Notes: a model not told the origin generated them from the letters alone. 64,000 nt of DNA from Treponemataceae bacterium (GCA_963677895.2 CAXXGJ010000012.1:1-64000); one strand, 5' to 3'. Shown: positions 1 to 64,000, numbered from the stretch's first letter. Numbers and translations are program-made.

Positions 1-2
1 CC

Positions 3-827
3 TCGGGGGAGAAGACCTCCAACGGCGTCATCAACATGAATCCCTGCACAACGAAGAGCTTTACTCCTATCACCGAATTGATGAAAGCGAGGGGCAGGAA
101 GGTGGGCATCGTCTCCAGCGGCTCGCTGGACAGCGCCACGCCCGCCGCCTTCTACGCGTCGGCGCCTTCCCGCGACGACAATTACGATATAGCGCTTCAG
201 CTGGCCAACAGCGCTTTCGATTTCTTTGGAGGGGGGAATTTCAGCGATCCCCTGGGGGCGAACGACGCTCAGGCGAGCGTTTTCGACGTCGCCCAGAGCA
301 GAGGATTCACCATAGCCGATACCAAGGCCGAAATACTGGGACTTACACCCTCCGATGTCCCGGCGCTCGCGGTCGGCTCATCCACCTCGCTTCCCTACCT
401 GATCGATAAGAACGCGAGCGATCCTACCCTCGCCGAGTTCACGCGAATTGCCATCGATCTTCTCGATGGCGATGGGGGATTCTTCATAATGGCGGAGAGC
501 GCGAAGATCGATTCGGCGAGCCATAGCAACAATGCCCTGCGTATGATACCCGAAGTGATAGCCCTGGACGTGGCGATCGCCGAGGCGTTCGCGTTCTACG
601 GCGAACACCCTGGTGAAACGCTCATCGTCGTGACGAGCGACCACGAGACGGGCGGCTTGACGATCGCCGAAGGCGAAAGCTTCGACTATAGCCGATTCTC
701 ATGGTCGACGAGCGGCCACACCGGACAGGACGTCAGAGTCTTCGCCCTCGGCGTCGGCCAGGAAATCTTCGAGGGAGCCTACGACAACACCGGCATTTTC
801 AAAAGGCTGGAAGTCATGCTGGAATAG
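3..827 (+). CDS. Alkaline phosphatase (5'-truncated by window edge)
   Basis: Motifs ATPAAFYA, MAESAKIDSASHSNN, TSDHETGG, GHTGQDV. The frame is open from position 3 (SGEKTSNGVIN) upstream of the listed ATG. Confidence 0.88.
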   Translation, partial: SGEKTSNGVINMNPCTTKSFTPITELMKARGRKVGIVSSGSLDSATPAAFYASAPSRDDNYDIALQLANSAFDFFGGGNFSDPLGANDAQASVFDVAQSRGFTIADTKAEILGLTPSDVPALAVGSSTSLPYLIDKNASDPTLAEFTRIAIDLLDGDGGFFIMAESAKIDSASHSNNALRMIPEVIALDVAIAEAFAFYGEHPGETLIVVTSDHETGGLTIAEGESFDYSRFSWSTSGHTGQDVRVFALGVGQEIFEGAYDNTGIFKRLEVMLE

Positions 828-1686
828 AGCTGTTTCGCTCAACGCTCGTCGCGATGCCCGCCACATACTTCAGCGCGGCTGACGCCGTCGCCGGCGAGGT
901 GTTTTCCAGCAGGACATCGATGAAGGGCTTCTTCGCCTGAAGGATCCTGAAAAAAGAAGCGAAGTCGAAGACGCCGGCCCCCGCGGCCACGGCCTCGGAC
1001 TTCCGGCCTTCCTCGAATCGAAAATCCTTGGCGTGGATGACGACGATGCGCGGCCCGAAGGCCTCGAAGGCGCGCGCGAAAAAGCTGGCCTGGCTTTCGT
1101 CGAGTCCGGTCCGCGGAATCAAATTTACGGGATCGAAGATGATCCGCAGCGCGGGCGAGTCTATTCTCGCGATGAGCGCTTCTGTCTTCTCGATGCTGGA
1201 AACCGTATGCTGATCGGCGACGGGTTCGATGCCGACGATGGATCCGCAGGCCTCGGCGACGCGGACGAGGCGTTCGACGGAGCCGCAGAGCCTGTCGAAG
1301 GTAGCCTGGCTCCGCGTTTCCGGATGGTAAGAGCAGTCGGGGTTGAGCGAACCCGTTTCCGTGCCGACGACGGGGCAGCCGAAATCGCGCGCGAAGCGCA
1401 GGTGTTCCTCGAATCTCCGCAGCTGCCGCTCAAGCTCGTCGCCGTCGGGATGCACCGGGTTTATATAGCAACCGAGCACGGCTATGCCGATGTCGCGGCG
1501 GGCGAAAGCCTCCCTTACCCTGCGGGCATAGCCTGGACTGAGGAACCCATATCCCGCCGGCGTATCGGGGAAAGCCTTCGCCAGCGCGAGTTGAATGGAA
1601 GCCGGCTTGAAGACTTGGAGCCTTTCGGCCAGGATTTCCGCCGGGAAGCAGCCGAAATCGTGCGCGCGTAGTCCGAATTGCAGCAT
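814..1686 (-). CDS. Sugar phosphate isomerase/epimerase (xylose isomerase-like TIM barrel)
   Basis: GLRAHDF, GCYINPVHPD, VGTETG, IEPV, IIFDPVN, IHAKD metal-binding pattern; ATG at 1686. Confidence 0.85.
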   Translation of the reverse strand: MLQFGLRAHDFGCFPAEILAERLQVFKPASIQLALAKAFPDTPAGYGFLSPGYARRVREAFARRDIGIAVLGCYINPVHPDGDELERQLRRFEEHLRFARDFGCPVVGTETGSLNPDCSYHPETRSQATFDRLCGSVERLVRVAEACGSIVGIEPVADQHTVSSIEKTEALIARIDSPALRIIFDPVNLIPRTGLDESQASFFARAFEAFGPRIVVIHAKDFRFEEGRKSEAVAAGAGVFDFASFFRILQAKKPFIDVLLENTSPATASAALKYVAGIATSVERNSSIPA

Positions 1687-1764
1687 GACCACACTGTAGC
1701 GAAGTTTCGGCTATTCTGTAAACGTAAATATCGCGCAAGAATATCTCGCAAATGGTGCTGTTTA

Positions 1765-1794
1765 TTGACAAGAAGCATGGAGTGGTGTTATATT
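1765..1794 (+). promoter_or_regulatory. Sigma70-type promoter for the lipoprotein gene
   Basis: TTGACA (1765-1770), about 18 nt spacer, TATATT; AGGAGA RBS before ATG 1826. Confidence 0.55.
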
Positions 1795-1825
1795 TCGCAC
1801 AATTCTTCCGCTATAGGAGATTTTT

Positions 1826-2197
1826 ATGAAGATGAAGAGTCTTATTGCGATTCTCGTGATCGCCCTTCTTGCGGTTTCCTGCGCTCCCAAACAGGCAAAA
1901 GTCGCCGAAGCGGCGCCTGTGGCTGCCGCGGTGGCTCCTGCCGATATCAAGGACGTCGCTACCTGGATTTCCACCTACGACGGCGTCATCGCCCAGTACG
2001 CCGATGTCGCTGCCAAGATGAACGGCGGCGATTCCAGCCAGCTTGCCAAGAGCGAGGAATTGATGAAGACCGCTTCCGAACTCGACGCCGTGGCCGAGAC
2101 CATCAAGGGCACGCTCGCCGATCAGGCGCTCACCGATTTCACCGCCAAGATGCAGGAGTACAAAGACAAGTTCGCTTCTTCGGCGTCGGCGAACTAA
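1826..2197 (+). CDS. Hypothetical lipoprotein
   Basis: Signal peptide with lipobox LAVS-C, Ala/Pro linker, helical C-terminal part, RBS, downstream terminator. Confidence 0.8.
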   Translation: MKMKSLIAILVIALLAVSCAPKQAKVAEAAPVAAAVAPADIKDVATWISTYDGVIAQYADVAAKMNGGDSSQLAKSEELMKTASELDAVAETIKGTLADQALTDFTAKMQEYKDKFASSASAN

Positions 2198-2238
2198 AGT
2201 CACCCACGAGAGCGCCCGCATCGAGCGCCTCAAACGAG

Positions 2239-2269
2239 AAAACCCGCGGCCTTCGCCGCGGGTTTTTTT
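2239..2269 (+). terminator. Rho-independent terminator
   Basis: AAAACCCGCGGC-CTTC-GCCGCGGGTTTT followed by a T run. Confidence 0.85.
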
Positions 2270-2355
2270 ATGATTCGCTTCTTTTCCGGCGAGGCGCTTT
2301 TGCATCAGGCGAGGCACTTTTACCGAAAGCCCAAGCGAAGTATGCTGGCATCACG

Positions 2356-2814
2356 ATGAATCCAACCGATCTTTCAATGCTGGCGATCTTTCTCGGCCTT
2401 TTCGTCCTTTTCGCGCTGGGACTTTTTCTGGGCCTGTCCCTGGGGCGGCGCAACGGCCGCCTGGAATCGGAACGGGATCTTTCGGGGCGGCTGGAAGCGG
2501 AACGCGAAGACGCGGTCAAGCGTTCGAGGGCCGTCGTGGGAGGTCAGGTGGCCGAACAGCTCGCCCCCTACCTGCCCGATTTTCCCTGCGATCCCGGCGA
2601 CGCCCGATTCGTGGGCAAGCCTGTCGATTTCGTATGCTTCAGCGGCGCCGGAGGCGGTGCCGCTGGCGCGGCCTCCGGCGGCGAGGTCAGCGAGATAATC
2701 TTCGTGGAAGTGAAATCCGGGGGATCCGGCCTGTCACGGACCGAAAAAAGCATCAGGGACGCCATCGTGGCCGGCAGGGTCCGCTGGGTCGAATACCGAA
2801 TTCCCCAGGATTGA
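2356..2814 (+). CDS. Holliday junction resolvase-like endonuclease (Endonuc_Holl-type) with N-terminal TM helix
   Basis: DAVKRSRAVVGGQVAEQLAPYLPDF, ARFVGKPVDFVCF, IIFVEVKSG (PD-(D/E)xK); hydrophobic N-terminus. Start placed at ATG 2356, not 1678. Confidence 0.8.
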   Translation: MNPTDLSMLAIFLGLFVLFALGLFLGLSLGRRNGRLESERDLSGRLEAEREDAVKRSRAVVGGQVAEQLAPYLPDFPCDPGDARFVGKPVDFVCFSGAGGGAAGAASGGEVSEIIFVEVKSGGSGLSRTEKSIRDAIVAGRVRWVEYRIPQD

Positions 2815-2854
2815 GCGCCCCGGGACTGCCCCGAGGTCGCCCCGCTTCAAACCT

Positions 2855-4537
2855 TCAGGCCTCCATGTTCTTGTAGCGCTTCGCGGCGTATTTCGGGAAG
2901 AATTTGACCCATACGAGTATCGGGATCATGAAGACTACGCCGAAAATCATCGCGTAGGCATAGCGAGGCAAGGCTATCACGGCGCTCAGGCCGGACAATC
3001 CCCCGATCAGCCCCATCGTCGCCAGTATGGCTATGCTTGAATTGGGATTCTGTTTCATGGCGGCTAAGGGGTTGTCCCAGCGGAGGCGCGGCCAGGTCAC
3101 GTCTAGCCAGAGGCCGGCCATGTTGAGGGCTGTGGAGAACAGGAGGGCCAGAAGCAAGGCGATGAGGCTGTCCAGCGCGCCGATTCCGAACAGCAGAGCC
3201 CCGGCGCCGCAGCCGATGAAGGCTCCGAGAAGGGCAAAAAGCTCCGCGTGGAGCAGTTTCGCCGCGAAATACCAGGTCGGCTTTAGGGGCATGGACTTTA
3301 TCCAGGGCAGGGCCTTCGCGTCCCTCGAGACGGCGGTGCTGGTGATGCTGGAGGATGAGCCCAGAAAACCGCCGAAGGCCGCCGGGATGAGATAGGCGCC
3401 GGGACCTGCCAGCATGGGGCCCAGGCTCTTCATGGCTTCGGACAGGATTTCGCGCTGCGCCAGGTAGACGACGGCCATAAGGGCCGGCATGAGGATCATG
3501 ACAAAGGGTCCATTCAGAAGGTACATGGGCTCGCGGTTCATGAGCCGGATTTCCCTGGCCACAAGGCTGCGCATCAGGGATTTTTGCGTGAATGTCCGCC
3601 GTCCCTCCCGTCCTTTTCCGTCCATGGAAAGCTTCTTCTTCGAAAACGTCGATTCGTTGAAGGACCGGAGGCTCCGCACGTAACCGTTGCCGAGCAGGAC
3701 GACGACGACGGCGCAGCCGGCCAGGCCGATGGCCAGATTGCCCAGGACGGCGAGAATGCCCGTGATGCTGGAAGCTTCCGACAGCGCCTTCCATGCCAGC
3801 CACGAGGGAATCCACGCCTGGCCCAGCCGCGAGATCAGGGAACCGGAGTCGACATAGAGCGCCAGGCTGGCCGGCGCGCCGATCTTGGTCATGGCCGATT
3901 GTATGTAGAAATTGAAGGCGAGGGCGAAGCCCGTGCCGAGAAAGCCGCCCAGGTAGATGATGAAGTTCTTGCTCCTGAACAGTCTGGACGCGTTCATCAA
4001 GGGCACGAGGATGAGATAGGAGATGGCGGTCGGCAGGAGGGGCAGGGTGAAGGCCGTCACGAGCCCGTTCACGTAGAACATGAAGGGCGGGGCCTCCTTT
4101 ATGCCGTAGATCACGATCGCGATAGCCATGACGAAGACGCCCATCAAGGCCTCCGCGAAATAGACGAGGAACATCTTCGCGGCGAGAAGCTCCCTGGAAG
4201 AGAAGGGCAGGACGAGAAAGCCCGATTCGATGCCCGATTGCGAGAACATGGAGAGCGCCATCATGAAAGCCATGACGAAGACAAGCACCGAAGCCGTGAT
4301 GGAGGCGTTGAGGAGCATCAGTCCCTGCATGCCGGCGGGTTTGAGCCCATCGTACATCGTCATGTTCATCATGACGAACATGAAACCGACATCGGCGAGA
4401 ATGAGGACAATGCCTATGCCGATTCCTATGGTTTTGGCGAGCTTCTTCGGCTTTTTCAGTTCCTTCCACGAGGGGAGGGACAGGCTGAAAGTGCTTTTGA
4501 TATAGAGGATGGCGAGGCTGACTATGCGCGACCTCAT
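2855..4537 (-). CDS. ABC exporter permease (ABC-2-like multi-TM protein)
   Basis: Many TM helices; ATG overlaps the TGA of the upstream ATPase (ATGA). Confidence 0.8.
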   Translation of the reverse strand: MRSRIVSLAILYIKSTFSLSLPSWKELKKPKKLAKTIGIGIGIVLILADVGFMFVMMNMTMYDGLKPAGMQGLMLLNASITASVLVFVMAFMMALSMFSQSGIESGFLVLPFSSRELLAAKMFLVYFAEALMGVFVMAIAIVIYGIKEAPPFMFYVNGLVTAFTLPLLPTAISYLILVPLMNASRLFRSKNFIIYLGGFLGTGFALAFNFYIQSAMTKIGAPASLALYVDSGSLISRLGQAWIPSWLAWKALSEASSITGILAVLGNLAIGLAGCAVVVVLLGNGYVRSLRSFNESTFSKKKLSMDGKGREGRRTFTQKSLMRSLVAREIRLMNREPMYLLNGPFVMILMPALMAVVYLAQREILSEAMKSLGPMLAGPGAYLIPAAFGGFLGSSSSITSTAVSRDAKALPWIKSMPLKPTWYFAAKLLHAELFALLGAFIGCGAGALLFGIGALDSLIALLLALLFSTALNMAGLWLDVTWPRLRWDNPLAAMKQNPNSSIAILATMGLIGGLSGLSAVIALPRYAYAMIFGVVFMIPILVWVKFFPKYAAKRYKNMEA

Positions 4538-5292
4538 AGAGCCGCTTCTCCGTTCGACGAATCGACGAGCTGGAGGAAAAGACTCTCCAAGCTGTCCCCG
4601 GCTTCGTTCGCCGATGTTCTCTTGCTCCTCAACTCCGCCATGGTGCCCCTGAAAATTATCCTGCCCTTGTTGATGATCGCCAGCTCGTCGCAGACTTTTT
4701 CCGCCACCTCCATGACGTGCGTGGAAAAGAAGACACATTTGCCGGCTTTCGTGCGTTCCCGCATGATTTCCTTGAGTTCGAAGGCCGCCTGCGGATCGAG
4801 GCCCACCATGGGCTCGTCCAGCACCCAGTCCTGGGGGTCGTGCAGGAGGCTCGCGAGAACGCCCAGCTTCTGCTTCATGCCCCTGCTCAGGCTTCCGATG
4901 GGCGAGGCGAGCGCGTCGGTGAGGCTGAAGCGCTTCGCGTATTCCGCTATACTCGCCCTGCGTGCCTCCGTCGTCACGCCGAATACGTCGGCGACGAAAT
5001 CAAGATACTCGTAGGCCTTGAGCCTGTTGAAAAGCTCGGGGTTGTCGTGGACGAGACCGATGTGCCGTTTCGCTTCCAGAGGGCTTTCCTTCATGGAAAC
5101 GCCGTCTATGAGGATGTCGCCGCCGTCGGGTTCGAGCGCCCCGCAGAGGATGCGTATCGTAGTCGTCTTGCCCGCGCCATTCGGCCCGAGAAAACCGAAA
5201 ATCCTGCCGTCGGGAATGGTCAGCGACAAGGAATCCACCGCCTTGTTTTCGCTCTTCGCGTAGGTCTTCGAAATACCGGTCAGTTCGATCAC
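4534..5292 (-). CDS. ABC transporter ATP-binding protein
   Basis: GPNGAGKTT, LSRGMKQK, WVLDEP, STH; GTG start after AAGGAG. Confidence 0.92.
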   Translation of the reverse strand: MIELTGISKTYAKSENKAVDSLSLTIPDGRIFGFLGPNGAGKTTTIRILCGALEPDGGDILIDGVSMKESPLEAKRHIGLVHDNPELFNRLKAYEYLDFVADVFGVTTEARRASIAEYAKRFSLTDALASPIGSLSRGMKQKLGVLASLLHDPQDWVLDEPMVGLDPQAAFELKEIMRERTKAGKCVFFSTHVMEVAEKVCDELAIINKGRIIFRGTMAELRSKRTSANEAGDSLESLFLQLVDSSNGEAAL

Positions 5293-5451
5293 GTTTTTCT
5301 CCTTAGTCCCGGGCTCTCGCCCTTTCACGGTTGGTATAATATCGCATCAGCCAACGCTGTGGAAGGATTTCGATAAAAAAATATGCATAGTGAGGCTTGG
5401 AGTCAATTAACCGCTTCCACGTTTTTCAAAGCCGGTGCATAATGGAAAACC

Positions 5452-6375
5452 ATGGCGACCGTCCCGATCAGCGCAGACTCGAGCCCCAGCGTCGTGCTCG
5501 AGCTGCTGTACAGCATGAAAGTGAAACACGCGATGACTGCCGAGGTGATCACCGCGGCGCCCTCATCCAGCCTGCGCGACGTGCAGAAGCTCATGCGGGA
5601 CAACGCCATCACCGGCATACCCATCGTCGAAGACGGGCGCCTGCGGGGCATCGTGTCGATCGGCGATATCATCGGCGCCCTCGATTCGGGCAGCATCGAT
5701 CACCCCGCTTCGGAACTCATGACGAATTCGCTGGTGACCCTCGACGATGAGATGCCGCTTTCCTTCGCGGTGACCTATTTCGATCGCTATAAATTCGGCC
5801 GTTTTCCCGTTCTGGACGCCACGGGAAGACTTTGCGGAATCATAACGGCCTCCGATATCCTCAGAAGGCTGCTTATCGCCCTGAACGAGGAAATCGGCAG
5901 GATGGAGCAGCGCATAGCCGGCCGGCATTCCGAGAAGGAAGGGCCCATTCCCGCGGTGGAACTCAACTTTGGCACCTCGCCCCTCGATTTTTCCAGGGCG
6001 GGCAACGCGAGCGCCCGGTTCAAGAAGGCGATCGTGGAGAGAGGCTGTCCGCCGCCCATAGCGAGGAAGGTGGCCGTCGCCTCCTACGAGCTGGAACTCA
6101 ACCAGGTCATTCATTCCACGGGCGGCAGCATGCGGATGCGCGTCTATGACGATACGATCGAGATATTGGCCCAGGATGAGGGACCCGGCATCCCCGACGT
6201 GGAGCTCGCGATGCGGGAAGGCTATTCCACCGCGAACGAGTGGGTGCGTTCCCTCGGCTTCGGCGCGGGGATGGGGCTTCCGAACGTAAAGCGGGTGGCC
6301 GACGAATTCTCGATCCAGTCCGAGATGGGGAAGGGCACCACCGTCAGGGCGGTGATTCTCTGGAATAAAACCTAA
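5452..6375 (+). CDS. CBS-pair domain fused to anti-sigma-factor/RsbT-like Ser/Thr kinase (HATPase_c)
   Basis: Two CBS repeats in the N-terminal half; C-terminal YELELNQVIHS, DEGPGI, GFGAGMGLPNVKR, GKGTTV. Confidence 0.85.
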   Translation: MATVPISADSSPSVVLELLYSMKVKHAMTAEVITAAPSSSLRDVQKLMRDNAITGIPIVEDGRLRGIVSIGDIIGALDSGSIDHPASELMTNSLVTLDDEMPLSFAVTYFDRYKFGRFPVLDATGRLCGIITASDILRRLLIALNEEIGRMEQRIAGRHSEKEGPIPAVELNFGTSPLDFSRAGNASARFKKAIVERGCPPPIARKVAVASYELELNQVIHSTGGSMRMRVYDDTIEILAQDEGPGIPDVELAMREGYSTANEWVRSLGFGAGMGLPNVKRVADEFSIQSEMGKGTTVRAVILWNKT

Positions 6376-6412
6376 ACGAAACTGAACAAAAAATGAATAA
6401 AAAGGAGGGGTC

Positions 6413-6745
6413 ATGCGCATCAGGGATATTTCGGTTCTCGTGGACGCGGAGATTGTGCAGGGAGTCTACGAGGAGAGCGACATAGAAGGCGGCTATACTT
6501 CCGATCTTCTGTCCGATGTCATGGCCCACGCCAAGGCCCAGGAAGTCCTCATCACCATCCAAGCCCACAAGAATACCGTGGCGGTGGCCGGACTCGTCGG
6601 CGCTCCCGCCATAATTATCTGCAACGGCCGGCCCATGCCGGAAGACATGATCGAGGCGGCCAGGGACGAAGGGATCGCCCTCATGCGCAGCGAGCTCACC
6701 CAGTACGAAGTGTCGGGCAGGCTTTGGAAAGCCCTTCGCGGCTGA
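6413..6745 (+). CDS. DRTGG domain protein
   Basis: GGYTSDLLSDVMA, VLITIQAHKNTVAVA; GGAGGG RBS. Confidence 0.82.
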   Translation: MRIRDISVLVDAEIVQGVYEESDIEGGYTSDLLSDVMAHAKAQEVLITIQAHKNTVAVAGLVGAPAIIICNGRPMPEDMIEAARDEGIALMRSELTQYEVSGRLWKALRG

Positions 6746-6758
6746 AGCGCGGATTCCG

Positions 6759-7736
6759 ATGGGCGTAACGCGCCTGCGCGCCGATCTGCACAATCATTCC
6801 TGCCTCAGTCCCTGCGCCGATCTCTCCATGTCGCCCACGCTCATGGCCAGGACGGCCCGCGCCCGCGGCGTCGATATCCTGGCCCTCACGGATCACAACG
6901 CGTCCATGAACTGCGGGGCTTTCGCCATCGCCTGCGCGCGGGAAGGCGTCATCCCCTTATTCGGCATGGAGATGAACTCCTCCGAGGAAGTCCACATTCT
7001 CGCCCTTTTCCCCACGCCCCGCGAAGCACTCACCTTCGGGGCCGAACTCCATTCCCTGATTCCCGAGCTTCCCTGGGATTCAGGCGCCTTCGGCGACCAG
7101 GCTGTGGTGGATGAGGACGAGGGCGTGCTCGAACTGCACGGACGCTGGCTCGGCGCCGCCCTGGACGCGCCCTTCGGCGACCTCGCCTCTAAGGCGCGCC
7201 TCGCCGGGGCCCTTGTCATCCCGGCCCACGTCGATCGCGGCATGTTCTCCGTGTACAGCCAGCTCGGGTTTCTCCCCCCCGGCCCCTACGACGCCGTCGA
7301 ATCCATGGGTCCGCCTCCGGCCTTCCTCACCGGCGGCCACTGCGCGATCTCCGGTTCCGACGCCCATTATCCCGAACATCTGGGCCGGCGGCCCTTCCTT
7401 GTCGACATGGACGGGGCCCCTGTGGAGAAGATGAGACGTGCCATGGCTGATTATGGGGATGCCCTCGCGGCTTACGGTGCGGGGCGGGGGCCTGGGGCAG
7501 CGGGGGGCCACGGGGCAGCGGCGGTTTCGGGAGACGCGGGGGAGGCCGGGGCCGCCGCCGTCAAGGAAGGTTGGAACGGCCCCGAGGCCGCCTTCCTGGG
7601 CTATCCGAGCCTGTTGTCGGACCCTCGCCTGGACTTGTACCCCGCCGTCGAAGCCAGGAATTTCATGGAAAACCTGAGGGAAGCCCTGCGCGGCGGGAAG
7701 GTGATCCCCACCCACCTGGCGCATTCCCTCATCTAG
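6759..7736 (+). CDS. PHP domain phosphoesterase
   Basis: DLHNHSCLSPC, ALTDHN, EEVHIL, PAHVDR, SDAH. Confidence 0.88.
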   Translation: MGVTRLRADLHNHSCLSPCADLSMSPTLMARTARARGVDILALTDHNASMNCGAFAIACAREGVIPLFGMEMNSSEEVHILALFPTPREALTFGAELHSLIPELPWDSGAFGDQAVVDEDEGVLELHGRWLGAALDAPFGDLASKARLAGALVIPAHVDRGMFSVYSQLGFLPPGPYDAVESMGPPPAFLTGGHCAISGSDAHYPEHLGRRPFLVDMDGAPVEKMRRAMADYGDALAAYGAGRGPGAAGGHGAAAVSGDAGEAGAAAVKEGWNGPEAAFLGYPSLLSDPRLDLYPAVEARNFMENLREALRGGKVIPTHLAHSLI

Positions 7737-7743
7737 CCGCGGC

Positions 7744-7942
7744 CGCGCGTCCGGAGCACTACATAACGCGCGTCCGGAGCACTTGCGAGAGCGTTTCGCC
7801 CCCGCGGCCGCGCCTCCGGAGCACAAAATTAAAAACATTTAAGCCGCGCGTCCAGAGCACCACATAACGCGCGTCCGGAGCACAAAATAAAGCGCATCTA
7901 AGCCGCGCCTCCGGGCCACTACATAACGCGCATCCAGGGCAC
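7744..7942. repeat. Intergenic array of seven 16-bp direct repeats (consensus CGCGCGTCCGGAGCAC)
   Basis: Copies start at 7744, 7767, 7809, 7845, 7868, 7904 and 7927. Spacers are 7, 26, 20, 7, 20 and 7 nt; the 7-nt spacer is (T/C)ACATAA each time. Confidence 0.9.
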
Positions 7943-7967
7943 TAGCGGGAGCGCTTCCCCGCTCCGT

Positions 7968-8810
7968 TTATTCAGCCCACCTGATGGCGAAGCGTATCGG
8001 CTTTTCGAGCGTCAGAATGTCGAAGAAGGGTATTTTCACCTTGAAAATTTGCCCCTGCGCCGTGCCACCCGAGGACGACAAAATGGTCCGCGGCGCCGTG
8101 ATCGTCAGCTCGAGGGCGCAGGCGTCGAAAGCCGGCATGGCCTTTTTGCCGATGATCACCGTCTCGAGATTCATCCTGTATTCTTCGGCCGTTATGGGGT
8201 CTTCTTCCAGGGCTGGTGGGCTGAGGCTGTCCAGTAGCCTGCCGTCCACGCCGGGAAAAAGCGAGAAGGCGGCCGCGGCGTTCTCCCTCGTCAGCGAGAC
8301 GGAGAGCTCGCGCTGCGCGGGCAGGGAACCGGCGGCGGGGAGGGACTTCAGCGCTATCATACCCGCCGGCACGAGACTTCTGTCGTCGACGAAGGCCTGG
8401 GTATCGGGAACCCATATCACCGACGTGAGGGAATCGGGACTCGGCGCGGAGACATCGACCAGGAAAATGGATTTCCTGCCGGAGAACTCCTCCTTGAGGG
8501 CCGCCACGTCGAAAAGCTCGGATTTGGGCGAAATGCCGCCGATCTGGCGTACCCTGTCGCTCAAAGTCCCCGGAACTTCCAAACGGAGGGCCATGCGGGC
8601 GCTCATGTCGTTGCGGATCGACGTTTCGAGACGTCCGGAGCAGGACGCGAGCGTCATCGCCCACAGAACGAGGGCCGTGGCGCAAAAAAACGGCACGGCG
8701 GCCGAAAGAGCCTTAGCGGAAAAAGCCCCGGCCGTAAGTGCCCCGCGCGATGATACCCTGGAGACAGCCGATCTCTGCGTTCCGGTCATTTTCAACATCC
8801 TTCTTTCCAT
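7968..8810 (-). CDS. Hypothetical lipoprotein
   Basis: Hydrophobic stretch ending LAS-C; co-oriented directly after the cyclase gene; start uncertain. Confidence 0.65.
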   Translation of the reverse strand: MERRMLKMTGTQRSAVSRVSSRGALTAGAFSAKALSAAVPFFCATALVLWAMTLASCSGRLETSIRNDMSARMALRLEVPGTLSDRVRQIGGISPKSELFDVAALKEEFSGRKSIFLVDVSAPSPDSLTSVIWVPDTQAFVDDRSLVPAGMIALKSLPAAGSLPAQRELSVSLTRENAAAAFSLFPGVDGRLLDSLSPPALEEDPITAEEYRMNLETVIIGKKAMPAFDACALELTITAPRTILSSSGGTAQGQIFKVKIPFFDILTLEKPIRFAIRWAE

Positions 8811-8824
8811 GGAATTACTCTGGC

Positions 8825-10111
8825 TTATTTTCTCGAATATACGGGCACGGGCCTCGTGCTTTGGCGCAGGAGCACTTCTCCCATCCTGTCCAGGGTGGCC
8901 TGACTCTCAAGGCTCAGGCGCCTGAAGGTGGCGTGGCTGACGAGCAGTTCCTGATGGAGCTCCCTGCAGAGGGAGTCCAGGCGGGCCGCCACGGCGATCG
9001 TATCCCCGAAAACATTCTTCTTCTGGTCGCCCGGAGGTCCGAGCAGGGCCGAAACCACCAGCCCCGAATGCACGCCTATGGAAACCTTCAGATTGGCGGG
9101 CAGGGACTGGGCGGCCAGGTCTTCCCTGAGCCCGTGGAGTTCATCCATGAAGGCATATGCCGAATAGAGCGCCCTCTCCGGATTGACCTGCTCGTCGACG
9201 AGGCCGAAGAGAATGATGACGGAGTCGCCGTTGATCGATATGATGCGCCCGCCCTGGCCGCTTGCCACATGAGTCCAGAGCGCGTAGTACTTGTTGAGGA
9301 ATTCGACCGATTTCTGGGCTCCCATCACCTCCGAAAGGGCGGTGAAGCCGACGATGTCCGAGGAAATGGCGGAGACGAGAAGCCTCGTGGGCGTCACGAC
9401 TTTTACCTGGGAACTTGCCCCTTCTTCGGCCAGAAGGGGGGCCTGTTCGGGTTTGGGAGGGCTCTCGAGCAGGCGATCGAGGCGGGCGCGCAGGGTGATG
9501 GCGCGCATCCTCGCCGCGAGAAGCATTATGTCGAAACTGGCGATGCCCAGAAGGGCGAAGAGGTGCTGCGGCGACGCGGCGAATGCCTTGAGGCCGGAGG
9601 CGAAGTGGGTGACCTGGAGCGCCTCCATATAGGCGTCGCGATTCAGCTGTCCGCCGTCGAAGGCCTGTTTCAGGTTGATCCGCATATCGAGATAGTAGTA
9701 GAAAGCGAAGAAAATGGCGCCGGAGCCCAGCGAGAGGGCGCCCTCCGCCACGCGCTTGAGCAACCCGCTCTTGCGCGAAAACGCTATCGCCTGGAAAAAT
9801 CCGATGTAGATGGCCGCGCTCCAAAGCAGGATGTTCGTGGATTCGAAAAAATCCATGTTGCTCGTCGCGGCCTTGAGGATCGAGTACCCGAGGGGCGTGA
9901 TCAGCGAAAAGAGAAAGCGCAGGATGGGGAGGTGGCCCTGGGTTACGAGCAGGAAGGTCTGGGCGATCATGAACACCATGACGATGATGGATGAAGTGAT
10001 GCCCATGGCTATGGAGCCCGATGTAAGGAAGATTATGACAATGAAGAACACGACGAGCTGACTGCTGTAATAGTAGAATTCTTCGCCGAAACGCCTGAAA
10101 GATATCTTCAT
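8825..10111 (-). CDS. Membrane-bound class III adenylate/guanylate cyclase domain protein (divergent)
   Basis: Several N-terminal TM helices; SDIVGFT, GDSV, IGVHSG, FGDTIAVAARL; ATG 10111. Confidence 0.85.
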   Translation of the reverse strand: MKISFRRFGEEFYYYSSQLVVFFIVIIFLTSGSIAMGITSSIIVMVFMIAQTFLLVTQGHLPILRFLFSLITPLGYSILKAATSNMDFFESTNILLWSAAIYIGFFQAIAFSRKSGLLKRVAEGALSLGSGAIFFAFYYYLDMRINLKQAFDGGQLNRDAYMEALQVTHFASGLKAFAASPQHLFALLGIASFDIMLLAARMRAITLRARLDRLLESPPKPEQAPLLAEEGASSQVKVVTPTRLLVSAISSDIVGFTALSEVMGAQKSVEFLNKYYALWTHVASGQGGRIISINGDSVIILFGLVDEQVNPERALYSAYAFMDELHGLREDLAAQSLPANLKVSIGVHSGLVVSALLGPPGDQKKNVFGDTIAVAARLDSLCRELHQELLVSHATFRRLSLESQATLDRMGEVLLRQSTRPVPVYSRK

Positions 10112-10283
10112 CGTACATTCATTGTACCCGGCGCGGCTCTTCCTGCAAAGTACCTTTCCGCGCTTCCTCGCCGCCGCAAGGCCTTTCGCGCTTTCTTTCG
10201 CCCAGGAATTGTCTTGACTAGATTTTTCGGCCGTGTACAATGATAAGGCCAATCTATTTGGCAGATTTTCAAAAGGAGGTCCT

Positions 10284-11495
10284 ATGAAAAAGCTCGCGAA
10301 GTTCACCGCCATTCTGTTGGCGCTGACCTTCATCCTCGCAGGAGCGGACGTTTTCGCACAGGCCAAAGCTAAATTCCATATCGGCGTCGTTACCGGCACG
10401 GTATCCCAGTCAGAAGACGATCTCCGCGGCGCGGAAGCCCTCATCAAAGAATACGGCTCCGTAAAAACCGGCGGCATGGTCCAGCACATCACCTATCCCG
10501 ATGATTTCATGTCCCAGCAGGAGACGTTCATCTCTTCCGTCGTGGCCCTCGCCGACGATCCCCTCATGAAGGCGATTGTCATCAACCAGGCCATTCCCGG
10601 AACCACGGAAGCCTTCAAGCGCGTAAAGGCCAAGAGATCGGACATCCTCCTTCTCGCCGGCGAACCGCACGAAGACCCCCTCGTCATCCAGAGCGCGGCC
10701 GACCTGGCCCTCTCCGCCGACTTCGTGTCCCGCGGCTACACCATCATCTGGGCAGCCAAGCAGCTCGGCGCCAAGACCTTCGTCCATATCTCCTTTGCCC
10801 GCCATATGAGCTATGAGTCGCTCGGCCGCCGCCGCGCCATCATGGAAGAGGCCTGCAACGATCTCGGACTGAAGTTCGCGTTCGAAACCGCCCCGGACCC
10901 GACCTCAGACGTCGGCGTTCCCGGCGCCCAGCAGTTCATCCTTGAGAAAGTTCCCCAGTGGATCGAAAAATACGGCAAGGACACCGCGTTCTTCTGCACG
11001 AACGATGCCCATACCGAACCCCTTCTCAAGCAGCTCTTCGCTTATGGCGGCTACTTCGTCGAAGCCGACCTTCCCTCTCCCCTCATGGGTTATCCAGGGG
11101 CTCTCGGACTCGACCTTTCCAAGGAAGCGGGCGATTTCCCCGCCATCCTGAAGAAAGTCGAAGCCGCGGTCGTGGCCAAGGGCGGCAAAGGCCGCTTCGG
11201 CACCTGGGCCTTCTCCTACGGCTACAGCCTCACCGCGGGCTTGGGCGAATATGCCAAGAACGTGATCGAAGGCAAGGCCAAGAAAGGCAGCCTGAACGAC
11301 GTATTCAAGGCACTCGCGAAGTATACCCCCGGCGCCAAGTGGAACGGCGCTTACTATGTCGACATGGGAACCGGCGTCCGCGCCAAGAACCAGGTCCTCA
11401 TCTACATGGACACCTATGTGTTCGGCAAGGGATTCCTCCCCACCACGAAGCAGAAGGTTCCCGAGAAATACTACAACGTGAAGATGAAGAAATAG
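10284..11495 (+). CDS. DUF3798-family ABC substrate-binding protein
   Basis: Signal peptide; HIGVVTGTVSQSEDDLRGAE, APDPTSDVGV, FFCTNDAHTEP; AGGAGGT RBS. Confidence 0.85.
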   Translation: MKKLAKFTAILLALTFILAGADVFAQAKAKFHIGVVTGTVSQSEDDLRGAEALIKEYGSVKTGGMVQHITYPDDFMSQQETFISSVVALADDPLMKAIVINQAIPGTTEAFKRVKAKRSDILLLAGEPHEDPLVIQSAADLALSADFVSRGYTIIWAAKQLGAKTFVHISFARHMSYESLGRRRAIMEEACNDLGLKFAFETAPDPTSDVGVPGAQQFILEKVPQWIEKYGKDTAFFCTNDAHTEPLLKQLFAYGGYFVEADLPSPLMGYPGALGLDLSKEAGDFPAILKKVEAAVVAKGGKGRFGTWAFSYGYSLTAGLGEYAKNVIEGKAKKGSLNDVFKALAKYTPGAKWNGAYYVDMGTGVRAKNQVLIYMDTYVFGKGFLPTTKQKVPEKYYNVKMKK

Positions 11496-11505
11496 TATAA
11501 GTCGG

Positions 11506-11575
11506 GCGAAGCCTCGTAAGGGGCTTCGCTAAACTTCGCGGTTTCTGCAGCGCCGGATCCTTTTGGGTCCGGCGT
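11506..11575 (+). other. Two intercistronic stem-loops after the binding-protein gene
   Basis: GCGAAGCCTC-GTAA-GGGGCTTCGC and GCGCCGGATCC-TTTT-GGGTCCGGCGT. Confidence 0.6.
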
Positions 11576-11667
11576 TTGCGCGAGAATCGGCTTATCAGAG
11601 TCGAAGCGCTACCACGAATGGCCATCCCCCGCTCCCGCAAGGGAAATCTTTTCATTTAGGGACTATT

Positions 11668-13305
11668 ATGGGACAGAATGGGCCTCTTTTATCATTGAAG
11701 AATGTTTCCAAGGAGTTCTACGGAAACGTAGTGCTCCAGGATGTCAATTTTGACCTGCATGAGGGCGAAATCCTCGGTTTGGTCGGAGAAAACGGCGCGG
11801 GCAAGACTACTCTCATGAGTATTCTTTTTGGAATGCCCGTCATCGCCGAAACCGGCGGTTTTAAGGGAAAGATCATCCTCGACGGTCAGGAAATGCACTT
11901 TGCGAGTCCCTTCGACGCGCTCGACGCGGGACTCGGCATGGTTCACCAGGAATTCAGCCTCATACCGGGCTTCACCAGCACCGAGAACATCGTCCTGAAC
12001 AGGGAATCGATGAGGCCGAGCATCCTGAACGATGCCTTCGGCAAACGAATGAGCATCCTCGACAGGCCGGCGATGAAAAAACGCGCCGAGAGCGCCATCG
12101 AAAAGCTGGGCGTCAAGCTCGACTCCGACATGCTCATCTCTGAAATGCCGGTCGGACACAAACAGTTTACCGAAATAGCGCGCGAAATCAGCCGTGAGAA
12201 ATCGCGTCTTCTCATTCTGGACGAGCCTACGGCCGTCCTCACGGAGAGCGAGGCGGAAATACTCCTCGATTCGCTGCGGAAGCTCGCGAAAAAGGGTGTC
12301 GCCATCATTTTCATCTCCCACCGGCTCAAGGAAGTCGTCGAGGTGGCGGACAAGATCGTGGTCCTGCGCGACGGCCTCGCCGTCAAGGACGTTCCCGCCG
12401 CGGGCGTGACGATCAAGGACATCGCTTCGTGGATGGTCGGCCGTTCGGTATCCTCCGACGCCGCCCGCCATGACGAGGACAAGAAATACGGCGAGAAGAT
12501 TCTCTCCGTTGAGCATCTCTGGGTGGATATGCCCGGGGAAACCGTCCGCGACGTCTCCTTCGAAGTAAAACAGGGCGAGATTTTCGGCATAGGCGGCCTG
12601 GCCGGCCAGGGCAAGCTCGGCATCCCCAACGGGGTGATGGGGCTCTACGCCGCCGGTGGCACGGTCCATCTTCGCGACAAGACCATCGAACTCAACTCTC
12701 CCAACGCTGCCCTCAAGGCGGGCATGGCCTTCGTTTCCGAGGACAGGCGCGGCGTGGGCCTTCTCCTCGACGAAAGTCTGGACTGGAACATCGCCTTCAC
12801 GGCCATGCAGGTCCACAAACAGTACCTGAAACCGGTCCTGGGCGGCCTTTTCACCCTTCGCGACGAGACCGGCATGGTGAATCTCTGCAAGGAATACATC
12901 TCGCTCCTGGACATCAAATGCACGGGGCCCCGCCAGAAGGCGAAGGAACTGTCGGGCGGCAACCAGCAGAAAATCTGCCTCGCCAAGGCATTCGCGCTTA
13001 AGCCGGACCTCCTCTTCGTCTCCGAACCCACGCGCGGCATAGACGTCGGCGCCAAGAAACTGGTGCTCGACACCCTGCGGAAATACAACCAGGAATACGG
13101 CACCACCATCGTGATGGTATCGAGCGAGCTCGAGGAGCTGCGCGCCATCTGCGACCGCGTCGCCATCATCGACGAGGGCCGGATAGCCGGCATATTGCCG
13201 CCCACCGCCGATGTGGCCGAATTCGGCATCCTTATGGCGGGCATCACCGATTCCCCCTCCAGGACAAAACTCGCTTCCGCGGCCGAGGAGGCACCGAATG
13301 CGTAA
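11668..13305 (+). CDS. Sugar-type (CUT2) ABC ATP-binding protein, two NBDs
   Basis: GENGAGKTT, LILDEPT, ISH, LSGGNQQK, EPTRGIDVGAK. Confidence 0.93.
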   Translation: MGQNGPLLSLKNVSKEFYGNVVLQDVNFDLHEGEILGLVGENGAGKTTLMSILFGMPVIAETGGFKGKIILDGQEMHFASPFDALDAGLGMVHQEFSLIPGFTSTENIVLNRESMRPSILNDAFGKRMSILDRPAMKKRAESAIEKLGVKLDSDMLISEMPVGHKQFTEIAREISREKSRLLILDEPTAVLTESEAEILLDSLRKLAKKGVAIIFISHRLKEVVEVADKIVVLRDGLAVKDVPAAGVTIKDIASWMVGRSVSSDAARHDEDKKYGEKILSVEHLWVDMPGETVRDVSFEVKQGEIFGIGGLAGQGKLGIPNGVMGLYAAGGTVHLRDKTIELNSPNAALKAGMAFVSEDRRGVGLLLDESLDWNIAFTAMQVHKQYLKPVLGGLFTLRDETGMVNLCKEYISLLDIKCTGPRQKAKELSGGNQQKICLAKAFALKPDLLFVSEPTRGIDVGAKKLVLDTLRKYNQEYGTTIVMVSSELEELRAICDRVAIIDEGRIAGILPPTADVAEFGILMAGITDSPSRTKLASAAEEAPNA

Positions 13306-14344
13306 CAACCTCAAAACATTCATCCAGGATTTCGGATGGCCCCGCATCATCATATTCCTTTTCCTGGTATCGCTTTTCGTGCTGGCTCCCTTCGTCGGAG
13401 TGCGTCTCGACGCCTCCCTGTCGGACTGCCTCAACCGCTTCGGCCAGTACGCCATCCTCGTTTTGGCCCTCGTGCCCATGATCCAGTCGGGCTGTGGCCT
13501 CAATTTCGGCCTGGCCCTCGGCATCGTGGCCGGCCTCCTCGGCGCGACTGTCTCCCTCCAGCTGGAACTTCGCGGCTTCTGGGGATTTTTCGGCGCCATC
13601 GCCTTCGCCACGCCCTTCTCCGTCATCTTCGGTTACTTCTACGGAAAGCTCCTCAACAAGGTAAAGGGCGAGGAAATGACCATCGCCATGTACGTCGGCT
13701 TTTCCTTCGTCATGCTGATGTGCATCATGTGGCTCGTGCTTCCCTTCGACAATCCGACCATGGTCTGGGGTTACGCGGGCAAGGGCCTGCGCACGACCAT
13801 CACCGTGGAAGGCTACTGGCTCAAGATCCTCAACGACTTCCTCGCGATCAAGATAGGGCGCTTCTTCGTCTTCCCGACGGGACTGCTTCTCTTTGTCGGA
13901 GCCTGCGCCGCCGGTATCTGGCTCTTCCTCAGGACGAGGATAGGCACAGCCATGACGGCCGTCGGCTCGAATCCCGATTTCGCGAGAGCCTCAGGCGTCA
14001 GCGCCGACAAGATGCGGACCACCTCCGTCATCCTGTCGACCTTCCTCGGCGCCATCGGCATCATCGTCTACCAGCAGAGCTTCGGCTTCATCCAGCTCTA
14101 CACCGCCCCCAGCCCCATGGTCTTCCCGGCCGTGGCGGCCATCCTCATCGGAGGGGCCAGCGTAAACAAAGCTTCCATGATCAACGTTCTCGTCGGCACC
14201 TTCCTCTTCCAGGGCTTGCTCACGATGACGCCCTCGGTCATCAACTCCATCCTCCAGACCGACATGTCGGAAGTCATTCGAATCATCGTTTCCAACGGCA
14301 TGATCCTCTACGCGCTCACGCGCAAGGTGAAGGTGTCCAAATGA
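13298..14344 (+). CDS. ABC transporter permease
   Basis: Multi-TM; GLNFGL, TRIGTAMTAVGSNPDFARASG. Confidence 0.88.
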   Translation: MRNNLKTFIQDFGWPRIIIFLFLVSLFVLAPFVGVRLDASLSDCLNRFGQYAILVLALVPMIQSGCGLNFGLALGIVAGLLGATVSLQLELRGFWGFFGAIAFATPFSVIFGYFYGKLLNKVKGEEMTIAMYVGFSFVMLMCIMWLVLPFDNPTMVWGYAGKGLRTTITVEGYWLKILNDFLAIKIGRFFVFPTGLLLFVGACAAGIWLFLRTRIGTAMTAVGSNPDFARASGVSADKMRTTSVILSTFLGAIGIIVYQQSFGFIQLYTAPSPMVFPAVAAILIGGASVNKASMINVLVGTFLFQGLLTMTPSVINSILQTDMSEVIRIIVSNGMILYALTRKVKVSK

Positions 14345-15468
14345 GCCCAAAGAAAAAAAGCGTCGCCACGATGTTCTCCGAATATGCCGTCGTCATCATC
14401 TTCCTGGTGATAACGATAGCGGCTATTTCGCCCTCGGGGCTTTCTCTTACCTACATCATCCAGGAACTCATCACGAGGCTGGGGCGCAACTCCTTCCTCG
14501 TCATTTCCCTCCTCCTGCCGATCTACTCGGGCATGGGGCTCAATTTCGCCATGTCCCTGGGCGCCATGGCCGGCCAGATCGGCCTCATCTTCGCGGTCGA
14601 CTGGAGCGTCGCCGGCTGGCAGGGCCTTGTCTTCGCCCTCCTCATCGGCCTCCCGATCGCCGTATTCCTCGGTTGGATCTGCGGCAAGGTGATGAACAAG
14701 GCCAAGGGACGGGAAATGGTCACCGGCTACATCCTCGCTTTCTTCATCAACGGCATCTACCAGTTCTTCGTCCTCTACATGATGGGCTCGGTGATACCGA
14801 TGAGGAACGCCTCCATCCTCCTTTCGAGAGGCTACGGCATCCGCAACACCCTCAACCTGGAGTCGGTGCGTCAGTCCCTGGACACCATATTCATGTTGAA
14901 GCTGGGCGGCTTCGACGTCCCCGTCGTGACCCTGATCATCATCGCCCTTCTTTGCGTCTTCATCGTCTGGTTCAAGAAGACGAAGCTGGGCCAGGACATG
15001 AGGGCCGTCGGCCAGGACATGACCGTCGCCGAGGCGGCGGGCATTCCCGTCGAGAAGACCCGCATCGTGGCTATCATCATTTCGACCGTCCTCGCCTGCG
15101 CCGGGCAGCTCATCTTCCTCCAGAACATGGGCAACCTCGCTACCTACAACGCCCATGACCAGACGAGCTTCTTCGCCGCCGCGGCCATCCTCGTCGGAGG
15201 CGCCTCGGTCACCCACGCCAGCATCCCCAACGTCTTCATCGGCGTCATCCTTCTCCACGCGATGTTCATCGTGTCGCCCCTCGCCGGCCAGAATCTCTTC
15301 GGCTCGGCCATGGTGGGCGAATATTTCCGCCAGTTCATCGGCTACGGCGTCATCGCCCTTTCCCTCGTGCTCTACGCCTGGAAATCCAGAAAGGCCATCT
15401 TCAACTCGAGATCGGACCTGAGGGGCGGGGCGGCCGGAAAAGGCAAGGATGAGGGAGGTCAGGCATGA
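14341..15468 (+). CDS. ABC transporter permease
   Basis: Multi-TM; GMGLNF, TKLGQDMRAVG; ATGA overlap with the previous gene. Confidence 0.88.
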   Translation: MSPKKKSVATMFSEYAVVIIFLVITIAAISPSGLSLTYIIQELITRLGRNSFLVISLLLPIYSGMGLNFAMSLGAMAGQIGLIFAVDWSVAGWQGLVFALLIGLPIAVFLGWICGKVMNKAKGREMVTGYILAFFINGIYQFFVLYMMGSVIPMRNASILLSRGYGIRNTLNLESVRQSLDTIFMLKLGGFDVPVVTLIIIALLCVFIVWFKKTKLGQDMRAVGQDMTVAEAAGIPVEKTRIVAIIISTVLACAGQLIFLQNMGNLATYNAHDQTSFFAAAAILVGGASVTHASIPNVFIGVILLHAMFIVSPLAGQNLFGSAMVGEYFRQFIGYGVIALSLVLYAWKSRKAIFNSRSDLRGGAAGKGKDEGGQA

Positions 15469-15971
15469 AAGCGATTTCATTCAGGAACCGTTCCTTCGTC
15501 GTGCGGTCCATTCTCGTGCTCGTGTACATCGCCGTCGTCATCATCATGCTTATGACGGGCAAGCGGCATACCATCCTGATCGACAACAAGGATTCAGAGG
15601 ACGGCAGCGTACTGGCCATCGATGGCATGTCGGTCCAGATCGACAGCCAGGAAGCCCTGGAATACTACCCGGGCGACCGTGACAAAGCCGTCGTCCAGGG
15701 GCAGAAACACAAGGTCAAGGTGGAGATTTTCGCCGACGGGAAAATCGTCGAGACCGCCTTCAGCGTGCCGCTCGGTCAGGACATGGTGCTTCTCGAGGTG
15801 CCCAAGCTGATAGCCGGCGTCGAGCCCTATCTCAAGCCCTTCACCGTTCTCCAGGAACAGGATTCCTCTCCTGCGGTGGATTCGCCGCAGAGCATCCAGT
15901 TCGGCGGCGATTCGCCCGCCGTGGACGAAACCGCGCTCGAAGTTCCTCCCGACGCGGTGCTGCTGCAATAA
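15465..15971 (+). CDS. Membrane-anchored hypothetical protein (DUF6672-like), last gene of the DUF3798 operon
   Basis: N-terminal TM, GKRHTILIDNK motif, ATGA coupling. Confidence 0.65.
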   Translation: MKAISFRNRSFVVRSILVLVYIAVVIIMLMTGKRHTILIDNKDSEDGSVLAIDGMSVQIDSQEALEYYPGDRDKAVVQGQKHKVKVEIFADGKIVETAFSVPLGQDMVLLEVPKLIAGVEPYLKPFTVLQEQDSSPAVDSPQSIQFGGDSPAVDETALEVPPDAVLLQ

Positions 15972-15997
15972 CGTTATTCGACCAAGCTTTGTTTATT

Positions 15998-16029
15998 AGG
16001 CTGTCCGGGTTGCCGGGCAGCCTTTTTTT
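15998..16029 (+). terminator. Rho-independent terminator
   Basis: AGGCTGTCCGG-GTTG-CCGGGCAGCCT plus T run. Confidence 0.85.
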
Positions 16030-16197
16030 GCGAATGAGCTTGGGCGGGAAATTTTGACACGATAACAGGAAGAAGCAGGATTTTACGGGAGAAGATGCTG
16101 AGTATTTGTTGTCTAGGGAAATAATGCATTTATTTTGTCGACGTTGGCTGAATTAGCTGTTCACGGTGGACTTGGGGTGGGGAGTGATTTATTATAA

Positions 16198-16569
16198 ATG
16201 GTATTTATGGAAAATCTGAAGCAAGGCGAGATTGGGCGTTTAGTAGAGCGGATCGTGAGGTTTAGGGACGAGAGGGAATGGAAGAGGTTTCATAAGCCAA
16301 AGGATATGGCTTTGTCGCTGGTGCTTGAGGCGACGGAAGTGCTGGAGCATTTCCAATGGAAGTCGGAAGAGGAATCAAAAACATATGCTAAAAGCAATAA
16401 GGACGATATCGGAGAAGAACTGGCCGATGTCCTGTATTGGGTGCTTTTAATGAGCCACGACTTGGATATTGATATTGTGTCGACATTTGAGGAAAAAATG
16501 AAAAAAAACGAAAGCAAATACCCAGTCAGCCAGGCAAGAGGATCGAGCAAGAAGTATACGGAGTATTAA
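16198..16569 (+). CDS. MazG-like nucleotide pyrophosphohydrolase (all-alpha NTP-PPase, dCTPase-like)
   Basis: FRDEREWKRFHKPKDMALSLVLEATEVLEHFQW, EELADVLYW, KMKKNESKYP; start 16198 or 16207. Confidence 0.9.
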   Translation: MVFMENLKQGEIGRLVERIVRFRDEREWKRFHKPKDMALSLVLEATEVLEHFQWKSEEESKTYAKSNKDDIGEELADVLYWVLLMSHDLDIDIVSTFEEKMKKNESKYPVSQARGSSKKYTEY

Positions 16570-16570
16570 A

Positions 16571-18448
16571 ATGGAGCTCTACAATGGGCATATAGATCAT
16601 TTCATAGAGGATACTACCCAGAACAAGATTTCCAGCGAGCTTTCAACGGCTTTCTTTAACTACTACGGCTTTAATCCTTCGCCTGCGGAAAAAATGTCTT
16701 GGACGAACTCTCTGCGGTGCGTCAAGGACGTGTTTCAGCACACTGGCCTACATGACCATGGGATAATGCTCGAATACCAGCTGCCGCTTTCATCGCGGCG
16801 CTTGGACTGCATGATTTGCGGAACCGACGAGAGAGAAGCGGGCAATGCTGTCATCATCGAGCTTAAGCAGTGGGAGACTTGCCGCGCCAGTTCGAGCGAC
16901 AAAGTGGTGACCTGGACGGGAGGCGGCAACCGGGAGGTGCTGCATCCCTCAGCCCAAGTCGGAAACTACAAGCTTTACTTGGAAAACAATCATTCCGTAT
17001 TCTACGAGGACAATCCAGTCAACTTGTCGGCCTGCGCCTACCTTCACAACTACTCCATAACGAAAGACGATCCTCTGCTCGCGAAACAGTTTGAGGAATA
17101 CATACGGATATGTCCTGTTTTCAGCGCCGAAGATTTTCTCCGCATCGGCGAATACCTCAAGAACCGGCTGGAGGGCGGCAAGGGGATGGAAATCCTCGAA
17201 AGGGTCAGGCAGAGCAAGCAGGCGCCGAGCCGAAAGTTCCTGATGAACGTGACGAAGGTCATCAAGGAGCACAAACGCTATACCTTGCTGGACGAGCAGC
17301 TGATCGCCTTCGATAAAGTCTTGACCACTGTCAGGAACGGACTGAACGGCGTGCAGAAATCTGTAGTCGTCGTAAACGGAGGCCCTGGTACCGGCAAGTC
17401 CGTCATAGCCATAAACCTGCTGGCGGAGCTGTCGTCCCAAGGCTACAACGTGCACTACGCGACGGGCTCTAAAGCCTTTACCGAGACGCTTAGGAAAACA
17501 GTAGGCAGGGCGGTGGCCCAGCAATTTAAGTACTTCAACAGCTACATGAATGCCGGCTATGGCGAGATTGATGTCATCGTTGCGGATGAAGCGCACCGAA
17601 TCCGCGAAAATAGCAACAACAGGTATACTCCGCACAACAGGCGATCTACGGTTCCTCAAGTCCAAGAGCTGATAAACGCCGCAAAGCTGCCTGTCTTTTT
17701 CATCGACGACAGGCAGAACGTCAGACCCGGCGAGATAGGCTCGAGCCAATTGATCCGGGATACTGCGCAGAAGTTGAACTGTAAGGTTTTTGAATATCAG
17801 CTCGATATCCAGTTCAGATGCCAAGGATCCGACCTCTTCGTGCAGTGGATCAATAACACTCTCGAGATATCGAAAACCGCGGAGAAGATATGGGAAAAAA
17901 AGAACGCCGCCTTCGAATTCAAAGTCGTCGACTCGCCGCACGAACTTTACAGGATGATCTCGGAAAAGAATGAAAGGGAGCCGAACTCTGCCCGCATGGT
18001 TGCCGGCTTCTGCTGGAAATGGAGTTCCCCCAATCCCGACGGAACCCTCGTGAAAGACGTGCAGATCGACGATTTCGCCATGACCTGGGAAGGCAAGGAA
18101 GGAGGACCACCCCTCGCCCCTGACTTCCCACCCGCCTCCCTGTGGCCCTTCGATCCTCGCGCTGTGAATCAGATAGGCAGCATTTATACCATCCAAGGCT
18201 TCGAGTTCGATTATGTAGGCGTCATCTTTGGCTCGGACCTTAAGTACAGCTTCGAAAAATATACCTGGGAAGGTTATCCGAAGAACTCGGCGGATTCATC
18301 TATCCGTAATATCAAGGATCCTGAAAAATTCCTCGCCCTGGTAAAAAACACCTACCGCGTTCTCTTGAGCCGCGCCCTCAAAGGCTGCTACGTCTACTTC
18401 GCCGATAAAGACACCGGGAAATTCTTCAAGACGAGAATGATGGACTGA
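16571..18448 (+). CDS. DUF2075 (Schlafen group 3-like) SF1-type helicase with N-terminal PD-(D/E)xK-like nuclease domain
   Basis: LEYQLP..RRLD..IIELKQW; GGPGTGKS; VIVADEAHR; QFRCQG; TIQGFEFDYVGV; YRVLLSRA. Confidence 0.88.
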   Translation: MELYNGHIDHFIEDTTQNKISSELSTAFFNYYGFNPSPAEKMSWTNSLRCVKDVFQHTGLHDHGIMLEYQLPLSSRRLDCMICGTDEREAGNAVIIELKQWETCRASSSDKVVTWTGGGNREVLHPSAQVGNYKLYLENNHSVFYEDNPVNLSACAYLHNYSITKDDPLLAKQFEEYIRICPVFSAEDFLRIGEYLKNRLEGGKGMEILERVRQSKQAPSRKFLMNVTKVIKEHKRYTLLDEQLIAFDKVLTTVRNGLNGVQKSVVVVNGGPGTGKSVIAINLLAELSSQGYNVHYATGSKAFTETLRKTVGRAVAQQFKYFNSYMNAGYGEIDVIVADEAHRIRENSNNRYTPHNRRSTVPQVQELINAAKLPVFFIDDRQNVRPGEIGSSQLIRDTAQKLNCKVFEYQLDIQFRCQGSDLFVQWINNTLEISKTAEKIWEKKNAAFEFKVVDSPHELYRMISEKNEREPNSARMVAGFCWKWSSPNPDGTLVKDVQIDDFAMTWEGKEGGPPLAPDFPPASLWPFDPRAVNQIGSIYTIQGFEFDYVGVIFGSDLKYSFEKYTWEGYPKNSADSSIRNIKDPEKFLALVKNTYRVLLSRALKGCYVYFADKDTGKFFKTRMMD

Positions 18449-18554
18449 CAAGAGTTCGTTCCATCCTTTGGCAGCGCTGATGGTTTTCACTCTATTAATA
18501 GAAGGGCATCCTGAATCTGGAAGTGCTGCCGGAAGAAAAAGGAATGGCTTATAA

Positions 18555-19940
18555 TTATCTCCCGTACTTCTTCCAGTGGGCTCCGAATATCTTACTCTCG
18601 TCGGGAATCACCGCTGTAATCGGCTTGGAAACCCAGGTTATATTCAAAAAATGCTTCCAATGTATGTTCTCGTTCGTTATATTCCCCCCCCAGGTGCCAC
18701 AACCGAGTGTGAGGCCGAAGGGCATGCCGTTGTCATAATTTCCGGAATTGCCAAAGGGTTGTGTCTGTCGCACCATCACCCGGCTTACCTTGGCCCTGGT
18801 ACCCAGCTCTAGAACGTGCGAATCGTTCGTGGTATGGATACCGCAGGAGTGTCCATAGCCCGAATATCTAGTTATATCCCTCACAAGGCAGACAGCTTCT
18901 TCGAATTCCTTGTATTTCCATACCGTCAGTACTGGAGAAAGCTTTTCACCCGAGAAGGGGTCACCCAGTCCTACCACATTACTTTCTACCATAAGAAATG
19001 TTATTTCTGGCTTCACCATAATTCCCGCCAGAGCCGCGATTTTTTGCGCATGTTGTCCCACATGGTCCCTTCCCATGTGCACTCCATCAGGCCACATCAG
19101 TTTTTGCAGCTTTTCCTTCTCCTCCTTGTTACATAAGTATCCACCTAGGCTCTGAAAAAGGGAGAGCATCTTGTCGTAGATGCTTTCGTGGAGCACTACT
19201 GAGTTTTCAGAGGAGCAGGAAGTAGCGTTGTCAAATATCTTACCATCACGGATCTTGGTTGCCGCATCTTTTAGATCCGCTGTCTCGTCCACCACAACGG
19301 TAGAGTTGCCCGCACCTACGCCATAAGCGGGCTTCCCGGAAGAATAGGCTACCCTTACGAGGGGAGAGCCACCTGTGGCTATAACAAGGTCTACGCTTCG
19401 CATGAGTTCTTGGGATAGTTCAAGTGTTGGTTCCTTGATATTTAGCACAAGATCCTCCGGCGCTCCTACCTTGCGAAGGCCTGCCCTCATGTACCCTGCG
19501 GCCAAATCACAAGAATCTTTTGCCTTAGGATGGGGAGCGAATATGATCGCATTGCGGCATTTGAGGGCAGGAAGTCCATTACAGGCTATGGTAGAAGTCG
19601 CATTCGTCACTGGAGTTAGCGCACCGATTACTCCAATCGGTTTGGCGATCTTCAATAGGCCCTTTTCCTTGTTGTCCTCTATGACACCTACAGTCTTTAG
19701 GCCGTCCAGATCACGTAGGGTCCCCAGGGTTTTCTTTTGATGCTTTGAAAGTTTGTGTTCGTACACACCCATTCCGGTTTCATCGGCAGCCATGCGGGCG
19801 CATGCTTGGGCATGCTCGTACTTATACACTTCCCAGCCCACAGCGACTACCATCTCATCCACTCTTTCCTGTGACCAGAACTCGATGTGCTCCTGAGCCG
19901 CTCTAGCTCTCGCTATCAGACTTTCCATTATTTCCGACAT
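18555..19940 (-). CDS. CoA-acylating aldehyde dehydrogenase, SauS/SqwD-like
   Basis: KPIGVIGALTPVTN, ATGG, PAYGVGAGN, FDNATSCSSENS, GEKLSP, GHSCGIH, NGMPFGLTLGCGTWGGN..HWKHFLNITW; ATG 19940. Confidence 0.85.
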   Translation of the reverse strand: MSEIMESLIARARAAQEHIEFWSQERVDEMVVAVGWEVYKYEHAQACARMAADETGMGVYEHKLSKHQKKTLGTLRDLDGLKTVGVIEDNKEKGLLKIAKPIGVIGALTPVTNATSTIACNGLPALKCRNAIIFAPHPKAKDSCDLAAGYMRAGLRKVGAPEDLVLNIKEPTLELSQELMRSVDLVIATGGSPLVRVAYSSGKPAYGVGAGNSTVVVDETADLKDAATKIRDGKIFDNATSCSSENSVVLHESIYDKMLSLFQSLGGYLCNKEEKEKLQKLMWPDGVHMGRDHVGQHAQKIAALAGIMVKPEITFLMVESNVVGLGDPFSGEKLSPVLTVWKYKEFEEAVCLVRDITRYSGYGHSCGIHTTNDSHVLELGTRAKVSRVMVRQTQPFGNSGNYDNGMPFGLTLGCGTWGGNITNENIHWKHFLNITWVSKPITAVIPDESKIFGAHWKKYGR

Positions 19941-19942
19941 TG

Positions 19943-20896
19943 TTAAGCTTGCCTCCGCTTGAGATAGCGGTCCAGGAGTACGGCGAGGAGGATGATCACA
20001 CCTTTGGCCACCAGCTGGAAATGCGCGTCCACGGCCATGAGATTGAATCCGTTGTTGAGGATCCCGATGATGAAGGCGCCCACCATGGTGCCCCAGATGG
20101 TGCCTCTTCCGCCCATGAGGCTCGTTCCCCCCAGGATCACCGCCGCGATGGCGTCGAGCTCGAATCCTTCCCCCGTATTGGGCTGGGCGGATGAGAGACG
20201 TCCCATGAGAACCATGCCCGCGAGGGCGGTGAGCATTCCCCCCGTGACGTAGACCAGGAATTTGACTTTTCCTACCTTGATCCCAGAAAGACGGCTCGCT
20301 TCCTCGTTTCCTCCCACGGAATAGATGTGGGCTCCAAAAGCCGTCCTGGTCAGAAGGAAATCCATGAGAACGACCACCGCGACCATCACGATCACCGGCA
20401 CTGGGATGCCCAGCACCAGGCCCTGGCCAAGCGAGAGGAATCCCCCTTCGAACCTGATGATCGGCGTTCCACCGGTGATGATCAGGGCGATTCCCCGGTA
20501 GATGGTGAGGCCCGCCAGGGTGGCTATGAAGGGCGGAATTCCGGCCACTGCCACGAAAGCGCCATTGAAGGCTCCTGCCGCGCCGCCCACAAGGATTCCA
20601 GCGCCTATCCCCAATAAGGATGAGCCGGTCGCCTCGATGATGATCATGGCGACACAGCTGGAAAGCGCTACCAGAGACCCTACCGATAGGTCGATGCCGG
20701 CCGTGATGATGATGAAGGTCATGCCCGCCGCGATGATGGTGTTGATGGAAACCTGCCGCGCCACGTTGATGAGGTTGGGAACCGTGAGAAATGACTTGTT
20801 CGCCAGGGCCATGGCCAAGGTTATGACGAAGAGGACACCAAACGAACCATAACGGGCCAGAACTGTTGTAAGACCACTTTTCTGCTGCGTTTTCAT
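19943..20896 (-). CDS. Ribose-type (RbsC-like) sugar ABC permease
   Basis: GIDLSVGS, IPPFIATL, GGNEEASRLSGI, ELDAIAAVILGGTSL. Confidence 0.92.
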   Translation of the reverse strand: MKTQQKSGLTTVLARYGSFGVLFVITLAMALANKSFLTVPNLINVARQVSINTIIAAGMTFIIITAGIDLSVGSLVALSSCVAMIIIEATGSSLLGIGAGILVGGAAGAFNGAFVAVAGIPPFIATLAGLTIYRGIALIITGGTPIIRFEGGFLSLGQGLVLGIPVPVIVMVAVVVLMDFLLTRTAFGAHIYSVGGNEEASRLSGIKVGKVKFLVYVTGGMLTALAGMVLMGRLSSAQPNTGEGFELDAIAAVILGGTSLMGGRGTIWGTMVGAFIIGILNNGFNLMAVDAHFQLVAKGVIILLAVLLDRYLKRRQA

Positions 20897-22467
20897 ATCC
20901 CTTCACTCCCATTCCGGTTCATTTGGCTTTCACCGAGGCCCGACGCGTAGCCGAGAACCCGTTCCTGGCTGGCATCCTCCCTGGAGAGGGAGGCGACAAA
21001 TCTTCTTTCATGCATGACATAGAGTCGATCGCTCATGGAAAGCAGCTCGGGAAGATCGGAGGATATGAGGATAATCCCCTTTCCTTCCCGGCACAGGGCG
21101 TTCATCTGCTGGTACATCTCCAGCTTGGCCCCTACATCGATTCCTCTGGTGGGTTCGTCGAGGATGATGATTTTACCTCTCCGGGCAAGCCATTTCGCTA
21201 GAACCGCCTTCTGCTGGTTTCCGCCGCTCAGCGTGGCGATGTCTGCCGAATCCGAGGGGCACTTGATGGACAGTCTCCCTATGTAATCAGCGGATACGGC
21301 GGCCTGTCGGCGACGATCGACGATGCCGAAACGGGAAACCCAATCGAGAATGGTAATCGTTATGTTATGAAGAACCGATCTGCCCGAGATGAGCCCATGG
21401 TCCTTCCTGTTCTCCGGTACCATGCCTATCCCCAGGTCTCGCGCGTGGCGGGGTGAGTTGACCAAAACCTCGGTACCGCTGATTTTCATCCTTATTTCCG
21501 GGTCAGGATCGGCGCCGAAGGCTTTTCGGGCCCATTCCGTTCTTCCAGCCCCAACAAGTCCGGCCAACCCGACGACCTCGCCCTTGCGAAGCGTCAGGAG
21601 AATCCCCTCAGGGCCGGATACGCCGTCTTTCGCCTCCAGAAGAATCTCTCCGGGGCTTACGGCCTCTTTCGGATAGTGGTTGCCGATGGACCGTCCGACC
21701 ATGCGGGAAATGAGTTCGGGAAGAGAAAGCTCACCCGCCGGTCCGCTGTACACGCTTTTCCCGTCCCGCATGACTGTCACGCGGTCGGCTATTCGTGAAA
21801 TCTCCTCGAGACGATGGGATATGTAGAGAATGCCGACTCCCGCCTTTTTCAGGGTTTCTATCTTTCCGAAAAGGAGGTTGATTTCTGTTTCCGTCAGGGA
21901 TGCCGTCGGTTCGTCCATCAGGATAAAACGGGCATTGCGGGAAAAGGCTCGGGAAATTTCCACAAGCTGTTGTTCCGCCATGCCGAGATTTCCTGCCAGT
22001 GCGCTCGGGTCAAGAGAGAGGCCAAGGGTGGAGAAGACCTCGCTCGCTTTCCTATGGAGCTTCTTTGGGGACATGACGAATCGGCCGACCATCCTTTCCC
22101 TGCCCAGGAAAAGGTTGTGAGCCACCGAGAGCCAGGGCACGAGACTCAGCTCCTGGTAAATCGCCGCGATGCCCGTCTCCGAAGCGGCCCTTGGATCCTT
22201 GAGGTGGACCTCATGCCCGTCAAGCAGGATTCGCCCCGAATCGGGTTGAAGCGCCCCGCTCAGGATCTTGAGGAGGGTAGACTTACCGGCGCCGTTCTCG
22301 CCCAGGATCGCGTGTACTTCTCCCCTTCGCAGGGAGAAGGAGACATCGTCCAGGGCCTGGACGCCGGGGAAGCCCTTGGATATTCCCTCAACCGAAAGCC
22401 CCGCGGGGAGCCCCGCAGGGCTCCCCGAAGCTCCCTGCGGAGTCCCGAGGCCATCGTTGTCTGACAC
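20893..22467 (-). CDS. Sugar ABC ATP-binding protein (RbsA-like)
   Basis: GENGAGKST, MDEPT, YISH, LSGGNQQK, DEPTRGIDVGAK. Start uncertain (GTG 22467 or ATG 22491). Confidence 0.9.
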   Translation of the reverse strand: MSDNDGLGTPQGASGSPAGLPAGLSVEGISKGFPGVQALDDVSFSLRRGEVHAILGENGAGKSTLLKILSGALQPDSGRILLDGHEVHLKDPRAASETGIAAIYQELSLVPWLSVAHNLFLGRERMVGRFVMSPKKLHRKASEVFSTLGLSLDPSALAGNLGMAEQQLVEISRAFSRNARFILMDEPTASLTETEINLLFGKIETLKKAGVGILYISHRLEEISRIADRVTVMRDGKSVYSGPAGELSLPELISRMVGRSIGNHYPKEAVSPGEILLEAKDGVSGPEGILLTLRKGEVVGLAGLVGAGRTEWARKAFGADPDPEIRMKISGTEVLVNSPRHARDLGIGMVPENRKDHGLISGRSVLHNITITILDWVSRFGIVDRRRQAAVSADYIGRLSIKCPSDSADIATLSGGNQQKAVLAKWLARRGKIIILDEPTRGIDVGAKLEMYQQMNALCREGKGIILISSDLPELLSMSDRLYVMHERRFVASLSREDASQERVLGYASGLGESQMNRNGSEGI

Positions 22468-22468
22468 C

Positions 22469-23374
22469 TTACTTTCTGAATTGTCCGACATTTTCTTTGG
22501 TAACAAATGATACATCCATGATCTTCATTGCCTGGACCTGCTTGCCGGCAAGAACTTCCTTCGCGAACTGAACGCCGATCTTTCCGATATCGTAGGGAGG
22601 AAGCGCGATTGTCATGTACAGTTTCCCCTCCGCTACCGCCTTGAGGGCATCGGGATTGGCGTCCATGCCGGTGATTTTGATGGTTCTGCTCATTGAGGAA
22701 GCCGCGGCGAGGGCGCCCATGGCCATTTCGTCATTCAGGCAGAGGATGGCCTCGGCGTCCGGGTATCGCAGAAGCAGGTTTTCGGCGACGGGCAGGGATT
22801 TGGCACGGTCATAGTAGCCGGTCTGGGAGGCGAGCACCTGGATGTTCGGATATTTGGGAAGAGTAGCGTTGATCCCCTTTATCCTGTCCTCGGAGGAAGC
22901 GGCCCCTGGCGTACCGGTGAGAATAAGTACCTTGGAAGCCTTTCCCTGCAAGGTCTTCGCATACCAGTGGATGAGCTGCTCTCCTAAAACCACGTTATTG
23001 GTGCCGATGAAGGAAGTCATATTACCGGAGCCAAGATTCCTTTGGAGGGCCATGACGGGGATCCCCTTGGCCATCGCTTTCTGGGCCAGTGGAATGGCTC
23101 CGTCATCCACCCCGTTGATGAGAAGAACGCGGATATTCTTAGTGAGCGCGTCCTCGACATCGGCCACCTGTTTTTCGATCTTGTTCTGGGCATCCAGGAT
23201 GATTACTTCGTAGCCGAGAGCGGCGGCCTCGTCCTTCACTCCCTGGGCCATGGTCGCGTAGAACGGGTTGCTTGTGGTAGAGACGCTGAACGCGATGAGA
23301 ACCGGCGCCGCGAACAAGGCGGGAACGATCAACAGCAGCGCAGCCGCAACCAAGAATAATTTCTTTCCCTTCAT
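22469..23374 (-). CDS. Sugar ABC substrate-binding protein (RbsB-like)
   Basis: Signal peptide, NPFY, GTPGAASSEDRIKG, NDEMAMGA; AGGAGG RBS. Confidence 0.9.
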   Translation of the reverse strand: MKGKKLFLVAAALLLIVPALFAAPVLIAFSVSTTSNPFYATMAQGVKDEAAALGYEVIILDAQNKIEKQVADVEDALTKNIRVLLINGVDDGAIPLAQKAMAKGIPVMALQRNLGSGNMTSFIGTNNVVLGEQLIHWYAKTLQGKASKVLILTGTPGAASSEDRIKGINATLPKYPNIQVLASQTGYYDRAKSLPVAENLLLRYPDAEAILCLNDEMAMGALAAASSMSRTIKITGMDANPDALKAVAEGKLYMTIALPPYDIGKIGVQFAKEVLAGKQVQAMKIMDVSFVTKENVGQFRK

Positions 23375-23455
23375 GTAACTACCTCCTAAACTTTAGGCCG
23401 CTTCGGCGGTCTATTGACACAGACCTGGAAACAGAATAATCCCCAATAGTTGTAG

Positions 23456-23530
23456 ATTGTACAATTCAATTGCTCACATGTCAAATTCTTTCTTCATTTA
23501 ATTGACTAATAATAAATACGATTGTACAAT
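23456..23530. promoter_or_regulatory. Back-to-back sigma70 promoters, each -10 inside the palindrome ATTGTACAAT
   Basis: Minus strand: TTGACA (23484-23479)-17-TACAAT (23461-23456). Plus strand: TTGACT (23502-23507)-17-TACAAT (23525-23530). Confidence 0.75.
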
Positions 23531-23537
23531 AGCCACT

Positions 23538-25415
23538 ATGAACACGAACGGAATGGAGATTCGCGCTCAAGCGATAGTCAGGAACGGCTGCGTCAGAACC
23601 GCGGTCGAAAAAGGGGATATACCCCAGTTCGAGGCTGTCTCGATGAGCGAAGCGCTGATTATCGGGCTGTTGAATCAGGGGGTCAGGAAATTTCTTGGCG
23701 TGTTTGGCCACGGGAGCACCGTCCTTGGAGAAGTGCTTTCTTGTTATGAAAGGGCCGGGGCCTTGCGCATGTGGAACCTTCGCAACGAAACCGAGGCGGC
23801 TCACTGCGCCACCATGCTGAAATGGCATTATGGGGAGACCGCCGCGGTCGTTACATCCATTGGTCCGGGCGCCCTCCACGCCTTTGCCGGTTCATTGGCA
23901 TCGGCCTCGAACGGGATCGGTGTCTACCATATATACGGGGACGAAACCACCCACGACGAGGGACCCAATATGCAGCAGATTCCCATCGGAAGGCAGGGAG
24001 GCTTCCTATCCCTGGCGAACACGATGGGATCGGGGTATCAGATCCATACGCCGGAATCTGTATTCACGGCCTTGAGGCTGGGAGCTTCCACGGTTTTCAA
24101 CCCTGATTTCCCGGGACCTTTTTTCCTCCTTCTTCCCATGAATATTCAGTCGGCGGTGATGGAGGCGTGCAATCTTCTGGAACTCCCGATGCCTCCTCGG
24201 TACGCTCCCGCCGCTTGCGTCGACCAGGAGATTTTCGCGGAAGCCACCCGCCTGGTTAGCGCCGCGAGCGCCGTGACCATTAAATTCGGGGGTGGGGCGG
24301 CGGACTGCGGGCCTGAGATGGTCGAACTGGCTGAGCTTTTGGACGCCGTGATCGTTCCCGGGGCAAAGATGAGCGGCGTGGTTCCCTATTCCTCCCGGAG
24401 GTTCATGGCGGTGGGCGGCTCAAAGGGAAGCGTCTGCGGAAATTTTGCCATGAATGAAGCCGACTTGGCGATAGTGATCGGCGCCAGGGCCGTATGCCAG
24501 TGGGATTGTTCGGGAACGGCGTGGAAGAAGGCGCGGGCTGTGGTCAATTTCAATACCCGAGCCGTGGACGCGGGGCATTACAATCGAACGGTCGCTTTCA
24601 TCGGCGACGCGCGGAGCAATCTACGGTCCTGGATAGACTATCTCAAGAAAGCGGGTTTTGCGCCGAAAACAGGCACATCACCCTGGATCGAGGCCAATCT
24701 GGCCAAAAAACAGGAATGGCAGGAGCTGAAGAGTAAGCGTTTTTCAAATCCCGCCCTTTTCGACCCTATCTGGGGGAGGGAGGTGCTCACCCAGCCCGCG
24801 GCCATAGAGACTGCCTACCGGTTCGCGGTTGAAAAGGGGGCGGCGCGGTACTTCGACGCCGGCGACGTGCAGGCCAATGGCTTCCAGATAGTGGAGGACG
24901 AGGCCGCCGGACTCACCTTCTCGGATACGGGGTCGTCCTATATGGGGCTTGCGGCGAGCAGCCTTCTCTGCACCGCCATGGCGGACAAGCCGGTTTACAC
25001 CTTCGCCTTCAGCGGCGACGGCAGTTTCACCATGACTCCCCAGATCATCTTCGATGGGGTAGAGCACGGGGCGCGGGGCTGCCTCATCATCTTCGACAAC
25101 CGGAGCATGGGGGCTATTGCCGGACTCCAGATGGCTCAATATGGGCATGCCTACCGGACGAACGATTCCGTGGATATCGACTATACGGCCCTGGCGGGAT
25201 CGGTGAAGGGAGTGAACGCTCTCTTTGGCGGCTACGATGCCCTCTCGTTCAAGGAAGCTCTCAAAAAAGCTTACGCGTACGACGGACTCTCCGTGGTCAC
25301 CGTACCCGTCTATATCGGGGATGACGAACTCGGCGGCCTCGGAGTCTATGGAAGCTGGAACGTCGGAAACTGGTGTATGGAAGTGCAGAAAGAGCACCAC
25401 CGGATCGGGCTCTAA
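23538..25415 (+). CDS. ThDP-dependent enzyme, IolD-like acylhydrolase (divergent)
   Basis: GVFGHGS, RNETEAAH, TSIGPGA, SYMG, GDGSFTM..NRSMGAI (GDG..N ThDP motif). Confidence 0.8.
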   Translation: MNTNGMEIRAQAIVRNGCVRTAVEKGDIPQFEAVSMSEALIIGLLNQGVRKFLGVFGHGSTVLGEVLSCYERAGALRMWNLRNETEAAHCATMLKWHYGETAAVVTSIGPGALHAFAGSLASASNGIGVYHIYGDETTHDEGPNMQQIPIGRQGGFLSLANTMGSGYQIHTPESVFTALRLGASTVFNPDFPGPFFLLLPMNIQSAVMEACNLLELPMPPRYAPAACVDQEIFAEATRLVSAASAVTIKFGGGAADCGPEMVELAELLDAVIVPGAKMSGVVPYSSRRFMAVGGSKGSVCGNFAMNEADLAIVIGARAVCQWDCSGTAWKKARAVVNFNTRAVDAGHYNRTVAFIGDARSNLRSWIDYLKKAGFAPKTGTSPWIEANLAKKQEWQELKSKRFSNPALFDPIWGREVLTQPAAIETAYRFAVEKGAARYFDAGDVQANGFQIVEDEAAGLTFSDTGSSYMGLAASSLLCTAMADKPVYTFAFSGDGSFTMTPQIIFDGVEHGARGCLIIFDNRSMGAIAGLQMAQYGHAYRTNDSVDIDYTALAGSVKGVNALFGGYDALSFKEALKKAYAYDGLSVVTVPVYIGDDELGGLGVYGSWNVGNWCMEVQKEHHRIGL

Positions 25416-25434
25416 AACTGATAAGGGGGAATAC

Positions 25435-26070
25435 GTGAGGGTAGCCGTAGTAAACGAGATCAGCGCGGCCGACAAGAATGCCGCCATCATATTGGCGCTG
25501 AAGGGACGAGGTCTTGAGGTTGTCAACGCGGGGATGACGAGCAAGGGCGACGAACCCCAGTTGCTCTATACCCATACCGGCTTCATATCCGCTCTGCTTA
25601 TCCATCTGAACGTCGCGGACCTGGTGATTGGGGGCTGCGGCACCGGTCAGGGCTATCTGAATGCCGTCATGCAGTACCCGGAAGTAACCTGCGGCCATAT
25701 CCTCTCCCCGCTGGACGCCTGGCTTTTCGCCCGCATAAACAGCGGGAATTGCGTATCCCTCGCTCTCAATCAGGGCTACGGCTGGGCGGGAGATATAAAC
25801 CTCGGGTTCATCTTCGACCGTCTCTTTTCGGTCGAATGGGGTTCGGGATACCCTGAAGAGCGGCGGGAGCCGCAGAAAGAATCCAGGGAAGCGCTCAAGG
25901 CCATATCCAAGGCAACGCACCGGAGTTTTCCGGAGATTATTCTCTCCCTTCCCGATGCGATCATTCTTCCCGCCCTGGAACACCTTGTTTCAAGGGGAAT
26001 CCTGGATATCGGCTCACCGGGGAATGAAGCGGTCAAAAATGCCATCACTGCGCGGCTGGGGAGGAAATAA
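25435..26070 (+). CDS. RpiB/LacA/LacB family sugar isomerase (long type)
   Basis: VVNEISAADKN, GGCGTGQG, NSGNCVSL, GYGWAGDINL; GTG after AAGGGGG. Confidence 0.85.
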   Translation: MRVAVVNEISAADKNAAIILALKGRGLEVVNAGMTSKGDEPQLLYTHTGFISALLIHLNVADLVIGGCGTGQGYLNAVMQYPEVTCGHILSPLDAWLFARINSGNCVSLALNQGYGWAGDINLGFIFDRLFSVEWGSGYPEERREPQKESREALKAISKATHRSFPEIILSLPDAIILPALEHLVSRGILDIGSPGNEAVKNAITARLGRK

Positions 26071-26071
26071 A

Positions 26072-28039
26072 ATGGAAGTTGAGGCCATGAACGAAGGTCT
26101 TCTCTCCCTCCTGCGAATCAAGGACTCCGACATCCGAATCCTCTGCCTTGAACAGGGGAGGGACGCGATCGACAGGGGCATCCACATAGGCGGGGCATTT
26201 TCCGCCGTTGTTCCGTTGGTGGCTCTTTACCATGGCGGCGTCATGCGGTATTCGGTGGAGGAACCGACCAAGATCGGGCAGGACATGTTCGTCCTCAGCA
26301 AGGGTCATGCCGTAGCCGCCCTCGCTTCCGTCTATGCCGATCTCGGCTACTTCGACAGAAGCATCCTGAAGAATTCCCGTTCGCGTGAAAGCATCCTGAA
26401 CGGCCATCCCGGCCCATTGCTTCCCGGTATCCATATCGCGACAGGGCCGGAAGGGCATGGGCTCGGCGTCGCCCAGGGATTTGCCCTGGCCGGCAAGGAA
26501 GATCCCCGGTTCGACGTTTTCTGCCTGACCGGGGACGGTGAGCTCCAGGCAGGGATGATCTGGGAAGCGGTGATGTTCGCCGGAGGCAAAAAACTGGACA
26601 ACCTCTGCCTCCTGGTTGACCTGAACGGAGGACAGCTGGACAATCCACGTGCGATGGCCTTTCCAATGAACGGCGTGGAAGGCTGGTTCGAATCCTTCGG
26701 CTGGAACGTGGCGTCGGTGGACAGCTCGGATTATGGCGCCGTCCTGCGGGCTTTGCGCGAATTCAAGGGGAACCCCCGGAATGGAAAGCCCACCGCCATC
26801 ATCTGCCGGACAAGGAAGGGGTTTGGAGGCTTTTCGAGCTTCTGCGTGAGCCACAAGGGGGATATCTCCGCCGAGCTGGCCGCCCAGGAGATCGGGTTTC
26901 AGGAGAGGCGGAGGCAACTCCGTATCGAACGATACCGGGAGATTTCTGGCTCCGACCTTCGCGTGGATGAAGCCGGCTCGCGGGTCCGGAAGGCCGAGCC
27001 AAGGGACAAGAACATCCCTTACGACCCGACGCGGCTTCCCGTGCTCGACACCTCCCGCACCTACATGGCTAGTTGGGTGGTAACGGAATGCATGAAAGAG
27101 TTCGGCAGGTCAGGGAAGATCGCGACGGTCGACGCCGACCTCGCCTCCACCAGCGGCCTGGAGGGAGGCCTCTCGTGGGCTGATTCCACGAAAGCCTTCA
27201 ATGTCGGGGTGGCGGAATCCAACATGATGAACGTGGGCGAGGCCCTGGCGGTGCTCGGCTACAATACCTGGGTCAGCACCTTCTGCCCCTTTTTCGACTG
27301 GCGCGTGATGCGAAGGATCGCGATAGGATACCAGGAGCGCAGGGAAGTGATCGAGTCCGGAGGATGGCTCTCGGATGGCCACAATCTCGACCTGACCTTC
27401 CTCGCCACCGCCCCGAATTTCGAGACCAGGACGAACGGATCCACCCACATGGGGAATGACGATGCCCTCGTATTCAGCGAAATCGCCCATCTGAAAATCG
27501 TCGACATATCTTGCCCGAACCAGCTGATCGGGTTCATGAAGTGGGTCATGGAAGGCAATAAAGGGCTAGTCTACGCCCGGATCATGCGGGCCGCGTCCGC
27601 TGTTATCCACGGCCGGGACTTCGTCTTCAGCTATGGAACAGGGTACCGGGTCAGAGGAGGGGCGGACGATGAAGCCGTCATCGTTTCCAGCGGGCGCGGG
27701 GTCCACGAGGCGCTCTCGGCGGCGGCGCTTCTGGAAAAGGAAGGGATCCGCGTTGGCGTGATCGACATGCCTTCTTTCGATCCCAGACTTATGACCGCGC
27801 TCTGGAAAGATGGTAAACTCATCATCGTGGCCGAGCAGAACAATGGTTATCTCTACAAGATGACCAAGGAACTTCTTTTTGGTAAAGAGGGAACCGGGCG
27901 CGTCGTTCCCATCAACGCTCTGGATACGGAGGGGGAGCGCCAGTTTATCCATTCGGCAACCTACGATCAGCTTCTGGACCAGTTTGGACTTTCCCCCGCG
28001 GGGATCGCGCAGAAGATTCGCGAGGAACTGGGCCGCTGA
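26072..28039 (+). CDS. Transketolase (single chain)
   Basis: HIGGAFS, FVLSKGH, NGHP, GDGELQAG, DADL..ST, NVGVAESNM, NGSTHM, EQN. Confidence 0.88.
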   Translation: MEVEAMNEGLLSLLRIKDSDIRILCLEQGRDAIDRGIHIGGAFSAVVPLVALYHGGVMRYSVEEPTKIGQDMFVLSKGHAVAALASVYADLGYFDRSILKNSRSRESILNGHPGPLLPGIHIATGPEGHGLGVAQGFALAGKEDPRFDVFCLTGDGELQAGMIWEAVMFAGGKKLDNLCLLVDLNGGQLDNPRAMAFPMNGVEGWFESFGWNVASVDSSDYGAVLRALREFKGNPRNGKPTAIICRTRKGFGGFSSFCVSHKGDISAELAAQEIGFQERRRQLRIERYREISGSDLRVDEAGSRVRKAEPRDKNIPYDPTRLPVLDTSRTYMASWVVTECMKEFGRSGKIATVDADLASTSGLEGGLSWADSTKAFNVGVAESNMMNVGEALAVLGYNTWVSTFCPFFDWRVMRRIAIGYQERREVIESGGWLSDGHNLDLTFLATAPNFETRTNGSTHMGNDDALVFSEIAHLKIVDISCPNQLIGFMKWVMEGNKGLVYARIMRAASAVIHGRDFVFSYGTGYRVRGGADDEAVIVSSGRGVHEALSAAALLEKEGIRVGVIDMPSFDPRLMTALWKDGKLIIVAEQNNGYLYKMTKELLFGKEGTGRVVPINALDTEGERQFIHSATYDQLLDQFGLSPAGIAQKIREELGR

Positions 28040-28085
28040 AACAGGCGATGGGTGCTCGAAACCGCGAAGCAGGAAGTGACAGGGA

Positions 28086-29585
28086 ATGGAAACCATAGGC
28101 ATTGGAATCATTGGATGCGGAAGGATCGCGGATATGGCATATGAAGGCTACCGGAACATCCCGGGAGTCCGCATAGCCGCAGTCTGCGACTCCGACGAAG
28201 CCACCGCCCTTCGCCGCCGTACCGAATGGGGGGCAGCGAAGCACTACACGGATTACCGGAAGCTGCTTGAGGATCCAGCGGTCGACGCCGTGGAGATTCT
28301 TACCCCGCATACCACCCATGTCGATATCACCCTGGACGCCATATCAGCCGGAAAGCATGTCGCCCTGCAGAAACCCATGGCCGTAAGCCGAGCCGACGCC
28401 GAAAGGCTGGTCAGCGCCGCCGCCTCTGCCAGAACAGTGTGCAAGGTAACGGAAAATTACATCTTCTATCCCCCCATCCGGTTCGTCTCCCGCGTAATCG
28501 CGGAAGGATACATCGGGACCCCGTCATCGATCTCCATCAAGCTGATTGCGGCCGGAAAGGGCGGCTGGCCGATCCCTCCCTCCGCATGGGCCTGGCGGTT
28601 GGGGGAGTTCGCCGAAGGCCGGGGGATGCAGACCTTCGATCACGGCCATCATCTCTGGTCCACCGCGCGTTTTCTTCTGGGGCCGATCGAAAAAGTATCC
28701 GCGTGGATAGGCACGACAGCCTCGGTCATCGATTCCCCCGCGGCTATCATGTGGAAATACCGCGATCGGGAGGCCTTCGGACTCTGCGAATACGTGTATA
28801 ACCAGGATATGGAGATACCCTCCCGCTATTACGCCAACGACGAGTGGATCCAGGTCTCCGGTTCGGCCGGATTGGTCATGGTGAACCGCTGCACGGGAGA
28901 GCTTGTCGACGGTCCTTCGGTCAGCCTCTATTCCCGGAATGGATGGCGCCACTTTCAGATCCCCTCGGACTGGAAACTGGGATTTATCGGATCGGCTTGG
29001 AACTTCGTCAGGGCGATAAGGGGAGAAGAAAAACCCGCCTTGAGCTTCCCCCTGGCGATGGAAATCCTTTCGGTCAACCTGGCCATAGCTCGCTCCGCGG
29101 CGACGGGGAGAGAGGTCCGCCTGAAACCGGATGGCGCCATCCTTCCGCCCCTCGCCGCTTACCTGAAGAAAAGGGGAGAGATCCGAAAAGCCCGGGCTGC
29201 TCGGGAATTCCTGACAGAGGCGGAAGGGACGGACAGCTCCGCCGAATCGGCCCGTTCCTCGGTTCAGCTCACACGCGAATTGCCCGCCAGGTTGGTCGCC
29301 GGGGCTGTAACACAAGAGGGCCTGGCGATAGGTCTGGAGCTGGGCGGAGCGGCTTTTCCTGGGTGTATAAAGCTGATGTCCATCATCATAAAGGAAGGCG
29401 ATGTCCAGATCGAAGAAGACAGGCTTCCGGAAAGCCCGGACCTGGTCATCAAGACCTCCGCGGGCATCTGGGCTGGCATTCTGTCAGGGAAGCGGTCAGT
29501 CGAAAAAGCATACCTTCATGGGCGGCTGAAATTCGTCGGGTCAGCTGAAACCGCTCTGGCCCTGAAGAAGTTCTTCAGCCTATAG
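28086..29585 (+). CDS. Gfo/Idh/MocA oxidoreductase with C-terminal SCP2-like domain
   Basis: GIIGCGRIA, TPHTTH, GKHVALQKPM, DHGHH; C-terminal PDLVIKT..W..ILSG...AYLHGRLKFVG. Confidence 0.85.
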   Translation: METIGIGIIGCGRIADMAYEGYRNIPGVRIAAVCDSDEATALRRRTEWGAAKHYTDYRKLLEDPAVDAVEILTPHTTHVDITLDAISAGKHVALQKPMAVSRADAERLVSAAASARTVCKVTENYIFYPPIRFVSRVIAEGYIGTPSSISIKLIAAGKGGWPIPPSAWAWRLGEFAEGRGMQTFDHGHHLWSTARFLLGPIEKVSAWIGTTASVIDSPAAIMWKYRDREAFGLCEYVYNQDMEIPSRYYANDEWIQVSGSAGLVMVNRCTGELVDGPSVSLYSRNGWRHFQIPSDWKLGFIGSAWNFVRAIRGEEKPALSFPLAMEILSVNLAIARSAATGREVRLKPDGAILPPLAAYLKKRGEIRKARAAREFLTEAEGTDSSAESARSSVQLTRELPARLVAGAVTQEGLAIGLELGGAAFPGCIKLMSIIIKEGDVQIEEDRLPESPDLVIKTSAGIWAGILSGKRSVEKAYLHGRLKFVGSAETALALKKFFSL

Positions 29586-30357
29586 CTTCCGTCCCTCCGG
29601 TGAGCAAACTGTTGATAGCCGCGGCGGCTTCCCGCACGATTTCGATGTTCCGGTCCAAATCGGGCAGACCCCGGTCCGTAGGTCCGGAAATACCTATGGC
29701 CGCGACGATCTTGCCCTGGTAATTCTTGATCGGGCAGGCGAGACATACCACCCTCGGCTCAAATTCTTCCATATCCACCGCGTATCCCTTGGTTTTCACA
29801 TCCTGGAGTTCCGCTCTCAGGGCATCCATATCCGTTATCGTCCGATCCGTGAACCGTTCAAGCGTTCGTCCGTTGAAAAGGATATCCAGCCCCTCGCGGG
29901 AATAGTCGCAGATAAGGCATTTGCCCACTGCCGTACAGTAAAGCTCTTCCATATCCCCAATATTCGTGTTGGTTAAGATCCGGTTCGTCCCCTGTTCCCT
30001 GTCTATGAAGACAGCCTGAGTGCCTGACCTTACCGCGAGATGGGCGTTCTCGCATGTCTTCCTCGCGATCTCCCGCAGGAAGGGGGAGACGACAACGGGA
30101 AGCTTCATCTGTTCGTAGAGGGAAGAGGCGAGGCCGAATATCCCGAAGCCGGGTCTGTACACCTTTTTCCCCTCCTCCTGCCTTACCAAGCCATGCCTGA
30201 AGAGGGTGGTCAAAATCCGGAATACCGAGCTCTTGTCCAGATTCATCACCTCCGCGAGCTCAGTCAATGTCAACTTTTCTTCAGGGTGCGAGGCGATATA
30301 CTCGAGGAGGAGGAGCGCTCTGTCCACAGATTGGATGACGGTGTTTTCTTCTTTCAT
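29575..30357 (-). CDS. IclR family transcriptional regulator
   Basis: IQSVDRAL, LDKSSVFRILTTL, YCTAVGKC, GYAVD.EEF, AAIGISGP; ATG 30357. Confidence 0.92.
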   Translation of the reverse strand: MKEENTVIQSVDRALLLLEYIASHPEEKLTLTELAEVMNLDKSSVFRILTTLFRHGLVRQEEGKKVYRPGFGIFGLASSLYEQMKLPVVVSPFLREIARKTCENAHLAVRSGTQAVFIDREQGTNRILTNTNIGDMEELYCTAVGKCLICDYSREGLDILFNGRTLERFTDRTITDMDALRAELQDVKTKGYAVDMEEFEPRVVCLACPIKNYQGKIVAAIGISGPTDRGLPDLDRNIEIVREAAAAINSLLTGGTEAIG

Positions 30358-30365
30358 ATCTTGGG

Positions 30366-30377
30366 CATTGTACAATG
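30366..30377. promoter_or_regulatory. Palindrome CATTGTACAATG overlapping the iclR -10 box (putative autoregulatory operator)
   Basis: Perfect 12-bp palindrome with the same core as 23456 and 23521. Confidence 0.65.
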
Positions 30378-30524
30378 GACCGATGTTGGTATGCAACGAA
30401 GCGGCGACAGTGTCAAAACGTGTCGATTGTGCCAATCCAGTCGCCTACGTCGAGTAGTCTTTGACAATCAAGATGCCCCGAGAGGGCTGGTGAAGGATTT
30501 TTCAGGGTAAAAGGGGGCTACCTA

Positions 30525-30568
30525 TTGACGAAAATTGTTGCGAAGAATATAAGTATGTGAACATTCAC
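30525..30568 (+). promoter_or_regulatory. Promoter plus putative TetR operator
   Basis: TTGACG-17-TATAAG, then GTGAA-CA-TTCAC (30557-30568), upstream of an operon that encodes a TetR. Confidence 0.55.
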
Positions 30569-30663
30569 TTACAAACATAGAAAAGACATCGATCGGCCGA
30601 ATGAAAACGCGCGCGTAGCGGCGTCGAGGCGACGAAGTCGGTAGGTGAAAGCCGGAGGTTGTG

Positions 30664-31503
30664 ATGGACTTTCATGACAAATGGGCATTGGTTACGGGAG
30701 CCAGCATGGGTCTCGGGAAAGCTTTCGCGGTGGAGTGCGCCGGGCGGGGCATGAGGTTATTCCTGGTAGCCTTGCCGAACAGCGGCCTGCCGGAGCTGGC
30801 AGCTCAGCTCGCGAAGGAGTTCGACACCGAGGCCCGATGGCTCGAAGGCGATCTCACCAAGCCGGAAACCCTGGAGCGGCTTAGGGAGAGAATCCTCTCC
30901 GAGGATATCGGCATCGATCTTCTCGTAAACAACGCGGGAATAGGCAGCCCGGGCACCTTCATGGACCACTCGCTGGAGTACCACGAGGCGACGATCGAAC
31001 TGAACGCCCTGGCCCTCGTGCGGCTCATACGGTTTTTCCTGCCCGAGCTGCGGAAACGCAAAGCCTCCATCCTCAACGTCGCGAGTCTGGGCGCCTTCTT
31101 CCCCATGCCGATGATGCCGATCTATTCGGCGACCAAGAGCTTCGTGCTCCACTTCAGCCTGGCGCTCAGGGAAGAACTATGGAATGCGGTGGGCGTAAGC
31201 GTGCTCTGCCCGAACGCCATCAGGACCACCGATGAGGTCAATCTCTATATCGATAAGCTGGGTTTCATCGCGAGGCACGCCTGCTTCACCCCCGAATGCA
31301 TAGCCAAGGCGGGAATCGACGGCGTGGCGCGCAACCAGGCGGTTATCGTTCCCGGGGCCATCAATCAAGTGGTAGCGATGCTTTCCCATATCGCGCCTCG
31401 AAGGCTGATCAATAATACTATCCGATATTACTGGGGCAGCTTCTTGAAGTGCCATCACGGAAAGCCTCCCGTTCCGGCCAACGCGCCGGGGAAGGCCGCG
31501 TGA
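30664..31503 (+). CDS. Short-chain dehydrogenase/reductase
   Basis: TGASMGLG, LVNNAG, YSATK. Confidence 0.92.
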   Translation: MDFHDKWALVTGASMGLGKAFAVECAGRGMRLFLVALPNSGLPELAAQLAKEFDTEARWLEGDLTKPETLERLRERILSEDIGIDLLVNNAGIGSPGTFMDHSLEYHEATIELNALALVRLIRFFLPELRKRKASILNVASLGAFFPMPMMPIYSATKSFVLHFSLALREELWNAVGVSVLCPNAIRTTDEVNLYIDKLGFIARHACFTPECIAKAGIDGVARNQAVIVPGAINQVVAMLSHIAPRRLINNTIRYYWGSFLKCHHGKPPVPANAPGKAA

Positions 31504-32450
31504 GCGTGAAGATGGCCGAAACCTCAGTCCAGCCGGCGCCGGTGGTAATCCTTTACTTTTCCGGCGTCGGCGGAACCAAGGTGATCGCGAAGCTACTGGG
31601 ACGGCTTCTGGCCCAGCGAATAGCCCGCGAATGCGAAGTCCGCTCGATAGAGGAGGAGGGGGCGGCGGATGCGGCCGCCCGGGCGGGCTTTCTCGTCCTC
31701 TGCTACCCGACCTATTTTCTCAAGCCGGCGCCGGCCATGAGGGATTTCATCCTGAGCCTCCCCCCGAGCGCGGAAGGACGCGGGGTCGCCTTGGTGACGA
31801 GCTACGAACTCTATACGGGCAATTCGAACCGCGTCGCCGCCGGCCTGCTTGGCGGCCGGGGTTTCGCCGTGGCGGGGGCCTACGAACTGCGCGCTCCGGG
31901 CAGCGACGTGACCTGCGTCGTTCCGGATTGGGCCTGTGCCTGGCTCTATCGCTTCGAGCCCCGCTTCCCGGGGAAGATCGCTGAAATCGCCCAACGCGTA
32001 GCCGCCCTCGCAAATTCGCTGCCCGCCGGGGACGCGCCCGCTAGGTCCTCGGCCGCCGATTTGCCGCCCGCCGCAAACGGGATTCCCTCGCCCAAGTGGT
32101 ACACCCCCTTGGCATGGCCGCTTCAGGTTCTCTTTCTGGATGGCTTTATCCGCTGGAAGGACAGAATGAAGGTGCTCGAGGAGCGTTGCTCAGGCTGCGA
32201 CCTTTGCGTCCGCGAGTGCCATCGCGGCGCTTGGTGTCGTACAGGGACGGGATTGGAACACCGGGGAGAAACCTGCGATCTCTGCCTGCGCTGCGTCCAT
32301 CATTGCCCCGGGCGGGCCATCGTCCTAAAGAAAGGGCTCAAGGACAACAGGCGCCTCGACGGGGCCCTGTACCGGGCTCTCTCGCGTGAAGCCGAGAAAG
32401 CCTGCGAAGATGCCGCCAATGCGACAAAAAAAGTGAGGCAAGAACTATGA
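31500..32450 (+). CDS. EFR1-family flavodoxin-ferredoxin protein (two 4Fe-4S clusters)
   Basis: YFSGVGGT; CSGCDLCVREC and CDLCLRCVHHCP. Confidence 0.85.
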   Translation: MSVKMAETSVQPAPVVILYFSGVGGTKVIAKLLGRLLAQRIARECEVRSIEEEGAADAAARAGFLVLCYPTYFLKPAPAMRDFILSLPPSAEGRGVALVTSYELYTGNSNRVAAGLLGGRGFAVAGAYELRAPGSDVTCVVPDWACAWLYRFEPRFPGKIAEIAQRVAALANSLPAGDAPARSSAADLPPAANGIPSPKWYTPLAWPLQVLFLDGFIRWKDRMKVLEERCSGCDLCVRECHRGAWCRTGTGLEHRGETCDLCLRCVHHCPGRAIVLKKGLKDNRRLDGALYRALSREAEKACEDAANATKKVRQEL

Positions 32451-33094
32451 GCGACACAACGCTTCCAAAACGGATGGGAAGGCCGATCCGCAAATCAGGC
32501 GAGCCCGCCACCAACGATAAAATCCTCGATGCCGCCATCCTTCTCTTTTCCGAGCGAGGCTACGAGGGCACGTCGATGAAGCAGATAGCCCAGGCTGTCA
32601 GCCTGACGGAGAGCGCCATCTATCGCCATTTCAAGGGAAAAGAGGATCTCCTGTCGGAAATCATCGCCCTGACCGAGCGGGCGGTCACCCAGCCCATTTC
32701 CGAAACGGGGGAGGGCGCCGTTGGCGCCTCGGTCTTCCGGAGGCTCTTCGAAGCGCCGGTGGAAGCCTTCGGCGCCGATCCCCGCGCCCTTCGAATGTGC
32801 CGCATCTTCTTCACCGAGTGCCCGCGCAACGAAAGGATGCGGACATACCTCAAATATGCCATGGAGGAGATGGCGGACGTCGAAGTCCGTAAAATTCTCG
32901 AAGAACAGATCAAGGAAGGCGCCGTCATTCCCTGCGACGCGGGGACCATAGCGCACCTGATCAACGTTATACGATACCAGTGGTGCTACCAGGTGGCGAT
33001 CCTGGACCGCGACGAGGCTTACGACATCGCGAAGAACAAGCAGGCCCTCGAACCCGTCGTCGAGTATTTCGAGCGGCTCTATTCACGCGGCTAG
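32447..33094 (+). CDS. TetR/AcrR family regulator
   Basis: ILDAAILLFSERGYEGTSMKQIA..IYRHFKGKEDL. Confidence 0.92.
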   Translation: MSDTTLPKRMGRPIRKSGEPATNDKILDAAILLFSERGYEGTSMKQIAQAVSLTESAIYRHFKGKEDLLSEIIALTERAVTQPISETGEGAVGASVFRRLFEAPVEAFGADPRALRMCRIFFTECPRNERMRTYLKYAMEEMADVEVRKILEEQIKEGAVIPCDAGTIAHLINVIRYQWCYQVAILDRDEAYDIAKNKQALEPVVEYFERLYSRG

Positions 33095-33109
33095 GACGAG
33101 GAGGAAACG

Positions 33110-33721
33110 ATGGATCACGCGTCTTTCGAGGAAAGGCTCGAACGGAATCCCCTTCGCGGCATGGTTCGCGAATATTTCGAGGTCAAACCGCTTCGGGAAA
33201 TCGCGGATCCCGGAAACATCGACCTGGCCTTGCATTATTGCTCGCGGAACGGCAAGGGAACGGAACTGATTCTCAAGTATTTCTCGCCAGGGAAAATAAA
33301 CGCCGTCGATCCCGACGAAGGTCTCGTCAGCATATCCCGGGAAACCTTGGCCGGCTTCCCCGTTGATATCGCCTCAGGTTCGCTGACCAAGCTCGGCTAC
33401 CGCGACGCTGGCTTCGACGCCGTCTTCGTCCTCGGGGAACTGCACAACTATCCCGAATGGAGGGACTGCGTGGGTGAAATAGCCCGGGTCACGAAGCCCG
33501 GTGGCTTCTTTTTCATAGAGGAGTTGTCCGCCGAGTCCTTCGAGTACGCCCTGGGCAGATACTTCAGGGCAAAAACCGATCACCAGTACGACGCGATGCT
33601 CCGTCTGGAAGAGTTCCGCGACGCCGTCGAGGCCGCGGGCTTCGAGATACTGCGGCTTCAAAAGCGGAAACCCTTCGGCCTCTTTTCCTATTTCGTCATG
33701 GCGGCGAGGAAGCGCCTTTGA
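33110..33721 (+). CDS. Class I SAM-dependent methyltransferase-like protein
   Basis: AVD, FDAVF, LH, EIARVTKPGG; motif I is degenerate. Confidence 0.75.
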   Translation: MDHASFEERLERNPLRGMVREYFEVKPLREIADPGNIDLALHYCSRNGKGTELILKYFSPGKINAVDPDEGLVSISRETLAGFPVDIASGSLTKLGYRDAGFDAVFVLGELHNYPEWRDCVGEIARVTKPGGFFFIEELSAESFEYALGRYFRAKTDHQYDAMLRLEEFRDAVEAAGFEILRLQKRKPFGLFSYFVMAARKRL

Positions 33722-34205
33722 CGATATCGACGATGCCCTGAACTATGAATTTCAGCGAATAGAGACCCATGACGGCCGATGAAATAGGCATGCAGGCGTA
33801 GATGATTTTTCTGGGGAATTCGAACACCGCCGTCACCTCGATGGACCGGTTGTACAGCTGCCTGGAATACCAGAAGAACACCGCGATGAAGGCGAAAGAG
33901 ATGAGGTCGACGACGAGGCGGTAGGCCGCGCGCGCCCTTGGGTTCTTGAGCAGCTTGCCGATCCAGTCGCCCGCGCTGAAATGCCCCTTCAGGATCCAGA
34001 CCGCGGCCGATCCGAAGAAAACCATCCACGCGAAGGACAGCTCAACGATCTCGTCCAGCCAGTGCAAGGATACGATGGGCACGTAGCGGACGAAGACGTT
34101 GGCCGTAATGATGAGGGTGAGAATGACGAAGAGCGTCACCGATATCCATTTGAAAACAAACAGGAATATCGCGTCGATCCTGTCGAATACTGCCTTGGCC
34201 TTCAT
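33696..34205 (-). CDS. TRAP transporter small permease (DctQ)
   Basis: Four TM; NVFVRY, WLDEI, GHF. Confidence 0.88.
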   Translation of the reverse strand: MKAKAVFDRIDAIFLFVFKWISVTLFVILTLIITANVFVRYVPIVSLHWLDEIVELSFAWMVFFGSAAVWILKGHFSAGDWIGKLLKNPRARAAYRLVVDLISFAFIAVFFWYSRQLYNRSIEVTAVFEFPRKIIYACMPISSAVMGLYSLKFIVQGIVDIVKGASSPP

Positions 34206-35491
34206 TTCACCACCCCCATGATAAGATTGGGCAGGCAGGTGGAGATCGCCGGCACATAGGCGATGATGACCGTGACGATGAATATGCCGAGGATGTAGGG
34301 CAGGCATTCCTTGGACAGTTCGCCGATGCCAATCTTCGTGAAACTGGACACCGCGTACAGGCACATGCCTACCGGTGGGGTCAGGTTCCCAATCATGATG
34401 AGAAGGGTCATCACCACGCCGAAATTGACTAGGTCGAAGCCGTACTGCATGGCGATCGGGATGAATATGGGGATCGTGATGAGGAAAATGGCGTTCCCTT
34501 CCATAAAGAGCCCCAGGATGATGATGACCACGATGAACATGGCCATGACGCCCGGGCCGGTGACGCTCAACCCGGTGAGCGTCGCGATGATGTTGTCGGG
34601 GATGCGCTGGTAGATGAGGAACCAGCCGAAGAAGTTGGCCGCCGCCATGATGAAGAGGAGGGCTACTGACTGCTTGATTGAAGCCCAGAAAAGCTCCGGA
34701 AGATCCTTGAACTTCAGTTCCTTGTAGAGGAAGCCCAGAAAGAGGGCGTAGAGGCAGGCGATGACGGCCGCTTCCGTCGGGGTGAAGATGCCGCTGAAGA
34801 TGCCGCCGAGTATGATGACTATGGATAAAAGCGAGAGGAAGGATTCCTTGGTGGCTGTCCAGATTTCCTTGCGGTTGGCCTTGGGATAGCGGGGAAAGCC
34901 GCGGGGCTTGGCCATCAGGCCGATGGCGAGCATTATGGCCCCGCCCATCAGGGCGCCGGGAAGGAAGCCGGCCAGGAAAAGTCGGGGCACCGACACCGAG
35001 GTGAGGGCGCCGTAGAGCACGAAGGAGATGGAAGGCGGAATGATGGGGCCGAGGGTGGATGAGGAAGCCACGATGGCGGCCGCCACAGGCTTGCTGTACC
35101 CGTTGTCCGTCATTGCTTTGTAGGATACCTGCCCCAGCCCCGCCGCGTCGGCCACTGCAGAGCCCGATATGCCCGAGAAGAGCATTTCGGCGACCACCGA
35201 AACATGGCCCAGGCCGCCTGGGATGTGACCTACGAAGGCCTTCGCGAACCTGAAAATCCGGTTCGTGACGCCGCCCGTGTTCATGAGATTTCCCGCCAGG
35301 ATGAAGAAGGGCACGGCGAGGAGGGTAAATCCCGTGGTGCCGGCATGCATCCTCTGGGGCAGGAGGGCGAGGAACTGACCTTGCCCCTGCCCAACGAAGA
35401 AAGCCACCGCTGTCAGGCCGATGGCCACCACGATGGGCAGGTCGATCAGGATGAAGATGAGAAGGACGAGGAATACCGATACGGTGGCCAT
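34202..35491 (-). CDS. TRAP transporter large permease (DctM)
   Basis: LLAVPFFILAG, SGSAVADAA, IIPPS, FTPTEAA, TPPVG. Confidence 0.93.
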   Translation of the reverse strand: MATVSVFLVLLIFILIDLPIVVAIGLTAVAFFVGQGQGQFLALLPQRMHAGTTGFTLLAVPFFILAGNLMNTGGVTNRIFRFAKAFVGHIPGGLGHVSVVAEMLFSGISGSAVADAAGLGQVSYKAMTDNGYSKPVAAAIVASSSTLGPIIPPSISFVLYGALTSVSVPRLFLAGFLPGALMGGAIMLAIGLMAKPRGFPRYPKANRKEIWTATKESFLSLLSIVIILGGIFSGIFTPTEAAVIACLYALFLGFLYKELKFKDLPELFWASIKQSVALLFIMAAANFFGWFLIYQRIPDNIIATLTGLSVTGPGVMAMFIVVIIILGLFMEGNAIFLITIPIFIPIAMQYGFDLVNFGVVMTLLIMIGNLTPPVGMCLYAVSSFTKIGIGELSKECLPYILGIFIVTVIIAYVPAISTCLPNLIMGVVK

Positions 35492-36474
35492 TATTTTGAC
35501 TTAGCCAGCATCGACTGGAAGGCTTTCCAGTCCGCGTCGCTCACCTTGGACTTCAAGGTGTCCCACACGGAGGTCGTCGCCGCCTGGAAGGGCGTGGTGT
35601 CGGGCGAGTTGACTTCCATACCGTTTTTCACCATCTCCTCGATCTGCGCTTTTTCACCGTCCCTGATGGTCTTCTGCATGAACTGCCCGGCTTTCACGGC
35701 TTCCTCGAAGAGGATCTTCTGCTGATTAGCCGAGAGCTTGCTGAAGGATGCTTTGTTCATGATCAGGTGCGTGGCGACATAGGTGTAGTTGAGGATGGAG
35801 AGATACTTCTGCGTTTCCCACATCTTGCCGGCGTAGATGGTGGCGATGGGGTTTTCCTGCCCGTCCACGACGCCCTGTTTCAGCGCCATCGGCAACTCGG
35901 CGAAGGCTATCGTCTGCACGATTCCGCCCAAGGCTTTCACGGTTTCCTGGTTGACGAAATCGGGAGGCGTGCGGATCTTCAAGCCCCTGAAGTCTTCCGG
36001 CTTGGCGATCGGCCGCTTGGAGTTCGTGTAGGTACGGAATCCATATTCCCAGCGAGCGATGTACTGGAGGCCGGCCTTGTCCAGATCCGGCTTGATCCAG
36101 TTGACGAAGTCCTCTCCCGCGAAGAATTTATCCACCGAAGCGTAGTTCTTGAACGCGAAGGGCCCGGTGATGAGGTTGACCTTGGGCGACCACTTGGCTA
36201 GGGCAGGCTCCGTAGGCAGCACGAAGTCGATGGCGCCGAGGATGGTCTGCTCGACCATCTCCTGCGAACTTCCCAGCTTGCTGTTGGGGAAGATGTCGAT
36301 TTTTACGGTGCCGTTGCTGCGCTTGGCGACATTCTCCGCGAGCATGACGGACGCGAGATGCATGGCGTGCGTTTCCGCGGAGTAATGGCCGAGCTTGAGG
36401 ACGACCGTTTTATCCTGAGCGAAGGCCGAAGTCGATACGACGATCATGAGCATCACGAGAGCTAGCCTTTTCAT
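35491..36474 (-). CDS. TRAP substrate-binding protein (DctP)
   Basis: Signal peptide, GLKIRTP, GVVDGQENP; GGAGG RBS. Confidence 0.92.
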   Translation of the reverse strand: MKRLALVMLMIVVSTSAFAQDKTVVLKLGHYSAETHAMHLASVMLAENVAKRSNGTVKIDIFPNSKLGSSQEMVEQTILGAIDFVLPTEPALAKWSPKVNLITGPFAFKNYASVDKFFAGEDFVNWIKPDLDKAGLQYIARWEYGFRTYTNSKRPIAKPEDFRGLKIRTPPDFVNQETVKALGGIVQTIAFAELPMALKQGVVDGQENPIATIYAGKMWETQKYLSILNYTYVATHLIMNKASFSKLSANQQKILFEEAVKAGQFMQKTIRDGEKAQIEEMVKNGMEVNSPDTTPFQAATTSVWDTLKSKVSDADWKAFQSMLAKSK

Positions 36475-36496
36475 ACTACCTCCTTTTTTACAGTCG

Positions 36497-36521
36497 TCGT
36501 GTTCCATAATGTGGAACACGA
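36497..36521. promoter_or_regulatory. Perfect 10-5-10 inverted repeat, putative operator of the TRAP operon
   Basis: TCGTGTTCCA-TAATG-TGGAACACGA. Confidence 0.65.
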
Positions 36522-36732
36522 TTCCAAATACGACTCAGTGTAAACCCGCTATTTTGGTATTGCAAGCATGATTAATTGAATAATGCAATTTTTATTGAAA
36601 ATGAGCGATTTCCCGGGAAGAACCTGACTGACCGCGGGTGGCTTGCCGTTTGGCCCGCAAAACTGCTACTATCATTGAAATATCCACGCTGTAGCGCGCG
36701 AAACCTTTTCCAGACAATCCGGAGCGAAGCAA

Positions 36733-39165
36733 ATGGCGAAGTATCCTTTTGACAGCATCGAAAAAAAATGGCAGAAGCGCTGGGAGGAAGATAAAACCTT
36801 CGCGGCGGCCGAAGATCCCTCGTTTCCCAAGGAAAAGCGCCGCTATGTTCTCGATATGTTCCCCTATCCCTCGGGCGCCGGCCTCCATGTAGGTCACCCC
36901 GAAGGCTATACCGCCACCGATATATACTGCCGTTTCCTGCGCATGAACGGCTTCAATGTCCTGCATCCGATGGGCTTCGACGCCTTCGGCCTGCCCGCCG
37001 AAAACTACGCCATCCAGACGGGCACCCATCCCGAAGTGACGACGATGGCCAACGTCGAGCGCTTCCGGACCCAGATCAAGTCCCTGGGCTTTTCCTACGA
37101 CTGGGACCGCGAAGTCTCGACCTGCCTGCCCGACTACTACAAGTGGACCCAGTGGATATTCCTGCAGCTCTTCAATAAAGGCCTCGCCTACGAGTCGGAA
37201 ATGCCCATCAACTGGTGCCCTTCCTGCAAGACCGGACTCGCCAACGAGGAAGTCAAGGACGGGGAGTGCGAGCGCTGCCACACCAAAGTGACGCGCAAGC
37301 GGATCCGCCAGTGGGTGCTCAAGATCACCGCCTACGCCGACCGCCTCCTCGAAGGCCTCGATACCCTCGACTGGCCCGAGCCGATAAAGATCCAGCAGCG
37401 GAACTGGATCGGCCGTTCCGAGGGCGCATCCGTCCTCTTCGACCTGGACGGCCACGACGAAAAACTGGAAATTTACACGACCCGGCCCGACACCCTCTTC
37501 GGCGCCACCTATATGGTCCTTTCGCCCGAGCATCCTTTCGTCGAGCGCATCACGACGCCCGGACAGAAGGCCGCCGTCGACGCCTATGTCGAGGCAGCCG
37601 CCCGCAAGAGCGACCTGGAGCGCACCGACCTGGCCAAGGAAAAGACCGGCGTCTTCACCGGCGCCTACGCCATCAACCCCGTGAACGGCGAGAAGATACC
37701 CGTCTGGATTTCGGACTACGTTCTCATCTCCTACGGAACCGGCGCCATCATGGCCGTCCCCGCCCACGACGAGCGCGACTGGGACTTCGCCAAGGTTTTC
37801 GGCCTGCCTATCATACAGGTGGTGGCCGCGGCCGGCGAAACCGGTCCCTTCGACCGCGAGCCCGCGGAATGCGCGGCCGCAGACGGTTTCGCCGTCAATT
37901 CGGGTGCTTTCACCGGCCTGCCCACGCCCGAGGCCATCAAGCAAATAACCGCCTGGCTCGAAGAACGCGGCATCGGCAAGAAGGCGATCAACTACAAACT
38001 TCGCGACTGGCTCTTCAGCCGCCAGCGCTACTGGGGCGAACCCATCCCCGTCGTGCACTGCAAGAAATGCGGCATCGTCCCCCTGGACGAAAAAGATTTG
38101 CCCCTCCTCCTGCCCGAAGTGAAGAGCTACACGCCCACCGGCACGGGTGAATCGCCCCTGGCGAATATTCCCGAATGGGTGAACACCACCTGCCCGCACT
38201 GCGGCGGTCCCGCCAAGCGCGAGACCAACACCATGCCCCAGTGGGCCGGCTCCTGCTGGTACTACCTGCGCTTCCTCGACCCAAAGAACGAAAAGGCCTT
38301 CGTCGATCCCAAGATCGAAAAATACTGGATGCCCGTCGACCTCTACGTGGGCGGCGCCGAGCACGCGGTGCTCCACCTCCTCTACAGCCGCTTCTGGCAC
38401 AAGGTCTTGTACGATATCGGCGTCGTCAGCACGGACGAACCCTTCCAGCGCCTCATCAACCAGGGCATGATCCTCGGCGAGGACAACCAGAAGATGTCCA
38501 AGAGCCGCGGCAACGTCGTCAATCCCGACGATATCGTCGCCGAGTTCGGCGCGGATACGATGCGCGTCTACGAGATGTTCATGGGCCCCCTGCAGGTCTC
38601 CAAACCCTGGTCGACCGCCGGTCTCGTGGGCGTCAGCCGCTTCCTCGAGCGCGCCTGGGCCACATCGGAGAAGCCGATGACCGACTCGGCGCCTTCGGAA
38701 GACCTTTTAAAGCTTCTCCACAAGACCATCAAGAAGGTGACGGTGGACACCGATACGCTCAACTTCAACACCGCCATTTCGCAGATGATGATCTTTCTCA
38801 ACGACGTATCGAAACTCGACACGGTGCCGCGTGCCCTGTGGGAACCCTTCGTCCTCATGGTCGCGCCCTACGCCCCCCACGTCGGCGAGGAGATGTGGGA
38901 GCGTCTGGGCAACAAGGACAGCGTTGCCCGCGCGACTTGGCCCCTCTTCGACGAAGCCCTGACCCTCGATGAGCAGAAAGAGGTCGTCGTCCAGGTGAAT
39001 GGAAAAATACGCGAGAGGATTACGGTGGCGGCGGGCACCGACGCGGCCGCCCTCGAGGCGAGCGCCAGGGCTCTGCCCAAGATCATCGAGTGGATCGGCG
39101 GCAGACAGATCGCCAAGGTCATCGTGGTCAAGGATAAGCTCGTGAATATCGTCGTGAAAGACTGA
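36733..39165 (+). CDS. leuS: Leucine--tRNA ligase
   Basis: [20 protein letters not shown] editing domain, [16 protein letters not shown]. Confidence 0.98.
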
Positions 39166-39190
39166 AAACGGCGAGAACCCTGGAAATTTA

Positions 39191-39219
39191 AAAAGCCGCC
39201 CTTTCCGGGGCGGCTTTTT
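39191..39219. terminator. Bidirectional Rho-independent terminator
   Basis: AAAAGCCGCCC..GGGCGGCTTTTT between convergent genes. Confidence 0.85.
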
Positions 39220-39241
39220 CGTCATCGAGCGATAGAAAGCG

Positions 39242-39841
39242 CTAGCGGATGTACTGTTCGTCCCGCTGGAGGAGACCGTCGTACGCGCGCCCGATGAGGG
39301 CGGGATAACGCTCGGCCGTCATCCCTATCCTGCCGTCGAGGACATTTTTGACGAGAGCGTTCATCAGGACCAGGAACATGTAGATGTCGTTGAGGATATC
39401 CTGCTTCCTGGATTCGTCATGGATGCGCGGCATGAGCGATTGACTCAAGCCGCGATAACGCTCGGCGATATTGCCGCCGGCGATAAATGGGGCGACGGCC
39501 GATCCGAACAGGAAACGATAAAGATTGGGACGCGCCATGCCGAAGGCCAGCATGTGATCGGACAGGACCAGATATTGGCGCAGGGGATTGAGGACGCCTG
39601 CCTGGCCGCCGCCGTCCATTTTTTCCTGCAAGCCTGTCCAGAGTTCGTCGAGTCCCTGCTTTACGACATCCTTGAGGATGGCATCCCGGTTTTCGTAATA
39701 GTTATACAAGGTCATGGGCGATACCTGGAGCTTGGCGGAAATGCTTCGCGTCGAAAGTTTGTCATAGCCTAGCTCTTCGATTATCCGCATCGCGGCGTTT
39801 ACGACAATGGAAACATCATCGATTTTCTTTTCTCTGCTCAC
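39242..39841 (-). CDS. TetR/AcrR family regulator
   Basis: AAMRIIEELGYDKLSTRSIS..VSPMTLYNYY; RPNLYRFLF. Confidence 0.88.
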   Translation of the reverse strand: MSREKKIDDVSIVVNAAMRIIEELGYDKLSTRSISAKLQVSPMTLYNYYENRDAILKDVVKQGLDELWTGLQEKMDGGGQAGVLNPLRQYLVLSDHMLAFGMARPNLYRFLFGSAVAPFIAGGNIAERYRGLSQSLMPRIHDESRKQDILNDIYMFLVLMNALVKNVLDGRIGMTAERYPALIGRAYDGLLQRDEQYIR

Positions 39842-39893
39842 GGCCCTACCTCATGGCATAATCATCTTGATTTTGCGGGATGAGGTCAACGGA

Positions 39894-41252
39894 TCAAGGC
39901 GTCAGGGCGAGATATATCGCTAGAGTCCAGGCAAGGATGGATACCGCGGCCAGAATGACGAGACCTTTTCGGCGCGTGGCGGGATCGCCCGGCGCCTCGG
40001 AATGGATTTCGGCCTGCGTTTCGGTGCTTTCCCATACTTTCGTCATCAGCGCGTCGGCGTCCTGGGCCAGGGCGGCGGGACGTATTTTCCCCTTGTACTC
40101 GATGATCCTGTCGTAATAGGTGAAGGCCGCCGCCACGATCCGTCCTATCCGTCCGGGAAGCTTGAGTCCCGACATGATAGCGGCCTTGGAAAGAAACATG
40201 AGCCCCTCGAAGGTGAGAGCTTTTTCGATGCCTTCGAGAAGGGCGCCTTGGGTGACGCGCCATCCGAAAATCGTCGCGAGGACGCGTCCCGACGGCACGA
40301 TGAGGTTCGCCGCGACGATTCCCAGCGACACCGAAAGGGTGACGAGGAGGGAAAAACGTTTTCCCATCGCCCAGGTGGCGAGGACGAAGAGGCAGAGCAT
40401 GATGACTTGGGGGATTATCCCTTTCATGCCGAGGAATGCCAGCATCACCGCGAGACCGGCCAGCGCGAGGGCGCCCGGCGAAAAAAGGGCTTCCGCCTTT
40501 TCCCTGCGGACTCTTCTCGCGGCGGCGGCTTTTTCCTTTCTTTTATTTTTTACCGCCGTCCCGGTTTTGAAGACCCGGAGGAATGCGGCTTTTGCGGACC
40601 GATTTTTCCCTTCGCCCGCGGCGGCCGCCGCGGTTTCGGGCAAGAAGCCTTCTGCCGGCGCGGGGAGGCCGGCGGCCTTGGCGTACCACGTGGATACGCG
40701 GGCGAAATGTTCGGCGAAGAGGCCGAGGGCGCCGCCGGTGATCAGTCCCATGGCGAGGAAAAGCGGGGCGATGAGCCAGGCCGTCTCCCTGAACACGAGG
40801 AAGCGCGCTATGAGAACCTGGGCAGCGTTCGAAACCATGGCGCCCACGACGGAAACGCCTATCTGGCTGACGAGGCGGCCGCCCGCGCGCCGCATGGTCC
40901 ACATGGCGAGGGCCGCGGCCAGCGTGCCGAAAAGGGAGAAAAGCGCGATGTAGGAAAAAAGCGTGCCCGATATCAGGCTCATTCCGATGACTTTGACCGC
41001 CGCCAGCACGAGGAACCAGCGGAAAGGCAGAATATCCACGGCGAGCAGGATGGGCAGGTTGGCGATGCCGAGCCTCATAAAAGGCAGAGGCTTGGGCAGC
41101 ATGTACTCTATGGCCGAGAGGAAAAAGCAGAAAGCGCCCAGGAGGGCGGTCACATCCGCCTTGTCGGAAAAGCGCTCCGTGGGCCGCTCGGTCGGCTGCG
41201 CCTCAAGGCTCTTGGTGGGCCTTTCGGCGGATCGATCAGTAGACCGCTGCAT
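39894..41252 (-). CDS. Gx transporter family protein (Hpre_diP_synt_I domain) with extra C-terminal membrane domain
   Basis: FLSAIEYMLPKPLPFMRLGIANL, GVSVVGAMVSNAAQ; ATG 41252 overlaps the upstream gene. Confidence 0.8.
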   Translation of the reverse strand: MQRSTDRSAERPTKSLEAQPTERPTERFSDKADVTALLGAFCFFLSAIEYMLPKPLPFMRLGIANLPILLAVDILPFRWFLVLAAVKVIGMSLISGTLFSYIALFSLFGTLAAALAMWTMRRAGGRLVSQIGVSVVGAMVSNAAQVLIARFLVFRETAWLIAPLFLAMGLITGGALGLFAEHFARVSTWYAKAAGLPAPAEGFLPETAAAAAGEGKNRSAKAAFLRVFKTGTAVKNKRKEKAAAARRVRREKAEALFSPGALALAGLAVMLAFLGMKGIIPQVIMLCLFVLATWAMGKRFSLLVTLSVSLGIVAANLIVPSGRVLATIFGWRVTQGALLEGIEKALTFEGLMFLSKAAIMSGLKLPGRIGRIVAAAFTYYDRIIEYKGKIRPAALAQDADALMTKVWESTETQAEIHSEAPGDPATRRKGLVILAAVSILAWTLAIYLALTP

Positions 41253-41619
41253 CGGGGAGCTCTCCTGAATTGTCGCTGCCCTCGATATGGACGAAGACAC
41301 TGTTGGGCAGGCAGGCGAGCCATTGATTGACGGCGCCAATGTCGCCCGCGGCCACGCATGTCTGGTTGGGGCAGGGGGAAGAAGCGATGTGTACGTGATT
41401 CCCTTCGATATGGATCCATGTCGAGCCGAGAGGGCCCGGCACCTCGATATCGCCGTTCTTGTCCAGAGGCTGAATCCATTCGCCCGATTCGCCGGAAACA
41501 TAGACCATGAGGCGTCCTTTGCTTTCGGTGTAAACGAGGGCGGACACGACGAAAACCGCCGCGAGCCCAAGCAGGACCGCGGCGATGTCGAGAATTTTTG
41601 GTTTGAACGCTGACTTCAC
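41236..41619 (-). CDS. NusG domain II-containing membrane-anchored protein
   Basis: N-terminal TM; GPLG, SPCPNQTCV, ACLPN; GTG 41619. Confidence 0.82.
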   Translation of the reverse strand: MKSAFKPKILDIAAVLLGLAAVFVVSALVYTESKGRLMVYVSGESGEWIQPLDKNGDIEVPGPLGSTWIHIEGNHVHIASSPCPNQTCVAAGDIGAVNQWLACLPNSVFVHIEGSDNSGELPDAAVY

Positions 41620-41629
41620 GGGAAAAGAA

Positions 41630-42202
41630 TCAGTCGCCGCAGCCACATCCGCAGCTGCCTTCGCAAGCCTCGTCGCTGCAGCCGTCTTCGCAACCGTCTT
41701 CGCAGTCGCAATCGCATTCGTCGTCGCAGCCGCAGCCTTCAACATGCACGTGACCGTGATGGAGCTCTTCTTCGGTGGCCTCGCGGATATTGAGCACCTT
41801 CACGTCGAAATGAAGGGTTTCTCCCGCGAGAGGATGATTGGCGTCGATGGTGACTTCATCGCCGGCTATATCGACGACGGTGACGATCTGGGAGCCGTCA
41901 TCGCCATGGGCCTCAAACTGCATTCCGGGGGACACTTCGACGTTCTCGCCGAAGTCTTTCTTCGCGACTTTGAAGACGAGGCTTTCGTCCCTTTCGCCAT
42001 AGGCTTCGACCGCCGGAACGACGCAGGCGACGCTGTCGCCGACAACCTTCCCTTCGAGATGCTTTTCCAGGCCCGGTATGATGTTATCGTTGCCGTGGAG
42101 ATAGATCAGGGGTTCGCTTCCGTTGGACGAATCCAAGAGCTTCCCAGCGGCGTCACGGAGACTATAGTCAATAGTGACGACCTTGTCTTTCTTAATATCC
42201 AT
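41630..42202 (-). CDS. slyD: FKBP-type peptidyl-prolyl isomerase SlyD
   Basis: YLHG..NIIPGLE, DANHPLAGETLHF, REATEEEL, His/Cys-rich tail. Confidence 0.93.
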   Translation of the reverse strand: MDIKKDKVVTIDYSLRDAAGKLLDSSNGSEPLIYLHGNDNIIPGLEKHLEGKVVGDSVACVVPAVEAYGERDESLVFKVAKKDFGENVEVSPGMQFEAHGDDGSQIVTVVDIAGDEVTIDANHPLAGETLHFDVKVLNIREATEEELHHGHVHVEGCGCDDECDCDCEDGCEDGCSDEACEGSCGCGCGD

Positions 42203-42393
42203 ATTCTGTCCTTCCGGGCTGTATGTCCCGCGGTTGCCGCGGTCAGGGCGCGTCTGCAGCCTGCCGACCCGATTGCATTTATACTATAATCAAATAATGT
42301 GGTGAGTGGCAATCGCCCTTCCGTCCCGCTATCGATTGAATCCTTGGGCTTTCTTCGGTATCATGGGAAAATCATGGAAAAAATGGAGGGATC

Positions 42394-43248
42394 ATGACTG
42401 CTTTCAAGGCTTTGCTCCTCGGGCTCATCCAGGGTATAGCGGAATTTCTGCCCATTTCCTCGAGCGGTCATCTGGAATTGTTCAAGAACATTCTCGGACT
42501 GACCGAAGTCCCGATTCTCTTCGACGTGATCCTCCATATAGCGACGCTTTTCGCCGTCGTCGCCGTCATGTGGAAAAGAATTCTCGCCATTTTCGTCGCC
42601 CTGTGGGCATTCCTTTTCGGGAAGAAGGATGAAGCGAAGAAGGGGCTCTCGAAGACCCAGAAAAAGAAGGATGAAGAGCAGCGCGAAAACCTCGCTTTTG
42701 TCCTTCCAATCCTCATCGCCACCCTCATCACGGGCGTCCTGGGGATCCTGATCGAAAAAGTCCTCCTCGAGAAGGTCTCCTGGCTGAATGGCCCCCGGGC
42801 GGTCGCGGCGCGAATGCTCATCACCGCGCTCATCCTGGGACTTACCGCGCTGGTCAAGCCGGGCAATCGGGGTCCGGCGGCGATAGGGAAGGGCAGGGCC
42901 GCCTTCATCGGCCTGGCTCAGGGGATCGGCGTTTTTTCCGGCATCAGCCGATCGGGCATCACGATCTCCGCGGGGCTCTTCGCCGGTCTCGACCGGGGGA
43001 CAGCGGGCGAATTTTCCTTTCTCCTTTCGATTCCCGCCATCCTGGGAGCCTTTGTCCTCACCATCGGAGATATCGGCGGCATGCTTAATACGGTCTCCTA
43101 CGGCCAGCTGGCCTTGGCCTTCATGGCGGCCTTCCTCTCCGGAATGGCGGCTCTCAAGATTCTCATCAAAATCATCAAAGGCGGGAAAATTTACTGGTTC
43201 GCCCCCTATCTCGTCATCGTCGGCATCCTGGGGCTTATCCTGGGTTGA
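42394..43248 (+). CDS. uppP: Undecaprenyl-diphosphate phosphatase
   Basis: GLIQGIAEFLPISSSGHL, GISRSGITI, FSFLLSIPAILGA. Confidence 0.95.
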   Translation: MTAFKALLLGLIQGIAEFLPISSSGHLELFKNILGLTEVPILFDVILHIATLFAVVAVMWKRILAIFVALWAFLFGKKDEAKKGLSKTQKKKDEEQRENLAFVLPILIATLITGVLGILIEKVLLEKVSWLNGPRAVAARMLITALILGLTALVKPGNRGPAAIGKGRAAFIGLAQGIGVFSGISRSGITISAGLFAGLDRGTAGEFSFLLSIPAILGAFVLTIGDIGGMLNTVSYGQLALAFMAAFLSGMAALKILIKIIKGGKIYWFAPYLVIVGILGLILG

Positions 43249-43344
43249 TGCTTCGGCATCCTGTCTTTGCCCGATTTTCTCTGAAATGAAAGCGCGAAAC
43301 TGCCGATAATGAAAAATGGCCTCATGGCGCTTAATGGAGAATTC

Positions 43345-45951
43345 ATGGCAAAGTCTCAGGATTCGGCAAATACCGATAAAAATATTCATGGCGAAGGGCA
43401 GAACCCCAAAGCTGCCGTCGTGATCGCGTCCAAACCCAATAAAGCCCCCGCGAAAAAGACCGAGAGCGGCAAGAATGGGGTTGGGCGCGGCGCGAAGTCC
43501 TCCCTTTTTGGGACTCCGGGAAGCAAGGTCGGCTTAGTTTTTTTCGCGATCGCCGGATACCTTCTTCTCACGATCAGCTTGTCTTATTATTGGCCCGCCG
43601 GATGGGACCCCCTCGTGGCTCCTGGACTTTTCCTTACGGACGCTTTTTCCTGGGCCGCTTTCTATCTGCCGGTCTGCTGCGTTTTCGCGGCCGCGCTCGC
43701 CCTGCTTCCCGCATTTCATCCTCGCCTTACTTACCTTCTCGCTTCATCGGTCCTTCCCTTCCTCGTCGCGGCGGGTTTTGCGCGCATTTCGACCGAGCCG
43801 GGAGCTTTTTTCGAAAATCACCCCATATTCGCCGCGGTCGGCATTTCCTCACTCTACGCGGGGCTTGGTTTTCTGTTCGCAGCCTCGCTGGCCGCCGTCA
43901 TATTCGGCTTCGTGAAGCTGAGCGCGTGGATGCGGGCGACCGGCATGATAGTCGAGGCCAAGGCTTCGCGGACCAAGGCTAAGAAAGAGCGCTCTTTATG
44001 GACCAACCTTCAAGCGCGTTTTCGACAGTGGCTGCAGGACAGGAAGGAAAAGCGTTCCCAGGCCGAGATACGTCTGCGTACGGCCCAGTCCATAGCCTCG
44101 GAGCCTTTCGACGTCGATCTGCCCGAGCTGCCGCCGCTGGCGGGCCTGAGGGCGGGCAGAAAGGCCGGGATGGAAGAAGAAAAAACGAGCATGGCGGACG
44201 AGAGGGCGGGAATGGCTATCTTCGCGATGGCGGCGCCCGTTCCGGCCGCTCAGGCTGTGTCGACGGTTCAGGCCGCTCCTTCCGTCCAGAGCGCGGCGGC
44301 CGCCATCCAGCCCCCCCAATCCACCCTGGACGCGAGCGGCAAGGTCATCGAGTTCACCTCGGTGCCGCCTCAAGCCGTTTCGGGAGGCGGCGTCGCCGAC
44401 GACGCGGAGAAAAAAGCGCTCGTGCAGCGCATACTCGAGCGGAAGAAAAAAACCTACGCGGTTCCCATAGACGGCATCCTCAACACCTATCCCGACGGGC
44501 AGTACTGGGTTATCGACGAAAAAACGAAGCGGAACGCCGAAGTGCTGCGGGAGACGCTCGCCGAGTTCAATATCGAAGCCGAGGTGACGGGGATAAGGAA
44601 AGGTCCCGTCATCACCATGTACGAGATACTTCCCGCGCACGGCGTGAAAATTTCCAAGATCACCAACCTCTCCGACAATATCGCCCTCAGGCTCGCGGCT
44701 TCCAGCGTGCGTATCGTCGCTCCCATACCGGGCAAGCATGCCGTCGGCATCGAGGTGCCGAACGAGAGGCGCGCCATCGTCTCCCTGCGCGAGATCATCG
44801 AGAACGAAACGTTCAGGACCTCGAAAATGGAGATACCCTATGCCCTCGGCAAGAATATCTCCGGCGAGGTGCAGTTCAGCGATCTCACCCAGATGCCCCA
44901 TCTTCTCATCGCGGGCGCCACGGGCTCGGGCAAATCGGTCTGCGTCAACGCCATAATCCTTTCCATTCTGTACAGGCGCACTCCCGAGGAAGTGAAGCTT
45001 ATCCTCATAGACCCCAAGATCGTCGAGCTCAAGCTTTACAACGGGATTCCCCACCTCCTCACTCCCGTGGTGACCGATCCGAAGCGCGCGTTCCAGGCGC
45101 TGCAGTATTGCATCTGCGAGATGGAACGACGTTATCTGATACTGGACAAGGCGGGAGTGCGCGACATCAAGTCATACAACAAGCGCGTCAAGGAAAGAGA
45201 CCTCGCGCAGGAAAAACTTCCGTATATCGTCGTCATCGTCGACGAGTTCGCCGATCTTATGGCCACGACCGGCAAGGAACTGGAAGCCACGCTCGCCAGA
45301 CTCGCCGCCATGTCGCGCGCCGTGGGCATCCATCTCGTGCTGGCGACCCAGCGCCCCAGCATCGACGTCATCACTGGACTTATAAAGGCCAACATTCCGT
45401 CGCGCATCGCCTTCATGGTCGCCAGCAAGTTCGACAGCCGCATCATCATAGACATGGTCGGAGCGGAGAAGCTTCTCGGACGCGGCGACATGCTCTATTC
45501 GGGAGCCCAGGATCCTTTCCCCGTGCGCATGCAGGGAGCCTTTGTCTCGGAGGAGGAAGTGGAGCGCGCGGTAGCCCATGTGAAGACGTTAGGCGAACCC
45601 GAATATATCGACGACGAGATTTTCTACGACGAGGAAGAGGAAAACGCCGAACCGGGACTTTTCGATGACGGGGAGGGGGATCCTCTTTTCGAGAAAGCTC
45701 TCGAGATCGTTCTGCAGCAAGGCAAGGCCAGCGCCTCGTTCATACAGCGCAGGCTGAAAATCGGCTACAACCGTTCGGCCCGCCTTGTGGAACTTATGGA
45801 AGAAAGGGGAATTGTCGGCCCATCCCAGGGCTCCAAGCCCAGGGACGTTCTGCGGAACCCTGAATTCTTCGGCGGTCACGCCGACGCGGGCAAGTCTCCC
45901 ATGGAAAGGAAACCGGAATCAGGCGAGGCCGATGAATCCGGCGCGACTTAG
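43345..45951 (+). CDS. ftsK: DNA translocase FtsK
   Basis: N-terminal TMs; MPHLLIAGATGSGKS, DEFADLM, LATQRPS, gamma domain QRRLKIGYNRSARL. Confidence 0.96.
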   Translation: MAKSQDSANTDKNIHGEGQNPKAAVVIASKPNKAPAKKTESGKNGVGRGAKSSLFGTPGSKVGLVFFAIAGYLLLTISLSYYWPAGWDPLVAPGLFLTDAFSWAAFYLPVCCVFAAALALLPAFHPRLTYLLASSVLPFLVAAGFARISTEPGAFFENHPIFAAVGISSLYAGLGFLFAASLAAVIFGFVKLSAWMRATGMIVEAKASRTKAKKERSLWTNLQARFRQWLQDRKEKRSQAEIRLRTAQSIASEPFDVDLPELPPLAGLRAGRKAGMEEEKTSMADERAGMAIFAMAAPVPAAQAVSTVQAAPSVQSAAAAIQPPQSTLDASGKVIEFTSVPPQAVSGGGVADDAEKKALVQRILERKKKTYAVPIDGILNTYPDGQYWVIDEKTKRNAEVLRETLAEFNIEAEVTGIRKGPVITMYEILPAHGVKISKITNLSDNIALRLAASSVRIVAPIPGKHAVGIEVPNERRAIVSLREIIENETFRTSKMEIPYALGKNISGEVQFSDLTQMPHLLIAGATGSGKSVCVNAIILSILYRRTPEEVKLILIDPKIVELKLYNGIPHLLTPVVTDPKRAFQALQYCICEMERRYLILDKAGVRDIKSYNKRVKERDLAQEKLPYIVVIVDEFADLMATTGKELEATLARLAAMSRAVGIHLVLATQRPSIDVITGLIKANIPSRIAFMVASKFDSRIIIDMVGAEKLLGRGDMLYSGAQDPFPVRMQGAFVSEEEVERAVAHVKTLGEPEYIDDEIFYDEEEENAEPGLFDDGEGDPLFEKALEIVLQQGKASASFIQRRLKIGYNRSARLVELMEERGIVGPSQGSKPRDVLRNPEFFGGHADAGKSPMERKPESGEADESGAT

Positions 45952-46430
45952 GAATCGGCCAGACTCTGGGCCCATGCTTCGATCCTGTTCCAGTCGCGCA
46001 TGTCGAAGGGTTGATCGTCCGAGATTCCGAAAATGAAGCGGGCGAATCCGGGAAGCTTTCCCGGGAGACGTCCTCCGAAAATTTCTATCGATGAGGGATT
46101 CACCTTAGCCTGTAAACGGGCTTTCTCTTTCCGTATCGCGCGTTTCCAGATCTCCCTGCCTTTTTCGTACATATATGAAACGATGAAGATATCGACCGGA
46201 ATGCCCTTGCCCGCTATTGTTCCGTCGAGGAAGGCGGAAAACTCGGGAAGCACCTTCATGCCGTTGACCGGACTTCCCAGGATGATCCTGTCGTAGCCGC
46301 GAATGTCGGGCGCCGATCCGATCGCCGCGACATCCACCTCGATGCCGCGGCCTTCCAGAATTTTTCCTACGCGTTGCGCGATTTCTTCTGTCGTTCCCGT
46401 TTTCGAAACATAGCAGACCAGATACTTCAT
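45948..46430 (-). CDS. Flavodoxin domain protein (HemG/Flavodoxin_5-like)
   Basis: YVSKTGTTEEIA, ILGSP, FGGRL, DMRDW. Confidence 0.85.
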   Translation of the reverse strand: MKYLVCYVSKTGTTEEIAQRVGKILEGRGIEVDVAAIGSAPDIRGYDRIILGSPVNGMKVLPEFSAFLDGTIAGKGIPVDIFIVSYMYEKGREIWKRAIRKEKARLQAKVNPSSIEIFGGRLPGKLPGFARFIFGISDDQPFDMRDWNRIEAWAQSLADS

Positions 46431-46480
46431 CGTTCCCCCTTGGGCGGCGCCGCAGCTGCCGCCGTTAAGAAACTTGATTT

Positions 46481-47404
46481 TTAAACCTTGAGCCCTAATT
46501 TCGCGCGCATCGCGTTTTCCATCCGGATGATGCTTTCTACTTCATGGACTGCGTTTTCGTTAAAATCGGCGGCATTCTTGGATCTGGTAACTAAGGACAT
46601 GGGGATGCCCGTCGCGTTCATGTGATATTTCGCGCAGGTGGGGTATGTCCTCATCTCAACGATGGCCGACACCGTGAGGAAGTCGCTCACTTCCCTCGCC
46701 AGCTTCGGTTCCCGGGCGAAATGCGTGTACATCCATTTGTAGAGATCGATGTGGAAGTTAGCCATGACGCCGTTATAGCCGTCGTAGCCGGCGATGAGCG
46801 AATCGAGCAACGTCGAGGTGTTGGCGTTGAACAGGGAGAGTTTACTTCCCTTCACGATGTCTACGCGTCTGTTCAGGATTTCATTGGCGCAGGACACGTC
46901 CTTGAGGAAAACCATCCGTCCTTTCGCGGCGCAGTCGGCGAGGAAGTCATCAGAGCAGAGGCGCCGATAGGGGTAGGGGCATTCGTACATGCCGAAGGTC
47001 ACGTCCGGCAGCTGGGCGAAAATGCGATCCGCGCTCGCGCGGAAAACTTCCTCGCCCTCGTTTTCCTTGGCGAGACGGTTGCTCACGAGCACGACGGCGT
47101 CGACGCCGGTCTGCGCCATGCGTCCCAGTTCGTCGATCTGCTTCGCGGGATCGTCGGCGGTGTGGCCTGAGGCGATGACCTTGATCCTGCCCGCGGCCGC
47201 TTCGCGGACCGCGGTGGCGATGTCCAGTTTTTCCCTTTCGCTCAGGAAGAACATTTCGCTCGATTGGCAGACGGCGAAGATGCCATCGCTGCCTCGTTCG
47301 ACGTACCATTCGACCATCGCGTCGATGGCCTTGAAGTCCACGCGGTTGTCCGCGGTGAAGGGCGTGATCATTGTCGGCCAACAGCCGTGATATTCCTTAT
47401 GCAT
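46481..47404 (-). CDS. Dihydrodipicolinate synthase (DapA)-family aldolase/lyase
   Basis: PTMITPF, FAVCQSSE, YECPYP, FLKD Schiff-base Lys. Confidence 0.88.
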   Translation of the reverse strand: MHKEYHGCWPTMITPFTADNRVDFKAIDAMVEWYVERGSDGIFAVCQSSEMFFLSEREKLDIATAVREAAAGRIKVIASGHTADDPAKQIDELGRMAQTGVDAVVLVSNRLAKENEGEEVFRASADRIFAQLPDVTFGMYECPYPYRRLCSDDFLADCAAKGRMVFLKDVSCANEILNRRVDIVKGSKLSLFNANTSTLLDSLIAGYDGYNGVMANFHIDLYKWMYTHFAREPKLAREVSDFLTVSAIVEMRTYPTCAKYHMNATGIPMSLVTRSKNAADFNENAVHEVESIIRMENAMRAKLGLKV

Positions 47405-47413
47405 TGATATCTC

Positions 47414-48706
47414 CTATTTGAGCAAACCCGCGGCCCTGGGCAGGAAGAGCACCGTGTCCGGGATGTAGGTTATGATGAAGAGCACGATGATCATCGCGAT
47501 GAGCGGCCACATTATCTCTTTGACGATATCCTTCAGCGGCGTGCCGGAAATCGATGAGGTTATGAAAAGCAGCATGCCGAAAGGCGGCGTGGAGAGACCT
47601 ATCATCATGTTGAAGGTGACGACGAGGCCGAAGTGGACCATGTCAATGCCCAGAGCCCTCGCCACCGGGAAGAGGATGGGGACGAAGATGAGCTGGATCG
47701 TGGAGGTGTCGATAAACATGCCGAGCAGCAGGATTACTATGTTCACGAGAAAAAGGAAGAAATACTTGTTGTCCGAAATGCCCATTATCCACGTGGCGAG
47801 GCCGGTGGAAATATCTTCCCTGGCGACGACGTAGGAGATTATCGCGGCGGCACCTATGATGATGCTGGTCGAGCCCACGTCCTGGATGGTGGTTTTCACC
47901 ACGCCCCAGAATTCCTTCAGGCTCAGCGACTTATAGGCGAAAATGGAGATCAGGATGGCGTAGGTGCCCGCTACGGCGCCCGCTTCCGTCGGCGTCATGA
48001 TGCCGGTGTATATTCCGGTGAGCAGGAGCACGGGCGTGAGCAGGGAGGGAATGGCTTGAATGGTCAGCGCAATGAAGGCTCTCAGCTTGAACTGCGGGCC
48101 GCGGGGATAATTCCTCACCTTGGAGATGATGGCGACGTAAATCATGAGGGCGACGGTCAGAAGGATAGCGGGGACCATGCCTCCCATGAAGAGGGCGCCC
48201 ACCGAAGTGCCTGAAAGCATCGCGTAGATGACGAGGGGAATGCTCGGGGGGAAAATCGGGCCTAGCGTGGCCGACGCGGAGGTGATGGCGCAGGAGAAGG
48301 CGTCGTCGAAGCCGTTCGATTTCATCGCGGCGAGCTCGATCTTGCCCAAGCCCGCGGCGTCGGCGATGGCCGATCCCGTCATGCCGGAGAAAATCAGCGA
48401 ACCGAGAATGTTCACTTGCCCGAGCGCTCCGCGCATTCTGCCGCACAACGCGTTGGCGAAGTTGAAAATCATGTCGGTCACCTTTCCCGAGTTCATAACG
48501 TTCGCGGTGAACATGAACAGGGGAACGGCGATGATGACGTAGTTCGTATAGTAGGTGTTGACGATCTGATTGGCGACGAGGCCCAGGTCCTGCCCCTTGA
48601 TGAGCAGATAGGCCACGGCCGAGGAAATCATGCCCAGCGCGATAGGCATCCTGAGCAGGAAAATGAGGACGAATATTATCAAAGCCACGAGAAGTGCTAT
48701 GCTCAT
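47414..48706 (-). CDS. TRAP large permease (DctM)
   Basis: IAVPLF, GSAIADAAG, PIFPPSIP, TPTEAG, TPPFG. Confidence 0.93.
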   Translation of the reverse strand: MSIALLVALIIFVLIFLLRMPIALGMISSAVAYLLIKGQDLGLVANQIVNTYYTNYVIIAVPLFMFTANVMNSGKVTDMIFNFANALCGRMRGALGQVNILGSLIFSGMTGSAIADAAGLGKIELAAMKSNGFDDAFSCAITSASATLGPIFPPSIPLVIYAMLSGTSVGALFMGGMVPAILLTVALMIYVAIISKVRNYPRGPQFKLRAFIALTIQAIPSLLTPVLLLTGIYTGIMTPTEAGAVAGTYAILISIFAYKSLSLKEFWGVVKTTIQDVGSTSIIIGAAAIISYVVAREDISTGLATWIMGISDNKYFFLFLVNIVILLLGMFIDTSTIQLIFVPILFPVARALGIDMVHFGLVVTFNMMIGLSTPPFGMLLFITSSISGTPLKDIVKEIMWPLIAMIIVLFIITYIPDTVLFLPRAAGLLK

Positions 48707-49221
48707 TTGGTCGGGTCCTCCTGGGCGTGATCCCTGCTATCCGCTAATTTCCCGCGCAGAATGTTGACGTCCTCGATTATCTCCGCGATCGTATAGCCGA
48801 TGACGGTCAGCAGAAAATAGACGAAAGGGATGAAAAAGTAGGTATAGTTGACTCGCAGCACCGCGGTTTTCTGAAAATAGAGAAAGAACGCGTACTTCCA
48901 CGAGGGCACGACGAGAATGGCGAAGGTGACGACAATGATGAGGTCGCCGACAAGTCTGGTCAGCGCCGCGGCGCGGGGCTTGAGCAGATCGTACAACATC
49001 GTGAACTTGACGTGCCTGCCTGCCCGCATCGTGTAGCAGGCGCCGAAAAGCACTGTCCATACGAATCCGATGACGATGATGTCCTGCGTCCAGGTAAGGG
49101 GAAGATTCAATACATAGCGGGAAAAGACCTGGACGACGAAAGAGAAAAACATCGCGAGAAAGGCGACGGCCGGTATATATATCTCGAAAATGTTTCTCGC
49201 GAGATGCAATAATTTTTTCAC
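48703..49221 (-). CDS. TRAP small permease (DctQ)
   Basis: QVFSRY, WTQD, HVKF; four TM. Confidence 0.88.
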   Translation of the reverse strand: MKKLLHLARNIFEIYIPAVAFLAMFFSFVVQVFSRYVLNLPLTWTQDIIVIGFVWTVLFGACYTMRAGRHVKFTMLYDLLKPRAAALTRLVGDLIIVVTFAILVVPSWKYAFFLYFQKTAVLRVNYTYFFIPFVYFLLTVIGYTIAEIIEDVNILRGKLADSRDHAQEDPTK

Positions 49222-49239
49222 GTATTTCCTCCGGGAACC

Positions 49240-49281
49240 GGTGAAAGGGAAAATCGCGATTTCGCGATTTTCCCTTTCACC
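49240..49281. other. Perfect 20-bp inverted repeat between dctP and dctQ
   Basis: GGTGAAAGGGAAAATCGCGA-TT-TCGCGATTTTCCCTTTCACC. Confidence 0.8.
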
Positions 49282-49305
49282 TCAAGGTTCGCGAAAATCA
49301 GGATG

Positions 49306-50301
49306 TTATTTCGCGGCGTCCTGGATTCTCTTGAAGAGATCCATGTCCCATTTCTTGGCGTATGGGGAATTGAGATACTGGTCGAGTACATGCGTGCTGA
49401 ATGCGTCGATGTCTGCCTTGTAGACCTTGAGACCGGCCTTCTCGAAGAACGCGACGAGTTCGGCTTCCGCTTTCAGGTTCGTTTCGTCGCAGTACTTGAT
49501 GCCCGCTTTTACGCCTTCCATGACCCAGCCCTTCTGCTGGTCGGTCAGGGATTGCCACTTGGCCTCGTTGATGGCCGGCCACACGGAGTCGACGATATGG
49601 TTCGTAATGGTGATGGACTTCGTCACTTCGTAGAATTTCGCGTTCTTGGTGCTGGGCAGGGGATTGTCCTGTCCGTCGACGGTCTTGGTCTGAAGCGCCA
49701 TGTACAGTTCCGAGAAGGAAATGGGCGTGGGATTGGCGCCGAGGGCCTTTCCGAGGAAGATCCAGGAGTCGGAATTGGGCATTCTGAGCTTTACGCCCTT
49801 GAGATCGTCCGGGGTCTTGATCCATACGTCCTTGACCATGTTGAGCTGGCGGGTGCCGAGATACTGGGCGCCGAGGGGACGGATGCCCTGTTCCTTGGCC
49901 ACGCGTTCGAATGCCTGCTTGCCGATCTCGCCGTTGAGCACTTTGGTCATGTGGTCATAGCTCTTGAACATGTAGCCGGCCGTGAACATCGAAAGCCAGG
50001 GCGAACCATCGGTGAGCCAGGGGGCGGCGGTCGCGGTGATGTCCGCCTGTCCGGACTTGACGGCCGAGACTTCCTGTTCCTGCTTGAAGAGCGAGGCGGA
50101 ATCGTAGGTCTTGACCTTGATGTTTCCGGCGGAAACTCTCTCGACTACTTCCTTGAAAACCTTCATCGCCCCGGCGTGGGCATCCGTGGGCACAGCGGTC
50201 ATGGTATAGACGAGTTCCACCGGCTTGTTTTTGGCGGCTTGGGCAAAAACCGCATTGCCCGCCAACGCGAGGACCAAGAGCGCGATCATCAGCTTTTTCA
50301 T
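49306..50301 (-). CDS. TRAP substrate-binding protein (DctP/SiaP-like)
   Basis: Signal peptide, GVKLRMP, VDGQDNP; AGGAGG RBS. Confidence 0.92.
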   Translation of the reverse strand: MKKLMIALLVLALAGNAVFAQAAKNKPVELVYTMTAVPTDAHAGAMKVFKEVVERVSAGNIKVKTYDSASLFKQEQEVSAVKSGQADITATAAPWLTDGSPWLSMFTAGYMFKSYDHMTKVLNGEIGKQAFERVAKEQGIRPLGAQYLGTRQLNMVKDVWIKTPDDLKGVKLRMPNSDSWIFLGKALGANPTPISFSELYMALQTKTVDGQDNPLPSTKNAKFYEVTKSITITNHIVDSVWPAINEAKWQSLTDQQKGWVMEGVKAGIKYCDETNLKAEAELVAFFEKAGLKVYKADIDAFSTHVLDQYLNSPYAKKWDMDLFKRIQDAAK

Positions 50302-50340
50302 CGTGACTCCTCCTAAAAACATATTGCTTGGGGCGGCGCC

Positions 50341-51093
50341 TTAGGCGTCCGCCCTCTCGGAACCATAGTGAAGTGTAAACCATTCGACATTCTGGCGCGA
50401 GACTTTAAGATGATTTCGCATCGCCGCCTCGGCCACATCCGGATCGCGGCTCTTGATGGCATCCATTATCAGCGCGTGTCGCATCATGCCGTCGGCTTTG
50501 GCTCCCGGCGTATGAATGGTCTTCCTGATGAATTTGCGGATGAGCACGGTCATGGCTTCGACCAGCATTCCGAGGAGTTTATTCTTGCTGGCCTTGGCCA
50601 TGGCTATATGGAAGTCGGTATCCATGCGAATTATCGCGTCGTCGTCCTGCAGGTTTACCTTCATGGCGTCGAGGATGGACTGCATTCGTTCCATGTCCGA
50701 AGCATCGGCATATTCCGCGGCAAGACGGCAGGCGGCGATTTCGAGGATTCCTCGCACGCTGAAGATTTCATCGTCGCTGATATTGTCCATGAGGATCATG
50801 CGGCTCACCACGCTCGATATCGCGTCGGGACGCGGCTTCGTCAAATATGAACCTTCGCCCGTGCGCTGTTCGATGAGGCCCCGTTCCTTCACCAGTTTGA
50901 GCGCCTCGCGGATGACCGTTCGGCTGACGCCGAACTTTACCGCGAGAGCCTGTTCGGAAGGAAGTTTGTCCTCGCCGCGCGAATCCCCCACCGCAAGCGC
51001 GCTGACGCCCGTTTGAAGAATCGCGTTCTCCAGCGCGTCGGCGATTTGCTCATAAAGATTTGTGCGCTTGATCTCCCAATTCGGACTTTCCAC
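50341..51093 (-). CDS. GntR/FadR family regulator
   Basis: LPSEQALAVKFGVSRTVIREAL; FCD domain DFH..ASKN. Confidence 0.92.
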   Translation of the reverse strand: MESPNWEIKRTNLYEQIADALENAILQTGVSALAVGDSRGEDKLPSEQALAVKFGVSRTVIREALKLVKERGLIEQRTGEGSYLTKPRPDAISSVVSRMILMDNISDDEIFSVRGILEIAACRLAAEYADASDMERMQSILDAMKVNLQDDDAIIRMDTDFHIAMAKASKNKLLGMLVEAMTVLIRKFIRKTIHTPGAKADGMMRHALIMDAIKSRDPDVAEAAMRNHLKVSRQNVEWFTLHYGSERADA

Positions 51094-51128
51094 GCCAGCC
51101 TTTCCTTTGATCGCTTCGATTGCATCTA

Positions 51129-51917
51129 TCAGTTCGACTGCCTACGGCAATCGCGGATGTAGTTCATCGTCTGCGCGGCACCCATCGCCATGAAGCTGAT
51201 GTCGTCGCCGCAGGATATGAAATCCACGCCCCGCTCCATCCACTCCCTGATGAACTTTCTGTCGCCCGGACCGATCGAGACGCCGCAGGGCTTGCCTTCC
51301 TGCTTGCAGATGCGGACGATCCTTTCATAGAGCGCGATGACCTCGGGATCCCCAAGGCGACCCAGTTTGCCTATGGAAGCGGAGAGATCGTTGGGGCCGA
51401 TGATGACGGCGTCGAGACCTTCGACGGCGAGAATTTCGCGCAGATTGTTCACCGCGTCGACATGCTCGATCTGGACGATCCTGAGAAAGGACTCGTCGGC
51501 CTTGGCCAGATATTCGTCCATGGGAATCATGCCGTAGCGTATCGCCCTTCTGGGGCCGAATCCGCGGACGCCCCTGGGAGGGTAGAGGCAGGCTTCGACC
51601 GCCTTCTTCGCTTCGCCAGCCGTGCAGACCATCGGGATTATGATGCCGTCTATGCCCATTTCGAGGACTGGCTTGATCAGGATCGGATCGTTGCCGGCCA
51701 CCCTGACGAAGGCTGCGGCGCCGGCGCCGTTCGCGGCCACTATATGGGCGAGCAGTTTTTCCTTGTCGAAAGGACCGTGCTCGGCGTCTATCCAGAGAAA
51801 GTCGTAGCCGAAACCGGCCATGGCTTCCGAGATGGAAGGATCGGTGAGGAAGACATGACCGCCGATGACGAGCTTTCCGCCGGCGAAGGCTTCCGAAATA
51901 GTTCTCGCTTTATCCAT
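51129..51917 (-). CDS. HpcH/HpaI family class II aldolase
   Basis: DFLWIDAEHG, YPPRGVRG, QIE, IGPNDLS. Confidence 0.92.
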   Translation of the reverse strand: MDKARTISEAFAGGKLVIGGHVFLTDPSISEAMAGFGYDFLWIDAEHGPFDKEKLLAHIVAANGAGAAAFVRVAGNDPILIKPVLEMGIDGIIIPMVCTAGEAKKAVEACLYPPRGVRGFGPRRAIRYGMIPMDEYLAKADESFLRIVQIEHVDAVNNLREILAVEGLDAVIIGPNDLSASIGKLGRLGDPEVIALYERIVRICKQEGKPCGVSIGPGDRKFIREWMERGVDFISCGDDISFMAMGAAQTMNYIRDCRRQSN

Positions 51918-51952
51918 TTTTCGTTCTTTTCCTTGAGCGAACCATCTTGTAT

Positions 51953-51967
51953 ACCTGTACTACAGGT
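51953..51967. promoter_or_regulatory. Putative GntR/FadR operator
   Basis: ACCTGTA-C-TACAGGT palindrome upstream of the hpcH-gntR operon. Confidence 0.6.
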
Positions 51968-52071
51968 TGATGCTATCACCGCTTCGCGATTGTGTCAAAT
52001 TTTTTTTTGTTGGCGGAGCCCGGCAAACATCCGTCTTTACATTCTCTCGAATCGCCCTTTATTATGGATCC

Positions 52072-52866
52072 ATGTCCATAAAACCCGAGCACGCGGCTCC
52101 TCGACCATCGGGATTCATCCAGTCGGTCGACCGCGCCCTGACAATACTCGAATATTTCTCGAAAGACCGGCCCGAAGCCGGCGTCTCTGATATCGCCCGC
52201 GGACTCCATCTCAACAAAAGCACGGCTTTCGGGCTTCTATGCACCTTGGAACGCCGAGGCTACGTCGAACAGAACCCCGACAACGGCAGATACAGGCTGG
52301 GGCTGAGGACGCTGGAGCTGGGCAACGCCAAACTCGCCGGCTTCGATGTCGCGGGCGTCGCCCATCCGATCCTCAGTGGCCTGGTGGACCAGCTTGGGGA
52401 AACGGCCCATCTCGCCGTGTACGACAGGGGCGAAGTCGTCTATATCGACAAGGTGGAGGCTGACAATACCCTCAAGATTTCATCCTTCGTCGGAAAGAGA
52501 AATCCCTCTTACTGCACCGGGGTAGGGAAGTGCCTCCTCGCCTTCCAGCCGGCGGCCGAGATTGAGCGCGTCATAGGCCACGGCCTTTTGGCGCGGACCA
52601 GCAAGACAATCGTCGATCCGGAAGCGTTCAAAGCGGAACTCGCCAGAGTCCGCAGGGAGGACCGAGCCCGCGACGACGAGGAATTCGCCGAAGGGCTTAT
52701 CTGCTCCGCCTCGCCCCTGCGGGACAGCAACGGGCTCGTATGCGCGGCCATCAGCGTTTCCGCCCCCACGATCCGATCGGATCCGGAAAGGGTGGCCTTT
52801 GTCGATCGCGCGGTCAGCGAGGCCGCGAAAGCCATCTCGAAAGCCCTCGGCTATAAATCCAATTGA
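52072..52866 (+). CDS. IclR family transcriptional regulator
   Basis: IQSVDRAL, LNKSTAFGLL, YCTGVGKC, DDEEF; ATG 52072. Confidence 0.92.
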   Translation: MSIKPEHAAPRPSGFIQSVDRALTILEYFSKDRPEAGVSDIARGLHLNKSTAFGLLCTLERRGYVEQNPDNGRYRLGLRTLELGNAKLAGFDVAGVAHPILSGLVDQLGETAHLAVYDRGEVVYIDKVEADNTLKISSFVGKRNPSYCTGVGKCLLAFQPAAEIERVIGHGLLARTSKTIVDPEAFKAELARVRREDRARDDEEFAEGLICSASPLRDSNGLVCAAISVSAPTIRSDPERVAFVDRAVSEAAKAISKALGYKSN

Positions 52867-52913
52867 GATTTTAAAGTTTCCGCTTGACAGGTTTGAGAAA
52901 GGGCTATTATCAT

Positions 52914-52950
52914 GTTTATATATAAGAACGATGTGCTACAATGTAGCACA
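52914..52950. promoter_or_regulatory. Tandem operator (putative IclR site) at the hydrolase-operon promoter
   Basis: GTTTATATATAAGAAC plus perfect TGTGCTACA-A-TGTAGCACA; TTGACA at 52884. Confidence 0.65.
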
Positions 52951-53013
52951 ATATGAATACCGTGATGTAAATAGCATATCAATACGGGGAAATCCCGTTG
53001 GGAGGATGTTGTT

Positions 53014-53853
53014 ATGGCAGAACAGAAACAGGGCAATCCTGAGATCGGAAAGACAATCCAGGCGGGCGGCATCGCCGTCAACTATCACGACATGGGCTCG
53101 GGCGATCCCGTCGTCTTCGTCCACGGTTCCGGACCCGGCGTTACCGCCTGGGCCAACTGGCGCCTCGTCCTTCCCAAGCTCGCGGCCACCCGCAGGGTCA
53201 TCGCCCTGGACATGATCGGCTTCGGCTACACCGAGCGACCCGCCGGCATACAGTTCAACATGGACGTATGGGGCAAGCAGCTCAAGGATTTTCTCGACGC
53301 CATGAAGCTGGACAAGGTGGACTTGGTGGGCAATTCCTTCGGGGGAGGCCTCGCTCTCTACATGGCCATCCACTATCCCGAGCGCATCCGCAAGGTCGTC
53401 CTCATGGGAGCCATGGGCGTCCAGTTCCCCATCACCGAATGGCTCGACAAGGTCTGGGGCTATGAGCCTTCCTACGAGGCCATGTCCGAGGCCCTCAATC
53501 ACTTCGTCTCGAACAAGGCCATCATCACGCCGGATCTGGTGAAGATGCGCTACGAAGCCTCGATCCGTCCCGGCTACCAGGAAAGTTTCGGCGCCATGTT
53601 CCCGGCGCCGCGCCAGCGCAGCGTGGACGCCATGGCCTGTGCCTCGGCCGACATAGCTTCCATCAAGCACGACACCCTCATCATCCACGGCCGCGAGGAC
53701 CAGGTCATTCCTGTCGAGACCTCCCAGCTGCTCTTCAGGCTTATCCCCAACGCCCAGCTCCACATGTTCGGCAACTGCGGCCACTGGACACAGATCGAGC
53801 AGAACGCGCGCTTCTGCGCAGTGGTCGAGTCCTTCCTCGCGGGAGTCTTCTGA
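53014..53853 (+). CDS. Meta-cleavage product C-C hydrolase (XylF/TodF/CumD-like)
   Basis: HGSGPGVTAWANW, GNSFGG, HGREDQV, CGHWTQIE. Confidence 0.9.
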   Translation: MAEQKQGNPEIGKTIQAGGIAVNYHDMGSGDPVVFVHGSGPGVTAWANWRLVLPKLAATRRVIALDMIGFGYTERPAGIQFNMDVWGKQLKDFLDAMKLDKVDLVGNSFGGGLALYMAIHYPERIRKVVLMGAMGVQFPITEWLDKVWGYEPSYEAMSEALNHFVSNKAIITPDLVKMRYEASIRPGYQESFGAMFPAPRQRSVDAMACASADIASIKHDTLIIHGREDQVIPVETSQLLFRLIPNAQLHMFGNCGHWTQIEQNARFCAVVESFLAGVF

Positions 53854-54641
53854 TGGCCCTCTCACCTGCTGAAATCGTCGCGGCCGCCGACGCCCTCGAC
53901 GCCGCCGCAAGAACCTGCGTTCCCATCGAGAAACTCACCGTTACCTACCCGGCCATCGACGTCGACGGCGCCTATGCCGTGCAGATGCGCAATGTCGAAC
54001 GCGCGCTGGCCGCGGGCAGAAAAATATCCGGCAAGAAGATCGGCCTCACCTCCAAGCCCATGCAGGACATGTTCGGTGTCACGACTCCCGACTTCGGCCA
54101 CCTCTTCTCCGATATGGAAGCGGCCGGCCGGCGCATCGAGCGCGCCACGATGGTCCAGCCCAAGGTGGAGGCGGAGATAGCCTTCGTCCTCGCCCGCGAC
54201 CTCGACATGGCCGGCGAAATCACCGCGGCGGACGTGCTCGCCGCGACCGACTATGTTGTCGCGGCCCTCGAAATCGTGGACAGCCGCATCGGCAACTGGA
54301 AAATCGGTTACTGCGACACTGTTTCCGACAACGCCTCCTCCGGCAGGTACGTGCTGGGATCAGTGCGGAAAAAGATCGCCGAAATCGACCTCAAGGCCGA
54401 AGTCATGAATTTTTCCCTGAACGGCGAGCCCAAAAACTCGGGCAAGGGCACCGACGTCCTCGGCGATCCCGCCTACTGCGTGGCCTGGCTGGCCAACTCC
54501 ATGCGGAAGTACGGCACCATGCTCAAGAAGGGCGAGGTCATCCTTTCGGGCGCGCTCTCCGCGGCCATCGGCGCCGGCAAGGGCGACAGCTTCAGGGCCG
54601 ATTACTCCACGCTCGGCTCCGTCGAAGTCGCTTTTTATTAA
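53853..54641 (+). CDS. mhpD: 2-keto-4-pentenoate hydratase
   Basis: GKKIGLTS, PDFGHL, KVEAEIAF, LEIVDSRI, DNASSG, ILSG. Confidence 0.88.
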   Translation: MALSPAEIVAAADALDAAARTCVPIEKLTVTYPAIDVDGAYAVQMRNVERALAAGRKISGKKIGLTSKPMQDMFGVTTPDFGHLFSDMEAAGRRIERATMVQPKVEAEIAFVLARDLDMAGEITAADVLAATDYVVAALEIVDSRIGNWKIGYCDTVSDNASSGRYVLGSVRKKIAEIDLKAEVMNFSLNGEPKNSGKGTDVLGDPAYCVAWLANSMRKYGTMLKKGEVILSGALSAAIGAGKGDSFRADYSTLGSVEVAFY

Positions 54642-54654
54642 GAGGAACGGAATA

Positions 54655-55532
54655 ATGGCACAGAAGATCAAGGCGGCCATCATTGGCCCAGGCAATATCG
54701 GCACCGACCTCCTCATCAAGTTGAGGAGGAGCCCCTTCCTCGAGGTAGCCTACGTGGTGGGCGTCAAGGAATCCCCCGGCATAGAGATCGCCAAGGGTTT
54801 CGGCATCCCCACCACCATCAGGGGCATCGATGAGATTGCTCGAGGTCGAGGACATTAGGATAGTGTTCGACGCCACAGGCGCCGGACCGCACATGATCCA
54901 CGCCCCCGGGCTCAAGGCCGCCGGCAAGATCGCCATCGACCTGACGCCTGCCGCCGTCGGCCCCTATGTCGTGCCCTCGGTCAACTTCAACGAGGAAATC
55001 TTCAAGCTCGACAACGTCAACATGGTCACCTGCGCAGGGCAGGCCACCCTCGCCCATCGTCTACGCGGTCAACCGCGCCGCCGACGTCTACTACGCCGAG
55101 GTCGTCTCCTCGATCTCCTCCAGGAGCGCGGGGCCGGGCACGCGGCAGAACCTTAACGAATTCATCGAGACGACGACGAAGGCTCTGAGAACTGTCGGCG
55201 GCGCCGACCAGGCCAAGGCCATCATCGTCCTCAATCCCGCCGAGCCTCCCATATTGATGCGCAACACCATCCTCTGCAGGGTGCGCAGGCCCGATCTGGC
55301 GGTCATCCGCGAATCGATCGACAGGATTCTCGCCGACGTGAAAATCTACGTTCCCGGCTATCGCTTCCTCGTCGAACCGATTCTCCAGGGCGACACCGTC
55401 ACGACCGTCATCGAAGTGGAAGGCCTGGGCGACTTTCTGCCCAAACACACGGGCAACCTGGATATCATAAACGCCGCCGCCGTGGCGGTGGCGGAGAAAT
55501 TCGCCCGGCGCATTCAGGAAGGCAAACGATGA
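54655..55532 (+). pseudogene. mhpF: Acetaldehyde dehydrogenase (acetylating); two frameshifts, possibly sequencing errors
   Basis: IGPGNIGTDL / [21 protein letters not shown] / SAGPGTR..GNLDI lie in three successive frames; breaks near 54835 and 55049. Confidence 0.85.
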
Positions 55533-56556
55533 GCAAGGTCTACATAACCGACACGAGCCTGAGGGACGGCAGCCACTCCGTCTCGCATCAATACACGAGC
55601 GCCGATGTAGCCGCGGTCGCGGGGCGGCGCTCGACGATGCCGGCATCGACATCATCGAGGTGAACCATGGCGACGGCCTCGGCGGTTCCTCGCTGACCTA
55701 TGGCTATTCGCTGGAAAACGAGCTCGACCTCGTCTCAGCGGCGGCCAGGGTAGTCAAGAGAGCGCGCATCGCCGTCCTCCTCGTGCCCGGCATCGCCACC
55801 CTGGATCTCCTCGAGGAAGCCCAACGCCGAGGCGCCAGCGTCGTGCGCGTGGCCACCCACGTCACGGAGGCCGACGTTTCCGAGGAATACATCAAAGCGG
55901 CCAAGAAGATGGGCATGTTCGTCGTGGGCTTCCTCATGATGGCCCATATGGCCGACACGGCCAAGCTCGTGGAGCAGGCCCTCATCATGGAATCCTATGG
56001 CGCCGACGTGGTCTATGCCACCGATTCGGCCGGAGCCCTTCTGCCCGACCAGGTAGGCGAACGCGTCGCGGCCCTGAAAGCCGCACTCCAGATTCCCGTC
56101 GGCCACCATGCCCACGACAACCTGGGCTGCGCTGTCGCCAATTCGCTCGCTGCCGTGAAAGCGGGCGCCACCTATGTGGACGGCTCCCTCGGCGGAATGG
56201 GCGCCGGCGCTGGCAATTCAGCCACCGAGATGCTCGTAGGCGCCTTGAAGAAATCCGGCGCCGATGTCGCCGCCGACCTCTTCAGAACCATGGACGCGGC
56301 GGAGAAAGTCCTTCTTCCCATCGTGGCACAGAAGGGCAAACCCCTCCCGCGCCACGACTCCAACTCGCTCATCATGGGCTACGCTGGCGTCTATTCCAGC
56401 TTCATGCTCCACGCGAAGAAGGGCGCCGAGCGCTTCGGCGTCGACGTTCGCGACGTCCTTATCGAACTGGGGAAGCGCAAGGCTGTGGGCGGTCAGGAAG
56501 ACTGGATTATCCAGGTGGCCTACGACTTGGCCAAAGCTGCGGGAAAGCCCGTTTGA
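55529..56556 (+). pseudogene. dmpG: 4-hydroxy-2-oxovalerate aldolase; one frameshift, possibly a sequencing error
   Basis: ATG 55529 DTSLRDGSH, frameshift near 55622, then HGDGLGGSS, HAHDNLG, GYAGVYSSF, GGQED. Confidence 0.85.
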
Positions 56557-56593
56557 ATTGAGAGAGGCGGCGCGGGGGAACCCGTTTGTACGC

Positions 56594-56629
56594 GATTATA
56601 TATGTGAACAATGTGCTACATAGCGGCAC
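56594..56629. promoter_or_regulatory. Second copy of the tandem operator, upstream of dctP
   Basis: 28 of 36 positions identical to 52914-52949 by manual alignment. Confidence 0.65.
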
Positions 56630-56656
56630 TTGTAGGGTATTCAAGGAGGAATCATC

Positions 56657-57629
56657 ATGAAGAAAGGGATTATCGCTCTTCTCGTCCTGGCGATGCTGTT
56701 CGGCGCGACCGCCGGCGCTTTCGCCCAGAAGGAACTCAAGCTCGGCCACATCGCCGCGCCCAACACCGCCTACGACAACTGGGCCAAGGAATTCAAGGCG
56801 CAGGTCGAAGCCGGCACCAACAACAGGTATAAGATCGTCATCTATGGCGGCGGCCAGCTCGGCGACTCGGGCCCCCCTCATGGAAGCCATGCAGGCCGGG
56901 AACCTTCAGTTCGCCGTCATCACCTCGGGCGACGCCAGCCAGTTCATCAACGCCATCAACGTCCTCGACATGCCCTTCCTGTTCAGGAGCTGGGATCACG
57001 TTGAAAAGTTCATCGCCTCGAAGACGGCCAGGGACCTCCTCGACCTCTCCGATCAGTATGGTCTCAAGTCGCTCTCCTTGATGCCCCGCGGCTACCGCCA
57101 CGTGACGAACGCGAAATTCCCCATCAACAAGCCCGAAGATCTCAAGGGACTCAAGATGCGCATCAGCGAAAGCCCCGTCCTCGTCGAGGCCTTCAAGGCG
57201 ATGGGCGCCAACGCGCAGGCCATGGCTTGGTCAGAAGTGTACACCGCTCTCCAGCAGGGCACGGTCAACGCTCATGAGAACACCATCATCACCACCCGCG
57301 ACTACAAGATCAACGAAGTGCAGAAATACGTCTCCGAGACTGGACACGTCTTCGCCATGGCTACGCTCATGGCTTCGGGCGACTGGTTCAAGAAGCTTCC
57401 GAAGGCGGATCAGGACATAATCCAGAAAGCCGCCACGGACGCGGCCTACAAGCTCGGACTGGAGCAGGAAGCCAACGAGGCTAAGGCCAAGGCCGAACTC
57501 ATTTCCAAGGGCATGGTCTTCAACAGCCTCGATACCGAACCCTTCGTCAAGGCTGTCCAGCCCGTCATCAACAAGTACGCCAAGGGCGACGTCAAGAAAT
57601 TCTACGATGCCATCCTGGCGATAAAGTAA
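56657..57629 (+). pseudogene. TRAP substrate-binding protein (DctP); one frameshift in a C6 run
   Basis: Signal peptide..GGQLGD | LMEAMQAG..GLKMRI..HEN; break at 56872-56877. Confidence 0.85.
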
Positions 57630-57657
57630 TCCAGACCGACAAATATTTTTCTTGGGT

Positions 57658-57692
57658 GGCTGTCCTGGTTGCGACCAACTTCCAGGACAGCC
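57658..57692 (+). other. Intercistronic stem-loop after dctP
   Basis: GGCTGTCCTGG ... CCAGGACAGCC. Confidence 0.6.
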
Positions 57693-57725
57693 TTTACTCG
57701 CCTGCCTGACGCAAGGAGTATTTAT

Positions 57726-58223
57726 ATGAAAGCGTTGCTGAAAACCAGCGACATTCTTGACAAGATCTGCGGCTGGGTCATCGTAGCGCTGTTCATGTTG
57801 ATGACGATTACCTACGCCACGCAGATTTTATTGAGATATGTTTTCGGAACCGGCCTGATGTGGACGGAAGAACTAACCCGCTACGCCGATATATGGGCCG
57901 TGATGATCGGCGCGGCGATGATCGCCAAGCGCAGGAGCCATATCAACGTGAGCGTGCTTGAGGAATACCTGCCCAAAGCGTCCAGGGCTTGGCTCCTCGT
58001 CTTCCAGCAGCTTCTCTCCCTCGTATTTTTCGTCGCGATGTTCTTCATCGCCTTTAAATTCATAAAGCTCGCCGGCACCCAGGTGAGCACCAACATGCGC
58101 ATACCCAAGCGCTGGGTATATTGGATATTCCCGCCCGCCTTCGGAGTGTTCATATTCCAGACCCTTGTCGGAACCCTCAAGGGAGCGCAAGAAGCGAAGA
58201 CCGCCCAGGAGGCCAAATCATGA
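57726..58223 (+). CDS. TRAP small permease (DctQ)
   Basis: QILLRY, WTEELTRY, HINV; AAGGAG RBS. Confidence 0.88.
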   Translation: MKALLKTSDILDKICGWVIVALFMLMTITYATQILLRYVFGTGLMWTEELTRYADIWAVMIGAAMIAKRRSHINVSVLEEYLPKASRAWLLVFQQLLSLVFFVAMFFIAFKFIKLAGTQVSTNMRIPKRWVYWIFPPAFGVFIFQTLVGTLKGAQEAKTAQEAKS

Positions 58224-59484
58224 CCCTGCTGCTTTTCGGATCCGTCCTTGTCCTCCTGGCGGTAGGCGCTCCCATCGTCACGGCGATGGGCGGCTCAGCC
58301 CTTCTCACCATATTCGCGTCGGGCATCAATCCCACCACGGCTGTCCAGCGCTTTTTCGCGAGCATCGATTCGGCGGCCCTCTTGGCCATCCCCTTCTTCA
58401 TCCTCGCCGGCGACCTCATGAACAAGGGCGGACTCGCGAAGCGCCTCATCGGTTTCGCGGGCCTCTTCGTGTCGAAGATTACGGGCGGCATGGGCATGAC
58501 GGCCATCCTCGCCTGCATGCTCTTCGCCGCCATCTCTGGCTCGGGCATAGCCACCGCCGCGGCTATCGGCGGTGTCATGATCTCGGGCTTCAAGGACCAC
58601 GGCTATAAGCCAGCCTACGCGGCGGCCATCGTGGGATCGGCGAGCCCTATCGGCATAATCATCCCGCCGAGCATCGCTTTCATCATCTATGGAACGCTGT
58701 CCAAGGCATCGGTAGGCCAGCTCTACAAAGTCGGCTTCCCCGCAGGAATCATGGTAGGCGTCGCCTTGATGGTCGTCACCTTCTTCACCGCGAAAAAGCA
58801 TAAGATTCCCCGCGAGTCCAAGGGCCTCGGCAGCAAATCCGTCAAGGAAGTGGTGATCGACACAGCTTGTCGCCCTCGGCACGCCCGTGATCATCAGTGG
58901 GCGGCGTCTTTCTCGGCGTCTTCACCCCCACCGAATCGGCGGTCGCGGCTGTCATTTATTCCATTATTATCGGCGTTTTCGTGTTCAAGGAAATAAAGCT
59001 CAAGGAGCTGCCCGGCATATTCCTCCAGTCGGCCATCAGCTCGGCGGGCATCATGATCATCATCGCGGCCGCTTCCCTCTTCGCCTGGACCATGGTCTAC
59101 ATGCAGATTCCCCAGAAAGCCTTCGAGGCCGTGCTTTCCGTCGGCATGAGCAAATACACCCTCCTTTTCGTCGTCAATATCATTGTCCTGATAGCGGGCA
59201 TGTTCATGGAGTCGGGCTCGATACAGATCATCCTCGTGCCCCTCCTGCTGCCTATCCTCGAAGTGCTGCAGATCGACCTCGTGCACTTCGGCATCATTCT
59301 GACGACCAACCTCGCGATCGGCATGCTCACCCCTCCCTTCGGACTGACTCTCTTTACCGCGTCGCGCGTGCTGAAGGCTGATTTAAAGGATACTATCAAG
59401 GAAGCTTGGCCCTTCCTGGGCGCGATGGTCATAGTCCTGATGATCATCACCTATGTGCCGGCCTCGGTGATGTGGATTTTGTGA
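58220..59484 (+). pseudogene. TRAP large permease (DctM); two apparent +1 insertions
   Basis: LLAIPFFILAG, ISGSGIA, IIPPS | ALGTPVII | GGVFLGVFTPTES, TPPFG; breaks near 58865 and 58897. Confidence 0.85.
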
Positions 59485-59506
59485 GAAGGCGCCTATTCCC
59501 CGTCAT

Positions 59507-60313
59507 TCATCGCTTGAGGCGCTTTTCCAGCGTCCTGACGAGGAGGGATAGGCTGAGCGTGAGGCAGAGGTAGAAGAAGGCGACGGCGTTGTAAGTCTCG
59601 AAAAACTTGAAGGTGGAGGCCGCGTAGACCTTGCCAAGCTGGGTGATATCCTGGACGCCGAGGGCGGAAACGAGCGATGAATCCTTGATGATGGCGACGA
59701 ATTCGTTGCCGAGGGCGGGCAGGACATTCCTGATAGCCTGGGGCAGAACGATGCGCCACATCACCTGAAGGTGCGACATCCCGAGGGCTTCGGCGGCTTC
59801 GACCTGGCCTTTGTCCACGCTCTCTATGCCCGCGCGGAAGATTTCAGCGATGAAAGCCGAGTAGCCGAGGGTGAGGGCCAGGACGGCGCGCGTGGCGAAA
59901 TCGAAGCTGCGCGCCTCGACACGGCCGATGAGCCCCGACGCGATGAGCGGTGTCAGGATGACGTTGAGCGCTTGAGCGAGAGCGGGAGCGCCGACGAAGG
60001 CTATGTAGTACAGTATGACGAGCATGGGAAGGCCGCGCACCAGCTCGATGTAGAAGGTCGCCACTTCGCGAGCGGTGCGGAGCCGCGACGAACGCAGGAG
60101 CCCCAGCCCGAGGCCGAATAGTATCGACGCGGCATACGCGATGAGCGATACCATCAGCGTGACGCCGAGACCGCGCGACACGGCGCCGAATATGACGCGA
60201 TAATCGGCCGCGGCCATGGCGGACGCGAGGAGCCAGCCCCCGAGGCCTACGATGGCGACGAGCCACCAGGGGATGCGATCCAGTGCCGTCTGCTTAATTC
60301 GGGGTCTGCGCAT
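59507..60313 (-). CDS. Polar amino acid ABC permease (HisM/GlnP-like)
   Basis: YIELVRGLP, AEIFRAGIESVDKGQVEAAEALG, LPQA, IKDSSL. Confidence 0.92.
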   Translation of the reverse strand: MRRPRIKQTALDRIPWWLVAIVGLGGWLLASAMAAADYRVIFGAVSRGLGVTLMVSLIAYAASILFGLGLGLLRSSRLRTAREVATFYIELVRGLPMLVILYYIAFVGAPALAQALNVILTPLIASGLIGRVEARSFDFATRAVLALTLGYSAFIAEIFRAGIESVDKGQVEAAEALGMSHLQVMWRIVLPQAIRNVLPALGNEFVAIIKDSSLVSALGVQDITQLGKVYAASTFKFFETYNAVAFFYLCLTLSLSLLVRTLEKRLKR

Positions 60314-62173
60314 AAGATGGTCCTTTTACCTGCATTGGTCCCTCGCAGGGCAATTCGATGAAAAAGACGGTATTGCCCGGTTCGCTTTCGCACCATATCC
60401 TGCCGCCATGAACTTCCGTTATATGTTTGCAGATCGACAGGCCAAGGCCGGCATGTCCGTTTCCGCTTTTTTCGCTCAGGAAGGGCGTGAAAAGACTGGC
60501 GATCTTGGCAGGCGGGATGCCGGGGCCGCTGTCCCGTACCTGCAGGAGGGCGCTATTGTCGGCCTGCTTCCGAAGTCGGACTACGATGGAACCACAGCGT
60601 CCCGCTACATCGAGCGCATTCATGAGGAGATTGATCAGAACTTGTTTGATTCTGGCGGGATCTATACGCAGCATCACCGGTTCGCTGGGTATATCGGCTT
60701 CCAGGCTGATGCCGAGACGTTCCGCTTCGTATTCAAGCAGGACAAGCGAATCCTTGATGACCGCGTTGATGTCATGCGGGCTCAATGCCGACGAATCGAC
60801 GCTCGAAAAGGACAGGAGATTAAGCATGCTTCCATGAATTCGCTTTATCTCATTTCGGATGATTTCGAGCCTTTCACGCGCATACTCGTCGTTCGTCTTC
60901 ATGAGCAGGAGTTCCACATAGTTGGAGATGATGCCGAGAGGATTGTTCACTTCGTGAACTATGCCCGTCGCCAACTGGGCGATGGACGAAGTTCGGTCTA
61001 GGCTTGCTAGATAGTCCCGTGTCGCCCGTTCTTCCGTTACGTCCTGAAGTACGAGGATGGTTCCAAATAGCTGTTTTAGACTGTCGTGGAAGGGTAGGTC
61101 ATCACATTGACGAATCTGCCGTTCGCCGTCGGCCACTGTTTCCATTTCGCCGGCACTCCCGATCTTATGGAATCCATGATCAGCGCCAGTCGTTTATCGC
61201 CGAAACCATTCCGCAGCGCCAAGGCGGTCAGGGGAATAGCCGCCGCAGGTTCTCCCGCCTGTGACGCGGGAATCAGCGTTTTTGGGTCCGTGCAGATAAT
61301 GTCGCAGGCCGATTGATTCGAGAGGTATATTTCGCCTTCCCCGTCGAAAAAGACCGTTCCCAAGGGGAGATTGGAGACAATTTCCTCATTGTACTTTTTG
61401 TATTTCAGCAGGCGGATATTCTTGCTGAACAGTTCTTCCCTCGACTCGTTGAAAGAATAGGCGAGATCGACAATGTCCTCTCGGTCAAGGCTTCTGGCCG
61501 GTTGGGTTTCGACGATTCTTCCCGCTTTTATAATCGATATGATATCAGCGATCCTCAGCACCTCGTCGACGTTGGAAGCCGCATAAAGAACTGCCTCATT
61601 ACCGCTCCGTCTTTCCGCTAAAACGGAATAGAGCACCTGCATTTCGTCGGCGGTAAAGCGACCCGAAGGCTCATCCAGAATAAGAATTCTCGGATTAAAG
61701 GCCAAAGCTCGCCCTAGCTCGATGACGGTGGATTCTATTCTCGCCAGCCGATGCATGGGTAGACGCAGATCCGGATGAAGGCTCCACTTTTCGCAGAGCG
61801 CGAGAATGAAGGCCTCTATTTCATCGCGCATATTGCCCGACGAAAAACCGATGGACATCCTCCCGGCCATGATGTTTTCCCAGGGCAGAAGAGTCGGAAT
61901 GATGTTCTGCGTTTGATGGAAAACGCCAATACCAGCCTGGGCCATAATCTTTGGATTGCGTTTCACCAGGGGGATGCCATCGATGAGAATCTTGCCTCTA
62001 TTGAGGATCATCTTTCCTTCGAGGAGGGAGACGATGCACGATTTACCCGCCCTGCGTTCCCCGATGATGGCGTGCACTTCACCGCTCGCCGCCATCAGGC
62101 TGAACTCGTCGAGCGCTATCGTCTCCCTGTAGGAAGCCGTGACGCCACGGAGCTCAAGTCCTTGCATCGTCAT
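60294..62173 (-). CDS. Sensor histidine kinase: degenerate sugar-ABC ATPase domain + PAS + HisKA + HATPase_c (one frameshift near 61090)
   Basis: GEVHAIIGERRAGKS, ILILDEPSG; PAS-like NEEIVSNLPLGTVFFD..YLSNQSA..VNVMTYP|FHD..GTILVLQDVTE; HEVNNPL, QVLINLLMNA, DSGPGI, GLGLSI. Confidence 0.82.
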
Positions 62174-63533
62174 CCATGCCAAGCTTTTCGAGCTTGTTGT
62201 AGAGGGTTCGTCGCGGTATTCCCAACAGCCGAGCGGCCTCCGTCCTGTTTCCCTTTGCCTTGTCGAGCGCTTCAAGAATCATGTTACGCTCCAATACCTG
62301 CCGTGCCTCACTCATCGAATTCCGGGATGCATCCGATTCCTTTGATTCATCGAGGCAGGAAGCGACTACGTTTCTGCCTATTCCCATCTTGTACTGTTGC
62401 GGAAGATGCCTGGGGCCAAGGTGGCGGCCGTCACAGAAGATGATGGCGCGCTCGATGCAGTTTTTCAGTTCACGGACATTTCCGGGCCAGGGCTGCGCCT
62501 CGAGGATGGCTAGGAACTCATCGTCGATGAGGGGTTCTTCCTTCCCGTAGGAACGCGAGAAATCGGCGACGAAACGTTTCGCGAGAACGGGAATGTCCTC
62601 GATATGCTCGCGAAGAGGGGGAGTCTGGATGCAGATCACCGAGAGCCGGTAATAAAGGTCTTCCCTGAACATGCCTTTTTCGATGAGCGTGTGCAGGTTC
62701 TGGTTGGTCGCCGATATGATCCGGGTATTGGCATTAAGGTCCTTGGTGCCGCCCAACCTGCGGAATTCCCCTCCCTGAAGTATATGAAGGAGTTTCGACT
62801 GGAGACGGATGTCCATATCCCCGATTTCATCGAGGAAGACGCTGCCCTGACTGGCGCTTTCGAAAAGCCCCGCTTTTCGTGCAAGAGCGCCCGTGAAGGC
62901 TCCTTTTTCGTAGCCGAACAGCTCGCTTTCGAGAAGTGTGTCGGGTATCGCGGCGCAGTTGATTTTCATGAAAGGATGGGCGGAGCGCAGGGACTGGTTA
63001 TGTATAGCTTCGGCTACCAGTTCCTTTCCCGTGCCGCTTTCGCCCGTGATGATGACGGAGGCTTCCGTGGGGGCGATGCGCTCGATCGATTCCCGCAGTT
63101 CGCGAATGACCAGGCTTTCTCCGTAGAGGGCGCCGACAGCATGATTGGGAGTTTCCGGCAGCTGATTGGCGCCTGCCAGTTTGCATTGATTCAGCTGGTC
63201 ACGCAGCTTCCTGAAATCCAGCGGCTTGGTGAAAAAGTCCATGGCGCCGTATTTCATGGCCAGCACCGCGGTTTCCACGGACGGGTAACCTGTCATCATG
63301 AAAATCCTGAGGTTGGGCGATATGTCGCGGAGCTCCTGGATGAGATCTAGGCCGCCGCGACCCGGCATGCGCACGTCCACGATGGCTATGTCGGGATGGC
63401 CACCGCTAGTCTGTTCGAGCGCGGAGACGGCGCCGTCCGCCAACATCGTCTGGTAGCCTTCGCTCTGCAGGAGTTCGCCGAGCGAAGCCCTCATGGGCTG
63501 CTCGTCGTCGACGATAAGTACCTTCGTTTTCAT
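62154..63533 (-). CDS. Sigma54-dependent response regulator (NtrC family)
   Basis: REC (IVDD, DVRMP, KP), GESGTGKE, ESELFG, GAFTGA, FLDEIG, WPGNVREL, Fis-type HTH. Confidence 0.96.
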   Translation of the reverse strand: MKTKVLIVDDEQPMRASLGELLQSEGYQTMLADGAVSALEQTSGGHPDIAIVDVRMPGRGGLDLIQELRDISPNLRIFMMTGYPSVETAVLAMKYGAMDFFTKPLDFRKLRDQLNQCKLAGANQLPETPNHAVGALYGESLVIRELRESIERIAPTEASVIITGESGTGKELVAEAIHNQSLRSAHPFMKINCAAIPDTLLESELFGYEKGAFTGALARKAGLFESASQGSVFLDEIGDMDIRLQSKLLHILQGGEFRRLGGTKDLNANTRIISATNQNLHTLIEKGMFREDLYYRLSVICIQTPPLREHIEDIPVLAKRFVADFSRSYGKEEPLIDDEFLAILEAQPWPGNVRELKNCIERAIIFCDGRHLGPRHLPQQYKMGIGRNVVASCLDESKESDASRNSMSEARQVLERNMILEALDKAKGNRTEAARLLGIPRRTLYNKLEKLGMDDDART

Positions 63534-63584
63534 ACCGTGCCGCCAGTGTATACCATTTGGCTCGAAAGGACAAAGGCGAATCGC

Positions 63585-63998
63585 TCAGCGGGGCTTCTTC
63601 TTGGAGTAGGAGTCGATGCCCACGACTACCAGGATGATCAGGCCTTTTATGACATACTGGATGAAGACCGGCACGCCGAGGAGATTGAACGCGTTGGTGA
63701 CGACGGTAAGGAGAAGGACACCTATCATGGCGCCGAGAACCGTGCCTTCGCCGCCGGAAACCGAGGTGCCGCCGATGACCACCGCCGCGATGGCGTCCAT
63801 GTCATAATTCTGCCCCGCGAGAGGCGTGGCCGACGAAAGTCGGGATGCGTAGACGACGCCTGAGATGCCCGCCATAAGGCCGCCGATGAGGAAAGTCATG
63901 ACGTGGTAGAAGTCCACGGAGACTCCGGCAAGCCGCGTCGCTTCTTTGTTGCCGCCGACGGCGCAGCAGTAGCGGCCGAGCTGGGTCTTGGAGAGAAT
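63585..63998 (-). CDS. Sugar ABC permease (RbsC-like), 5' part outside the window
   Basis: GRYCCAVGGNKEATRLAGV, DMDAIAAVVIGGTS, IKGLIIL; frame open to the window end. Confidence 0.9.
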   Translation of the reverse strand: MLSKTQLGRYCCAVGGNKEATRLAGVSVDFYHVMTFLIGGLMAGISGVVYASRLSSATPLAGQNYDMDAIAAVVIGGTSVSGGEGTVLGAMIGVLLLTVVTNAFNLLGVPVFIQYVIKGLIILVVVGIDSYSKKKPR

Positions 63999-64000
63999 GA

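Follow-up and report, generated by a model that had tools for sequence, protein, structure and literature searches.

Two open reading frames on the minus strand of a 64,000-nucleotide stretch of Treponemataceae bacterium DNA, the whole of which we call the window, are one gene encoding a soluble histidine kinase that has a CUT2-type ABC nucleotide-binding domain (NBD) for its input. The ORFs, at 61076-62173 and 60294-61145, are split because a CCC run (61092-61094) lacks one C; the joined product has 626 residues counted from the ATG at 62173, or 624 from the ATG at 62167, and its domains follow in the order NBD, helix, PAS, HisKA (DHp) and HATPase_c (Table 1).

Table 1. The kinase gene and its neighbours in the window.
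Feature	Position	Strand	Evidence
CUT2 sugar-ABC permease, 3' part, last 137 codons	63585..64000	-	Pfam BPD_transp_2 3e-26; best NCBIfam match ribose permease
NtrC-type response regulator/sigma-54 activator, 459 aa; REC, AAA+, Fis-type HTH; GAFTGA	62154..63533	-	Pfam (Response_reg 2.1e-27, Sigma54_activat 3e-68, HTH_8 4.2e-15); translation
ABC NBD of the kinase, residues 1-240, from the first NBD of a CUT2 ATPase	61454..62173	-	Pfam, NCBIfam, motifs, tree, AlphaFold2
Linker helix and first part of PAS, up to the break	61095..61453	-	AlphaFold2 model of orthologue; Pfam PAS matches in relatives
Frameshift site, CCC run (GGG on plus strand), four bases in the intact form	61092..61094	-	Sequence, orthologue P0001, contigs
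Rest of PAS; HisKA about 60792-60980 (HEVNNPL); HATPase_c about 60345-60662; stop	60294..61091	-	Pfam
Polar-amino-acid-type ABC permease, HisM/GlnP-like	59507..60313	-	Pfam BPD_transp_1 6.4e-27; best NCBIfam match GlnP

Pfam places ABC_tran at residues 21-170 of the 5' ORF (57.8 bits against a cut-off of 25), and HisKA (40.5 bits against 26.9; 2.8e-10) and HATPase_c (95.4 bits against 26.4; 3.7e-27) in the 3' ORF; PAS_4, PAS_9 or PAS matches are found in other members of the family. The C-terminal part gives its best NCBIfam alignments to AtoS and ZraS. The histidine of the H-box HEVNNPL, the expected phosphoacceptor of a HisKA kinase, is invariant in 35/35 family members, as are the residues of the HATPase_c N, G1, F and G2 boxes (N513, N517, D546, G548, G550, F563 and G574-L-G576). 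In the AlphaFold2 model of an intact orthologue the NBD block has a pLDDT of mostly about 85-95, and is followed by a linker helix (residues 243-265) and the PAS domain (270-376). Foldseek comparison assigns the N-terminal part to the ABC NBD fold, with matches such as LptB and ArtP at target-normalised TM scores of 0.78-0.84, and matches the remainder to PAS/LOV kinases and the ZraS cytoplasmic domain; none of the solved chains among the matches listed covers both the NBD and kinase parts. No membrane segment was found, the highest 19-residue Kyte-Doolittle mean being 1.28 in the orthologue versus 2.84 in the neighbouring permease. The Pfam, AlphaFold2 and hydropathy data agree on the arrangement read by the initial annotation, NBD-PAS-HisKA-HATPase with no transmembrane segment.

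The same annotation held that restoring one base near 61090 would fuse the two ORFs into a protein of about 626 residues, with the break inside the PAS fold, and both points are borne out. The minus strand reads ...acc tac cct tcc acg aca gtc taa at the break, and the addition of one C to the CCC run joins the frames as T-Y-P-F-H-D; the intact, 96%-identical orthologue P0001 carries NVMTYPFHDSLKQ across this position, i.e. TYPFHD. The break falls at about residue 358, within a PAS beta-strand of the orthologue model. Its status in the organism is a separate matter, on which the public contigs speak both ways. A contig of run X2 has the restoring base, a G placed behind 61091, and an intact allele exists at the same locus; a contig of run X20 spans the site without gaps at a depth of 2.9 and is identical to the window. 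In run X1 the contigs break off and resume at 61092/61093, and the fragment agreeing with the window downstream of this point has a depth of 2.8, compared to 7.4 and 6.2 in its flanks. With each allele represented among public contigs, a sequencing error is not clearly the cause of the frameshift. The one-base homopolymer deletion in the window copy reflects either a fault of the assembly or an allele inactivated very recently.

If the deletion is real, the system would have been recently inactivated and would be non-functional in this organism, whatever the family does elsewhere. We regard this as quite possible, if somewhat short of an even chance. The frameshift in the gap-free X20 contig speaks for it, as does the reduced depth of the window-like X1 piece, which is expected of one of two variants. 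Against it stand the restored base in run X2, which belongs to the study from which the window probably comes, and the condition of the gene, the two halves of which are undamaged apart from the break and share 96-98% identity with the intact orthologue; intact kinase genes are also present in two genomes of the same genus (G001 and G002). Furthermore, in the adjoining 4.7 kb of the window (54800-59500) six indels are contradicted by the X1 and X2 contigs, four of them also by X20; the window assembly is therefore prone to indel errors.

On the sequence record, the NBD-kinase fusion is a real family. The 120 best matches include 35 fused proteins, and of the 150 best 50%-identity cluster representatives listed, 136 are full length, aligning in one stretch from profile position 20 or lower to at least 590, with an E value still at 4e-101 at rank 150. 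The fusion occurs in 8/41 genomes of relatives and in 13/400 sampled Spirochaetota genomes (14/401 counting the window's own); beyond this phylum it is found in a KSB3 MAG and in a cultured member of the Vibrionaceae, Thaumasiovibrio subtropicus (names as given by the source). A literature search found no publications on the NBD-PAS-HisKA-HATPase_c architecture. As the same architecture recurs in full-length proteins, the observation in the window is not due to chance. Nor is it a truncated ATPase gene misjoined to a separate kinase gene by assembly or gene calling: the window itself does show two ORFs in an assembly that carries indel errors, but unbroken frames of ~600-660 residues span the profile across a large number of independent genomes and contigs, among which are several long or single-contig genomes, and domain order and linker sequences are conserved. 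We consider this explanation refuted.

The first 240 or so residues had been likened to the first NBD (NBD1) of the RbsA-like ATPase encoded elsewhere in the window, and this likeness holds. The quoted motifs were located in the kinase (Walker A GERRAGKS, 62039-62062; Walker B ILILDEPS, 61664-61687) and in the RbsA-like gene near 21800-22300 (GENGAGKS, FILMDEPT and YISH). The best NCBIfam match aligns the N-terminal part to positions 6-238 of the 504 of AraG (124.9 bits against a cut-off of 689), with further first-NBD matches to YtfR, XylG and RbsA far under their cut-offs. The kinase is thus not itself a CUT2 ATPase, a class defined by two fused NBDs, a length of about 500 residues and a score above the equivalog cut-off; kinase domains take the place of NBD2. 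In a quick IQ-TREE search (LG+G4, 131 rows) the kinase NBDs group together (SH-aLRT 98) and nest among the NBD1 sequences, 20 of which are their sister group (93), while NBD2 forms a separate clade. The tree shows a single origin of the kinase NBD from the first NBD of CUT2 ATPases.

Conservation of the nucleotide-binding motifs is uneven across the family. The Walker A lysine, Q-loop glutamine and Walker B Asp-Glu pair are retained family-wide, with Q87 and D167 invariant and E168 nearly so in 45 kinase NBDs, and the A-loop aromatic residue is kept. GERRAGKS has Arg for the fourth-position Gly, a change shared by the window's clade, and departs from the strict Walker A pattern GxxGxGK[ST], conforming to the looser GxxxxGK[ST]; clades II and III share a family-specific P-loop, GE[RH]RAGKS, whereas 42/42 true NBD1 sequences have GENGAGKS and clade HK-I keeps GEHGAGKS. 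In place of the LSGGQ signature the window kinase has LARIES and its clade LsriES; clade II has Ls..qQ, resembling CUT2 NBD1, which is itself non-canonical. The switch (H-loop) histidine is replaced in the YAAS of the window kinase and its clade, and is kept in HK-I and HK-II. Loss of the switch histidine and degeneration of the signature are therefore as originally described for the window kinase, and the label of degenerate ATPase suits its clade, but it does not extend to the whole family, as two sister clades keep the switch histidine and one of these a canonical Walker A. Along the kinase NBD, conservation follows the same course as in true NBD1, also at the Q-loop and helical-subdomain positions Q87, P93, N100 and G104.

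Gene context was mapped by tblastn at 33 loci with 34 kinase genes, in two sets. An NtrC-type regulator gene lies directly upstream of the kinase in 33/34 genes (17/17 and 16/17), the single miss being at a contig end. A CUT2 ATPase or permease gene lies within about 9 kb at 32/33 loci (16/16 and 16/17), by a manual count made after the matches had been seen; no CUT2 gene was seen at locus L124. The order of regulator and then kinase, beside a complete CUT2 transporter, is near-invariant across the mapped loci, and almost all linked transporters come with a two-NBD ATPase of their own, NBD1 and NBD2 being covalently joined, with few exceptions, in the neighbouring ATPases. The initial annotation had staked its proposal in part on full-length fused homologues and on their linkage to CUT2 permeases; such homologues and their linkage to CUT2 transporter genes were both found, and its account of the local order is equally accurate. 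The start of the kinase gene overlaps the end of the NtrC-type gene (62154) by 14-20 nt, and a CUT2 permease gene lies upstream on the same strand. The whole permease has 336 residues, its gene extending to contig position 64595 outside the window (ORF read in L109:186-1196), and it is 60-70% identical to many proteins named ribose permease in the source. At the other end, the start of the HisM/GlnP-like permease gene overlaps the end of the kinase gene by 20 nt; no ATPase gene matching this permease is present in the locus. The HisM/GlnP-like gene also follows the kinase in G001 and G002, in the latter with an asparagine synthase gene between them.

A sigma-54-dependent output had been predicted, with -24/-12 promoters as the sites to look for. 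We searched 598 kb for TGGCAC-N5-TTGCW with at most 1 mismatch. Of the 25 best -24/-12 matches, 22 fall outside coding matches and have a same-strand CUT2 gene within 2.5 kb downstream. A blind 500-bp criterion gives a site in 23/33 loci, where chance would give 0.043 per search window. When up to 2 mismatches are allowed there is no excess of sigma-54-like sites (52 versus 56.7 in shuffled sequence), and only the position of a site is informative; no site was seen at locus L104. At the kinase's own locus, TGGCATGGGATATGCT lies 44 nt upstream of the binding-protein gene (L002:4415-4430), outside the window, and the orthologous loci of the same genus have a one-mismatch site at the same distance upstream of theirs. 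The genome has rpoN twice. The sequence features of a sigma-54 regulon are thus present, with a GAFTGA-containing AAA+ activator, two rpoN genes in the genome and -24/-12 motifs before CUT2 operons, ahead of the first transporter gene. Taken together, the adjacency of the regulator, the CUT2 linkage and the promoter positions make the wiring of kinase, regulator and transporter genes well supported at the level of sequence, in keeping with the predicted output.

How the kinase would receive its signal is less firmly placed. The initial annotation proposed that the pseudo-ATPase either docks on the permease or pairs with the real ATPase. We favour docking on the permease, by inference, and consider the chances about evenly poised that the kinase dimer docks on the CUT2 permease and that the sugar-loaded state drives regulator phosphorylation, likely activating the transporter's sigma-54 promoter. 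The NBD would still bind ATP, and in the window's clade would hardly hydrolyse it; the two NBDs of the kinase dimer would replace the transporter ATPase on a fraction of the permease dimers. Docking of the sugar-loaded binding protein would then close the NBD pair, by analogy with ABC importers, and closure would pass via the PAS cap helices to the DHp bundle, leading to the predicted phosphorylation of the adjacent NtrC-type regulator, which would switch on the transporter operon from its sigma-54 promoter. Where an importer NBD carries a C-terminal extension, as in the solved structures with MalK or MetN, the extension points away from the membrane, and the fusion is therefore compatible with docking. 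Several points weigh against it. As the transporters mostly have their own ATPase, the kinase is not needed for completeness and would need to compete for the permease. An NBD1-type homodimer would pair each Walker A with an NBD1-type (non-LSGGQ) signature, a pairing that we do not know from CUT2 transporters. Clade HK-I keeps its catalytic motifs and has diverged at Q-loop-adjacent positions, with loss of P93, which is hard to square with a permease-docking groove conserved throughout the family. A cytoplasmic sugar or metabolite might bind to the PAS domain itself, and the window copy may be a dead allele, given the agreement of the X20 contig with its frameshift.

The kinase might instead never visit the membrane, its NBD working free in the cytoplasm as a sensor of nucleotides or as a dimerisation switch driven by ATP, so that energy charge gates transporter expression and any sugar signal enters through the PAS domain. 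The retained Walker A, Walker B, Q-loop and A-loop residues make nucleotide binding plausible, the kinase is soluble, the linked transporters but for one extra set have their own ATPase, and PAS domains commonly bind small ligands. Such a sensor would nevertheless not be expected to keep to a single transporter family, while this NBD derives from CUT2 NBD1 and stands with CUT2 genes at nearly every locus; in clades II and III, moreover, the Q-loop and helical-subdomain positions, which in ABC transporters couple the NBD to the membrane domain, are about as conserved as in true NBD1. We think this reading unlikely. Still more improbable, in our view, is the alternative raised in the initial annotation, that the NBD of the kinase pairs with the ATPase of the transporter, for example with NBD2, or else with some other soluble protein; the kinase would then report on ATPase turnover and not on the conformation of the permease. 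The consensus ATP site of CUT2 ATPases consists of the NBD1 Walker A and the NBD2 LSGGNQQ, and an NBD1-like domain would be best complemented by NBD2; however, the covalent fusion of NBD1 to NBD2 in almost all neighbouring ATPases leaves no free NBD2.

Returning to docking on the permease, we tentatively suggest that an ABC sugar importer may have been turned into a transmembrane receptor, in which a degenerate pair of kinase NBDs replaces the ATPase on the permease and closure of the pair, brought about by the binding protein with its sugar, is the input to a two-component system. If true, this would be the first case of ABC NBD dimerisation directly driving a histidine kinase, and a soluble kinase could sense an extracellular ligand.

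The Bce-type modules of Firmicutes are transporter-dependent 'flux-sensing' two-component systems, and the likeness to BceS-BceAB lies in a kinase without a ligand-binding domain of its own that would take its signal from an ABC transporter and control its expression. In the Bce systems a separate intramembrane-sensing kinase contacts the permease BceB of an FtsX-type exporter-like transporter and signals to an OmpR-type regulator, whereas here a soluble kinase includes the NBD in its own chain, the transporter belongs to the CUT2 sugar importers and the predicted output depends on sigma-54. In MalK-MalT and PstB-PhoU-PhoR of Escherichia coli, the cytoplasmic ATPase subunit of an importer likewise relays transporter state to transcription. 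The partners there are separate proteins in contact and the NBD is the transporter's working ATPase; here the kinase contains a duplicated NBD that is partly degenerate, and the transporter retains a separate ATPase. Residues 1-240 are closest in sequence to the first NBDs of the CUT2 ATPases (RbsA, AraG, XylG, MglA and YtfR), from which the kinase differs in having one NBD rather than two and, in the window's clade, in the absent switch histidine and the LARIES signature. The PAS-HisKA-HATPase_c core and the REC-AAA+-HTH_8 sigma-54 activator partner recall kinases of the AtoS, ZraS and NtrB type. AtoS and ZraS, however, lie in the membrane and take periplasmic or transmembrane input, in contrast to the fused-NBD kinases, which have no membrane segment and an ABC NBD as N-terminal domain. 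The histidine kinase KdpD likewise has an N-terminal nucleotide-binding domain and a functional tie to the transporter under its control (PMC11018627). KdpD differs from the present family in that its N-terminal domain is not an ABC NBD, the kinase is membrane-anchored and the transporter is a P-type ATPase.

The kinase gene of the window is split between two ORFs in differing frames, which encode distinct modules. The 5' ORF contains an ABC nucleotide-binding domain (NBD; 57.8 bits against Pfam ABC_tran, cut-off 25), and NCBIfam aligns it best with the first of the two fused NBDs of CUT2 sugar-transporter ATPases, e.g. positions 6-238 of the 504 of AraG, at 124.9 bits, far under the equivalog cut-off of 689. 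The 3' ORF comprises HisKA and HATPase_c domains and aligns best with AtoS and ZraS (NCBIfam). One C added to the CCC run at 61092-61094 restores the reading N-V-M-T-Y-P-F-H-D-S-L-K and gives a protein of 626 aa. These ORFs, frames, domains and junction had been proposed in the initial annotation, and all details of what it observed are borne out by the sequence, Pfam and NCBIfam; the motifs it cited for the RbsA-like gene of the window, near 22 kb, are likewise present in the sequence.

Features of the kinase locus and of related genes in the same genome (L002, stretch beyond the window's end; G000, the window's own genome)
Feature	Position	Strand	Remarks
Polar-amino-acid-type ABC permease	59507-60313	minus	orphan; overlaps 3' end of kinase gene by 20 nt
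Kinase, 3' ORF	60294-61145	minus	
Kinase, 5' ORF	61076-62173	minus	
NtrC-type response regulator/sigma-54 activator	62154-63533	minus	REC, AAA+ with GAFTGA, HTH_8
CUT2-type sugar ABC permease	63585-64000	minus	last 137 codons
438-aa cytoplasmic protein	L002:2126-3442 (contig 66126-67442)		between binding-protein and ATPase genes
Sigma-54 site	L002:4415-4430		two mismatches
SBP_bac_3 binding protein	L002:4629-5426 (contig 68629-69426)		just upstream of the operon's sigma-54 site
Intact kinase paralogue	G000:C6:93706-95481		33% identical
rpoN	G000:C18:581595-582068		
rpoN	G000:C2:196638-197123		

An intact allele of the kinase certainly exists. The closest public protein (P0001, 624 aa, 96% identical), which is the product of the same-genus genome G001, reads through the break uninterrupted (NVMTYPFHDSLKQ), and a second genome of the genus, G002, has an intact kinase gene at 89% identity. 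We compared the break with contigs, as distinct from raw reads, of the public sequencing runs X1, X2, X3 and X20; runs X3 to X19 contribute only small shares of the sampled words, and no claim on habitat or strain draws on them. The contig of run X2, from another sample of the probable source's study, has a G inserted behind 61091 (plus strand), equivalent to a fourth C, and in run X1, the probable source itself, contig ends and starts fall exactly at 61092/61093. As a control for indel errors, the neighbouring interval 54800-59500 was compared with the X1, X2 and X20 contigs. Here the window has extra bases at 54834, 55047, 55621 (two), 56872, 58864 and 58896; all six sites are absent from the X1 and X2 contigs, four of the six also from those of run X20, and they coincide with splits in the genes for acetaldehyde dehydrogenase, DmpG-like aldolase, DctP and DctM. 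These extra bases are assembly indel errors. Because the X1 and X2 contigs contradict all six sites, the window's assembly is prone to such errors, and other frameshifts of the contig are therefore to be distrusted. Against an assembly error at the kinase break stands one independent contig set: over this site the X20 contig (depth 2.9) does not differ from the window. We regard an assembly error and a real, very recent allele as about equally probable, and the chance that the gene is a dead allele, in the window's genome only, as somewhat short of even. The wider interval 51100-59500 encodes an IclR-type regulator, an alpha/beta hydrolase, an FAA-hydrolase-family protein, the acetaldehyde dehydrogenase and the DmpG-like aldolase; next comes a TRAP transporter (DctPQM). 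This gene content resembles a cluster for the lower pathway of meta-cleavage that brings its own uptake system, and the cluster is convergent with the kinase operon.

An AlphaFold2 model built from a 35-row alignment (mean pLDDT 77.9, pTM 0.42) delimits the NBD (1-238), a helix (243-265), PAS (270-376), DHp (395-452) and catalytic (463-608) domains, and places the break in a PAS beta-strand. In Foldseek comparisons the C-terminal two-thirds resembles PAS/LOV kinases and ZraS and the N-terminal third ABC NBDs; none of the matches listed is a solved chain spanning both parts. The intact orthologue contains no hydrophobic segment of transmembrane strength. The protein has the features of HisKA-type kinases, and all kinase boxes are invariant across the family alignment, from which the kinase is predicted to be active. 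Profile and fold place its N-terminus in the ABC NBD superfamily, with three canonical motifs failing in the window's clade; having one NBD and scores far under the cut-offs, the protein is not a CUT2 ATPase.

The fusion recurs as a protein family. Among the best 120 matches to the 5' ORF were 35 proteins of 592-626 aa with ABC_tran and often PAS, HisKA and HATPase_c, and a profile made from these was searched against 1.84 billion cluster representatives at 50% identity. Of the best 150 representatives, 136 are full length, covering profile positions from 20 or less to 590 or more as a single stretch; because the E-value at rank 150 is still about 4e-101, these 150 end inside the kinase family. 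The initial annotation had made its proposal depend on such full-length fused homologues, and an artefactual origin of the fusion is excluded. The fused gene occurs in 8 of 41 close-relative genomes and in at least 14 of 401 genomes (at least 11 of 153 genera) in an even sample of the phylum, both counts including the window's own genome; the figure of 14 is a lower bound because three candidates per genome were scored. In a locus search of genome contigs, which a general kinase pattern dominated, four of the 80 loci retained were full-length fusions, and the others, matching in the kinase core alone, were left out. Judged by record titles and source names, members come from Sphaerochaeta, a MAG labelled Treponema denticola, other Spirochaetota and a MAG of candidate division KSB3, and one is found in the cultured gammaproteobacterium Thaumasiovibrio subtropicus (WP_087018013.1). 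The source names given to the proteins are 'ATP-binding cassette domain-containing protein', 'sensor histidine kinase AtoS' and 'ABC-type multidrug transport system ATPase subunit'. The window's genome itself has an intact paralogue. At its locus (L098) the genes for a nucleoside hydrolase, a binding protein, an ATPase, a permease, a PfkB kinase, the regulator and the NBD-kinase follow one another in this order; behind them come a further binding protein and permease, which no ATPase gene follows. This second pair at first suggested a dedicated sensor transporter, but we do not take it as evidence, since none of the other loci mapped showed an evident counterpart lacking an ATPase.

The ancestry of the NBD was examined in a quick IQ-TREE analysis (LG+G4) of 45 kinase NBDs with 42 NBD1 and 42 NBD2 sequences of CUT2 ATPases (13 neighbours and 29 database matches), rooted on two Opp ATPases as outgroup. 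The kinase NBDs form one clade (SH-aLRT 98) that is sister to 20 NBD1 sequences (93), with NBD2 as a separate clade, a topology that favours their having arisen once, from a CUT2 NBD1. Three subclades display a graded decay of the ATPase motifs.

Motif state of the three subclades of kinase NBDs
Subclade	Rows	Walker A	Switch His	Signature
HK-I	6	GEHGAGKS	kept	LSlsdR
HK-II (with the paralogue of the window's genome)	15	GEHRAGKS	kept	NBD1-like, Ls..qQ
HK-III (with the window's kinase)	24	GERRAGKS	lost (YAAS)	LsriES

The Walker A Lys, Q-loop Gln and Walker B Asp are invariant in all 45 kinase NBDs, the Walker B Glu nearly so, and conservation along the domain parallels the profile of true NBD1. 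The most striking family-specific change lies in the P-loop, where the Asn-Gly of 42/42 NBD1 sequences is replaced by His/Arg-Arg. From these motifs we infer that nucleotide binding is kept and hydrolysis lost or minimal in the window's clade. A domain of this kind could serve as a free sensor of ATP or energy, which we consider unlikely.

Gene neighbourhoods were mapped at 33 loci by tblastn with the window's own proteins as queries; these maps replaced Pfam scans of longest ORFs, in which false opposite-strand ORFs had hidden real genes of GC-rich genomes. Set A held 16 loci with 17 kinase genes, from the search of relatives and named contigs, and set B 17 loci from 13 other genomes of the even phylum sample. 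Immediately upstream and in the same orientation, 17/17 (set A) and 16/17 kinase genes (set B, the one miss being at a contig end) have an NtrC-type regulator. The flanks (about 9 kb) of 16/16 and 16/17 loci, respectively, contain genes for a CUT2 ATPase or permease, so the linkage to CUT2 transport on which the initial annotation rested holds in 32 of 33; at the remaining locus (L124), tblastn found no CUT2 ATPase or permease gene within the fetched flanks of about 9 kb. A Peripla_BP_4 binding protein is usually also present. The CUT2 genes are either divergent from the regulator-kinase pair or in a single string with it, as in the window, where the order is binding protein, GHL10-like protein, ATPase, permease, regulator, kinase; the binding protein and ATPase that the initial annotation had thought to look for past 64000 are thus there.

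At L005:4941-11791 two regulator-kinase pairs lie back to back, each facing its own CUT2 operon with its own sigma-54 motif. The linked CUT2-like operons at L111:5715-8586 and L125:2647-8844 have half-size, single-NBD ATPases in place of the usual fused two-NBD form, as judged from tblastn coverage of only query residues about 20-270. A KSB3 MAG encodes (L006:13690-16329) an 879-aa protein in which a Peripla_BP_4 sugar-binding domain is joined to a methyl-accepting chemotaxis signalling domain, and the same locus contains a perfect sigma-54 consensus match at 15842-15857. The 438-aa GHL10-like protein of the window's operon had no significant Pfam match (weak DUF4015, E 0.006); in the ESM Atlas it lies nearest to clusters of 'glycosyl hydrolase-like 10' proteins (score 0.97), and the substrate of the transporter may be a glycoside. 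The orphan amino-acid permease and the SBP_bac_3 gene also flank the operon in G001 and G002, with an asparagine synthase gene between kinase and permease in G002, and no GlnQ/HisP-type ATPase for this permease was found in the window's kinase locus. We did not adopt the reading that the kinase NBD serves this permease, which is of a different family and accompanies the kinase only in the window's genus.

We scanned 598 kb for sigma-54 promoters with the pattern TGGCAC-N5-TTGCW. Sites with up to two mismatches were not in numerical excess (52 against 56.7 in shuffles), and their number alone, being at chance level, was rejected as evidence. Their positions show a very strong excess: 22 of the 25 sites with at most one mismatch lie outside coding matches with a same-strand CUT2 gene within 2.5 kb downstream, which answers to the -24/-12 promoters that the initial annotation had proposed to look for. 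Under a blind 500-bp criterion, 23 of 33 loci have a site, against 0.043 sites expected per search window; most misses arose because tblastn had missed a divergent binding-protein gene heading the operon. Reading the maps by eye, a count made after the hits were seen, places a correctly oriented site in 32 of 33. The window's own site (TGGCATGGGATATGCT) is 4.4 kb past its end and 44 nt upstream of the binding-protein gene, and the two orthologous loci of the genus have one-mismatch sites at equal distance from that gene. The genome also encodes rpoN twice. Given the adjacent regulator, the CUT2 linkage and the promoter positions, the two-component pair is very likely a sigma-54 switch of the adjacent CUT2 sugar-uptake operon.

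As read here, the kinase controls uptake of an external solute, yet it has no membrane or periplasmic part, and the one domain that sets it apart copies the module which fits into CUT2 permeases. No homologue of the CUT2 permease has a known solved structure. When the liganded binding protein docks on an ABC importer such as MalFGK2 or HisQMP2, the permease relays this and so promotes NBD closure. Being a histidine kinase, and hence dimeric, the protein would offer two NBDs, flexibly linked to the PAS cap helices. A kinase dimer might occupy a fraction of the permease dimers in place of the ATPase; the sugar-loaded binding protein would then close the pseudo-NBD pair, bound and hardly hydrolysed ATP would stabilise closure, and closure would switch the DHp bundle. 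Docking on the permease is the most economical mechanism and an attractive one, with a chance that comes close to even. Against it, almost all linked transporters come with an ATPase of their own, CUT2 transporters are not known to contain an NBD1-NBD1 pair, HK-I has diverged beside the Q-loop, and the PAS domain could be the true sensor. Binding of the NBD to the transporter's ATPase, rather than to the permease, seems to us improbable, more so than a free ATP or energy sensor; the probabilities given to these rivals are separate and overlap.

Taken together, the family, the origin of its NBD and its regulatory wiring are well supported by sequence comparison and appear to be undescribed so far. 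We found no description of a kinase with a fused ABC NBD in open-access papers or bioRxiv, and passages of PMC12316311 say nothing of one; since the family proteins are in NCBI and UniRef, InterPro and CDART will list the architecture. The family assigns a regulator and promoter to many otherwise unannotated CUT2 sugar-uptake operons of Spirochaetota. It includes natural intermediates, from near-canonical to degenerate ATPase motifs, and at least one cultured carrier, so that the idea is directly testable. How a transporter passes its signal to a kinase without a sensory domain is an active question that, to our knowledge, has so far been studied with separate proteins only. With the transporter's engine domain built covalently into the kinase, this family provides a defined, soluble, dimeric handle on the coupling and predicts a simple mechanical input, NBD closure. 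In function it resembles the transporter-coupled signalling of BceS-BceAB, MalK-MalT, PstB-PhoU-PhoR and KdpD with KdpFABC; each of those systems has either a kinase or regulator that is separate from the transporter or a nucleotide-binding domain of another kind than the ABC NBD.
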